64,000 bases of DNA from Squalus acanthias (taxonomy: Eukaryota). The DNA is taken from contig CM059431.1 in NCBI GenBank assembly GCA_030390025.1, positions 132,744,001 through 132,808,000 of the forward strand, read 5' to 3'. The translations under genes and the position numbers were made by a program. Positions 1 through 64,000 of this stretch are shown one piece after another (position 1 is the first letter of the stretch; every line of letters starts with the position of its first letter). Below the pieces are notes generated by a model. The model saw only the letters and a list, made by a program, of their open reading frames with translations, was not told the origin of the DNA and ran no database searches.

Positions 1-230
<230 letters not shown>

Positions 231-1841
231 TAAAAGTTAGTTGGATGATTCATATCCCTGTGGCCAATACATAAATTCAAATAAAATGGAAAGAAATCAT
301 GTACCTTTGAGGAAAACATTAACAATGATTTAAGATTAATTCAGTACATACCATAGTTCCTAATTTACTCATATAACATTGCTTAAATCAGTGATTGGAC
401 ACTAATCATCCTTAACATTATCCTAATATATTTTTAAGCACATTTACTCTAGAGGAGCTTGAGATGGTACTTTTGCCTCCCTCATAATGGCAATACTAGG
501 GAGCTATGCAAGAGACAGTGTCAGTTAGGAGAGGAACATTGTGGGGCACAGCACTTTCAAATATAGGGAATCTTTAAGAACATGGAATTCTACCCATAAT
601 TACCAACAATGTAATGTCACTGTATAAGACACAGGACAGAAGCCAAGTCCATCTCAGTAAGGAGGAATGCAAAATCAGAAGGAGTCATTCCCATGCATAG
701 AGCCCTCATACTAGTCTCTTGGCTGTAGGTAATGAGATAAATCTTTGGAGACTCTTACCAGTCGAAGTCTAACTTGATGGTAGTATGTATCAGAGAATCA
801 GGTTCGGATGTCAGTGTGAGGGATTTGCAGTGCTCCCATTTTTCCAGTCATTTCCCATCAAGCAAAAGTGCATGCTGGTAGTGGATTCTGCCAAAATTTT
901 ATGCTAATGTCTGCTGAAGGAAGGCAATATAAAAGGAATCAAAGAGGGGGAAAGGAAGGGGTAAGGTGACTCCACTTCTGTGTAGATATGACATTTGAAT
1001 ATCTATAAAATGCTAATCAGTGCTGGGCCAAATACAGTCTTCTTCACCGGGTACATTTCCAAACCTAAAACCAATTCAGGCAAAATTTTGCCCATAATGT
1101 GCTAAAACGATACAGGACATGAAGGATATACTTCAATAATAGTTCCACCATCTATACTTGGTTTTCTGAACCTAATAAATGGGTTCAAACAGTCATGTGA
1201 TTTTCCTAATTATTGATCTAAATGCTGAACTTTGCAGATTTAAAAATATAACATTGTTTTTGGCTTTTCATACTTTCAAAGATAACTTAAAATTTAACTG
1301 CAAATAAAATTCAATGAAATCTTAACCAATTCCTCTGTAATGGAAATGTATGAAAGTAATGCTATCTCTGGCAATTCTGAAAGGGGAATGTTTGATTTGA
1401 TGCCCACAGAAGAGTCCAAAGGTTAAAATAATAATAGCTTGAGGCATCCAGTTGTAAACAATGAACAAAAGTAATAAGATCAGTTGGACCAAATGCCCTG
1501 TTTCTGGGCTATATATTCTATGTAATACGTTTCTTTCATTGTTGTTGCAAGATTGAGCATGGTATGCTTTATAGAAAGACAGTTTAATTAGTGAAGTGTT
1601 AGAAGATTGCGATTTTTCACATATTTGCAGAATGCTCGGAATAAAAAGGTGTGATTAGTTTTGGGCTGTTCTAGCAAAGAGTTGGTACCAATGTGCTGGG
1701 CCAAATGGTCTCATTCTATGCTGTAAATTCTATATTATTCTCAACAAGCTCTATGGTTGTAAAAAAAACTTGATTTTGTCATCAAAATCAAATAAATGTA
1801 GAGAATCATTTTTCTATATATCTTTTCAGTTAAATTTTATA

Positions 1842-2520
1842 GGGCTAGAAATTCAGTGCCTTAGCGCCTCCTGTTAGCATCTCCGGGGGGGCTAACGAGA
1901 CACTAAGGACCTACCGCAGTAATATTACCGCCGCCCGCGAAATTCACGTGGCGGTTTGCGGCGGCGGTAACCCCTAGCGCCACAATCTCCTGCGCCCAGA
2001 GATCGTGACGTCATCCGGCTGCACATCGCCCCGGTAGTGCCCCAGATCCGAAATTCATTTCCGCCCCCTGCAGCATCGCCGGGTGATGACACTGACAGCT
2101 GCAGGAGGTGTTGATCAGGAGACTGGGCGCTTCGGTGGCCGAGGTAGGTTAAAAAGAAATCTGAAATCCTCTTTGCTATAGATCAGCCCGGCACTCTGCT
2201 GCAGTGCATCGGGCTGATCGGGCCACATCGCAGCTGCCGTCGGGGACCAGGTAAGTTTTTTCCTTGCAGAACCTGCAGCGATGGCCCTTCCCTTTAAGGG
2301 AGGGAAGGAGCCTTCCAATGTGCAGCGCTGCACAACTTCTGCCCCGCCCGCTGCCTGTTGTGCACCAGGAATGAAGTGGAGCACTTGATTTAGCGCTCCA
2401 CTTCCTTCCTGGAGCACAAAACCGAATTTTTTTTAAGTTGAGAAACATTAGCGCCTGGCACTAATTTTCTCAACTTTTAAAAGTTAGCGCCCCAAACCGG
2501 TTATAATGAATTTCTCCCCC
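1842..2520. mobile_element. PIF/Harbinger-type MITE
   Basis: TIRs GGGCTAGAAATTCA / TGAATTTCTCCCCC. 3-bp TSD ATA at 1839-1841 and 2521-2523. GC-rich interior with repeated AGCGCC motifs. Confidence 0.85.
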
Positions 2521-3538
2521 ATAGTCTCTGATAAATCGAAACATAGATGGTAGAAAAGTGACACGTGTTAGCCTACTACGGAATCATAGAAAGTTACAGC
2601 ACAGAAACAGGCTACTCTTCCCATCAAGTTTGCACCAGTGTTTCTGTCCACGCAGACCTCCTGGCCTGCTGCTTTCTCCCCATAACCTTTAATATTCCTC
2701 TTTTTCAAAAGATTATTTATTTGCAACATGTTTACTTCAGATCATAAACCAATTGCATTCCAAAATACTTTATCAATCTTTAAGGCAGTTTTATATGCTG
2801 CTAGAGCTTTTACATTGACATTTGTCAAGTAGGCTGGCAACAACTGGAACTGTGATTCTGCTTTTGGGATACGAGCCAGATTTAGCAATGTTAATGCAGG
2901 GAGCCAGCACATGGTTGTTGGTCTCCCAGTGAAAAAAGCACAGCAGGACAATAGCATTAAACTACACTGAGTCCTGCGAATGCAAAGCCCTGCTCTCCCT
3001 TTTTTACTGTGCCTGTCTGCTGTAGTCCCTGTTGCAACGCCAATAGGAAGTACCCGACACAGTCTGAGTTACAGGGTCCCTTTATAGCATAGCATGCCAC
3101 TGGCAGCATGCTACAACATGAAAGATCAAAATCAGAGATCAACATTTCCCAGACCGCAAATCCACTGCCTGTTTTTTTTAGTCAGATCAAACCTAAATGA
3201 ATTTGTTCAGATTGTTTAATTACAAACACACAAAAATAATTTCTGATTCAGTAAACAGAAATAAAAATAAAATATAACTCTAACCTCCCCTTGAAAAGTG
3301 TTTAAGTTCACAATTCAAGGTATCCACAAGGAAAATCTCTAGTTTTCCAATGATTTATATTATCTGACCCAGGTATGTTGAAACGAGGACTAGTAGTTTT
3401 TCAATACATATTGGTCATGAAGCAATAACACAGGTTATTTCTTGACCCTTGGCTTTAAAGTATATTGTTGGTGGGTCTTTTGACGTCTTTGATGAACTGC
3501 CACCCAACACAAGAACCTCTTTCTTTTTTCTGTATTAG

Positions 3539-3616
3539 GGCTGCATCCTTTGGTTTCTCTGCCATCCAGTACTTGTAGCTGCATCGATGGTATTTGCTGA
3601 ATACCAGCGTGAGAAG
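3539..3616 (+). CDS. GPR180: GPR180 penultimate coding exon (78 nt)
   Basis: Pyrimidine tract plus TAG acceptor at 3536-3538. Encodes GCILWFLCHPVLVAASMVFAEYQREK. Donor AAG|GTATGT. Phase 0 on both sides. Confidence 0.95.
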
Positions 3617-3819
3617 GTATGTACTTGAACAAGTAGGTGACCTGAAATTCACATTGCTGGTAGAATATAGCATTTTTAATGAAAATCTATCAACAAAATT
3701 ACAGTTACAAAAGTTTTATTGCAGTTTTATTCAAAATATTACAGCCAGATTTTAACAGCAACATAATGCAATGCCTAGGGCACTATAACTAAATCCCATT
3801 CAGAAAAATTCATTTGGGA

Positions 3820-4033
3820 TCCCCTGAGGGTTCAGTTAGTATAGGCAGTGTTCAATTGAATCTTACAGACCAGAAGGTCCCTAGCTAAATTCCCAGTCGG
3901 TGCTGAGTTAGTTGACCTCAGTTGGGATGGCACTACAATCAGTGTCCGTGTTCCTGTGCTAAGGAGAGAAAAATTAGTCAGGCTTCCTGGCTAATTTTCC
4001 CAGTGAATCCCACTCCCAACCCCCAGAAACACT
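3820..4033 (+). mobile_element. Old tRNA-derived SINE (AmnSINE2-like), split by the Harbinger at 4034 and resuming at ~8494-8550
   Basis: GTGCTGAGTTAGTTGACCTCAG...CACTACAAT block. Related copies at ~14030-14430 (-), ~25280-25570 (+) and ~56470-56850 (-). Confidence 0.55.
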
Positions 4034-5886
4034 GGGCTGAATTTTGCCGGTGCTCAGAGAGCGGGTTCGGAGGCGGGTTGGCTGTCAAAATCAAAAATTA
4101 AACCCGCCTCCTTGTGAGTTTCCCTAGTGCCGGCTCTGCCTGCGCTTTGCAGACCCGGCACTAAGCGGCAGGTCATGCAATTGTGCTCATTAAGAGGGTG
4201 TTTAAAGCAATTTAATCATCATTTTCCCAGGTACAAAGCATTTTCCCAAATTTTCCACGAGGTTCCCGTCACTCGGGGATCACGCCAGGTAAGTATGTCG
4301 GGTTCTGAACAACTCTCCATTTCTTTGAATAGGTGACAGCTGCAAAAGTGGTTTAAAAGCTACCATTTTACAGCTGGTCAGTTTCCAATCTCAGAAGCTG
4401 GAGCATTAATGATTTGGAACCCACTCTTGAGCTTTATGCACTTTTGAAGTGCTTGGAGTATTCTCTCTATCCATTGTCACCTCCTTGGAACAACCTATCT
4501 CAACATTAACAGATTACTTCTGTCATCTCAACCTCACCTGCCATTTATTCCATCAGCATTGGTGCCCTTGAAAAAAAATCTCACTTTGGTCCTCAGAATC
4601 CCAACACGATTAGCCCCAACACCAGCATCAGCGGGCACACCAGCAGCACCAACATCCACGCCAACCTTCTCTGCAATCACCTGATGCTGCACTGGACACA
4701 TGGCATTATCACCCGTGCACATTGCTGCCCGGGACACCAGCGATGGCCTCACCATGTCCAGATTTGCTCCACTTAACACTGTACACCCTGGCTGCCACAT
4801 GATGCACCAGGTTGGCACCACCCCACACCAGCACCATAAAGCATCCCTACAATGTCCAAGCCATTCCTTTCACACTCATCACCATTGGGGGTGGGGGGAA
4901 CGTTATGTCTCACCATTCACTGCAACTCACGAAACCACTTCCAAAAGTGCACACAAATCTGTCCAAGAACACAAAGTGTTCAAAATAAAGATTTCAATAT
5001 TTCACAGCACATTACATAAGAACATAAGAAATAGGAGCAGGAGTAGGCCATTTGGCCCCTTGAGCCTGCTCCGCCATTCAATAGGATCATGGCTGATCTG
5101 ATCTTGGCCTCAACTCCACTTTCCTGCCCGCTCCCCATAACCCTTGACTCCCCTATAGTTCAAAAATCTGTCTATCTCCACCTTAAATATATTCAATGAC
5201 CCAGCCTCCACAGCTCTCTGGGGTAGAGAATTCCAAAGATTCACGACTCTCTGAGAGAAGAAATTCCTGCTCATCTCCATTTTAAATGGGCAACCCCTTA
5301 TTCTGAAACTATGCCCCCTATTTCTAGATTCCCCCACGAGAGGAAACATCCTCTCTGCATCTACCCTGTCAAACCCCCTCAGAATCTTATGTTTCAAAAG
5401 ATCACCTCTCATTCTTTTAAACTCCAATGAGTATAGCCCCAACCTGCTCAACCTTTCTTCATAAAATAACCCAATCATCTCAGGAATCAACCTAGTAAAC
5501 CTTCTCTGAACTGCCTCCAATGCAAGTATATCCTTCCTTAAATAAGGAGACCAAAACTGTACGCAGTACTCCAGGTGTGGTCTCACCAACGCCCTGTACA
5601 GTTACAGCAAGACTTCCCTACTTTTATACTCCATGCCCCTTGCAATAAAGACCAACATTACATTTGCCTTCCTAATTACTTGCTGTACCTGCATGCTTAC
5701 TTTTTGTGTTTCATGTACAAGGACCCCCAGATCCCTCTGTACTGCAGCATTTTGTAGTCTCTCTCTATTTAAATAATAATTTGCTTTTTTATTCTTCCTA
5801 CCAAAGTGGATAACCTCACATTTTCCCACATTATACTCCATCTGCCAAATTTTTGCCCACTCACTTAATCTCTTTGCAGATTCTTT

Positions 5887-6258
5887 GGGCTCGATTTTGC
5901 CAGGCCCGAGGAAGCGGGAATGGAGGCGTGTGGGGTGTAAAAATTGCAAAAAATGGCGGGCGGGCCTGACCCCGCCTCCGAGCAATTTTCCCAAATGCGT
6001 GGTTTCTGATCCCGTCTCCGTCCTGCCTCCAAAAGGCGGGATAGGCCCTTAAGGCCCTTAACAACCACTTAATTGCCTCTATAATCCCATTTTGAGAGGC
6101 CTTTCTGATTTTAACACTTCTCCGACGTGATGCACGCCTCCTCTGAAACACGGCGGTGAAACCTGGCGGTAGCACACTTCGATTGCTGACTATCAGTTGC
6201 AGGTCCACCATTAAGAAGGACATTTGATCAATCATCATTCTGGGGGAACTTTTAGCAG
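5887..6258. mobile_element. One end of a Harbinger-type element inside the CR1
   Basis: Starts GGGCTCGATTTTGCC, like the other Harbinger TIRs here. No second end found. Confidence 0.6.
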
Positions 6259-7017
6259 TCCTCCCCCTCCCTCCTCCACACCCCCTCCTCCTCCCCCCCC
6301 TCCTCCCCTCCTCCCCCCTCCTCCTCCTCCTCCTCCCCTCCTCCTCCACACCCCCTCCTCCTCCCCCCCTCCTCCCCTCCTCCCCCCTCCTCCTCCTCCT
6401 CCTCCCCTCCTCCTCCTCCCCTCCCCCTCCTCCTCCCCTCCTCCTCCTCCCCCTCCCCCTCCTCCTCCTCCCCTCCTCCCTCCTCCTCCCCCCTCCTCCC
6501 CCCCTCCTCCTCCCCCCTCCTCCCCCCCTCCTCCCCTCCTCCTCCCCCTCCTCCTCCTCTCCCCCCCTCCTCCTCCCCCCTCCTCCTCCTCCCCCCTCCT
6601 CCTCCTCCCCCCTCCTCCTCCTCCCCTCCTCCTCCCCCTCCCCCACCTCCTCCCCCTCCCCCACCTCCTCCCCCTCCTCCTCCTTCCCCCACCTCCCCCT
6701 CCCCCCTCCTCCTCCTCCTCCCTCCCCCTCCCCTCCTCCCTCCCTCCCCTCCCCCTCCCCCCTCCCCCTCCCTCCTCCTCCCTCCCTCCTCCTCCCTCCC
6801 TCCTCCTCCTCCCCCTCCCCCTCCCCCACCTCCCCCCTCCCTCCCCTTCCCCCCTCCTCCCTCCCTCCCTCCCTCCCCTTCCCCCCTCCTCCCTCCCTCC
6901 CTTTCCTCCTCCTCCCTCCCTCCCTTTCCTCCCTCCCTTTCCTCCCTCCCTTTCCTCCCTCCTCCTCCCCCCCCCCCCTCCCTCCTCCTCCTCCTCCTCT
7001 CCTCCCCCCCTTCCCCT
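6259..7017. repeat. ~760 bp polypyrimidine (CCT/CCCT) low-complexity tract
   Basis: Almost only C and T on the + strand. Includes a ~70-bp internal tandem duplication near 6271-6410. Confidence 0.95.
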
Positions 7018-10000
7018 ACATCTACTGGTTCACCTTTATCCACCTTGCTTGTTACATCCTCAAAGAACTCTAGAAAATTTGTCAAACACGATTGCCCTTT
7101 CATAAAACAATGCTGACTCTGCTTGATTGTATTATGATTTTATAAATGTCCCGCTACTACTTCCTTAATAATGGACTCCAGCATTTACCCAATGACAGAT
7201 GTTCGGCTAACTGGTCTATAGTTTCCTGCTTTCTGTCTCCCTCCTTTCTTGAATAGGGGTGTTACATTTGCAGTTTTCCAATCCACTGGGACCTCTCCAG
7301 AATCCAGGGAATTTTGGTATTTTGCAACCAATGCATCCACTATCTCTGCAGCCACTTCTTTTAAGACCCTAGGATGCAGACCATCAGGTCCAGGGGACTT
7401 GTCCACCTTTAGTCCCATTAGTTTGCCTAGTACTTTTTCTCTAGTGATAGTGATTGTTTTAAGTTCCTCCCTCCCTATAGCCCCTTGATTATCTATTATT
7501 ATTGGTATGCTTTTAGTGTCTTCTACCGTGAAGACCGATACAAAATATTTGTTCAAAGTGTCTGCCATTTCCCTGTTTCCCATTATTAATTCCCCAGTCT
7601 CATCCGCTAAGGGACCAATGTTTACTTTAACTACTCTCTTCCTTTTTATATACCTGTAGAAGCTCTTACTGTCTGTTTTTATATTTCTTGCTAGTTTACT
7701 CTCATAATCTATCTTTACCAGAAACTTCACATGAACATTGGCTAAACCACCCTTGTGTGTTCTTAGTTGGTATGCTTGCAGTAGGATGAGGGTGAGTGTG
7801 AGGGGTGGCTAGTGAGATGGGGAAGTGATAATGCAGATAGAGAGGGATGGGTGGAGGTGCAAGGTAAGTTGGTGTGAGTAAAGATGTGCAGGAGTATGGT
7901 AGGGAAGGCAGAGTGATGTGGATGTGATGAGTGGCACAGCAGGATGAGGTTGAGTGTGGCTTGGCAGTAACATTTCGTGATCTACTGAGATCATTGAAAG
8001 GTTTGCGCCACTGCAGCCTGGTCCTCCTGACGACATCCCTGCTTGTGCCCTCCTGTGCAATGTGCAACCAGGCTGCGTTGGTCTCCTGGGGAGGTGTCTG
8101 CTGCCCATTGGAAGGGAAGAGAACCTCCCTGCGTGCTGTGACTCCCTCCATAAGCATATGGAGGGAGTCATGGGAGAGCCTGGGTACATCCATGCACCTT
8201 TGTGCAGTGCTTGTCCGTGTTTGCAGCACTTCAATGCTTCAGAACACTGACAGCACAACTGTCAAAATCAATGTGGACATGGCCCCTTTAAGGAAACCGG
8301 CTGATAACACGTCATCAGATGATGTCATCAGACCCGCTTCCCTTTAATTAGCTGGGAACCTCGCAGGGCGGGCTTAAGAAGCCCAATCAGGGCAAAATCA
8401 CTTGGAAGATGCGTGATGAAGACGGGTGCGGAGTTTGTGGCCGCTGTCTGCTCCGGCCGCACCGGACTCGCCATGGCTGGCGAAATCGCGGCCGGTATGT
8501 GTGGATATTTGGTTAAAACAGGATTGGACTTGGCTATGATGCCCCTGCAGCTGGAAGAATGGGCCCAAGGAAACATATTCCAGCAAGATAGCAGGAGAGA
8601 AAAAATGGCAAAAAAAATTACATTAGACTGATATTTACATTACCAATTTCAGCTATAAACTAAACTGACAGTTATACTATTATCTTTATTTTGATCAGAT
8701 GGACTGTGATTCTATAGGGACTAAGTTGAAATCCAGTCCAGCCAGATGGAATAAGCTTCCTATCTGAAAAGTTGGTAAAGGCCCTTAAGTGAAAATGTTT
8801 GAGCAGATCTCAGCTCAGATCTCATTGTGGATATAGATCTACAGCTCAAAGTTTTCTGTTTTTTAGCAGTTCTACACATAGAAATAATAAAGGTAGTTGG
8901 TTTGGGAAATGCAGATTGTCACATGGGGCTGGATTTTCCCAGCGGAGGCGGGATCGCAGCGGGAGAGGTAGTTGGCAGGTCCCGCTCCCGGCTCCAGCCG
9001 CTCTGTGAAAACAATTTTGCGTGAATTGGGCTTGTTAAGCCCGCCATGCACGTTACCCGGCCCAATTACAAGGTGCGGGTCTGGTGACGTCATCTGATGA
9101 CGCGTTTGTTGCCGGTATATATGAGGGGGCCATGTCCCCATTTGCTCTCACTTGTGCAACAAGGTGCTCTCCAGCTACTTGCTAGTAGAGAAGTGCGGGT
9201 GGCCCATGACAGGGATGATGGTGGGTGGGGACATGGAAGTGGGGGCTCCTCTCCAAGCGCTCAAACTTCCACCCCCTTGCCAACCCCTCGGTCAGAGCCC
9301 CAGATGCCTCGCCGGACAGTGATGATCGAGTCTGCCCCTGCACAGCCGCAGGAGGAGCAGACTTTGGCGGGGCCCTCACAGGCTCCAAAACCCAGAGGAC
9401 AACTGCCAAAGGTGTCTAAGCAGGCACAGCAGGGAAGTGAGCAGGCTGCCTCCACCTCTGCTGAAGCCACAGAGGTAGCACCACGTAGAAGCATGTGTAA
9501 AAGAAAGATCCCACATAAATAGTCACAAGAGTAGTCACTTGGGTGATTTGCTATAAATGAATGTTAAGTTTCTGTTCTTTTACTTTGTTGTAATAAATAA
9601 CTTTTTTCTGATTGTTTGCATTCGTTGCCATATGTGTGCCCACAATTGGAAGTGGCAGAGTGAAGGGTGAGGGTGCCTTTTATGTCCAGCAATGGCGGTG
9701 ACAGTGCAAGGAATGCACAATTCATTGTAGAGATGCTCTATGGTGTTGAAGTGGGGTCATGCCAACCTTCATGCACATGTGGCAGCCACATGTCTGTGCT
9801 GCATAAAGTTAGGTGAATCTGGCACTGATTAGGCCATCCCTGGCGTTACGGGCAGCAATGTGCTCGCGTGCTGATCGCATTGGGTCAGCCGCCTCCTCCA
9901 GGTCTTCCTCATGCTGAACCTCATTCTGCTCCTCCTCTGAAGAGGCTGTTTGCTCTGCGCCTTGTTCCTCATGTAGCACTGATCCTCGCTGCGGTGCGAT

Positions 10001-10225
10001 GTTGTGCAGGGCACAGCAGACAACGACGATTCTCGAGACCCTGGCTGGTGTGTACTGAAGGGCTCCACCAGATCTGTCCAGGCATCTGAAGCGCATTTTG
10101 AGCAACCCTATTGTTTGCTCTATGAGACTTCCGGTGGAAATGTGGCTTTGATTATAACACACCTCAGACTCGTTTGATGGCCTCCTCAAAGGTGTCATCA
10201 GCCATGTCTTCAGGGGATAGCCTTT

Positions 10226-11878
10226 GGCCGCAGTTTTAATTCAGCTGAGAGGGTGGGTTTGGAGGCGGGTCGGCAGCGAAAATCGGAAAAACTGCCGGCG
10301 GCATGCGAACCCGCCTGCATCCCGCCTCCACGCTATTTTCGCAAGTGTCGGGTCAGCCACTCCCGAACTGACCCGACACCAAACGGCGGGGAAGGCAGTT
10401 AACTCCTTGTTAACTGCCTTTCTAATCCTATTTTAATGGGGGGTTTGCGATTTTGGTGCTTTTTTTCCATCTTCCCCATCTTTCAGGAAATATGCCACCT
10501 GCAATGAGTCAGGTTTCTTGAGGTCATGAATTGTTGTAAGTTGGTGCAGCAGCGTTAAAGCGCTCCTGCATCATGGCTGACATTCAAATGCCACAACTTT
10601 GTTGTTTGATGTTTTGGCAAAGATTTACCTACTCTACTGGACTTGTGAGTGTTCAAGCTGAGAGCCATCTGCAGTGTGACCTGTTTGGAGTATCCTCAGG
10701 CCACTTTGTGCGCTTGCAAGCTTCTTTCCTCAACTGAAATCTATAGCAACGGTATGGGACCCATTTTCACCCTCTCATCTTGTTCATCAGATTCTGAGGA
10801 AGAGCAGCCGCGGCAGCAGCACAACCAGCCACAACAACTGTTTGCCATCACTTTTGTTTAATGACATCACAAAAGGAGCACAATAAAACACCCAAGTGAC
10901 TACCCTTGTGACTATTTGTGTGTTAACTTCCTCTTACACGTGCTTCTACCTGGTGCTTCCTCTGTGGCTTCAGCAGATGTAGAGGCACCTTGCTCACTTT
11001 GATGCTGCGCCTGCTTAGACGCCTTTGGCGGGCGTCCTCTGGGTTTGGGAGCCTGGTAGGGCTCCTCCACAGTCTGCTCTTCCTGCAGCTGTGCAGGGGC
11101 TGAGATGGTTATCTCAGTTGGGTGAGGACTCAGTGACTCTGACCGAGGACTCCGCAGTGGCATGGGAGTGTGAGCGCTGGAGAGGAGCCCACACTTCCTT
11201 GTTGGCTGCCACCAACATCCCTCTCATGGGTCAGCCGCACTTCAGTGCTAGCAAGTGGCTGGAGAGCACCTTGCTGCACATCAGGGGGGCCATGAGAACC
11301 CGTCTCTGTTCTGACATTCCTCATAACAAGAGTGCTGGTGATGAGAAGAGTAGGGAAGCAGATTGAAGGTAACTGTGATGTGATACTCACTTTTGATGTT
11401 TGCAGAAGATCATTGAAGCGTTTTTGGCACTGTACCCAGGTGCGTGCACATACCGACCTTGTGCTTACCTCCTCAGCAATCTGATGAGGAGGCTTCCTCC
11501 GGCCATCAAGATGGAACAGAATCTCCCTGTGTCCTCTTACTCCCTGCACAAGAGCTTGCAGGGAGTCCTCAGTGAATCGGGGAGCAGCTTTGGCTTTGGC
11601 AGCACTCATGGCCACCTTGGCCTATTCAAGCTGCAGAAGCAACGATAAATGAGAGGCTGAGGCTACATGGAGCCCTTAAAACAAGTGCAAAAATGACCTC
11701 ATTAGTGCAGACCAACAGACCCGCTCCCACGCATTGCAGCAGGCAGGGCGCACGACGGGACTAATTGATCCATTAAGGCAAAATGGGACGTCGGGAGTGG
11801 CTGAAACCTGCAGCGGGTCCGAACCCCACCCACCAGGCAACCCGACTCCAAGCCGCCTCCTCCATTAAAATTGCGGCC
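10226..11878. mobile_element. Nested non-autonomous Harbinger inserted in the GDKGY codons
   Basis: TIRs GGCCGCAGTTTTAAT / ATTAAAATTGCGGCC. TSD TTT/CTT; the uninterrupted site in the second transposase copy reads GGATAGCCCTTGTC. Confidence 0.9.
11391..11609 (-). pseudogene. First exon of the Harbinger Myb/SANT-like DNA-binding protein gene
   Basis: Encodes MSAAKAKAAPRFTEDSLQALVQGV...IAEEVSTRSVCARTWVQCQKRFNDL. Followed by a GTGAGT donor at 11390-11385. Confidence 0.8.
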
Positions 11879-12335
11879 CTTGTCTCCAAAGGAGCCAGCC
11901 AGGAAGTTCATTTGGCGGTGCGAAGAGCTGAGGGACAGTGGACTGCCGCAGGATGTAAGAGTCATGGCAGCTGCCAGGGAACTTGCTGCACACATGCATG
12001 ATGCTCTTCCTATGGTTGCACACAAGCTGCACGTTAAGGGAGTGGAAGCCCTTGCGGTTGACAAATGCTGCTGGGCTCTGATGGGGTGCCCTGATGGCCA
12101 CATGTGTGCAGTCGATGACGCCCTGCACCCGTGGGAAGCCAGCCAGATTGACAAAGCCGAGCGTCCGCTCGGTAACACTGGCTTCATCAGTGGAAAAGTG
12201 GATGTAATTGGCAGACTTGTCAAAGAGGCCATCGGTGACCTGCGTAATGCATCTGTGGGCGGCCGACTGGGAGATGCCGCTAATGTCTGCTGCAGATCCC
12301 TGGAAGGACCCTGACGCAAAGAAGTTGAGTGCAGT

Positions 12336-12522
12336 ATAACAACAGAAAACGCTGGAAAAACTCAGCAGGCCAGGCAACATCCGTGGAGAGAGAAAGAGAG
12401 TTAACGTTTCAGGTCGAAACCCTTCGTCGGAACTGAGAGAGCAAGAAATAAACAGATAAAAATGCAAGGGGGAGGCTGGGGGGAGGAATAAAAGAACAAA
12501 AGGGATGGTCTTTAGTGAGTAG
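12336..12522 (-). mobile_element. Penelope-like pLTR fragment inserted in the transposase
   Basis: 16-bp TSD AGAAGTTGAGTGCAGT at 12320-12335 and 12523-12538. Homologous to the pLTR of the GIY-YIG element at 47234-48028. Confidence 0.85.
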
Positions 12523-13581
12523 AGAAGTTGAGTGCAGTGGTGACTTTCACAGCCACTGGTAAGGCGTGTCCACCCGCTCCTCTGGGCTGCAGCTCCTGAT
12601 CGAGCATTGTGCAAATGGCTGCGACTACCTGTCGCGAAAGTCTCAGCCTCCTTTGGCACTGCTGCTCAGTCATGTTGAGGAAGCTCATCCTCTGCCTGTA
12701 AACCCTGTGTTGTGGGTATCTCCTGCAGCGCGGTGCAGCCCTGCCCTGATGGCCTCTGCCCTGCACAGCATCAGTTGGTTGAGGAGAAGGTTGACGCTCT
12801 TGTTGTTGGTGCTGCTGGTGTACCTGGTTCTGCTGCTGCAGCTGATCGTGGTCAGATTCTGAGGACCAGGGTGAGAGAGTATAAATCGTTCCCATTCTGC
12901 TGTTATATATGGCAGGTGAGGATGAGATGTTAGAAGCAATCATACAATGGGGAGAGAGGTTATTCCAAGGAGGTGACAGTGGATATAGAGTTTACAGCAC
13001 ACACTTACAGCCTCAATAAAGATCAAATGTGTCTTCCAAATCCTGAAATCAGCAACTTCTGACATTTGAAAGTGAACAGATGTGAAAGGTTAGCTTTTAT
13101 ACTGCAGTTGCAGCTGTGAACTATTCAGCTCGATGGAACCCCCGACATACTTATCTGATGTGATCTCTGAACGACGTGAACTCCGTTAAAAATGTGGTAA
13201 AATAGAAATAGGCACTTAACAAGCATTTAACTATCTTAAATACCTCCCCCGCCCCTTGGTGTCGGGTCTGTTCTGAAATCGCAGACCCGACACTTTGGAA
13301 ACTTACGTGGAGGCGGTTTCGGTGCGGGCTCCCAACCTGCTGTCAATCATTTCGATTTTGACAGCGGACCCGCCTCCGAGCCCGCCCTCTGAGCGCCTGG
13401 CAAAATCGCGGCCATGGTGTGCAGTAAGGGTTATTCTTATAAACCATTTTAGCAGGACAGCCTCGAGTGACCACTTCCCTGCACCTCCCCAAAAACAAAT
13501 GCACTTTATAGATTTTAGGCAAGTAACATAGATCCTTTAATGTTATTGAGTGATCACAAGGCCTAACCATTGGAGGAAGTA

Positions 13582-13901
13582 CAGGTTGAGCGTCCCGAAT
13601 CCGGCAACCTCAGGACTGAGGCCGAGCCGGTTTTCGGGTTTTTCCGGACTTCGGAACGTGTTTCTGATGTCCGAAGTCCGGAAATGTCCGAGCCCAGGTT
13701 GCGATATTTCTGGACTTCGGACATCAGAAACATGTGCCGAGTCCGGAAATGCCTGGGCCCAGGTTGCGCTATTTCCGGTTTTTGGTAAGCCTCCCTTAGG
13801 GTGTCCGGATTCCGGAACATTTTACAGATTCCAGACCCCTGCCACCAATCGTCCCGGACTCTGGAACATTCCAGAACTCCGGATTTGGGACGCTCAACCT
13901 G
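13582..13901. mobile_element. Tc1/mariner (Tigger/pogo-type) MITE
   Basis: 23-bp TIRs CAGGTTGAGCGTCCCGAATCCGG / CCGGATTTGGGACGCTCAACCTG, TA TSD, and internal inverted repeats. Confidence 0.9.
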
Positions 13902-14431
13902 TAGTCAGGATGTTTCTCTCGGATGTTTTGAAACTGAAATCATACTAAGTGTAGGCAGCCAAAGTTACAGTAGTCATCTAGCCCAGGTTGGTGAGTGTAG
14001 CTCAATTGTATTTCTCTTCTCCATGTCCAATTTTCACCTCTTCTCCAGAAGACAGTAACTCTTCATGGGATATGATACAAATGGGAAATGCCAGCCCTCT
14101 AGTACCTTGTCCAATTGGGTATTCTTCAATTGTGAGCCTAGGCAGGTGCAATACTTGACCATTTTGTGGTGAGCGAGTATTACAATCTGGCCAATGTTGC
14201 CCTCAGCCAATGTCCATACAGCAAATAATGTTCTTCAGCCAAGGTAATTGGATAGTGTTCAAGAGCAGAAGCCTTGACTAATATTCCCCTTCCTTTCCAT
14301 CCCCGCTCCTCCCCTCTCCCAACTCCACACGCCTCCAGATTTAAGGATACTGAGATATTTGTGCATCAAAAACCATAGTGACCTTTATGGCCTGTTGTCT
14401 CAGTAGCACATCATGTGATCCATTTACCTAT

Positions 14432-17400
14432 TAGAATCATAGAATGGTTACAGCACAGTAGGAGGCCATTCGGCCCATCGAGCCCATGCCAGCTCTCTGC
14501 ATGAGCACTTTAGCTAGTCCCACTCCCCCGCCTTTTCCCCATAGCTCTGCAATTTTTTTTCATTCAGGTACTTATCCAATTCCCTTTTGAAAACCACGAT
14601 TGAGTCTGCCTCCACCACCCTTTCAGGCAGTTCATTCCAGATCCTAACCGCTCGCTGCGTAAAAAAGTTTTCCCTCATGTCACCTTTGGTTCTTTTGCCA
14701 ATCACCTTAAATCTGTGTCCCTGGTTCTCGACCCTTCTGCCAATGGGAGCAGTTTCTCTCTATCTACTCTGTTTAGACCCATCATGATTTTGAACACCTC
14801 CATCAAATCTCCTCTCAACCATCTCTGCTCCAAGGAGAACAACCCCAGCTTCTCCAGTGTATCCACGTAACTGAAGTCCCTCATCCCTGGAACCATTCTC
14901 ATAAATCTTTTCTGCACCCTCTCTAAGGCCTTCACATCCTTCCTAAGGTGCGGTGCCCAGAATTGGACACAATACTCCAGGTGTGGCCGAACCAGTGTTT
15001 TATAAAGGTTTATCATAACTTCCTTGCTTTTGTACTCTATGCCTCTATTTATAAAGCCCAGGATCCCGTCTACTTTTTTAACCGCTTTCTCAACTTGCCC
15101 TGCCACTTTCAACGATTTCTGCACATATACCCCCAGGTCTCTCTGTTCATGCACCCCCCTTTAGGATTGTACCGTTTAGTTTATGTTGCCTCTCCTCGTT
15201 CTTCCTACCAAAATGTATCACTTCACACTTTTCTGTGTTAAATTTCATCTGTCATGTGTCCGCCTATTCCACCAGCCTGTCTATGTCCTCTTGAAGTCTA
15301 TCACTATCCTCCTCACTGTTCACTATACTTCCAAGTTTTGTGTCATCTGCAAATTTTGAAATTGTGTCCTGTACACCCATGTCCAAGTCATTAATATATA
15401 TCAAGACAAGCAGTGATGCTAGTACCGACCCCTGGGGAACACCACGGTATACCTTCCTCCAGTCCAAAAAACTGTTCACCACTACTCTCTGTTTCCTGTC
15501 ACTTAGCCAATTTTGTACCCATGCTGCCAATGTCCCTTTTATTCCTTGGGCTTGAACTTTGCTGGTAAGCCTATTATGTGGCACTTTATCAAACGCCTTT
15601 TGGAAGTCTATGTACACCACGTCAACTGCATTGCCCTCATCAACTCTCTTTGTTACCTCATCAAAAAACTCAGTCAAGTTAGTTAAACACTATTTGCCTT
15701 TAACAAGTCCGTGCTGGCTTTTCTTAATTAATCCACACTTGTCCAAGTGATTATTAATTTTGGCCCTGATTATCGTTTCTAAAAGCTTCCTCACTACCGA
15801 AGTTAAACTGACTGGCCTGTAGTTGCTGGGCTTATCCTTGCACCTTTTTTGAACAAATGTGTAACATTTGCAGTTCTCCAGTCCTCAGGCACCACTCCTG
15901 TATCTAAGGAGAATTGGAAGATTGTGGCCAGTACCTCCATGATTTCCACCTTAACTTCCCTCAGCATCCTAGGATGCATCCCATCCGGTCCTGGTGACTT
16001 ATCTACTTTAACTACAGCCAGCCTTTCTAGTACCACCTCTTTATCAATTTGTATCCCATCCAGTTTCTCCACTACCTCCTCTTTCACTATGACTTTGACA
16101 CCATCTTCTTCCTTGGTGAAGTACTCATTTAGTACCCCAGCCATGCCCTCTGCCTCCATGCATATTTCTCTTTTGGTCCCTAATCAGCCCCACCCCTCCT
16201 CTTACTACCCGTTTACTATTTATATGCCCATAGAAGACTTTTGAATTCCCTTTTATGTTAGCTGCCCATCTGTTCTCATACTCTTTCTTTGCCCCTCTTA
16301 TTTTCTTTTCCCCTTCTCCTCTGAACTTTCTATATTCAGCCTGATTCTCACTTGTATTCTCCACCTGACATCTGTCATACACGCTCTTTTTCTGTGTCAT
16401 CTTACTATCTATCTCTTTCGTCATCCAGGGAGCTCTGACTTTGGTTGCCCTACCTTTCCCCTCATGGGAATGTACCTCGACTGTACCCGAACCATCTCCT
16501 CTTTAAAGGCAGCCCATTGTTCGGTTACAGTTTTGCCTACCAATCTTTGTTCCAATTTACCCGGGCCAGATCCGTTCTCAACCCACTGAAATTGGCCTTC
16601 CTCCAATTAAGTATTTTTACTCTAGATTGCTCCCTGTCCTTTTCCATAGCTAATCTAAACATTATGATACTATGATCACTGTTCCCTAAATGTTCCCCTA
16701 CTGACACTTGCTCCACTTGCCCCACCTCATTCCCCAGAACCAGATCCAGCAATGCCTCCTTCCTCGTTGGACCAGAAACGTACTGATCAAGAAAGTTCTG
16801 CTGAACACACTTCAGAAATTCTTCCCCCTCTCTGCCCTACACCATTACTAGCCCAGTCTATATTAGGATAGTTGAAGTCCCCCATTATCACTACTCCATA
16901 GTTCTTGCACCTCTCTGTAATTTCCCTGCAAATTTGCTCCTCTATATCCTTCCCACTAGTTGGCGACCTATTGGTGTAATGGCACCTCTATTATTTCTTA
17001 ACTCTAGCCATATATATTCTGTCCTTGACTTCTCCAGGACATCCTCTCTCTCCAGCACTGTAACATTCTCCTTAACCAATACTGCCACCCCACCTCCTTT
17101 CTTTCCTTCTCTTCCCTATCTTTCCTGAACACCTTATATCCAGGAATATTTAATACGCAATCCTGCCCTTTTTTGAGCCAGGTCTCCGTTATCGCCACGA
17201 CATCATATTCTCACGTGGCTATTTGTGCCTGCAGCTCACCAACCTGCTTTACCAGGCTTCGTGCGTTTACACACATGCACTGAAAACCTCTCTTAGACCT
17301 TCTTGTATTCTCTCTTAGTCTGACCCCACTTAATGCCTTGCTATTTCTTACTCTAGTGCTATCTGTCTCGCCCCCTCCTTTGTGCACTGTGTTTCTCCCT

Positions 17401-18205
17401 TCTAATCCTGGTTCCCACCCCCCTGCCAAATTAGTTTAAACCCTCCCCAACAGCACTAGCAAACCCCCCCCACCACCCCCCGGCGAGGATATCCGTCCCA
17501 GCTCTGTTGAGGTGCAACCTGTCTGACCTGTACAGGTCCCACCTCTCCAGAACCAGTCCCAATGTCCCAGGAATCTAAAGCCCTCCCTCATGCACCAGAT
17601 CTCCAGCCATGCATTCATCTGTTCTATCCTCCTATTTCTATACTCACTAGCTTGTGGCACCAGGAGTCATCCGGAGATTACTACATTTGAGGTCCTGCTT
17701 TTTAATCTCTTTCCTAGCTCCCTAAAATCTGCCTGCAGGACCTCATCCCTCTTTCTACCTCTGCCGATATGGACCACGACCTCTGGCTGTTCACCCTCCT
17801 CCCTCAGAATGTTCTGCAGCCGCTCAGTGACATCCTTGACCCTGGCACCAGGGAGGCAACATACCATCCTGGAATCACGTCTGCGGCCGTAGAAACGTCT
17901 ATCTGTTCCCCTATCGAATCCCCTACTACTATTGCTTTCCCGATCTTCCTCCTCCCCCCCCCCCCCCCCCCCTGCCCCGTACAGCTGAGCCACCCGTGGT
18001 GCCATGGACTTGGCTCTGGCTGTACTCCCCAGAGGAACCATCGCCCTCACCTACCGGTTAGAGAGTGAGATGCACTCAGGGGACTCCTGCACTACCTGCC
18101 TGGTCCTCCTTGTCAGTCTGACGGTCACCCATTCCCTCTCTGCCTGCACACTCTTACTCTGCGAGGTGACCACATCCTGAAACATGCTATCCGCGTAGCT
18201 CTCAG
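14432..18205 (-). mobile_element. Near-full-length degenerate CR1 LINE (ORF1 esterase plus ORF2 endonuclease and RT)
   Basis: ORF1 SGNH-like segment MVCCLPGARVKDV...VVVHIG at ~17440-17950. Endonuclease segments (AITETWL, LDLVL). RT segments (DFQKAFDKV, PQGSVL, FADDTK). Multiple frameshifts. CR1 tail at 14432. Confidence 0.93.
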
Positions 18206-19320
18206 CTGGTGGTGAGCCGCCCTCTTGAACCGCTGCAGTCCGTGTGGTGAAGGTACTCCCACAGTGCTGTTAGGGAGTTCCAGGATTTTGACCCAGCGAC
18301 GATGAAGGAATGGCGATATACTTCCAAGTCAGGATGGTCATTGCCTGGCACTTGTGTGACGCGAATGTTACCTGCCACTTTTCAGCCCAAGCCTGAATGT
18401 CGTCCAGGTCTTGTTGCATGCAGGCATGGACTGCTTCATTATCTGAGGAGTTGCGAATGGCACTGAACGCTGTGCAGTCATCAGCGAACATCCCCACTTC
18501 TGACCTTATTATGGAGGGAAGGTCATTGATGAAGCAGCTGAAGATGGTTGGGCCTGGGACACTGCCCTGAGGAACTCCTGCAGCGATGTCCTGGGGCTGT
18601 GATGATTGACCTCCAACCACTACAACCATCTTCCTTTGTGCTAGGTATGACTCTAGCCAGTGGAGAGTTCCCCCTCCCCCCCCCCCCCGATTCCCATTGA
18701 CTTCAGTTTTACTAGGGCTCCTTGATGCCATACTCAGTCAAATGTTGCCTTGATGTCAAGGGCAGTCACTCTCACCTCACCTCTGGAATTCAGCTCTTTT
18801 GTCCATGTTTGGACCACAGCTGTAATAAGCTCTGGAGCCGAGTGGTCTTGGCGGAACCCAAACTGGGCATCATTGAACAGGTTATTGGTGAGTAAGGTGC
18901 TGCTTGATTGCACTGTTGACGACACCTTCCATCACTTTGCTGATGATTGAGAGTAGACTGATGAGGCGGTAATTGGCCGGATTGGATTTGTCCTGCTTTT
19001 TGTGGACAGGACATACCTGGGCAATTTTCCATATTGTCGGATAGATGCCAGTGTTATAGCTGTACTGGAACAGCTTGGCTAGAGGCGCGGCTAGTTCTGG
19101 AGCACAAGTCTTCAGCACGACAGCCGGGATGTTGTCGGGGCCCACAGCCTTTGCTGTATCCAGTGTGCTCAGCCGTTTCTTGATATCACATGGAGTGAAT
19201 CGAATTAGCTGAAGACTGGCTACTGTGGTGGTGGGGACCTCAGGAGGAGGCCGATATGGATCATCCACTCGGCACTTCTGGCTGAAGATAGTTGCAAATG
19301 CTTCAGCTTTGTCTTTTGCA
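18206..19320 (-). mobile_element. Truncated non-LTR LINE of a second family (RTE-X-like; clade tentative), RT region
   Basis: YNTGIYPTIWKIAQVCPVHKK, QFGFRQDHS, PQGSVPGP and FADDC. Same family as the element at 58835-64000. Confidence 0.85.
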
Positions 19321-19348
19321 GCTTTTACTGGCTGTCCATGAGATTCCC

Positions 19349-19554
19349 TGATGCGGAGATGCCGGTGTTGGACTGGGGTGGACAAAAATGAGAAGTCGCA
19401 CAACACCAGGTTATAGTCCAACAGTTTTATTTGAAATCACGAGCTTTCGGAGCGCTGCTCCTTCGTCCTCCTGACCTGACGAAGGAGCAGCGCTCCGAAA
19501 GCTCGTGATTTCAAATAAAACTGTTGGACTATAACCTGGTGTTGTGCGACTTCT
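19349..19554. mobile_element. Short Penelope-type inverted-repeat insert (hairpin element, copy 1)
   Basis: 12-bp TSD CATGAGATTCCC at 19337-19348 and 19555-19566. Perfect 80-bp arms at 19388-19467 and 19478-19557; the last 3 nt of the right arm overlap the TSD. Confidence 0.85.
19472..19508 (+). ncRNA. Minimal type I hammerhead ribozyme motif
   Basis: TGAC-CTGACGA-A-GGAGC-AGC-GCTCC-GAAA-GCTC-GTGA. Core boxes and stem II are intact, stem III is palindromic, and stem I is weakened. Confidence 0.6.
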
Positions 19555-19931
19555 CATGAGATTCCCGGTCTTGCTGATCCTCACCAATGAAAGCAAATTG
19601 AGAGCAGAACGGCCATTGTGGGAGTTGAACAATTGACAGTTAAAAAAAATCACATAAATACTCACGCCTTAAACCTGCTTCCTTGCCTAAGGGAAAGGCT
19701 CTTGTTGGCAGCATTTGTGCTGAGAATTTGCTTTCAGGAGTTTGCAGGTGATTTCTACAACTTCGAAAGTCACACGCACTACATTGGAAGTCATTCTCCT
19801 TGGATGTCACTCTCAGTACATTGGAGGATTGTGCCTCTGATCTCCACTTTACCCCTGGCATCTATCAGATCAGCATGGGTGCTGCGTTTACTGTTTCACC
19901 TTGGACCTCCGATTCGGACCAAGATGAGCCC

Positions 19932-20051
19932 CAGCAGCAACAACACCAGCAGAAGCAGCAGCAGCAACACCAGCAGAAGCAGCACCAACAACACCAGCAG
20001 AAGCAGCACCAACAACACCAGCAGAAGCAGCAGCAACAACACCAGCAGAAG
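19932..20051 (+). repeat. 5 x 24-bp minisatellite encoding (QQQQHQQK)-like repeats
   Basis: Unit CAGCAGCAACAACACCAGCAGAAG with minor variants. Confidence 0.95.
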
Positions 20052-20278
20052 CAGCAGCAGCTTTCTCCTCACCGACCTGCCGCTCCACAGGAGAGAGGGG
20101 ATGAGCAGAGAGGTGTACTCACCTTTCCAGTCCTCATGAGGTCGTTAAAAACGTTTCCTACACTGGATCCATGTCCTTTGAACAACACTCCTGCTGCTCA
20201 CTTCTTCTGCTCTCTCCAGCCATGCAGTTTTGATCAGTGTCGCTGGCCTCTTCCTCCCATCAGCAGAGTAGAGGATGT

Positions 20279-21265
20279 ACTGCTGTTCACAATTTACATT
20301 AACGATTTAGACTTTGGAATCAAAAACACAATTTCTAAATTTGTGGATGATACCAAATTGGGGGGGGATAGTCAATACTGAGGAGGACTGCAACAAGTTA
20401 CAGGAGGACATTAATAAACTTGCAGAATGTGCAAATAATTGGCAAATGAAGTTGAACACAGATAAATGTGAGGTATTACATTTTGGTAGGAAGAATAGGG
20501 AGGTCACTTATCACTTGGAGGGTGCAAGTCTAGGTAGGGTAGAGGAACAAAAGGATCTCGGAGTACAAATACACAAATCACTAAAAGTTGCGCCGCAGGT
20601 TAGCAAGGCCATAAAAAAAGCAAACCAAGCACTAAGGTTTATTTCTAGAGGGATAGAATTGAAAAGTAGGGAAGTTATGCTAAACTTGTATTGAACCTTG
20701 GTTTGACCACACTTGGAGTACTGCGTACAATTCTGGTCGCCATATTATAAAAAGGATATAGAAGCACTGGAGAGGGTGCAGAGAAGATTTACAAGGATGA
20801 TACCAGAAATGTGAGGGTATACCTATCAGGAAAGGATGAACAGGCTGGGTCTCTTTTCTTTTGAAAAGAGAAGGCTGAGGGGTGACCTAATAGAGGTCTT
20901 TAAAATTATGAAAGGTTTTGATAGCGTGGATACAGAGAGAATATTTCCACTTGCGGGGAAGGGCATAATTAGAGGCCATCAATATAAGATAGTCACCAAG
21001 AAATCCAAAAGGGAATTCAGAAGAAACTTCTTTACCCAAAGAGTGGTGAGAATGTGGAACTCGCTACCACAGGGAGTGGTTGAAGCGAATAGTATAGATG
21101 CATTTAAGGGGAGGCTGGACAAGCATATGAGGGAGAAGGGAATAGAGGGTTATGCTGATAGATTTAGATGAGGAAAGACGGGAGGAGGCTCGAGTGGAGC
21201 ATAAACGCCGGCATGGACTGGTTGGGCCGAATGGCCTGTTTCTGTGCCGTATATCCTATGTAATC
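20279..21265 (+). mobile_element. 5'-truncated CR1 LINE
   Basis: LFTIYINDLD...FVDDTK...RNFFTQRVV, followed by a CR1-type 3' end. Confidence 0.9.
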
Positions 21266-22100
21266 CTTTGTCCCTGCGGGCCCGCACTCCAAGGAGGCAT
21301 CACGAAACCTAGAGGCTGCTTTCTGCCATTGACTCTGCATAATTCGGGATATTCTCAAAGTGTTCTACTTCCAACAATTCCCCTCTGTAACAATCAGGCT
21401 TCCACCTCCACCAGCCTTCAAGTGACATCTGTGCATTGCTCCTTTAAATAGCTGAGCTGAAGTCGAGTCATTCGTGACGTCATCGGACCCGCTCCAGTTA
21501 ATTGGTCGGGAAACCCGGAAGTCTGATTCAGTTGCAGTGGCTTCATTAAAAAGCCACTGCAAAACGTATCTCTCCAACTTCCGGGTTCCCGTCGCGATCC
21601 ATGGCCCACCCACACCCATCGCGACTCCAAGGTAAAAATTCAGCCCTGTATGTGTGAATGATAAAGTGAGGAAAAAAATGATTATACTAATTACACACCT
21701 GTCGTAATTTTGTTTTGTGTTCTATAAACTTCAGAAAGTTCAGAGAGAGACAAACATCCTGATTTTATTTCATTTTTCAAGAGAGTTGCATTATCTTACT
21801 TATGTTTTGTTGACAGTTGGAAAATGTTAATATTGCTGACACCTGTGAGACAGACACAGAGAGAGGCAGACAGAATGTCTTTCCTTGTCTTAATTAGATT
21901 TCATTTTTTAAAGCAAATTTTTGTATTTTGAAAGCAAAAAAATTTCTGTGGGGCAACAGATTGAAAGGTAGGGTAAGAGGGAAAGAGGTTGAGGGTGAGG
22001 AAGCTTCTGCCTCCTTGCTATTCAATCATAGAAGGAGAAGCAAATGTAAATGAGGATGCAGTGGATAGCAGGTTTAGGGTAAGGTGAGTGAAAGAGAAAC

Positions 22101-23855
22101 GGGGGGGGTGTTTTCTGGGGGTCATCGGGCGGGATCACTGGTGGGTCGGGTGGCAGAGTGGTTTTTTTTGATAGCGGGTCAGGACCCCGTTGTCAACCCG
22201 CCGCCACGCACCTTTCCCAATGTCGAGTCTGTCAGTGCTGAGCAGATCCGACAGGCAGCGGCGGGCGGCCCAGTTAAGCTCATTATTGCCTTGTTCACAG
22301 ATCATTAACAGGCTTTTTTTAACTTACTTTTTCACTTTAACTTCATGGCCACTGGAACCACACTGTCCGGGGACCACGGCTGTCAACCTGAGGCGGGAGT
22401 TCAGTGGCCATTGCTCCAGCTGATTCCTTGACAGCTTCAAATGTACAGTTAAAGCTCCCACCTGACAGATCTTCACTTTCCTCAGCCACAAGCTGTTTCT
22501 CAGTCCATTTTCAGTACAGATTCTGCAGGCTTTCCACTTTCCACTCTCCATCCAGTATCACCTCTTTGGAAGAACTCTCTCACCATTGACAGAATGCTTC
22601 TGTCATCTGTACTTCACCTGCCATCTATTCCATCAACATGGGTGCCCTTTATATTGTCTCACCTTGGTCCTCAGAATCCGACCACGATCAGCCCCAGGCA
22701 CCAGCACCAACAACAACACCAACCTTCTCCGCAATCACCTGATGCTGCACAGGACAGAGGGCATTAGCACCCGACCACATTGCTGCCCGGGAAGCCAGGG
22801 GTGGCCTCACCATGGCCAGATTTACTTCACTTGACGCTGTACACCCTGGCTGCCACATGATGCGCCAGGTTGGCACCACCCAACACCAACATCATAAAGC
22901 ATCCCTACAATGTCTGAGCCATTCCTTTCACACTCACCACCATTGCGGGGGGTACCGTTATGTCTCACCATTCACTGCAGCTCACTAAGCCACTTCCAAA
23001 GGTGCACACAAATCTGTCCAAGAACGGAAAGTGTTGAAAATAAAGGTTTCAATGTTTGACAGCGCATTAACAGAAACTTTACATGATCATTGGATAAAAC
23101 ACTCAAGTGGCTATCCTTGTGTGTTGTTAGTTGGTATGATTGCACTAGGATGAGGGTGAGTGTGATGGGTGGCTAGTGAGATGGGGAAGTGATAATGCAG
23201 ATAGAGAGGGATGGGTGGACGTGCAAGGTAAGTTGGTGTGAGTAAGGATGTGCAGGAGTAGGGTAGGGAAGGCAGAGTGATGGGGATGTGATGAGTGGCA
23301 CAGTAGGATAAAGGTGAGTGTGGCTTTGTACTAATGTTTCGTGATCTAATGAGCTCATTGAAAGGTTTGCGGCACTGCACCCAGGTCCTCCTGACGACAT
23401 CCCTGCTTCTGCCCTCCTGTGCAATGTGCAACCAGGCTGTGTTGGTCTCCTGGGGAGGTGTCTTCCACCCATCGGAAGGGAAGAGGACCTCTCTACGTGC
23501 TGTGACTCCCTCCATAAACATATGGAGGGAGTCATGGGAGAACCTGGGTGCAGCCCTGCACCTCTGTGCAGTGCTTGTCAGTGTTTGCAGCAACTCAATG
23601 CTGCAGAACACTGACAGCACAAATGTCAAATTAAAGTTGGCCATGGTCCCTTTAAGGAAACTGGCTGATGACGTGTCATGAAATGACGTTACCAGACGGG
23701 CTTCCTCTAATTGGCTCGGGAAACGCGTTGGCGGGCTTAACAAGCCCTATCAATGGAAAGTCATTTCATAGAGCGCAATGGAGCCAGCAGTGGGGTCGGG
23801 ACCCGCCACTTACGTCGCCTGCCACGGATCCGCTGAGGTAAATAAAATCGCGGCC
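22101..23855 (+). mobile_element. Non-autonomous Harbinger derivative, uninterrupted copy of the 4034-8493 family
   Basis: Ends GGGGGGTGTTTTC / TAAAATCGCGGCC with flanks AAC/AAG. Myb exon remnant AAPRFSHDSL...TWVQCRKPFNEL on the - strand. Confidence 0.8.
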
Positions 23856-24052
23856 AAGGTGAGGGGAGGATACAGGGGTTCAGCGGGTAGTTGAAAGGGA
23901 AAGATGGGAGTGGTGGGGGTAGCAATGAGAATGATGGGGTAGGAGGACGTTCGATTGATGGGGTGGAAAGAGAGCCACTGAAGGCCACATTGTCCCTGCA
24001 CTCCACACCCACTGGAAAATGCAGCCTGCACTCATTGGTGGCTCCTATTCCT

Positions 24053-25044
24053 GTACTGGGTCCCTTGCTGTTTGTGGTATACATTAACGACTTGGATATG
24101 AATGTAAAAGGTATGATCAGTAAGTTCGCGGATGATACAAAAATTGGTAGGGTGGTAAATAGCGAGGAGGGTAGCCTCAGTCTGCAGGACGATATAGATG
24201 GGTTGGTCAGATGGGCGGAACAGTGGCAAATGGAATTTAATCCGGAAAAGTGCGAGGTGATGCACTTTGGAGGGACTAACAAGGCAAGGGAATACACAAT
24301 AAATGGTAAGACCCTAGGCAAGACGGAGGGTCAGAGGGATCTTGGTGTGCAAGTACACAGATCCCTGAAGGCGGCGGAACAGGTGGATAAGGTGGTAAAA
24401 AAGGCATATGGGATACTTGCATTCATTAGCCGAGGCATAGAATATAAGAGCAAGGAGGTTATGATGGAGCTGTATAAAACACTGGTTAGGCCACATCTGG
24501 AATACTGTGTGCAGTTCTGGTCGCCACACTACAGGAAGGATGTGATCGCTTTGGAGAGGGTGCAGAGGAGATTCACCAGAATGTTACCCGGGCTGGAGTG
24601 CTTCAGCTATGAAGAGAGACTGGGCAGATTGGGTTTGTTTTCCTTGAAGCAGAGGAGGCTGAGGGGGGACATGATTGAGGTGTACAAAATTATGAGGGGC
24701 ATAGATAGGATGGATACTAAGGAGCTTTTTCCCTTAGTAGAGGGGTCTATAACAAGGGGGCATAGATTCAAGGTAAAGGGCAGGAGGTTTAGAAGGGATT
24801 TGAGAAAGAACTTTTTCACCCAGAGGGTGGTTGGAGTCTGGAACTCACTGCCTGAAAGGGTTGTGGAGGTAGGAGCCCTCACAACATTCAAGAAGCATTT
24901 GGATGAGCACTTGAAATGCCATAGCATACAAGGCTACGGACCAAGTGCTGGAATATGGGATTAGATTAGACAGGGCTTGATGGCCGGCGCGGACACGATG
25001 GGCCGAAGGGCCTCTATCCGTGCTGTATAACTCTATGACTCTAT
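24053..25044 (+). mobile_element. Young 5'-truncated CR1 LINE with open RT C-terminus
   Basis: Uninterrupted frame VLGPLLFVVYINDLD...FADDTK...GIWD* to 24964, then a CTCTATGA-type tail. Confidence 0.93.
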
Positions 25045-25577
25045 AACACCATGTCATGCCACGCATCACCACCTATCCCAATATAAAGAAGTAGAAGAGG
25101 ACAGATAGTAGCAAAAAGAAGAATTAAAGCGAGAGGAGCAGAAGAGAAAGGGTGAGATAGCGAGAGAAATAGCAACACAAAGGCAAGAGAACGGCCAAGT
25201 TCTCCAATTTACCATGTGTAAACCCACAAGGGATCCACTGATATATTATCAAAATTGAATTTAATATGTTCAAAGCAGTTCTCCTGATGATTCAGTAAGT
25301 TTACCCTGTGAATAGATGAACGATTCAAACCAGGAAGGTCCAGGTTTGATCATCAGTCTGTGCTGAGTTGACAGATTTCAGCTGGGAAGGTGGTAGGGCC
25401 ACTACAATTATGCTCTGTGCCGCTGTGTTGGGAAAGGGAAAATTGGCCATGTTTGCCACTCCTGGTAGTTATTCAGTAACACCTGCTAGAAGTGCCCATG
25501 TGTGTTTTGGGTGAGGACAAGATCAGGTTTGGTTTTGCTGTCCCCCACAATGCCTGTCAACACTTATGGTCCCTTGA

Positions 25578-26108
25578 GTCTTCTTCTCCTTCTCTTCTTC
25601 TTAGGCAGTCCCTCGGAACCGAGGATGACTTGCTTCCACATTAAAAATGAGTTCTCAGGTGACTGATGAGTCCAGTGCGGGACCTACAGTCTCTGTCACA
25701 GGTGGGGCAGACGGTGGTTGAAGGGGCGAGTGGGTGGGGTGCTTGGGTTGACTTGCGCTTGGCTTCCGCTTGCTCCCGGCGAAGAGACTCGAGGTGTTCG
25801 GCGCCTTCCCGGATGCTTCTCCTCCACTTTGTGCGGTCTTGGGCCAGGGATTCCCAGTGGGGATGTTGCACTTTTTCAAGGAGGCTTTGAGGGTGTCCTT
25901 GAAGCGTTTCCTCTGCCCACCTGGGGCTCTCTTGCCGTGTCGGAGCTCCGAGTAGAGCGCTTGTTTTGGGAGTCTCGTATCAGGCATGCGGACGATGTGA
26001 CCCGTCCATCGGAGCTGATCGAGCGTGGTCAAAACTTCGATGCTGGGGATGTTGGTGTGCCTATCCTGCCAATGGATTTGCAGGATCTTGCGGAGGCAGC
26101 GTTGGTGG
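25578..26108 (-). mobile_element. RTE (BovB-like) LINE 3' fragment
   Basis: RCLRKILQIHWQD, LRWTGHIVRMPDTRLPKQALYSEL, and a C2H2-like CPTC...HLRTH. GAA-rich tail. Confidence 0.85.
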
Positions 26109-26246
26109 ACTAACCAGCACCTGTAACTCAACATTCTTAGGCAAGGAAGAGAGAAAGTTTTGTTTAGAAAATTGGTGAGAAAAATATTCAAAGTGATGTT
26201 GAGGAATGGCTTTATCACCCCTCTGAAACTAATTATGAAAAATCAA

Positions 26247-26660
26247 GAAATAAAAACAGAAAATGCTGGAAATACTCAGCAGGTCAGGCAACATCTGTGG
26301 AGAGAGAAACAAAGTTAACGTTTCAGATCGATGACCTTTCATGAGAACTGGAAAAAGTTAGAGATGTAACCGGTTTTAAGCAAGTACAGAGGCTGGGAAA
26401 GTGGGGAGGGGAGGAAAGAACAAAAGGGAAGGTCTGTGATAGGGTGGAAGGCAGAAGAGATTAAATGACAAAAGGGATGATGATGCAGGGCAAAAGGGGA
26501 TGGTAATGGAACAAAAGTTTTTTAAAAAGATGGGTCTAGAAGAGGTGTAAATGGGAATAGCAGAATCATTACTAACAGCTGTTGCCCGAAACAATGGGGG
26601 CAGTGGTTATGATCTGAAATTGTTGCGGAACACCTCCGTTCAGTCCGCAAGTGTGACCCA
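26247..26660 (-). mobile_element. Penelope-like pLTR fragment with a short inverted internal piece
   Basis: Matches 47264-47653. The segment at ~26622-26660 is the reverse complement of a GIY-YIG-region segment at ~47820-47857. Confidence 0.8.
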
Positions 26661-27356
26661 GGCGAAACAATCCACTGGATTGCATTGAAAAATCCCTGTT
26701 GGAAAGTGAACGTTAAGTAAGGACAGGATTGCATTTGGCTGTGTGCCCTCAGTGGAATAGTCCACTCAGATTAGCTGGCTAGATTCAAACATAGAGAATG
26801 GCCACGTGGCCATGGTACTTAGATGGTTGTGACATCCATTCCAGGTTGGATCACTGGTATTAATCGACTCCTTCAGAGAGGAAGGAAAAAATAAACATTA
26901 CTTTTGCTCCAGGGATTTAAAAATATTTTTATAGATCTGATATGGAAGCTAGTTGCAAAGGAATAGATCCATGTTTTCTTTTATTAAAAAAAATTCTGCT
27001 AAATTTTTGATGTTTGCTTGCCTTTAAGTAGAGTCTTTAACTTGGGGTTTGCTACTGAAAAATTATGCATAAGAGTTGTGCAAGGCGGGGTTTGAACTGG
27101 TGGTGCTATAATCATTTCTGATTCGGGCCTAATGTTTGAAAAGGACTAAAGATTTAGAAAATACACAGCCTACATAAATCTCTGCTACACATTTTAAAAT
27201 TCAAAAAATGCTGAAATTCTGGGACGGTAAATTGTAATTGAAGAAGTGGTTGTAAACTAATTTCATAACTTAACATTTGTTTATGTTGATTTAAAAAGGA
27301 TATTGTATCTTGAAAGTTGTACAAACATTAGAAATCACAATACAAACATTAAGTAA

Positions 27357-27530
<174 letters not shown>

Positions 27531-29580
27531 GTGTAGTGATGGAACTATGTGACTAAAGAGGGACTGTATGTAGTGAATTATAATCAGCAAAGCTGTTACT
27601 CTTGGCAATATTTTGTTGCAAGTGGATCTGCACTCCGATTGTTTAAAACAGTCAAGGCTAAGTCATTTGCAATTGCACATTGCTGTCAAATGTACTTGAA
27701 TCAATAAATTCAGGAACTGAACACAGAACTCTTTCTTAAAAAAAACTCTTTTGGAATGAACAGGTAATGAGTTGAAGCTTGTTGACGTACAAGAATGACA
27801 ATCTCTGTAGTATAGCCTAATGGCAGGAAGAGTATTGTGCTGCCGTTAATGTTGCAAATGGGATGTAATAATATGCTTTTTTTTAGAAAAACTTTAATCA
27901 TGTTTACATTTACATCAGAATTGGTTTCTGTACATAGCTTGGTCTCATGCAGAAGTTATTTGAAATTAATGTAGGAATGTTTTTGATTTGTTTGCAGTTG
28001 TGTCTTTTTTGTCATAGCTAATGTATTTTTATGTGTTTGTTATGTTGTATTATTGAAGCTGAAAAACATTAATTATGGCATAAACATGTTATCACCTCCG
28101 TCTCTAAAACATTAATACAGTAATAAAGTACGGCATTGCTTGTCAGAAAAAGTACTTTTAACTGTTGAGATTCATGGACACTTGTTTCTTATAAGTCTTT
28201 TAATAATGTAGTCTATTATTTTCACCCTTTGATTCCTCCCAGGAGCCACTGCACAGTTTTTACCAGCCAAAGGGTGTGTTGACTTCTGTCAATGGCACTA
28301 CATGGTCAATTGCCAGGAGATATGTATGCTTCCAGGGTGGGGAGTAATTTAATATTTTTCCAACAGAAATAATTTCTATATTGAAGTCCTCAATCTTGTA
28401 GCCTAGTTGACAAATGACTAAACTTCATGTCAATTATGCCAGTAGGTTCTTGAGATCCATATGGTGACAGGATGTTTATAAGGGGGGGGGGGGAAACCGC
28501 ACACAAGCTTCAATTTTGGAATGATGAAACATTATTTATAATTCTGACAATGACTTTGATCATTTATGGAAATAAAAACCCTATTTCCACAATAAAATGC
28601 TTCAGTATGTCTTTAATATCTAGTTCCCCAGACTGAAAATTATAAAAGAGGGGAATAAACACTATCAGCACAGTTTTCTACAATGTGGTTGAAGGCACAT
28701 ATTCATAGATGTAAATTTGCACATTGGCACCTGATGTGTGAACATGGGCACAAGTTCAATTTTCACCTTGGGTACACCAAACATTGATAATCATTTTGAT
28801 GTTTAAATAATTGTGCAGATTAGACACAGTTGAGATTTCTAATTTGGCTGTATGCTCAGGATGGATGATGACCCCCAATAGTCAGAAGGTCCCTCTTCCC
28901 ATTGACCACTTAAAAAAAAAATCTTACTTTGTAATTAAAATTTCATATCTCAATGTAGACAGCAGCCTTTCTCACAAATGTCATTTTAAGTCATCCTCTT
29001 TTTGCAGTGCAAACTCTATTGACGTGTATTGCTCCAGGCCTCCATTCCTCAATATGCATGATCAATTGGAAGAAGGTTGGGTGTGGGGTTAAACCCATAC
29101 CTAGTCCATTAATAAAAATGCTGCTCCTGTTACCTGTAGGCACAGGCGCATCTTGTGCCTTGAACTGAATCACAGCTTGCACCTTTAAGGCTATGTAAAA
29201 AATGAGTGTTTCCATACCTGGGAAAGAAATATAACACTATGATTGTACTGGAATATTGCATTCTTAATAATCACAATTATATAATCTACATTGTAAAGGT
29301 ATATTACACAAAGGAAAATTTATTTCAACCATTTTTTCAAAAAGTTAATGTTGCATTTTTTGTGGCATTTTTTGGTTTCTGCTGATGCACTGTCTGCAAT
29401 CCAGGTCAATACTGATGGTGTCATTGTTAGATTGTGGGACTGTGTCTCGTGATCTAGAATTTAGCTGTACCACATATTTGAGAAATCTGTCAATTAAATA
29501 TGTACATATTTCAAGTGTGATTCCATTTACTGTTGAAATTTAAACTGTTGAATAAAGACTGTAAGCATCAGTACTCTGTT
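27531..29580 (+). other. GPR180: Probable GPR180 3' UTR with candidate polyadenylation signals
   Basis: AT-rich and free of recognisable TEs after the stop codon. AATAAA occurs at 27703, 28122 and 29551, among others. The true 3' end cannot be determined from sequence alone. Confidence 0.55.
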
Positions 29581-29919
29581 TAATTAATTTCAAATGAGTG
29601 CTGCCTGCAGCAAATGAAACATAATTGTCCGTCAAATACACCCTTGTCAGCCAATGCTGTTGATAGTGGCAAATTTAAAAGGAACACAGTCACAAAAATG
29701 AGCTACTGAAAACTCAACAGCAGAATATCCTAATATTCAAAACTCAGGCAGAGCCAACTATTACTTTCACATACAGAACATTTTGCCTCAGAGAGTATAA
29801 AATACTGTCAAACTTTCCTCTATGCTCCCCTACTTGGTTCTAAGCTGCCCCTCCTGCTAATTATCATATTCTGGGCTAGTTGTAGATTTGTCTCCTAGGC
29901 TGGGCTAATATGTGATCTT

Positions 29920-31028
29920 AAGAACATAAGAAATAGGAGTAGGCCATTTGGCCCGAGCCTGCTCCGCCATTCAATAAGATCATGGCTGATCTACCTCAAC
30001 TCCACTTTCCCACACTATCCCCATTTCACTTAATTCCCTTCGTTCCCAACAATTTATCGACTTGAATATACTCAACGACTGAGCATCCACAAATCTCTGG
30101 GGTAGAGAATTCAAAGATTCACAACCCTTTGAGTGAAGAAATTTCTCCTCATCTCAGTCCTAAATGGCTGACCCCTTATTCGGAGACTGTGACCCCGTGT
30201 TCTAGATTCCCCAACCAGGGGAACCATTTTCTCAGCATTAACCCTGTCAAGCCCCTTAAGAATTTTATATGTTTCAATTAGATCACCTCTCATTCTTCTA
30301 AACTCTAGGGAACATAGGCCTAGTCTACTCAATCTCTCCTCATAGGGCAATCCCCTCATGCCAGGAACCAGTCTAGTGAACCTCCGTTGCACTCTCTCTA
30401 AGGCAAGTATGTCTTTCCTTAGGTAAGGAGACCAGAACTATACACAGTACTTGGTGTGGCCTCACCAATGCCCTGTATAATTGTAGTAAGACTTCTTTAC
30501 CCTTATACCATTTGCTTTCCTAATTGCTTGCTGTACCTGCATGTTAACTTTCTGTGATTCATGTACAAGGACACACAGGTCCCTCTGAATGCAAACATTT
30601 CCCAGTCTCTCACCATTCAAAAAATATTCTGCTTTTTTGGTTTTCCTACCAAAGTGGATAACTTCACACTTCCCCATATTGTATTCCTCAGTCAACCTGT
30701 CTATATCTCTCTGCAGCCTCTTTGCGTCCTCCTCACGGCTTACTTTCCCACCTAACTTTATATCATCAGCAAACTTGGATACGTTACAGTCAGTCCCTTC
30801 ATCTAAGTCATTAATATAGATTGTAAATAGCTGAGGCCCAAGCACTGATCCTTGCGGTACCCCACTAATTACAGCCTGCCAACCCGAAAAAATCCCGTTT
30901 AATCCTCCTCTCTGTGTTCTGTCCAATACTCAATCCATGCTAGTATATTACCCCCAATCCCATGAGTCCTAATTTTGTGTAATAACCTCTTGTGTGGCAC
31001 CTTATCGAATGTTTTTTGAAAATTCAAG
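29920..31028 (-). mobile_element. Truncated CR1 LINE
   Basis: [33 protein letters not shown] and a CR1 tail. Confidence 0.9.
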
Positions 31029-31514
31029 TCTTGGAAGGCTTAATCCTTTTGTTCCTTCATCTATAATAGAACTAGATTTTTGAGTTAGCAAGAAAAGGGC
31101 TTGTGAAGCCTTATCAAATAATTTTGCCAAGGGATCTGTTCAGTACTATAAATTGCACCCACGGTCAAATAACTTGCCACCACTCAATGCTCAGGCTACA
31201 TATAGACGAATGGTAAGTTCAACAAAATGGTAGATGTGCTGATTGCTTTCAGGAGAGGAGGGGAGAAAAGTGGGGGGGTATCAAAGAATATCCTACCTCT
31301 CAACCTATAACGTGTTGAAAAGATGGAATTCAGGTCTTCATTCGGGTGGGAGAATGGTTTACCATAAAACAGCAAATCAGCTGATTTGCCAACTTGGGAG
31401 TCTTGTGCAGCACTGCTGCTTTTTCAGTAACACCGTATAATTCCTGTTATCTAAATTAAAATGGTACAGTTGAGAGATATGATGAGTATAAAGTTCTGCT
31501 ACAGGGGCATTAGG

Positions 31515-32710
31515 GTTGTTCTTCTCGATCTGTCTGCAGCCTTTAACACTGTTGACCACACCATCCTCGTCCAACTCTTCTCCTCCATCGTCCAGCTGGG
31601 TGGGACTGCATTCGCCTGGTTCCATTCTTATCTATCTAGTCGTAGCCAGAGAATCACTGCAATGGTTTCTCTTCCCGCTCCTGCACCGTTACCTCAGGTG
31701 TCCCCCAAGGAACTATCCTTGGCCCCCTCCTATTTCTCATCTACATGCTGCCCCTCGGGGACATCATCCAAAAATGCAATGTCAAGTTCTACATGTACGC
31801 TGACGACACCCAGTTCTACCTCACCACCACCTCTCTCGACCCCTCCACCGTCTCTATATTGTCAGACTGCTTGTCCGACATCCAGTACTGCATAAGCAGA
31901 AATTTCCTCCAACTAAATATTGGGAAGACTGAAACCATTGTCTTTGGTCCCCGTCACAAACTCCATTCCCTAGCCACTGACTCCATCCCTCTCTCTCGCA
32001 GCTGTCTGAGGCTGAACTAGACTGTTTGCAATCTTGATGTCGTATTTGACCCCGAGATGAACTTCCGACCACATATCCGTGCCATCACTAAGACCACCTA
32101 TTTCCAACTCCATAACATCGCCCGACTCCGCCCTTGCCTCAACTCATCTGCTGCTGAAACCCTCATCTGTGGCTTTGTTACCTCCAGACTTAACTATTGC
32201 CCTCCCATCTTCCACCCTCCATAAACTTAAACTCATACAAAACTCTGCTGCCCGTATCCTAACTCGCACCAAGTCCAATTCACCCATCACCCCTGTGCTC
32301 GCTAACCTACAGTGGCTTCAAGTTAAGCAAAGCCTCGATTTTAAAATTATCATCCTTGTTTTCATATCCCTCCATGGCCTCACCCCTCCCTACCTCTGTA
32401 ACCTCCTCCAGCCCCACAACCCTCCGAGATATCTGTGCTCCTCCAATTCTGGCCTCTTGAGCATTCACGATTTTAATCGCTCCACCATTGGCAGCCATGA
32501 CTTCAGCTGCCTAGGCCCTAAGCTCTGGAATTCCCTCCCTTATCCTCTCCACCTCTCTACCTCTCTTTCCTCCTTTAAGATGCTCCTTAAACCCTACGTC
32601 TGCCCTAATATGTGGCTCGGTGTCAAATTTTGATTGATAACGCTCCTGTGGAGCGCTTTGGGATGTTTTACTACATTAAAAGCGCTATATAAATGCAAGT
32701 TGTTGTTGTT
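31515..32710 (+). mobile_element. L2 LINE 3' portion
   Basis: LLDLSAAFNTVDH, YADDTQFY, LQLNIGKTE and IQNSAARIL. 3' end GCGCTATATAAATGCAAGTTGTTGTTG. Confidence 0.9.
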
Positions 32711-32979
32711 GAAAGGGCAATTTATTCAACTAATATTAATAGCAATAGGTAATAGAAAAACTATTAATTTCCGAGCCAACTAGATTTGAATATTATGGGT
32801 CCCTGCTACTTAATTCATCTGGCACCGCTGGAAGAAGTTTCACTATCGATGGATGCCCCATCTTTCGTAGTGGAAGGGAACTACTTCAGTTAGCAAGCCC
32901 TGTTGAGAGAGAGATTTCCTTGAAGGTCAGACTCAACTATGCACGAAAGTGTTCATTGCCAAAGACAAAAAACCTAATA

Positions 32980-33262
32980 GAAAAGGCAAAATACTTCGAA
33001 TGCTGGAAATCTGAAATATAAACAGAAAATGCTGGAAATACTCAGCAGATTTTTTTAAAGTTTGTTCCAACTTATTTCAGGTTTACCTTTACCCATGTGA
33101 GATCCCCAATCTTTGTTTTGCTCTCTCTAACATTTTTTAAAAGTTAGAATCAAAGGAGCTTACCCACTTCCTGGTGCGCTGTCTGTGAGAATACTGCATT
33201 TTGATTGGCATCCGTGGAGAGAGAAACAGAGTTAACATTTCAGGTCTGTGACCTTTTGTCAA
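32980..33262 (-). mobile_element. Penelope pLTR fragment containing a ~160-bp foreign insert
   Basis: pLTR sequence flanks 33049-33209. The hammerhead remnant at ~33230-33262 is degenerate. Confidence 0.7.
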
Positions 33263-33584
33263 CAAAAAATTACATTTATAAGCATCTTTCAGCAAGATCT
33301 CAAAGTGCATCACAAGCAATGAATTACTTTGAAGTACAGCCATTTTGTGCACATCAAGATCCCACTAACAAGAGTGAGATGTATGGCCAGTTAAGCTGTT
33401 TTGGTCGAGGGAGGAATGTTGATCAGGACACCAGAAGAACTTTTTTTCTTCTCTGAATAGTGCTTTGGCATCAGTGTCCAAGCTTTTTCTCTCTGTGGGT
33501 CAACAGGTGAAGAGACCAGGGAGTCTCAGGGTTGCGGGGCCAACTTATAAAGTTTAAATTTATGTTCCCTTTAATTTGCATATC

Positions 33585-34347
33585 GGGCTGGAACTTGCGG
33601 TCCTGATGACAGCGAACTGATAGCGTTCGTTGTCATTTTGCTTTTGAAATTGACCGCAACTTCAGGATTTAGCGCATGCGCATCCTAGCGCGGCAATCCT
33701 AAAGTTGCGGTCTGTCATTCACTGCTCCGACACTGGCTGCACTGTGCCCCTCCCCCCCCCCCCCCCTCCACGAGCCGGCAATCTCTCAAATCAGGGAAAC
33801 TGATGAAAACTTTGGCTCTTCTGCGGTAATACCGCTGTTAAATACCCCATTAAAAGTTCAACTAATTTGGATTAGGTGTAACTGAGGTTTGAACAGTGTA
33901 TTCACTGCTAAACAAAGGTTATGGTCCTGAAAAATGAATTTTAATTTTGTGGAGTGTCAAATTTATCGATTTTAATAAAAATTAAAAATTTTAAGAAACT
34001 TAAAAAATGTTAAGTTTGTTCAAATTTATTTCAGGTTTGCCTTGTGAGATGTAAGATCCCCAATCTTTGTTTTGCTCTCTAACATTTTTTAAAGTTAGAA
34101 TTAAAGGAGCTTACCCACTTCCTGGTGCGCTGTCTGTAAGAATACTGCATTTTGATTGGCTGCTTAGACAGCTTGTTACTGTCACAGCAGCTCGCGTTAG
34201 GGATTCCCCATTAATTTGCATTGATTTCAATTACGCGTCGGAAAAGCCGAACTTCTTGCAACAGAGATTGCGAGATCTTTGTGGGAAGCTTGCATCGGGG
34301 CCAGCGGCGAACGCCTTTGCTTCGCCACTGACCGTAAATTACGGGCC
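33585..34347. mobile_element. Harbinger-type MITE, nested in a degraded hAT-like element (~33470-34578)
   Basis: TIRs GGGCTGGAACTTGCGGTC / GACCGTAAATTACGGGCC with flanks ATC/ATT. Confidence 0.8.
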
Positions 34348-34986
34348 ATTATCTCAAGTTGTTAACAGGTCTTGGTTTTCTGATTTAGGATTTATCTGCC
34401 AATGAGGCAACAGCACTAAGAATAACCCTTTCTAAACCACCAGGCCCACAAAATTCAAACAAGCTAGCAAGTAAGAAATATAAGCACAAATAAGACTGAG
34501 TTGCCTGGGCTTAGACAGCAAGATTGCCATGGGTCTGGGGCCACATGTGGTTCCTGGGCAGCAGTTTGGATAACCGTACGATGAAATCTTTACTATCCAG
34601 AGCAGGCAGATGGGGCATCAGTTAACTATCATCTGAAGGACAAAACCTCTGAATGCAGCACCCCACTCCAGTATCAGCCTAGATTGTGCTTAAGTGTTGA
34701 ATATGCTGCAACATTGTAGCAGGCACTGTAATCACTGCAGTGTCCTGTTTTCTCCCTATCTTAAGACACGGGCCCAGATTTTGCGGTGGTAATGACGGCG
34801 AAACTTTCAGCGTTCGGCGTCATTACCCCTCTGAAACTGACCATAACTTCAGGAATTAGCGCATGTGCAGATAAACGTGGAAATCCTGAAGTTGCGGTCA
34901 GTCATTCCCTGCTCCACCACCGGCTATGCTGTGGAACTCTCCATAGCTGCCAATCAGTGAAATCAGTTGAACTGACGAAAACTTAA

Positions 34987-35738
34987 AAGGGAAAAATTGG
35001 GTTGCTTTGCGCCTTCGCAAAGCCCCTAGCGCCCAGGTGCGGCGCCGCTAATGCCTCCCACGAAATTCAGCGCAAGGTTAGCAGCGGTGGTAGCTGGTAG
35101 TTCCCCGCGGCGCTGCGCCGCCAGCGATGACATCATCGTCATGCGCAGCGCCCTGCTCGCACCACCGGCGATAATGTCATCACCGTGCGCAGCGCCCCAC
35201 TCACGCCCCGGCCGCAACCTTGGGTTGCGCCCCCCGACCCATCACCTGATGATATGTCCAACAGGGTCAGGGTGGCATTTTTGCAGCCGCCACAGAGCTA
35301 CTTAAAGAGCAGGTGTCGGGTGGTCATTTTTTTTCCCGGCCGACTGCCAGCACCTGCCCCCTTCCCCTTTTGTCTTGGGGGTGCCGGTTGCGATCGCCCA
35401 GCCCGGCACTCCTCTTGAGTGCTTGGCTGTTTTCCCGGCATCTCGCTCCCCAGTGGTCCAGCAGGGCCCCTAGCAGCACTAGGCCCCTCACCTTTAATCA
35501 GGAGAGGGAGGCCTGCAATGACGCAGCGCAACGTGCCGACACGCATGGTGTGTTGCATGTAGCGCCATGGAATTCACTGGTAGCGCCCCAAGAAGGAGGG
35601 GAAGCACTTCCAGTAGCGTCCCCGCCTCCTGCTTGGGGGGCTACTACTGAATTTACGGCGCTGACTGTTTCGGGGTGCTAAAATTAGCGCCCCGGTGACG
35701 TTCGCGCCCCAAAGGGGGCGCCACCGAATTTTTCCACC
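34987..35738. mobile_element. Nested Harbinger MITE
   Basis: TIRs AAGGGAAAAATTGGG / CCGAATTTTTCCACC. TSD TAA at 34984-34986 and 35739-35741. AGCGCC-rich like 1842-2520. Confidence 0.85.
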
Positions 35739-36096
35739 TAAGCTTTTCCGCTCTAATATCGCTGTTAAACACCCCATAAAAAGTTAAGCCTTGTTGAAAT
35801 AGGTCTAACTGGGGTTTTAATGGCATATTGACTGCTGAACAACTGTTCTGGCCCTGAAAAACTAATTTTATATTTGTGGAATGTCAAATTTCTCCATTAT
35901 GATAAAAATTACTAGATTTTTAAAATATAAAAAATATATTTTTCTTCAATGTGATTAGCTGTTTAGACAGTTTGATGACATCACAGCTATTGTATGCTGG
36001 GCATCTCCTTTTGACAGCGCTACAATCAAATTAAGGTTGAGAAAGCTAAAGTTTTCGTTACAGAGATCGCAAGATCTCTGGGCAGCTTTCTTCGAG

Positions 36097-39000
36097 GTCA
36101 TAGAATCATAGAAAATTACAGCATGGAAGGAGGCCATTTCGGCCCATCGTGTCCACACCGGCCAACAAAGAGCTATCCAGTCTAATAAGAACATAAGAAA
36201 TAGGAGCAGGAGTAGACCAATCGGCCCCTCGAGCCTGCTCCGCCATTCAATGAGATCATGGCTGATCTGATCCAACCTCAACTCTAAAGAACACAAGAAG
36301 TAGGAGCAGGACCAGGCCACTCGGCCCCTGGGCCCGCTCCGCCACCCACAGGGCCTTGACCGATCTGAACTCAAACACATGTCCAATTTCCAGCCCGCTC
36401 CCGTAACCCCTAATTCCCTTTACTTCTAGGAAACGGTCTATTTCTGTTTTAAATTTATTTAATGAAGTAGCTTTCACAGCTTCCTGGGGTAGCAAATTCC
36501 ACAGACCCACTACCCTCTGAGTGAAAAAGTTTCTCCTCATCTCAGTTTTGAAAGAGCAGCCCCTTATTCTAAGATTATGTCCCCTAGTTCTAGTTTGACC
36601 CATCATTGGGAACATCCTCACCGCGTCCACCCGATCAAGCCCCTTCACAATCTTATATGTTTCAATAAGATCGCCTCTCATTCTTCTGAACTCCAATGAG
36701 TAGAGTCCCAATCTACTCAACCTCTCCTCGTATGTCCACCCCCTCATCCCCGGAATTAACTGAGTGAACCTTCTTTGTACTGCCTCGAGAGCAAGTATGT
36801 CTTTTCTTAAGTATGGACACCAAAACTGTATGCAGTACTCCAGGTGCGGTCTCACCAATACCCTATACAACTGCAGCAATACCTCCCTGTTTTTATATTC
36901 TATCCCCCTAGCAATAAAAGCCAACATTCCATTGGCTTTCTTGATCATCTGCTGCACCTGCATACTAACTTTTTGATTTTCTTACACCAAGACCCCCAGA
37001 TCCCTTTGTACTGCAGTACTTTCCAGTTTCTCGCCATTAAGATAATAACTTGCTCTCTGATTTTTCCTGCCAAAGTGCATAACCTCACATTTTCCAATAT
37101 TGTATTGCATCTGCCAAATCTCTGCCCACTCACCCAGCCTGTCTATATCCCCTTGTAGGTTTTTTATGTCCTCCTCACTCTCTACTTTCCCTCCCATCTT
37201 TGTATCATCTGCAAACTTTGATATGTTACACTCGGTCCCCTCCTCCAAATCGTTAATATAGATTGTAAAGAGTTGGGGACCCAGCACCGACCCCTGCGGA
37301 ACACCACTGGCTACTGGTTGCCAGTCCGAGAATGAACCATTTATCCCAACTCTCTGCTTCCTGTTAGATAACCAATCCTCCACCCATGCCAGAATATTAC
37401 CCCCAATCCAGTGATTTTTTATCTTGAGTAATAATCTTTTATGTGGCACCTTGTCGAATGCCTTCTGGAAGTCTAAATATGCTACATCCACTGGTTCCCC
37501 TTTATCCACCCTGTACGTTATGTCCTCAAAGAACTTGAGCAAATTTGTCAGACATGACTTCCCCTTCATAAAGCCATGCTGACTTTGTCCTATTAAATTA
37601 TGTTTATCTAAATGTTCCGTTACTGTCTCCTTAATAATAGACTCCAAAATTTTACCCATCACAGATGTTAGGCTAACTGGTCTATAATTTCCAGCCTTCT
37701 GCCTACTACCCTTTTTAAATATCCCACTTCCCAGCTCTTGGTCCATAGCCCTGCAGGTTAGAGCATCCCAAGTGCACATCCAAGTACTTTTTAAATGTGG
37801 TTAGGGTTCCTGCCTCTACCACCCTTTCAGGCAGTGAGTTCCAAACCCCCACAACCCTCTGGGTGAAGAAATTTCCCCTCAAATCCCCTTTAAACCTTCC
37901 CCCAATTACTTTAAATCTGTGCCCCCTGGTTTTTGACCCCTCTGCTAAGGGAAATAGGTCCTTTCTATCCACTTTATCTATGCCCCTCATAATTTTGTAC
38001 ACCTCATAAGGTCTCCCCTCAGCCTCCTCTGTTCCAAGGAAAACAGACCCAGCCTATCCAGTCTTTCCTCATAGCTAAGATTCTCTACTCCCGGCAACAT
38101 CCTTGTAAATCTCCTCTGTACCCTCTCTAGTGCAATCACATCTTTCCTGTAATGTGGTGACCAGAACTGCATGCAGTACTCTAGCTGAGGCCTAACTAGT
38201 GTTTTATACAGTTGAAGCATAACTCCCCTGCTCTTGTCATAGAGTCATACAGTTATACAGCACAGAAAGAGGCCCTTTGGCCCATCGTGTCCGCACCAGC
38301 CATCAAGCCCTGTCTATTCTAATCCCATTTTCCAGCACTTGGTCCGTAGCCTTGTATGCTATGGCTTTTCAAGTGCTCATCTAAATGCTTCTTGAATGTT
38401 GTGAGGGTTCCTGCCTCTACCACCCTTTCAGGCAGTGAGTTCCAGATTCCAACCACCCTCTGGGTGAAAAAGTTTTACCTCAAATCCCCTCTAAACCTCC
38501 TGCCCCTTACCTTGAAACTATGCCCCCTGGTTATTGACCCCTCTACTAAGGGGAAAAGTTCCTTTCTATTTACCCTAGCTATGCCCCTCATAATTTTGTA
38601 CACCTCAATCAGGTCCCCCCTCAGCCTTCTCTGCTCTAAGGAAAACAACCCCAGCCTGTCCAGTCTCTCTTCATAGCTAAAGCGCTGCAGCCCAGGTAAC
38701 ATCCTGGTGAATCTCCTCTGCACCCTCTCCAATGCAATCACATCCTTCCTATAGTGTGGCGACCAGAACTGCACACAGTATTCCAGCTGTGGCCTAACCA
38801 GCGTTTTGTACAGCTCCATCATAACCTCCCTGCTCTTATATTCTATGCCTCGGCTAATGAAGGCAAGTATCCCATATGCCTTTTTAACCACCTTATCCAC
38901 CTGTCCTGCTGCCTTCAGGGATCCATGTACATGCACACCAAGGTCCCTCTGATCCTCTGTCCTTCCTAGGGTCCTACCATTCATTGTGTATTCCCTTGCC

Positions 39001-40209
39001 TTGTTAGTCCTCCCAAAATGCATCACCTCACACTTTTCAGGGTTAAATTCCATTTGCCACTGTTCTGCCCATCTGACCAACCCGTCTATATCGTCCTGTA
39101 GCCTGAGGCTTCCCTCCTCGCTATTTACTACCCCACCAATTTTCGTGTCATCTGCGAACTTACTGATCATACCTCCTACATTCATATCTAAATCATTAAT
39201 GTACACTACAAACAGCAAAGGACCCAGCACCGATCCCTGCGGTACACCACTGGACACAGGCTTCCAGTCACAAAAACAACCTTTGACCATCACCCTCTGC
39301 CTCCTGCCACTAAGCCAATTTTGGATCCAATGTGCCAAGTTGTCCTGGATCCCATGGGCTTTTATCTTCTTGACCAGTCTCCCATGCGGGACTTTGTCAA
39401 AAGCCTTACTGAAGTCCATGTAGACCACATCAACTGCACTACCCTCTATGCCACGGCTAATAAAGGCAAGCATTCCGTATGCCTTCTTAACCACCTTATC
39501 TACTTGGCCTGCTACCTTCAGGGATCTGTGGACATGCACTCCAAGGTCCCTTTGTTCCTCTACACTACTCAGTGTCCTACCATTTAATGTGTATTCCCTT
39601 TCCTTGTTAGCCCTCCCCAAATGCATTACCTCACACTTCTCCGGATTGAATTCCATTTGCCACTGTTCTGCCCACCTGACCAATTTACTGATATCTTCCT
39701 GCAGTCTACAGCTTCCTTCTTCAGTATCAACCACACAGCCGATTTTAGTATCATCTGCAAACTTCTTAATCATACCCCCTATATTCAAGTCAAGATCGTT
39801 GATATATACCACAAAAAGCAAGGGACCTAGTACTGAGCCCTGCGGAACCCCACTGGAAACAGCCTTCCAGTCACAAAAACACCCATCAACCATTACCCTC
39901 TGCTTCCTGCCTCCGAGCCAGTTTTGAATCCAACTTGACACTTTGCCCTGGATCCCATGGGCTTTTAACTTTGTGACCAGTCTGCCATGTGGAACCTTAT
40001 CAAAAGCCTTGCTAAAGTCCATATACACTACATCAAACGCACTAGCCTCATCTACCCTCCTTGTTACCTCCTCAAAAAATTCAATCAAGTTTGTTAGACA
40101 CGACCTTCCCTTAACAAATCCGTGCTGACTATCCTTGATTAATCCGTGTCTTTCTAAATGAAGATTTATCCTGTCCTTCAGAATTCTTTCCAATAATTTT
40201 CCCACCACC
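36097..40209 (-). mobile_element. Stack of three CR1 LINEs: a host copy with nested copies at ~36186-37719 and ~38237-39443
   Basis: Separate CR1 3' tails at ~36097, ~36186 and ~38237. The host sequence rejoins across each insert (CCAGTCTAAT|...CCCACTT; CTGCTCTTGT|...CTCTATGCC). Confidence 0.9.
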
Positions 40210-41019
40210 GGTCAGCGGTGATCGTCATCGCCTCGCCGCTGACTACAAATTCCGGGCCAATGCATTTTGTGAGGATGAAAGACCGAGCAAGCCTTCCGAA
40301 GTTTTAAACCCAAGACCTTTTTGATGTCAAGCTACCGACGACTGAGTTACCTGACTTTCCTTCCCCTGTTGGCTGACTGCAGACTGACATTGACTAGTTA
40401 TAAAGATCTGTAAAATAAAGCAGTGACCCAGCCAGGTGACCCAATTATAACTTACCTCCTGTTAGTTGGTGACAGATTGAAACTGTTGTGGAAATGTACA
40501 TACTCAAATCATTGGCCTTGTCAACTGGACCTGTTAAATACACGTACTGTTGGCTAATGACAGATTGATACTAACCAGCCATGGAGGAGCCCTCAGGGGA
40601 AGAAATATAAGGCAAAATATGTATAAAAATAAACTTTATTAAAAAAAACTGCAACTTAAATTTGCATCGTTTTATAAGCTGGTGGTATCGCAAATAGTAT
40701 TATTTAGTTTATCTGATATCCAAAAGGTTGAATCCATTATAAAGAAATTGGAAACAGTTGGTATCACAGCCATTCTAATTCTGAAATTTGTTAGCTATGG
40801 AATGTTTTATCTGAAAATGAGACCATCCTACAAAATTGGATTTCCAGTTATAACACCAAGAAAAAGGAGGTCAAATTAAAGAACATTATTGCTCGCAGTA
40901 TCTGTAAAGATTTGCTTCCATTATAAAAAATACATAGGTTTATATTTTTAAAATCAAAAAGAAAATACTTGGAGACAGATGATGTATTTTCAGGAGTAAA
41001 CAGAGAAATATGTTAATAC

Positions 41020-41780
41020 CGTCACTAATGGGCTTGTAGTGCAAATCGCATCATTTTATCTTTCATTCTGCATTCCTCCTCTTGGCTAAAAGTGCATCCA
41101 AGATATGAATTCAGCATATTCAGAACATCCCGCGTGAAATTAAATGTTTGACAGAGTGAGAAAAATATACAGGCTCTCCTGATGCCATAAAAATAGTAAT
41201 TTATGCAGATGTAGAGGGAAAAATCATTTGCAATGAAGTGACCCTCATAGTGTGAATTTTGTTCACTGTTCTGTTTAATCAAATACTGTATCTTCATTTT
41301 CAGTTCTCTGCTAAGCAGTCTTGTAGATAACGAAAGTGCCAAAAAAAAGAGAAAAAAGCTCAGTGGGTGCATTTCCATTGCACTTTTTACCCGAGGCAAT
41401 AGGTAGAATTTAACGGATTCCGCTGAACATATGTTTTTCCCAGATAAGTAAACAGTGTGTGTCGGAAATGAAAAGCATTTGCAATTTAATGACATTACAT
41501 CTCGGAGCTTATCCTAGCGTGCTGCGAGGCGAAAAGCAGCGAGAGAGGGAGAGAGACGCCGAGAGAGAGAGAGAGAGAGAGAAGAATGAGTTTTACCTGT
41601 CCTCCATTCCGGGGAAGGCGCTGTGCTTTAACAAATTAACTGTAGGAAATGTCTTAAAGAGAACAAAGGCAGGCAACGTGGAAAACAATATAACCAGCCG
41701 ATTAAAATCTCAAATGCAAAATGCACGCACTTACCACATTTGGAGTTTCGAGGGTTTCAATGCATATTTACAAACGTTTT
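41020..41780. promoter_or_regulatory. Candidate conserved non-coding element or developmental enhancer
   Basis: TE-free and non-coding. Dense in TF-like motifs: GCCATAAAA at 41184, TTATGCAGAT at 41201, and AGATAA plus GTAAACA at 41442-41454. Lies in the expected GPR180-SOX21 interval. Conservation not tested. Confidence 0.55.
41541..41582 (+). repeat. (GA)n microsatellite, interrupted
   Basis: GAGAGAGGGAGAGAGACGCCGAGAGAGAGA... Confidence 0.9.
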
Positions 41781-44536
41781 ATCTCATATGCAGCATTAAC
41801 ACAAAAAAACACTTGTCTCAAATAAAAAGCGTTTCTTACACACCACTAGATATGGAACTGCATTTTCCTCTTCATTCTATCCTGTTTCAGACGGATAAGT
41901 TAGAGAGAGAGAGAGCGAATCTTTTTATGTCCGACCACCCTAACTGAATAGAATATATCGCGCCCCCAAGAAGAGTATGAAATTGTATTGTTTCCTGATA
42001 TTTTAACACATTATTTCTTTTCACTGCGTTTCAACAGACTTGGTTAAAACATAAGTTGCAAACCAATTCATACGTAGCCATTTCTACTTATGAGCAAATT
42101 ACCAACAAAACCCAGATGTGTGTAAATTGCTGCCAAGTACCAGTTTTGCAGAGCCAGTAATGGATTGCCATTCTGGGTATATGGAGTTCTAGTTCAGTGT
42201 ATTTAATTTTTTGCAGGATTGGACTTATTACGTATAACAGGATTCAGTTCTATTTAAGATTGCCTGCAGTTGATGTAATTTAGATGAAAATAGAGACTGA
42301 AATGACTCTTCATTTGAAAATTAAGTACTGTATATTGCTGCAGGGGGATTGGGTGTACTGTAATTTCATCTCTGGGACCTGGTTTCGAATGCAGACCAGA
42401 CAGAGGGATGATGCTTTTTATATCCTCAAAGGCTGTTACATATTCTAAATAAAATTAGTTTGGACAGTCTCCCTTCAATTTTCATTGGAGTCTAGTCGAC
42501 ACTCCAAAGCTTCTCTCAAGTTAGCATTAATTCAGCAATTTGTCTTAAAAGGCCAATGAGACAGAATTGGGAAATATATTGGCCCGTGAGCTGCAGAGAC
42601 ACTGCAGAGAGAGCTTTGCTTTGTGACAGGTCATACTTTTATGTTGTCAGATGCTGTAACGGGCGAGAGTGGCATGCTATCTATTTCCCAGCACTGTAAC
42701 TTCTCACGTTTTTGAACATATATACATACACATTATAATAAAACATAGTAAAATGAGAAACTAGCTTATTTATTTCAAAATAATCAATATTAATTGTTTA
42801 CTCATAAACTTTTCACCCTGCTGAGTGTACATCCTGAACCATGTGCTACTCAGTTGTAAAGAAATTCTGCTTGTAATGTTGCACTCCTTTATCACCAAGG
42901 AGATGCTGTTGCTTACCTTGCTTGTGGTGCATTCTGGGTATAACATCATCACCCTACTTGGTGTCTCTTTCTTAGGTCTTTGTTCTCTTAGGGCAGAAAC
43001 AACCCTTACCAAACTATTGAAACTGACCATTTTTAATTCGAATAGTCTGCTTTAAAAGTATATTATTTTATATCAATTATGGCAATACTGTCACGAGGTT
43101 GGGATTTTTCCCACTCAATTCCAGATATCCCAGTGTCCTAATGAGTAGGATGATCCTGGCTGGTAAAGTGCAGTGTTTCAGCTGGTTAACTTCCAGCAAT
43201 ACACCGACACATACAAGCCACTTCACTGCACAGAGAGAATTTCACTCTGCATCTGGCCCATGTTATACTCGATCTGGGATGTGTAGATGCTGACAATAGT
43301 TGCTGAAAGTAGAAAAGCCAGCACTGACATCTCTTATCTTGGTAAAGACAAAATTATCAACAAAAAGGAGACAAATGAAAAAATGGACTTGTGCAATATT
43401 ATGGTATCATCTCAATCTCTGTTCAAGAGTGGTATCTAAAAAAGAAAAAGAGTGGTACAGCTCAAACAGCAGTTCTGTTTTGGGAGAAATGGGTTTTGCT
43501 GCTGTACAAGGATTGATGCTACAGGAAGAATAGATAAAACAGCAGACAGAAGGCCGCTCCTATTAAAGGTTAAACAGCTTTTTCAGTTACTTTCTGAGGA
43601 TTTCCCTTGCATTTTTACTTTTCACTGTACTTATCTGGCTATAAATATCCTCTGAATCCTTAATGGGTTAAGGTGTTTATCTGTACAGCCAAACCAGGAA
43701 CACTTAAATCAAAATTATTGAAGAAAGTGAAACATGTAGCTTGGTTAAAATTTATTATACATTTTCAACCATAAGACTTGCAAAGGATAAATCAACACAC
43801 TAAATACAAGTCATATTGTGCATTAGTAACCACCTCCAAGGTAACTATGTGTAACATCATAGCAAGAGGCCCATATCCTATTACTTCACCCAAAGTACCA
43901 CAACTCAAAAGACAGTAAATCCACTCCTAGGCTAAAATGCTCAGGATACTATTGACCATCATTTCCTCCATATTCTCTTTCCTCACTGTTAAAGTCCTTA
44001 GCCAGGTTCCTTGTCACTATGGCTGCAGCAGAATTTCAAAAATATATATTCAAAAAGTCTTGTCCATGTTGAATAGTGTTTGAAATATGTAGTTTTAATA
44101 ATGGTGTTTCTGGGGCCTTTAACATATTGAGGGATCAGTTGGTGTTTATAATCCACTTGAGTTTACGACGTTACTGAACCCTCAATGTGCTACAGCTTTG
44201 TAACACACTCTTAAAGATCTTTTATCTGATTTTTTTTTAACAGGAATTGTAGCTGAAGTGACAGTTAGGGTTATAGTCTCCATTAAATATGCTTCTAATT
44301 AAGCCAGTAGGAATACAAATACAGCAGTAACAAAAAAATGATCCAATTACAGTCATTAACAGGCTCATGGTGCTCATTATCTTCTCTCACTTTCTGGTCT
44401 GGTAGTCAGGTGCTCTTTGTTTGGTACAGCAGCAAGCACCTATGGCTGGGATTGACTATAATGCTTGAACAAAGCAATTAAAAAAAAAATCATTCTTGAG
44501 AAGATGGTGATGAACCTCTGCCGTCCATGTGGTGAA

Positions 44537-45547
44537 ATCTTCTCTGCACCCTCTCCAGTGTCTCTATATCCTTTTTATAATATGGCGACCAGAATTGTAC
44601 GCAGTACTCCAAGTGTGGTCTAACCAAGGTTCAATACAAATTTAGCATAACTTCACTACTTTTCAATTCTATCCCTCTAGAAATAAACCCTAGTGCTTGG
44701 TTTGCTTTTTTTATGGCCTTGGTAACCTGTGTCGCTACTTTTAGTGATTTGTGTATTTGTACTCCGAGATCCCTTTGTTCCTCTACCCCACCCAGAATCG
44801 TACCCTTCAAGTAGTAAGTGACCTCCCTAGTTTATTTAATATATCTCCTCTTTTTATTTTAAATGCAGTTATGTCATTACTAATCTCATCATCCGATGTC
44901 ATGTCCACCTGTTCCACCTCCCTGGTAAACACTGAAGCAAAGTAATTATTTAATACTTCTGCCATCTCTCTATTGTTGCCTGTGGTATTATTCTGTCCAT
45001 TCCTGAGTGGTCCTATTCCCATCCCGACCTTCCTTTTTTTATTGATGTGTGACGTAAGAAAACTACTAGGCACTTGGTCTAAGCGTTAAACAAAGCTTTA
45101 ATCAACTGTTTTTCAACATGGAGATCTAGTTGTGTCCTTCACTAGTTCCTGTTAAGGAATGTCCTGAGCAAGCTGGGCCCATGCCCGAGTATTTATACTC
45201 TCCCTGGACAGCGCCACCAGCAGGCCGCCCAGTATTACTTCATAAGTCATTTCCACATGAATGACAAGATTCATGTCATTGTGCCTGTAAAATATTTTAC
45301 TATTTTGTTTTATGTTCCTTGATAATTTAATTTCATAGTTCCTCTTTGCCTTCCTTAATTGTTTTTTTGACTTCTCTCCTAATCTCTTCGTATTCTCCCT
45401 TATCACGCTCTCCCTTGCTGTCCATGTATTTAATGTATGACTCTTTCCTTACCCTCAATTTTTCGCTTCTGGATTTATTTATCCGTGGTGTCCCATTAGT
45501 GTTTAACTTGTTCTTGTTTTTTAGCGGAATATAGTTTTCCTGTCATA
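44537..45547 (-). mobile_element. Internally deleted CR1 LINE
   Basis: EMAEVLNNYFASVFT and [18 protein letters not shown] segments joined across a deletion. Confidence 0.8.
45050..45278 (-). mobile_element. Small solo LTR (229 bp) inserted in the CR1
   Basis: TGACGT...ATGTCA termini and a 5-bp TSD ATGTG/TTGTG. TATAAATA followed by ATTAAA on the - strand. Confidence 0.75.
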
Positions 45548-47233
45548 TCTAACTCATCTCTTTACTCTCCCACAGGTCCATCAAGAGCCCCTCCCACTGT
45601 CCAGGAGGAAGAGGAAGAAGAAAAGCCTCCAGCCTTTGAGGGCGCACCATCAACAGACATAAGCATACCCAGCACCAGCGCAGATACACACACCTCGGTG
45701 GGTGCCACGTGAGATAGAGTAGTGTTGTCACCTGGTGTCTCACAACTCACAAGTGAGCAAGAGCAGATGGTGGAGACAGCGACAGCAGTGGAGACTCCTC
45801 ACCAGAGGGTGCAGGATGCTCCCAGCTCTGCTCAGCTGCATGCAGACGCTGAGCTTTGGGAGCCATCCAGAAAGAGGGCGATCCTGGAGGTGCAGCAGGA
45901 AGTGCAGGAGGCTTTGACAGGTTTTGCGACCGTGATGTCTGTAAATGTTCAGAGAATGGAGGAGTCCATCTCCAACATGAGCTCTACCATGTCGTAGACG
46001 ATGGCAACTGTAGGCTCTTCCATGGAAAGGATGGCCACCTGCATGGAGCAACTAATCCAACACTCACAGGAGCACATGGTCTCTATGGAGAATAGATGGC
46101 TATCTATAGAGAATAGATGGCAGGCGCTCATAGACCTCCTCTCTAGGAGGGATGTCAATGTAGACATGGGTTCTCATGGCCCCATTGCTGTGCAGCAAGT
46201 TGCTCTCCAGCTCCTTGTTAGCAGGGAAGTGCGGGTGGCCCATGAGAGGGATGATGGTGAGAGGGGACATGGAAGTGGGGACTCCTCTCAAAGCGCTCAC
46301 ACTTCTCCCCCATTGCCCCCCACTCAGTCAGAGCCCCAGATGGCTCCTCGGATCGCGATGGCCGAGTCTACCCCTGCACAGTCGCAGGAGGAGCAGACTT
46401 TGGCGGGGCCATCACAGGCTCCAAATCCCAGAGGACGTCCGCCAAAAGTGTCTATGCAGTCGCAGCAGGGAAGTAAGCAGGCTGCCTCTACCTCTGCTGA
46501 AGCCACAGGGGTAGCACCTCGTAGAAGCATACATAAGAGAAACATGAAACACAATTAGATGCACAAGGGTAGCCACTTGGCTGTTTTAATAAATGTTTGT
46601 GTAAAGTTTCCGTTACTGTGATGTCACAGATAAAAATATTTATTTTCACCACTTTCCTGTCATAAACAAATTTGTTTGCAACGTTGAGTGAGTTGGAGTG
46701 AATGGTGAGACATAACATTACCTCCAGCAATGGTGGTGAGTGTGAAAGGAACGGCCTGGTCATTGTAGGGATGCTTTATAGTGTTGCTGTGAGGTGTTGG
46801 GAGCCTGGCACAGCATGTGGCAGCCATATGGGTGTAATGCGTGAAGTTAAGTAACTCTGGCCATGATGATGCCATCCCTGGCCTCCTGGGCAGCAATGTG
46901 CTTGGGTGCTTGACCGTAGGTTCCTCCTCCTCCTCCTCCTCCTCCTCCTCTGAAGAGGCTGTGTGCTCAGTGCCTTGCTCCTCATGCAGCGCTAATCCTC
47001 GCTGCTGCACTATGCTGTGCAGTGCGCAGCAGATCACAACGATTCTGGAGACCCTGGCTGGTGCATACTGAAGGGCTCCTCCAGATCTGTCAAGGCATCT
47101 GAAGCGCATTTTCAGCATGCTTATTTTCTGCTCTATGACACATCTGGTGGAAATGTGACTTTCATTATATCTCTCCTGGGTTTCAGTACTTGGCCTTCTC
47201 AAGGGTGTCATGAGCCACGTCTTCAGTGGATAG

Positions 47234-48028
47234 AAAAGCAAAATACTGTGGATGCTGGAAATCTGAAATAAAAACAGAAAATGCTGGAAATACTCAGCAG
47301 GTCAGGCAGCATCTGTGGAGAGAGAAACAGAGTTAATGTTTCAGGTCAATGACCCTTCGTCAGAACTGGAAAAAGTTGGAGATGGAACAGGTTTTTAAGC
47401 AAGTGTAGGGGCAGGGAAAGGGGGGAAGGGAGGAAAGAACAAAAGGGAACTCTGTGATAGGATGGAAGGCAGGAGAGATTAAGAGACAAAAGGGATGATG
47501 GTGCAAGGCAAAAGGAGATGGTAATGGGACAAGTTAAGAAACAAAAGATGGCTCTAGATGAAATGTAAATGGCAATGGCTGAATGATCGACAGCTGCCAT
47601 GTGAGAGAGAGAGAAAAAAAAGATAGGGGCAGAGGTTATGGTCTGAAATTGTTGAACTCGATGTTGATTCCAGAAGGCTGTAAAGTGCCTAATTGAAAGA
47701 TGAGGTGCTGTTCCTCGAGCTTACGTTGAGTTTCATTGGAACAGTGTAAGAGGCCGAGGATGGAGAGGTCAGAGTGGGAGTGGAGCGGAGAATTAAAGTG
47801 ACAGGCAACCGGAAGCTCGGGGTCACCCTTACGGACTGAACGGAGGTGTTCCGCAAAGTGGTCACCCAATCTGCATTTGGTCTCCCCAATGCAGAGGAGA
47901 CCGCATCGTGAGCAGCAAGTACAGTATACTAAATTGTAAGAAGTACAAGTAAATCGCTGTTTCACCTGGAAGGAGTGTTTGGGGCCCTGGATAGTGGGAA
48001 GGGAGGAGGTACAAGGGCATGTGTTGCA
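47234..48028 (-). mobile_element. Penelope-like element 3' part: GIY-YIG endonuclease plus pLTR
   Basis: [36 protein letters not shown]...LEEQHLIFQLGTLQPSGINIEF. 14-bp TSD TCTTCAGTGGATAG / TCTTAAGTGGATAG at 47220-47233 and 48029-48042. Confidence 0.92.
47331..47367 (-). ncRNA. Minimal hammerhead ribozyme motif in the Penelope pLTR
   Basis: The - strand reads AGTT-CTGACGA-A-GGGTC-ATT-GACCT-GAAA-CATT-AACT. Sister copies have GAAACGTT at this position. Confidence 0.65.
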
Positions 48029-48524
48029 TCTTAAGTGGATAGCCCTTGTCTCCAAGCAGCCAGCCGGAAAGTCTGTTTGGAGGAGCGAAGAGCTGAGGGA
48101 GGGTGGATTCGTGAAGGACGAAAGAGTCATGGCAGCTGCCAGGGGATTTTGTGCACACATGCATGATGATCTTACTATGGTTGCAGACGAGCTGCATATT
48201 GAGGGAATGGAAGCCCTTGCGGTTGACAAAGACTTCTGGGTGATGAGGGGGTGCCCTGATGGCCACATGTGTGCAGTCGATGATGCTCTGCACCTGTGGG
48301 AAGCCAGCCAGAGTGGCAAAGGCCAGCGCCCGCTCAGTAACACTGGCTTCATCAGTAGCAAAGCTGATATAATTGGCTGACTTGTCAAAGAGGACATTGG
48401 TGATCTGTGTGATGCATCTGTGGGTGGCCGACTGCGAGATGCCGCAAATGTCTGCTGTAGATCCCTGGAAGGAGCCTAAGGTGAAGAAGTTGAGGGCGCT
48501 GGTGACTTTGACAGCCACTGGTAA

Positions 48525-48793
48525 GGCAACACGGTGGCATAGTGGTTAGCACTGTTGCTTCACAGCGCCAGGGACCCGGATTCAAAACCAGCCCGTTCTC
48601 CCCGTGTCTGCGTGGGTTTCCTCCTACAGTCCAAAGATGTGCAGGTTAGGTTGATTTGGCTATGATAAATTGACCCTTAGTGTTAGGGGGGATTAAATAC
48701 GTGGGGTTACGGGGATAGGGTGGGATATGTGTCGGTGCAGGCTCGATGGGCCGAAATGGCCTCTATCTGCACTGTGGGGATTCTGTGATTCTG
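48525..48793 (+). mobile_element. HE1-like V-SINE
   Basis: tRNA head with A box TGGCATAGTGG and B-box-like GATTCAAAACC. V-domain GTTCTCCCCGTGTCTGCGTGGGTTTCCTCC. CR1-type tail GATTCTGTGATTCTG. Confidence 0.88.
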
Positions 48794-49935
48794 TGTCCAC
48801 CAGGTCCTCTGGGCAGCAGGTCTTTCTACAGCAATTTGCAAATGTCTGCGATGACCTGGCGCATTAGCCTGAGCCTCCGTTGGCACTGCTGCTCAGTCAT
48901 GTTGAGGAAGCTCATCCTCTGCCTGTATACCTGTGTTGGGGGCATCGCCTCTGGCGTGGTGCAGCCCTGCACTGATGCCCTCTGTACTGTGCAGCATCAG
49001 GTGGTTGAGGAGAAGGTTGGTGGTGGTGTTGTTAGTGCTGCTGGTGTGCCTGGTGCTGCTTGTGTTGGGGCTCATCGTGGTCCGATTCTGAGGACCAAGG
49101 TGAGACAGTTTAAACGGCGCCCATCCTGATATAATAGATGGCAGGTCAAGTAGAGATGACAGGAGCAATCTGTCAATGGTGTGATAGGTTGTACTACTGA
49201 GATGGCAGTGGATCCTGACTTTGCTGAAAAGATTTGCAAACTTTAGAAAGCTAAATTTGTGCTGACAATGCACTCAGCAACAGCATCTGCTTTAGGAAAG
49301 TGACCAGGTGTCAGGTGAGAGTTTTTATTGTACTTTTCATGCTGTGCACTAATGAGCTGGATCAATGGCCACTCAACTTCCGCCTCAGGTTCATAGATGT
49401 GCTTCCCAAGCTGCGTGATTCCCGTGGTCATCCAGTGAAATTTGAAAGGTAGGGTTAAAAAGACTCTTAAGGTCCTGACAAGTACCTCATAATGAGCTAA
49501 ATTACCAGAGCCGCCTCTGCCATTCAGGTCGCTGCTGCGCTGGCAAACGCACCCAAGAGAAAGGCGCGTGGGGGCAGGATGACGGCAGGTTGCCGACCCA
49601 CTCAAACCTATTTCAAATTTCCCACACGACCCGCCTCCAATCACGCCCGCACGGACGCCAGAAAATTCCGGCCTTAATATCCAATTAATTCAATTGTGAA
49701 AAAGTAAATGCTAAAAACTGCAGAACAATTTTAAAACAGTGGCATCATCAATGTAATGGGACAATTACCAAAACAAATTATGTACTTATTGTGAATAGAG
49801 ACTTTTCTATGTTAATCCGAGCAAAATAGAACAAAAAGCACTCCACATGTATCAATATTTGCCATCGAATCATCCCTATAGTCCCTAAGTGGTTCATTTA
49901 AATTCATTTCCTACATTACAACTGTGACTACACTT

Positions 49936-51773
49936 AGAATCATAGAATGGTTACAGCACAGAAGGAGGCCATTTGGCCCGTCGAGCCCATGAGCACTTCA
50001 GCTAATTCCACTCACCCGCCCTTTCCTCATAGCCCTGCAAATTTTTTTCCTTCAGGTACTTATCCAATTTCCTTTTGAAAGCCGCAATTGAATCTGCCCC
50101 CACCACCCTTTCAGGCAGTGCACTCCAGTTCCTAACCGATCGTTGCGTAAAAAAGATTTTCCTTATGTCACCTTTGGTTCTTCTGCCAATCACCATAAAT
50201 CTTTATCCTCTGGTTCTCGACCCTTCCGCCAATGGGAACAGTTTCTCTCCATCTACTCTGTCTAGACCCGTCATGATTTTGAACACCTCTATCAAATCTC
50301 CTCTCAACCTTCTCAGCTCTAAGGAGAACAACCCCAGCCTCTCCAGTCTATACACGTAACTGAAGTCCCTCATCATTGGAACCATTCTTGTAAATCTTTT
50401 CTGCACCCTCTCTAAGGCCTTCACATCCTTCCTAAAGTGCGGTGCCCAGAATTGGACACAATATTCCAGTTGAGGCTGAACCAGTGTTTTATAAAGGTTC
50501 ATCATAACTTCCTTGCTTTTGTACTCTAGGCCTGCTTTCTCAACCTGCCCTGCCACCTTCAACGATTTGCGCACAGATACCCCCAGGTCTCTCTGTTTAT
50601 GCACCCCCTTTAGAATTGTACCCTTTAGTTTATATTGCCTCTCCTCATTCTTCCTACCGAAATGTATCACTTCGCACTTTTCTGCATTAAATTTCATCTG
50701 CCACATGTCCGCCCATTCCACCACGGTTTATGTCCTCTTGAAGTCCATCACTATCCTCCTCACTGTTCACTATACTTCCAAGTTTTGTGTCATCTGCAAA
50801 TTTTGAAATTGTGCCCTATACACCCAAGTCCAAGTCATTAATATATATCAAGAAAAGCAGTGGTCCTAGTACCGACCCCTGGGGAACACCACTGTATACC
50901 TTCCTCCAGTCCAAAAAACAACCGTTCACCACTACTCTCTGTTTCCTGTCACTTAGCCAATTTCGTATCCATTCTGCCACTGTCCCTTTTATTCCATGGG
51001 CTTCAACTTTGCTGGCAAGCCTATTATGTGGCACATTATCAAACGCCTTTTGGAAATCCATATGCACCACATTAACCGCATTGCCCTCATCAACCCTCTC
51101 TGTTACCTGATCAAAAAAACTCGATCAAGTTAGTTAAACACGATTTGCCTTTAACAAATCTGTGCTGGCTTTCCTTAATTAATCCACACTTGTCCAAGTG
51201 ACTGTTAATTTTGTCCCGGATTATCATTTCTTAAAGCTTCCCCACTACCGAGGTTAAACTGACTGGCCTGTAGTTGCTGGGTTTATCCTTGCAACCTTTT
51301 TCGAACAAGGGTGTAACATTTGAAATTCTCCAGTCCTCTGGCACCACCCCCGTATCTAAGGAGGATTGGAAGATTATGGCCAGTACCTCCGCAATTTCCA
51401 CCTTTACTTCCCTCAGCATCCTAGGATACATCCTATCCGGTCCTGGTGACTTATCTACTTTAACTACAGCCAGACTTTCTAATACCTCCTGTTTATCAAT
51501 TCTTATCTCATCCAGTATCTCCACTACCTCCTCTTTCACTATGTCTATGGCAGCATCTTCTTCCTTGGTAAAGACAGATGCAAAGTACTCATTTAGTACC
51601 TCAGCCATGCCCTCTGCCTCCATGCGTAGGTCTCCTTTTTGGTCCCTAGTCGGTCCTAACCCTCCTCTTACTACCCATGTACTATTTATATTCCTATAGA
51701 AGACTTTTGGATTCCCTTTTTTGTTAGCTGCCAATCTATTCTCATACTCTCTCTTTGCCCCTCTTATTTCCTT
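49936..51773 (-). mobile_element. 5'-truncated CR1 LINE
   Basis: [31 protein letters not shown] and a CR1 tail. Frameshifted. Confidence 0.92.
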
Positions 51774-53189
51774 CAAAAGTATTTAATTGGCTGTGAAGCA
51801 CTTTGGGGCTTCCTGTGTTCATAAAAGGCACTCATTCCAAATTCTTTCTTTAAACAGCTGTGTAGAGAAATGCCAGTGAAATAAAAATTATATTTCACAG
51901 GTGTGATCAGAAAATTTAAACTGATGTTATCGGTTACAAAATACAAAGTCATGTAATTCATACGTTTAACTTGTAAATTGTGTATTAAAAAATAATATTT
52001 AGTGGCCAGTTATGTAAATTGCCATCTCCAACTTAACATCATCATAACCCACTCAATGATTGTGTCATTCAGGAGTTATCTGATCAGCCACATGGAAATA
52101 TTATATGCTATAACTGGTCATGACAAATTCACTACTTCCCAGACCATCTACCTTTTAGTTCCTGGTCACAGTTTTGTGCCGTGAAGTGTCTTCTACTGTG
52201 ACTGAAGCAGAGCTCCATCTTGTCTCCAACTATAAAATCTCTGTATTATATCTTTTTCATATGAAATTTTAGTTAAGCCAATATACTTGAAATGGACTTA
52301 TGTTTGCTACATTTTAAAAAGTGTTCCTTTGTCTGTGTGGGTGAAAGAAGACAATCCACAAATCTGTCCTGAGATAGCTATTAGTTTTGAGAGCGATCAT
52401 CTGCCAGAATCCTAGTGGAAGATTATTGCATTCTCTCACAAGTTAATTTTTTCAAAATTTCCTCCCTGTCATTTGTAATGTTAAATGCATGAAAAACTTA
52501 CAGATGTCTTTTAGACAATCTAGAGTCATTCTTGGAACGAAGCTATTTGCTATGGAAGTCAGGTGTCGAAAGAAAATTAAACAAACAGACAAGCATGCCT
52601 AGTGGGAAAAGATTACTTTGATCTAAGGAGTTCTTCAAAGAAGACTTGCTCCACTTCAAAGAAAAACATAAGTATATCTGGACAGCAGTCTTGGAATGTT
52701 TAGCTCCCAGTTCTATAATTGTCTGCCAATTTCCACATCGCAACAAGAGCAGACACTCCACGGAGCTGAAGCACCCACTCAATTAAAAGATTCTGAAAAA
52801 TATATTTTATTATTTGCAGGACAGTTTAAAGTATTGTGTAAGTAAAGCATTGCATTTGTTTGGTATATTCCTTGGCTTCTGTTTATTTATTATTCTTGTA
52901 AAGAAATTTGACTACTAGTTTTAGCCTGAAAATTACAATTTGGCAGAGTGGTATTTTCTGCCTGTTGGAATGGACAGGAGAGCGTGGTGGGCACCCAGTC
53001 AATCACCAGTACAAAAGAGCACAATAAAAGGTTAACTGTTAGTACTATGGCATGCAATTCCTCTCATGTTACATAAAATTACAAGTTACTGATTGCATCA
53101 AATGCTGATGGGAATAAAAAGAGTTGCCCAATTTGTAACACCAGCAGATGTATTATGATTGAGTAATCAAAATCCCATCATCTAAAACC

Positions 53190-53302
53190 GGGGAAAGGGC
53201 GGGGGAGTGGGACTAGCTGAAGTGCTCTTGCAGAGAGCCGGCACGGGTTCGACGGGCCGAATGGCCTCCTTCTGTGCTGTAACCATTCTATGATTCTATG
53301 AT
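53190..53302 (+). mobile_element. Very short CR1 3'-end insertion
   Basis: CR1 3' UTR with an ATTCTATG-repeat tail, flanked by a TCTAAAACC duplication. Confidence 0.75.
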
Positions 53303-53656
53303 TCTAAAACCATCATAAGAAGGAGGCTTCCATCTCAATGATATTTGGACTGTATTTTAGCCGATTTACCATGGTGAAATAAATGGCTGTGTTCTAACCC
53401 AGTGGTTCTCAACCTCTTTGCTTCCGAGGATCCCTTCCCATGTTATAAAAATTCCGCAAACTCCCTGTAACACAACGCAAGCATTTTTTCTGTATAAAAA
53501 TTAGTTATTAGTTATTAATAGCTTACACCTTATGTAAAGAAGAATTTATTAAGTCCGCAATTTACATAAGCAAAATACTGCGGATGCTGGAAATCTGAAA
53601 TAAAACAGAAAATGCTGGAAATACTCAGCATCTGTAAAGAGAGAAACAGAATTAAC

Positions 53657-55357
53657 GGGCTGGATTTTACCAACCTCGGTGGGTCTGTGGCGGACGACGT
53701 CGGTACCGGCTCCAGCCTGGTGTCCAAAATGATATTCCCCTGATTGGGCTTGTTAAGCCCGCCCAGTGCATTTGCCGGCCAATAGAAGGAAGCGGGTCTG
53801 ATGACATAATTTGATGATGCTACATCAGCAGGTTTCCTTAAAGGGACCGTGCGCAAATTGATTTTGACATTTGTGCTGTCAGTGTTCTACAGCATTGAGG
53901 TGCTGCAAACACTGACAATCACTGCACAGAGGTGCAGGGCTGCACCCAGGCTCTCCCATGACACAGCATGCAGGGAGGTTCACTTCCCTTCCAATGGGCG
54001 GAAGACACTTCCCAGGAGATCATCGCAGCCTGGTTGCACAATGCACAGGAGTACACAAGCAGGGATGTCGTCAGGAGGACCAGGCTGCAGTGGCGCAAAC
54101 CTTTCAATGATCTCAGTAGATCACGAAATGTTAGTACAAAGCCACACTCAACCTCATCCTGCTGTGCCACTCATCACATCTCCATCAGTCTGCCTTCCCT
54201 ACCCTACTCCTGCACATCCTTACTCACACCAACTTACCTTGCACCTCCACCCATCCCTCTCTATCAACATTGGCCCAGAAATTGATCTCGCTCTGTTCCC
54301 GCGGGGGTAAGCCTTCCCCGCGATGTCTCACCTCGCTTATGCTTTTTCTGATCCAGCTCGCACGAACTTGATGTTCCAGACATCAGCTGTGCTGGGCTTG
54401 CGTATCCCAGCGGCGTAGTGAATTCGTGCGAGCTGTGGGATCACGTGACTCAGTTAGAGCCAATGGCAGCACACCATCTTCCATTCATAAGTCTCACAGC
54501 ATGGCTGTGAGACTTATGAATCTTACACCCCCCCAAAATAACAGCTAAACCTCAATTAAATTAAAAAAAAAAACCATCACATTAATAAAATAAGTATAGT
54601 TAATTAAATTAACCATTTTAAATAAAAAATTAAATTTTTGAAAAAATTTAAAATCTTTTAAAAAGTTATAAAAATAAACTTACCTGTCTTTAAAGTCTAT
54701 AAAAAAGATATACCTGTAAAAAAAATTCAAAAAAATACTTAATTCACTACTTGCCTTCTTAAAAGCGGGTCTTACTCCTCCTTTTTACATTTCCAAAATC
54801 TTCCCCACTTACCTGCGCGTCCAAAGCATGAAGTGCACAGCGTGCGCGCAGCCTGTAGCGCGCACGCGATGCACCCAGGCCCCGCCCCCTTTTCAGAAGA
54901 GCAATTGCCGGTTTTCAGCGCATGCGCAGGGCATGCAGAAAACCGGCAATTGGAGTGGGAATACACGAGAGTATGCAGTGCGTACTCTCGCGTCCCGGGA
55001 TCAATTTTCGGCCCAACATCACATCCCCATCTCACTAGCCACCCCTCACACTCACCCTCATCCTAGTGCAATCATACCAACTAACAACACACAAGGGTAG
55101 GCACTTGGGTGTTTTATGCAATGTTCGTGTAAAGTTTCTGTTAATGTGGTGTCAAACATTGAAACCTTTATTTTCAACACTTTGCCTTCTTGGACAGATT
55201 TGTGTGCACCTTTGGAAGTGGTTTAATGAGTTGCAGTGAATGCTGAGACATAACGGTACCCCCCCAATGGTGATGAGTGTGAAAGGAATGGCTTGGACAT
55301 TGTAGGGATGCTTTATGGTGTTGGTGTGAGGTGGTGCCAACCTAGCGCATCATGTGG
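53657..55357 (-). mobile_element. Third, inverted and truncated copy of the 22101-23855 Harbinger derivative
   Basis: Starts GGGCTGGATTTTACC directly after a Penelope pLTR fragment (~53568-53656). Myb remnant AAPRLSHD...WRKPFNDL on the + strand. Confidence 0.8.
54272..55014. mobile_element. Nested Harbinger-type MITE
   Basis: TIRs GGCCCAGAAATTGATC / GATCAATTTTCGGCCC. The host sequence rejoins across it. TSD imperfect. Confidence 0.8.
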
Positions 55358-56944
55358 TTCCGCACAAGGGGAAAGAAAAGGGTTGAAAGGAAGGCTCACA
55401 CTACCTTGCCCCATGCAACGCCGGACTAACTCGTGGATTTCCCCCCTATTATTTAATAGTTAAAAGTGGCGAGTGGAACGTGGAAGCGAATAGGGCTGGA
55501 TCAAAAAAAAAACTTACCAAGATAAATGCTGCTGTAAAAGTCAGTGACACGCAAAGGGACATGTTTAAGCATTCATAGAAATCATAGAATCATAGAAATT
55601 TAAGGCACTGAAGGAGGCCATTCGGCCCATCATTCAAATGGTGTCCAACAGTAAGAACCTGAATTGACTGCGCAAGCACAGTCTTTATAGCTGAGATTAT
55701 TCCACTCCTGTTTATGCCATAAAGATTAGTAGTCTCCCCTGTATATTGATGGGATAAACCAACTGGCAGACCCCCTGCAATCTTCTCGCGGACCCCTAGG
55801 GGCCGTGGACCCCCCAGTTGAGAAACCTTGTTCTAACCCATGGCACCCCTTGTCCCAAAAAAGTTGCCAACAATACAGCTAAGTAATCTGGAAAATGATT
55901 GCATGTTAATAGTCCCATTATTTCCAGTATTAAATACTTGCATCTTTATCCTCTGAACTTTAATGTTTCAGACTGAAAAACAATTGTGATTTTTCACTGC
56001 ATTCTATTGCTTGTAATTAGTGCTGTGGTTTGTGTCCTATTTCACTAATTCAAATTTATGCATTATTAGACTTCAGACGTCAGTTAAAACTTATCTTCTT
56101 GTTAGATTTGCTAGCAGTAAGGTTTGCCTACTACTATATTAATATTTGTCCTGATGTGTATCATTATACACAATGCGTTTTTGTTCATTGTGACTCACTA
56201 TTTCTGCCCATTAACAAATGATTATGTAAGTAAACTAACTTTTTTTGCCTTCAGGAACCTGAACTGCACCCAAAAATTTACATAAGAATGTTTGATTCCC
56301 AGGCCCAACTGTGCAAACAGGTTAGATTTGATCCTGTTTTTAAGTTTTAAGTCAAACAGTTTTTAAGCCTTGAACTGTGGGTTCCCATTGCTATTAAATA
56401 TATCTATTGTAAGTTTGAAATGAATCTTACACAAACATTTTTAACATGAACCCTTGAGCCACTATCTCACCTTTTTCCAATTTCCCCTCTCCTCTCCTGA
56501 AGGTGGGAACTCTTGGTTTCACAGACACAACAACACTTCGGTATCTCATCCAAGTGGCCATTATTCATGTGTGTGATGTGGATAGTGAGTGTAAGTGGAC
56601 TATTTGACCATGGAGGCACTGCAGTCAAGCCTATTCTCACCCGACATCTACACACACACACTTTCCAGCGGGAGTCACGGAATAGCAACCAGAAGCAGGA
56701 ACTCTGGCTGATTTATTCCTTCTTAGCCCAGGACCACTGAAGCCAATTGTATCACTCCATCTGCTGTCCTGGCTGACATCAGCTAACTCACCATAGACTG
56801 AGAACTGAACTGGGGTCTGTATGGCTTTGTGCTGCAAATCGTCAGGGCATCTCTCACATTTAAAGGGCAGTTTTAAAATGGGTCTTAGTACATACCTCAT
56901 TGTTTAACATAGGCCTTTGAATGACTTCTAATTGCCAATTGTTA

Positions 56945-57102
56945 ATTGCTGTTTGTGGGAGCTTGCTGTGCGCAAACTGGCTGCCGCGTTTCCTACATTA
57001 CAACAGTGACTCCACTTCAAAAGTACTTCATTGGCTGTAAAGCACTTTGGGACGTCCGGTGGTCGTGAAAAGCGCTATATAAATGCAAGTCTTTCTTTCT
57101 TT
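56945..57102 (+). mobile_element. Deu-SINE (SacSINE/AmnSINE1-like) 3' fragment
   Basis: TTTGTGGGAGCTTGCTGTGCGCAAA...GCGCTATATAAATGCAAG, an L2-type tail. Confidence 0.75.
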
Positions 57103-57325
57103 AACATTTTAAAACAATTATGATTAACTGGTCCATCTTTTCATTTATTTTTGTTAATATTTAATAATATGTTTGTTGGTAAGCTCATCAGGGTAACTGA
57201 CTTGGTTGAGTTCCAGTTCAATAGTGTGAGGCAGCTGAATCAGTATCAGCAGAGGCACAGTCATTTACCCAGGATGCTCCAGTGCTCATGCGGTTACCGC
57301 TGTGCATTTCAATTCCTCTCCTCAG

Positions 57326-57763
57326 TAAAGAAAGAAGAAAGAACTTGCATTTGTATAGCACCATTTACATTCTCAGGATGCCCCATAAACGCTTCACAGC
57401 CAATTTGAAGTATAGTCATTGTTGTAATGTAGGAAATGTGGCAGCCAATTTTGTGCACAGCAAGGTCCCAAAAACAGCAATGAGAAAATGACCAGAATTA
57501 GTGATGTTGGTTGAGGGATAAATATTGGCCAGGACACCGGGGAGAACGCCTCTGCTCTTCTTCGTATAGTGCCTTGGGATCTTTTAGGTCCACCTGAGAT
57601 AACAGACTCAGCTGAAAAGCAGTACCTCCAACAGTGCAACACTCCCTCAGTGCTGCACTGAGGCATCAACCCAGATTATATGCTGAAGTCCCTGGAATGG
57701 GACTTGAACCCACAACCTTCTCACTCAAAGGTGGGAGTGCTGCCACTGAGCCACAGCTGACAC
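57326..57763 (-). mobile_element. Near-complete Deu-SINE
   Basis: tRNA-like head (GGCTCAGTGG ... GGTTCAAGTCC on the - strand), core CAGTGCAGCACTGAGGGAGTG, and an L2-type tail. Partial copies at ~33270-33470, ~51775-51850 and ~58205-58312. Confidence 0.78.
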
Positions 57764-59246
57764 AGGGATGGGCAATAAATGCTCACCTTGCTAGCGACAC
57801 CCATATCCCAAGAATGATTTAAAAAACGACTATTTTTAAAATGTGACTTTACAACTGTTGGAGTTACACGTCACTTACAACTTAAAGCAGCATAAAACTA
57901 ACTACTGGAGAGGGCTTCACATCTCTTGCTTTAGATTGCCAATTGACTGTTGAGTTATATTGCCACTTTTGTATCAATATTTCAACACTTACATGTAGTA
58001 AATGTAGAAATTTGAATGATTTTCTGTGGGCTATCACACTGTGCTAAATCACTTGCCTACACATCATGTTACCTGTATTTTTCATTCTGCTGAATTATCT
58101 CCCTTGAATCAAGGAAATATTACATATTAATGAACAGTATTCATGCTCATGATCAATCATTTTCATAAGATAACAATATAGTTTCAATGAAAAACATAAA
58201 GGGAAGAGAGAGAAAACTTACATTATATAGCGTATTTCGTGACCTCAGGATGTCCCAACGTGCTTTACAGCCAATGAAGTATTTTGAAGTGTAGTCACTG
58301 TTGTAATTGTAAGAAGGCCATTTGATCTAATACTAGCTCTACCATCTTCCCATTAAAGCATCTAGTTGTTTCTGATATGAATCCAAAGCCTTGGCTGGAA
58401 GCATCCTTCTGGCAACCCATTTCCAGCTCTTGATTACACTTTGTGTGAAAAAATACTTCCTGATGTTCGCCCTGATGCATCTGAAGGTATTGTTAATTAC
58501 TGCCATCAGGATCAATGTCATCAGGATCAATGAGCATTTTATTTCACAGATGTAACTTTTCACATCCAGCAGTAATACATTTCAGCTATGTTGAATGATG
58601 CACTTCGAGTTGTATCAGGGGCCATGTAGACATTATATAAACTCACACTTCACTGTTCCTACCATTCTTTCATTTGTGGTTCATTGTAGTTCAAAAATGG
58701 CAGTTTGCTGGTCTTTATGATTTATGAGCAAAACCCATCACTTCAATTTATTTAAAATTCACCGTGCTCAAAAATATATTCTACCACAAAGATATCAGCA
58801 GGCTACTGTAACATACCCAACTTCACAGGCTGTATCAGTAATGGTGACCATGAAACTACCGGAGTGTCGTAAAAACCCATCTGGTTCACTAATGTCCTTT
58901 AGGGAAGGGAATCTGCCAACATGTGACTCCAGATCCACAGCAACGTGATTGACTCTTAACTGCCCTCTGAAATGGCCCAGCAAGCCACTCAGTTGTACCA
59001 AAGTGCTACAATTAAGTATACAAAGAATAAAACCAGACTGACCACCCGGCATCGACCTAGGCACCGGACACGACAAAGGCACACCCAACCCTGTCGACCC
59101 TGCAAAGCCCTCCTCACTAACATCTAGGGAGTTGTGCCAAAATTGGGAGAGCTGTCCCACAGACTAGTCAAGCCACAGCCTGACATAGTCACACTCACAG
59201 AATCATACCTTTTAGCCAACATCCCAGACTCCTCCATCACCATCCC

Positions 59247-61349
59247 ATAAGAACATAAGAAATAGAAGCAGGAATAGGCCACTAGGCCCCTCGAGCCTGC
59301 TCCGCCATTCAATAAGATCATGGCTGATCTTGGGCTCAAAGCCACTTCCCCGCCCACTCCCCATAACCCTTCACTCCCTTACCTTGCAAAAATCTGTCTA
59401 TCTCCACCTTAATTAATTTATTTAATGACCCAGCCTCCACAGCTCTCTGGGGCAGAGAATTCCACAGATTTATGACCCTCTGAGAGAAGAAATTCCTCCT
59501 CATCTCAGTTCTAAAAGGGTGGCCCTTTATTCTAAAATTGTGCCCCCGCGTTCTAGATTGCCCCACGAGGGGAAACATCCTCTCTGCATCTACCTTGTCG
59601 AGCCCCCTCAGTATCTTATTGTTTCAATAAGATCACCTCTCATTCTTCTAAATTCCAATGAGTATAGGCCCAGCCTGCTCAACCTTTCCTCATAAGTCAA
59701 CCCCCTCATCTCTGGAATTAACCTAGTGAATCGTCTCTGAACTGCCTCCAATGCAAGTATATCCTTCCTTAAATAAGGAGACCAAAACTGTACGCAGTAC
59801 TCAAGGTGAGGTCTCACCAATACCCTGTACAGTTGTAGCAGGACTTCCCTGCTTTTATACTCCAACCCGCTTGCAATAAAGGCCAACATTCCATTTGCCT
59901 TTTTGATTACTTGCTGTACCTGCATGTTAACTTTTTGTGTTTCATGCACAAGGACCCCCAGATCCCTCTGAACTGTAGCATTTTGTAATCTCTCTCCATT
60001 TAAATAATAATTTGCTTTTTTATTTCTCCTGCCAAAGTGGATAACCTTGCACTTTCCCACATTATACTCCATCTGCCAAATGTTTGCCCACTCACCTAGC
60101 CTATCTATATCCCTTTGCAGATTCTTTGAGTCCTCTGCACAACTTGCTTTCTCACCCATCTTTGTATCATCCGCAAACTTGGCTACATTACACTCGGTCC
60201 CTTCATCCAAGTCATTAATGTAGAGTGTAAATAGTTGAGGCCCCAGCACTGATCCCTGTGGCACCCCACTAGTTACCGTTTGCCAACCGGAAACTGACCC
60301 ATTTATCCCGACTCTCTGCTTTCTGTTAGTTAGACAATTCTCTATCCAATATATTACCCCCAATTCCATGAGCTCTTATCTCATGCAGTAACCTTTTATG
60401 TGGCACCTTATCAAATGCCTTCTGGAAATCCAAATACACCACATCCACTGGTTCACCTTTGTCCTCGTTACATCCTCAAAGAACTCCAGCAAATTTGTTG
60501 AACATGATTTCCCTTTCATAAAACCATGCTGACTCTGCTTGACTGCATTATGATTTTCCAAATGCCCTGCTACTGCTTCCTTAATGAAGGACTCCAGCAT
60601 TTTCCCAATGACAGATGTTAGGCTAACTGGTCTATAGTTTCCTGCTTTCTGTCACCCTCCTTTCTTAAATAGGGGTGTTACATTTGCGGTTTTCCAATCC
60701 GCTGGGACCTCTCCAGAGTCCAGGGAATTTTGGTATTTTGCAACCAATGCATCCACTATCTCTGCAGCCACTTCTTTTCAGACCCTGGGATGCAGGCCAT
60801 CTGGTCCAGGGGACTTGTCATCTTTTAGTCCCATTATTTTACCAAGTACTATTTCCTTAGTGATATTGATTGTCTTTAGTTCCCCCCTCCCTGTGGCCCC
60901 TTGATTATCCATTATTGGGATGTTGTTAGTGTCTTCTACCGTGAAGACAGGTACAAAATATTTGTTCAGAGTCTCTGCCATTTCCCCGATCCCCATTATT
61001 AACTCCCCAGTCTCATCCTCCAAGGGACCAATGTTTACTTTAGCTACCCTCTTCCTTTTTATATACCTGTAGAAGCTCTTACTATCTGTTTTAATGTTTC
61101 TTGCCAGTTTACTCTCATAAGTCATCTTCTCTCTCTTTATTATTTTTTTAGTCATCCTTTGCTGGTTTTTAAAAATTTCCCAATCCTCTGGTCTCCCGCC
61201 AACCTTGGCAACATTGTATGCCTTTGTTTTCAATTTAATACCATCCTTTACTTCCTTAGTTAGCCATGGATGGTGCTCCCGTCTCTTAAAATCTTTCTTT
61301 CTCACTGGAATATATTTTTGTTGAGAGTTATGAAATATCTCCTTAAATG
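59247..61349 (-). mobile_element. 5'-truncated CR1 LINE nested in the LINE above
   Basis: ORF2 fragments at 59608-60369 and 60778-61349 and a CR1 tail at 59247. Confidence 0.92.
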
Positions 61350-61685
61350 TCCGCCACCCTGGGTATGTCCTGTCCCACTGGCATGACAGACCCACCAGTG
61401 GTATACAGTTGGGAAGCAGTGGCCCTGAGAGTCCTCAAGATTGACTCCGGACCCCAGGAAGTTTCATGGCATCAGCTCAAACATGGGCAAGGAAACCTCC
61501 TGCTGATTACTACCTACCAACCTCCCTCAGCTGATGAATCAGTACTCCTCCACGTTGAACACCACTTGGAAGAAGCAATGAGGGTAGTAAGGGCATAGAA
61601 TGTACTCTGGGTGGGGGACTTCAATGTCCATCACCAAGAGTGGCTTGGTAGCAACACTACTGACCGAGCTGGCATTGTCCTGAAG

Positions 61686-61912
61686 TGGTCATGATGCGGA
61701 GATGCCGGTGTTGGACTGGGGTGGACAAAATTGAGAGGTCGCACAACACCAGGTTATAGTCCAACAGTTTTATTTGAAATCACAAGCTTTCGGAGCTATC
61801 GATTTGCTCCTTCCTCACTTCACCTGAGGAAGGAGCAAATCGATAGCTCCGAAAGCTTGTGATTTCAAATAAAACTGTTGGACTATAACCTGGTGTTGTG
61901 CGACCTCTCAAT
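61686..61912. mobile_element. Short Penelope-type inverted-repeat insert (hairpin element, copy 2)
   Basis: 12-bp TSD ATTGTCCTGAAG at 61674-61685 and 61913-61924. Perfect 88-bp arms at 61730-61817 and 61825-61912. Confidence 0.88.
61820..61862 (+). ncRNA. Minimal type I hammerhead ribozyme motif (apparently intact)
   Basis: TCAC-CTGAGGA-A-GGAGC-AAATCGATA-GCTCC-GAAA-GCTT-GTGA. Stem I is TCAC/GTGA, stem II is 5 bp, and stem III lies within palindromic AAGCTT. Confidence 0.7.
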
Positions 61913-62212
61913 ATTGTCCTGAAGGACATAGACTGGGCTTGCGGCAGGTGGTGAGAGAACCAACACGAGGGAAGAACCTTTTTGACCTCGTCCTCACCAA
62001 TCTACCTGTCGCAGATGCATCTGTCCATGACAGTATTGTCCTGTCTTCACACTGAGGTCACTGAGGTTGTGTTGTGTGGCACTACCACAGTGCTAAATGG
62101 GATAGATTCAGAACAGATCTAGCAGCTCAAAACTGGGCATCCATGAGGTGCTGTGGGCCACCAGCAGCAGCAGAATTGTATTCCACCACAATCTGTAACC
62201 TCATGGCCCGAC

Positions 62213-63247
62213 TGTAAGCATCGAACGCAGGCCCCAAGTTCATTTCAGACTTTTTGAATGATTATTACCAACAGCCTGTTTGGAGAAGATGGGAGGGGCC
62301 CAGGTGTTCGTGAACAGGAGATTCCAGCCAGGCCTACAAACTAATTATGGGAGAATGTCTGGGCAGACAGAATTCTCTGGGAAGACAATGGGTCTGGGGA
62401 GGTGACTCATATGGTCACAAGCACCTAGATGAGATAGCCCCGAAGGCGGGAACCAGACAAAAGAGAGCCATTGTAAATTAATGGGAAGCCACTTAACCCA
62501 GGATCAGGTGAGAAGTGTGGCCCATCATCTGCCATTATCACCAGCACCTAGTTGGGATAGCCCCGAAAGGCAGGAAACCAGACAAAGAAGACAAAGAAGG
62601 GTGATTAAAAAGACATCACTGCAACTACACAGACCGGAGAGGACATAGAGAAGGCAGCTTTGGCCTTTCGCTCTCTCTCTCGCTTGCTCTAAACCACCAC
62701 GAGCAACAAGAGCCTCGCCTTGCTCTTCGAACCTCGAAACTAGGACTTGGATACTGCATCGGCGATACGGAACCAGGAGACACGTTCTACACAGGGGAGC
62801 AGCGAGCAAGAAAACGGACAATCAGGGTGAGCATTGTCCAAGCCCACGCATCCTTAAGACCACCGGTACTGTGTGAGGGGGTGTTGTGTGTCCCAACCAA
62901 GCCAGAGGGGTTTAGTGGGGAGGTTCTGTGTGTATTATATAGTGTATGTTCCGGGGTTTGTGGGACAAGTCCGTGTTATACTCTGTATAGCAACACAGTG
63001 TGATTTTAGGCGTCTTAATACGAGACAGGGGCCTGTTCGACGGTCCAAGTTGTATTGTTGTACTATTTGTTTTACGCCACCAGGCATTTTACATACTGGA
63101 GGCGGGTGTGTGTATTAACTTTATTAAACACCGTACGGTTGAGTCCGAAAAGCTTGTCTGTGTCCCAATCCTGTTCACCGTAATTCCTGTCGTATAGAAC
63201 TAAGTAGGGGGGGGGGTGATTCGAACCACCAGAGCAAACCACCTACA
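62213..63247 (+). mobile_element. Solo LTR (~1035 bp) of an ERV or Gypsy-type element
   Basis: TGTA...TACA termini and a 4-bp TSD CGAC/GGAC. The host LINE rejoins across it. Internal direct repeat GATAGCCCCGAAGGC occurs twice. ATTAAA near the 3' end. Confidence 0.8.
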
Positions 63248-64000
63248 GGACATATCCCTCACTCTACCATTACCATCAAGCCAGGGACCAAACCTGGTTC
63301 AATGAGGAGTGTAGAAGAGCATGCCAGGAGCAGCACCAGGCGTACCTAAAATGAGGTGCCAACCTGGGGAAGCTACAACACAGCACTACATACATGCTAA
63401 ACATTGGAAGCAGCATGCTATAGACAGAGCTAAGCGATCCCACAACCAATGGATTAGATCAAAGCTCTGCAGTCCTGCCACAACTAATCACGAGTGGTGG
63501 TGGACCATTAAACAAGTAGCAGGAGGAGGAGGCTCCATGAATATCCCCATCCTCAATGATGGCGGAGCCCAGCACGTGAGTGCAAAAGACAAGGCTGAAG
63601 CATTCGCAACCATCGTCAACCAGAAGTGCCGAGTGGATGATCCATCTTGGCCTCCTCCAGAGGTCCCCAGCATCACAGAAGTGAGTCTTCCAATTCGATT
63701 CATTCCACATGATATCAAGAAATGGCTGAATGCACTGGATACAGCAAAGGCTATGGGCCCCAACAACATCCTGGCTATCATGCTGAAGACTTGTGCTCCA
63801 GAACTAGCCATGCCTCTGGCCAAGCTGTTCCAGTACAGCTACAACACTGGCATCTAACCAACAATGTGGAAAATTGCCCAGGTATGTCCTGTCCACAAAA
63901 AGCAGGACAAATCCAATTCGGCCAATTACCACCACATCAGTCTACTCTCAATCATCAGCAAATTGATGCAAGGTTTAATCAACAGTGCTATCAAGCGGCA

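Follow-up and report, generated by a model that had tools for sequence, protein, structure and literature searches.

Penelope-like elements with an endonuclease (EN+ PLEs) are described in a recognizable arrangement, in which adjacent, inverted and 5'-truncated terminal repeats (pLTRs), mostly placed head to head, carry a tail of 30–40 bp at one end only and are accompanied by a target-site duplication (TSD) of 8–10 bp (PMC3846280, PMC8557442). These two papers, of 2013 and 2021, leave open how the inverted junctions and the tails are formed. The protein of PAc, the Poseidon element of Anolis carolinensis, has been studied in vitro, where it nicks and extends both strands and starts at two internal sites of an unprocessed RNA, the spacing of which corresponds to the tail (Frangieh et al. 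2024, PMC11167929). The PLEs of metazoans also carry minimal type I hammerhead ribozymes (min-HHRs). According to the literature, pairs of these motifs on opposite strands are found 100–700 bp apart, and most of the motifs are single ones coming from truncated PLEs. The non-LTR retrozymes, which are short, non-coding, provided with a type I hammerhead and related to the PLE terminal repeats, form head-to-tail arrays giving circular RNAs (PMC7229834; 10.64898/2026.07.22.740005), and Li et al. also admit minimal motifs as retrozyme hammerheads (10.64898/2026.07.22.740005). One cartilaginous fish with retrozymes is included in a 2026 preprint, and a literature search over titles and the beginnings of abstracts found no account of PLE hammerheads in sharks.

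The DNA analysed here (the window) is a stretch of 64,000 nucleotides from the shark Squalus acanthias. It contains an insert of 227 bp, hereafter copy 1, which reproduces the arrangement of the EN+ PLEs on a very small scale and which is probably a dead-on-arrival stub of one of these retrotransposons, consisting of two head-to-head repeat ends. As a single locus it is of little weight, being one of many young PLE stubs, located in an old LINE, and following a pattern that is already in print. As a population such stubs could be useful, since the places where minimal fold-backs end and are joined bear directly on the way in which PLEs make their inverted repeats and tails.

Anatomy of the insert and its target site

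Copy 1 occupies positions 61686-61912 and has identical 12-mers at both sides (61674-61685 and 61913-61924). Its arms, at 61730-61817 and 61825-61912, are complementary at 88 of 88 positions and leave between them a loop of 7 nt (61818-61824). An earlier note on this DNA had given the length of the insert, the 12-bp TSD, the 88-bp arms and the 7-nt loop, and the coordinates bear out all of them. The same note had described the insert as a perfect hairpin, which is right for the arms and overlooks a tail: the hairpin-forming bases are only 183 of the 227, and the 44 nt at the left end (61686-61729) are unpaired. The fold of the hairpin had a z value of -23.8, none of 200 shuffles being as good, and the window has only three perfect inverted repeats of at least 20 bp with a loop of at most 50 nt (88, 80 and 21 bp).

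The left arm, read on the - strand, corresponds to a 5'-truncated terminal repeat with the tail, where a likely start site of reverse transcription (site 2) is located. The right arm, on the + strand, is a tail-less terminal repeat and ends at the other likely start site (site 1), and the loop, on the same strand, is continuous with it. The right arm carries at its 5' edge an initiator-like TCACTT (61815-61820, + strand), whose TCA is common to both arms and constitutes a 3-nt microhomology at the junction. An Inr-like TCACT is present in a rotifer pLTR (PMC3846280), and the shark hexamer could, as far as its letters indicate, be a transcription start. In addition, a hexamer resembling a poly(A) signal (AATAAA, 61868-61873, + strand) is placed 10 nt past the predicted hammerhead cut and precedes GU-rich sequence. 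Past site 1, six of the first seven target bases agree with the sequence by which the element itself continues. Around this site, the tail at 61705-61713 can pair with the arm at 61744-61752 in a 9-bp stem; no variants are listed in either strand of it among the contigs described below, in which the enclosed stretch varies, and the predicted stem was no better than those of shuffles (z -0.75 and -1.66).

A repeated 12-mer is weaker evidence of a target duplication when taken alone, as 224 of 63,680 window positions have an identical one 200–300 bp downstream. In the public sequencing run X1, however, contigs of the host LINE family pass from the left flank to the right flank through a single target copy (25 at 61685, 31 at 61673). 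Copy 1 is thus a true insertion with target duplication, in agreement with the retro-insertion proposed in the earlier note. The interrupted host is an old LINE remnant: the frame of the left flank (61599-61685), with the left TSD copy inside this endonuclease-coding remnant, gave a weak match to Exo_endo_phos_2 (E 3.5e-4, below the curated cut-off). The eight longest listed pieces of X1 showed 13–17 differences to the LINE of copy 1 per about 105–125 letters, and this divergence, compared with the perfect arms and duplication, points to an insertion far more recent than the LINE that holds it, provided that no later homogenisation has affected the arms.

Two further observations concern the target. 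Both copies of the duplication start with ATT (61674-61676 in the left one), where the sister-LINE consensus has CGA, so that the change falls exactly at the edge of the duplication; the ATT improves the match to the site-1 sequence of the element, and the simplest reading is an older change in the LINE of copy 1. ATT is also the cut motif most frequently used by PAc (PMC11167929). In one X1 contig, with 25 letters on the short side, LINE position 61685 is followed immediately by element position 61731, at the tail-less end; a sister LINE may perhaps have been hit independently at this site, which would then be a hot spot, or the contig may represent a deleted allele.

A second copy in the window

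A BLAST search against the window revealed one further member of the family at 19349-19556, with 88% identity over 220 columns. This second copy has its left 12-bp TSD at 19337-19348 and the right one at 19555-19566, the first three bases of the latter being common with the arm. Its tail, of 39 nt (19349-19387, - strand), is on the same side as that of copy 1, and its hairpin (19388-19557) consists of perfect 80-bp arms (19388-19467 and 19478-19557) around a 10-nt loop with a sequence unlike that of copy 1. Only the last four bases of this loop are native, the other six being a junction insert. These six non-native bases include a 5-nt direct duplication, attributable to slippage or to a templated insert. 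The insertion site of copy 2 is the end of a LINE fragment.

Within each copy the arms are identical (88/88 and 80/80). Between the copies, the stem II loop of the hammerhead, four further positions and the junction differ, and each copy has its private variants on both of its arms. Arms alike within a copy and unlike between copies imply that each hairpin was made at insertion from a one-armed template. The end points are nearly the same in both, differing by no more than 2 nt at site 1 and 6 nt at site 2, and site 1 of copy 2 has three bases matching the target. All four arms of the window end at most 12 nt from the initiator-like TCACTT, and in both copies the loop continues the tail-less arm.

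The arrangement of both copies is that of the EN+ PLEs (PMC3846280, PMC8557442): adjacent and inverted 5'-truncated terminal repeats placed head to head (2/2), as the earlier note had supposed, a one-sided tail (of 44 nt for copy 1 and 39 nt for copy 2), a short TSD of 12 bp enclosing the whole unit and a retroelement as target. The differences are the extreme truncation of copy 1, which is reduced to 227 bp in total without any ORF, a TSD somewhat longer than the 8–10 bp of rotifers and tails of 39–44 nt where 30–40 have been published. Similarities with PAc were also found, since in both cases two end points with a spacing of about 40 nt lie in AC-rich sequence past the hammerhead, and uncut RNA is copied (PMC11167929). 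In contrast to the shark repeat, whose only ATG is at the end of the tail, the ORF of PAc begins at stem II, and PAc primes without target homology whereas site 1 of the shark copies matches its target at 6/7 bases (copy 1) and at three (copy 2) (PMC11167929).

The family in sequencing runs

Four public runs were compared with a stretch made of one arm and the LINE flank (61560-61824), which gave 10,226 contigs in X1 and 1,750 in X15, host LINE included, 9 reads in X21 and none in X22. None of the pieces listed spans 61560-61824 completely. Many contigs leave the element at 61690/61691 and enter unlike flanks (53 + 66, that is 119, in X1; 14 + 13, that is 27, in X15), the agreement beyond this point being 0.37–0.45, and so the family has a fixed end at the tail. 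This end lies in an ATG; the 4–5 bases beyond it are private to copy 1, whose tail measures 39–40 nt up to the family end.

The evidence on loose ends comes from the 14 rows listed out of 298. The letters of the loop upstream of the hammerhead core recur in the loose-end rows at 61796 (22 contigs in X1 and 14 in X15) and 61804 (2 contigs in X15), which identifies the 7-nt loop of copy 1 as native sequence of the element. Opposite-strand joints among those listed were one in X15 and none in X1. The summed depth, which is no copy number, was about 5 times lower in the tail than in the adjoining arm and fits a tail that is optional. The peak summed depth of the repeat relative to the LINE flank was about 87 times in X15, a run that is RNA only by guess, and about 8.5 times in X1, and these ratios are no measure of expression.

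The hammerhead motif

The motif of a minimal type I hammerhead extends over 61820-61862 on the + strand of copy 1. Stem I has 4 bp (61820-61823/61859-61862, UCAC/GUGA) and is followed by the core CUGAGGA (61824-61830), an extra A (61831), a stem II of 5 bp opened by the pair G61832-C61850 (61832-61836/61846-61850) and the GAAA box (61851-61854). The bases G-C-U-U at 61855-61858 take the place of helix III, and the predicted cut falls between 61858 and 61859. On the - strand a G stands in place of C3 and stem I lacks its 5' strand, so that the core is broken there, as had been noted before. In copy 2 the core and the GAAA box are retained on the + strand, and stem I is damaged by the junction. 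Among the 14 loose-end rows, the core is kept in one row of X1, as in copy 2, and changed in one of X15; contigs that end close to the variable loop mask variants there. In stem II, the loop of copy 1 (61837-61845) has 9 nt, including a 6-nt palindrome, and that of copy 2 has 3 nt.

All the sequence features of the metazoan PLE min-HHRs were recognized in copy 1, confirming the type assigned in the earlier note: the CUGANGA core, the GAAA box, a NUH cut site (CUU, 61856-61858), the extra base between positions 9 and 10.1, the G10.1-C11.1 pair, a palindromic 15.2-16.2 (G-C inside AAGCUU), a short helix I and an AU-rich 3' flank, which agree with the consensus of Fig. S3 in PMC4209133. Opposite-strand pairs are likewise known in these elements, and the lamprey Poseidon entry has the same stem I, UCAC/GUGA (PMC4209133). 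The list in that figure differs in being without cartilaginous fish, and the shark copy has a U at the cut site (PMC4209133).

A descriptor of the minimal hammerhead, a search suggested in the earlier note, found this motif as its single match on both strands of the window, whereas 40 Markov resamples gave 0.025 per 64 kb. The covariance search suggested alongside it was negative, with no hammerhead among the 15 Rfam matches obtained at E ≤ 10. Folded in isolation, the 54-nt motif did not outperform shuffles (z -1.44). The claim of an intact hammerhead is thus sustained as to the completeness of the motif on the + strand and not by the covariance models or the fold, and the ribozyme may be called intact by motif only.

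Pair probabilities in the isolated 54-mer were 0.69–0.79 for stem I and 0.96 for stem II, versus 0.0 for both stems in the whole insert. The folded insert is thus predicted to bury the ribozyme in any read-through RNA, which fits the sequestration by the antisense arm that had been proposed, and scattered perfect hairpins of 80–90 bp would be a predicted source of dsRNA in such transcripts. When two ribozyme strands were co-folded, they paired by way of the palindrome in the stem II loop and formed no dimeric hammerhead, the AAGCUU duplex alone amounting to -6.5 kcal/mol; this speaks neither for nor against the dimeric form. Because it has no tandem partner and is buried in the hairpin, the ribozyme of copy 1 is predicted to be inactive at its locus. 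Activity there is also unlikely in view of the published data, as min-HHR monomers showed no cleavage (PMC4209133), the Anolis PLE hammerhead required the protein of the element (PMC11167929) and just one of nine Xenopus retrozyme dimers cleaved. The best explanation of the ribozyme is that it travels as a passenger of the terminal repeat.

Origin of the insert

It is the anatomy of the repeat that leads us to infer a Penelope parent for it. A protein search for the parent ORF, expected to encode a PLE RT and a GIY-YIG nuclease, was made with the frame that leads to the ATG of the tail; it gave one spurious match and a second search gave none; the match, a repetitive protein of 4,818 aa whose score summed weak repeats, was rejected. 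Pfam gave nothing in the three window fragments compared (3/3), and the repeat DNA had no matches in viral, metagenome and prokaryote collections, which is expected for an animal repeat and uninformative.

From the two copies we infer the following course of events. The GIY-YIG nuclease of the element would nick the target on both strands, with a stagger of 12 bp. Aided by 6 bp of homology, the end on the bottom strand would prime cDNA synthesis at internal site 1, and that on the top strand would do so at site 2, which lies about 40 nt further in the 3' direction. Both arms cross the ribozyme cut site, which indicates that the RNA serving as template for both cDNAs would be uncut. The cDNA started at site 1 would extend to the 5' edge of the hammerhead and then switch template at TCA/TGA (a 3-nt match in copy 1) to antisense arm DNA, either its own or that of the site-2 cDNA. 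That the tail-less cDNA ran furthest before switching is suggested by the tail-less arm, which reaches further 5' and supplies the loop in both copies. Finally, repair would seal both halves, leaving identical arms, a one-sided tail and a loop owned by the tail-less arm.

A more specific version of this course, which we put forward tentatively and regard as rather doubtful, is that the stub is a run-off product, similar to a strong stop: reverse transcription would start at the two internal sites in the first terminal repeat of the transcript and would leave the 5' end of the RNA at the initiator, just before the hammerhead. The stop of the four arms at no more than 12 nt from TCACTT is consistent with it. 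If this were true, it would account for lone minimal hammerheads vastly outnumbering full PLEs, and thousands of 200-bp hairpins would be a genomic record of how PLE junctions and tails are formed, with the loop always on the tail-less arm. A literature search, with most subscription journals outside its coverage, found no twin-priming or run-off account of PLE inversions.

The position of the loop on the tail-less arm (2/2 copies) constrains the formation of PLE inversions and weighs against a different course with the same PLE origin, in which a single cDNA folds back and copies itself, or primes itself on antisense RNA, and a nuclease later trims the tail on one side. Perfect arms with their private variants in common would be obtained in this way too, the 3-bp closure TCA...TGA bounds the 7-nt loop of copy 1 exactly, and both self-priming and a nuclease-mediated resolution of tails have been proposed (PMC3846280, PMC8557442), self-priming on an antisense template being the reading given to such junctions by Arkhipova in 2013 (PMC3846280) and one that the shark copies would also allow. 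However, as the loop joins the tail-less arm in both copies, the tailed strand cannot simply have folded back, and after a fold-back of the tail-less strand the tail would need a second priming event or later trimming. Moreover, DNA folding of the 36-nt cDNA end gave no 3-bp closure, and the in vitro reaction extends both strands and makes use of two start sites (PMC11167929). We consider a single cDNA unlikely. It is quite improbable, in our opinion, that the template was a short one-armed RNA of about 135 nt, which would begin at the initiator-like site, extend to the tail and belong to a non-autonomous and SINE-like PLE derivative with its own transcription which is sometimes inserted as a fold-back. 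The abundance of the family (10,226 contigs in X1 and 1,750 in X15, host LINE included) speaks for such a template, as do three loose-end rows which agree up to the TCACTT/ACTT edge and then diverge, the variation of the stem II loop between copies and the existence of non-autonomous elements derived from pLTRs (PMC8557442). Nevertheless, a full PLE transcript would have this stretch as its 5' leader, so that short copies do not need a separate master, and the three rows rest on few contigs past a median of 11–18 loose letters.

In the earlier note the hairpin itself had been regarded as a retrozyme-like, non-autonomous element, which would spread as a whole. Two non-coding copies in 64 kb, near-equal in size and junction position and with a hammerhead motif, would suit this view, which is very improbable all the same. 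A hairpin spreading as a unit would share its loop; the loops differ and the arm variants are private to each copy, and the hairpin is therefore not the spreading unit. Non-LTR retrozymes are marked by tandem head-to-tail units with at least two complete hammerheads (PMC7229834; 10.64898/2026.07.22.740005), whereas both shark copies are head-to-head pairs with at most one complete motif. This motif is also of the minimal form and has no helix III loop, in place of the helix III and the contacts between loops 1 and 2 of retrozymes, and its stems have a pair probability of 0.0 in the folded insert. MITEs and fold-back DNA transposons have inverted repeats at both termini and a centre common to their copies. 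Such an element, a microRNA hairpin or an inverted duplication made later by repair would also explain a long perfect hairpin, and microRNA models of Rfam do match below threshold; these and the other Rfam hairpin models were all below gathering (the best microRNA with 54.5 of 142 bits) and were rejected. But the inverted repeat stops short of the left end, leaving one-sided tails of 44 and 39 nt, the copies have different loops and share no centre, and intact TSDs enclose the whole unit in both of them. This anatomy largely refutes the three proposals, which are scarcely credible here.

Other features of the window

A remnant of a second PLE-like family was found at 47230-48025 on the - strand, where a GIY-YIG-like ORF ends and is followed, about 270 nt downstream, by a decayed hammerhead core (47363). 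The ORF end is 66% identical to a Mobula protein which bears a weak GIY-YIG match. This remnant suggests that PLEs with hammerhead motifs live in the genome, but it is not the parent of the fold-back family. Shorter relatives of the 47230-48025 repeat are present at about 12336, 26250, 32977 and 53570. In addition, the frames at 9809-10240, 11702-12665 and 46660-48545 resemble what we take to be pieces of Harbinger-type transposase. Other repeats of the window are the 21-bp perfect inverted repeat at 13659-13732, which surrounds 32 nt, two pairs of short direct repeats at 62415-62591, 123–125 nt apart, and a long pyrimidine-rich simple repeat of CT/CCT units at about 6250-7020, inside the remnant of a LINE reverse transcriptase.
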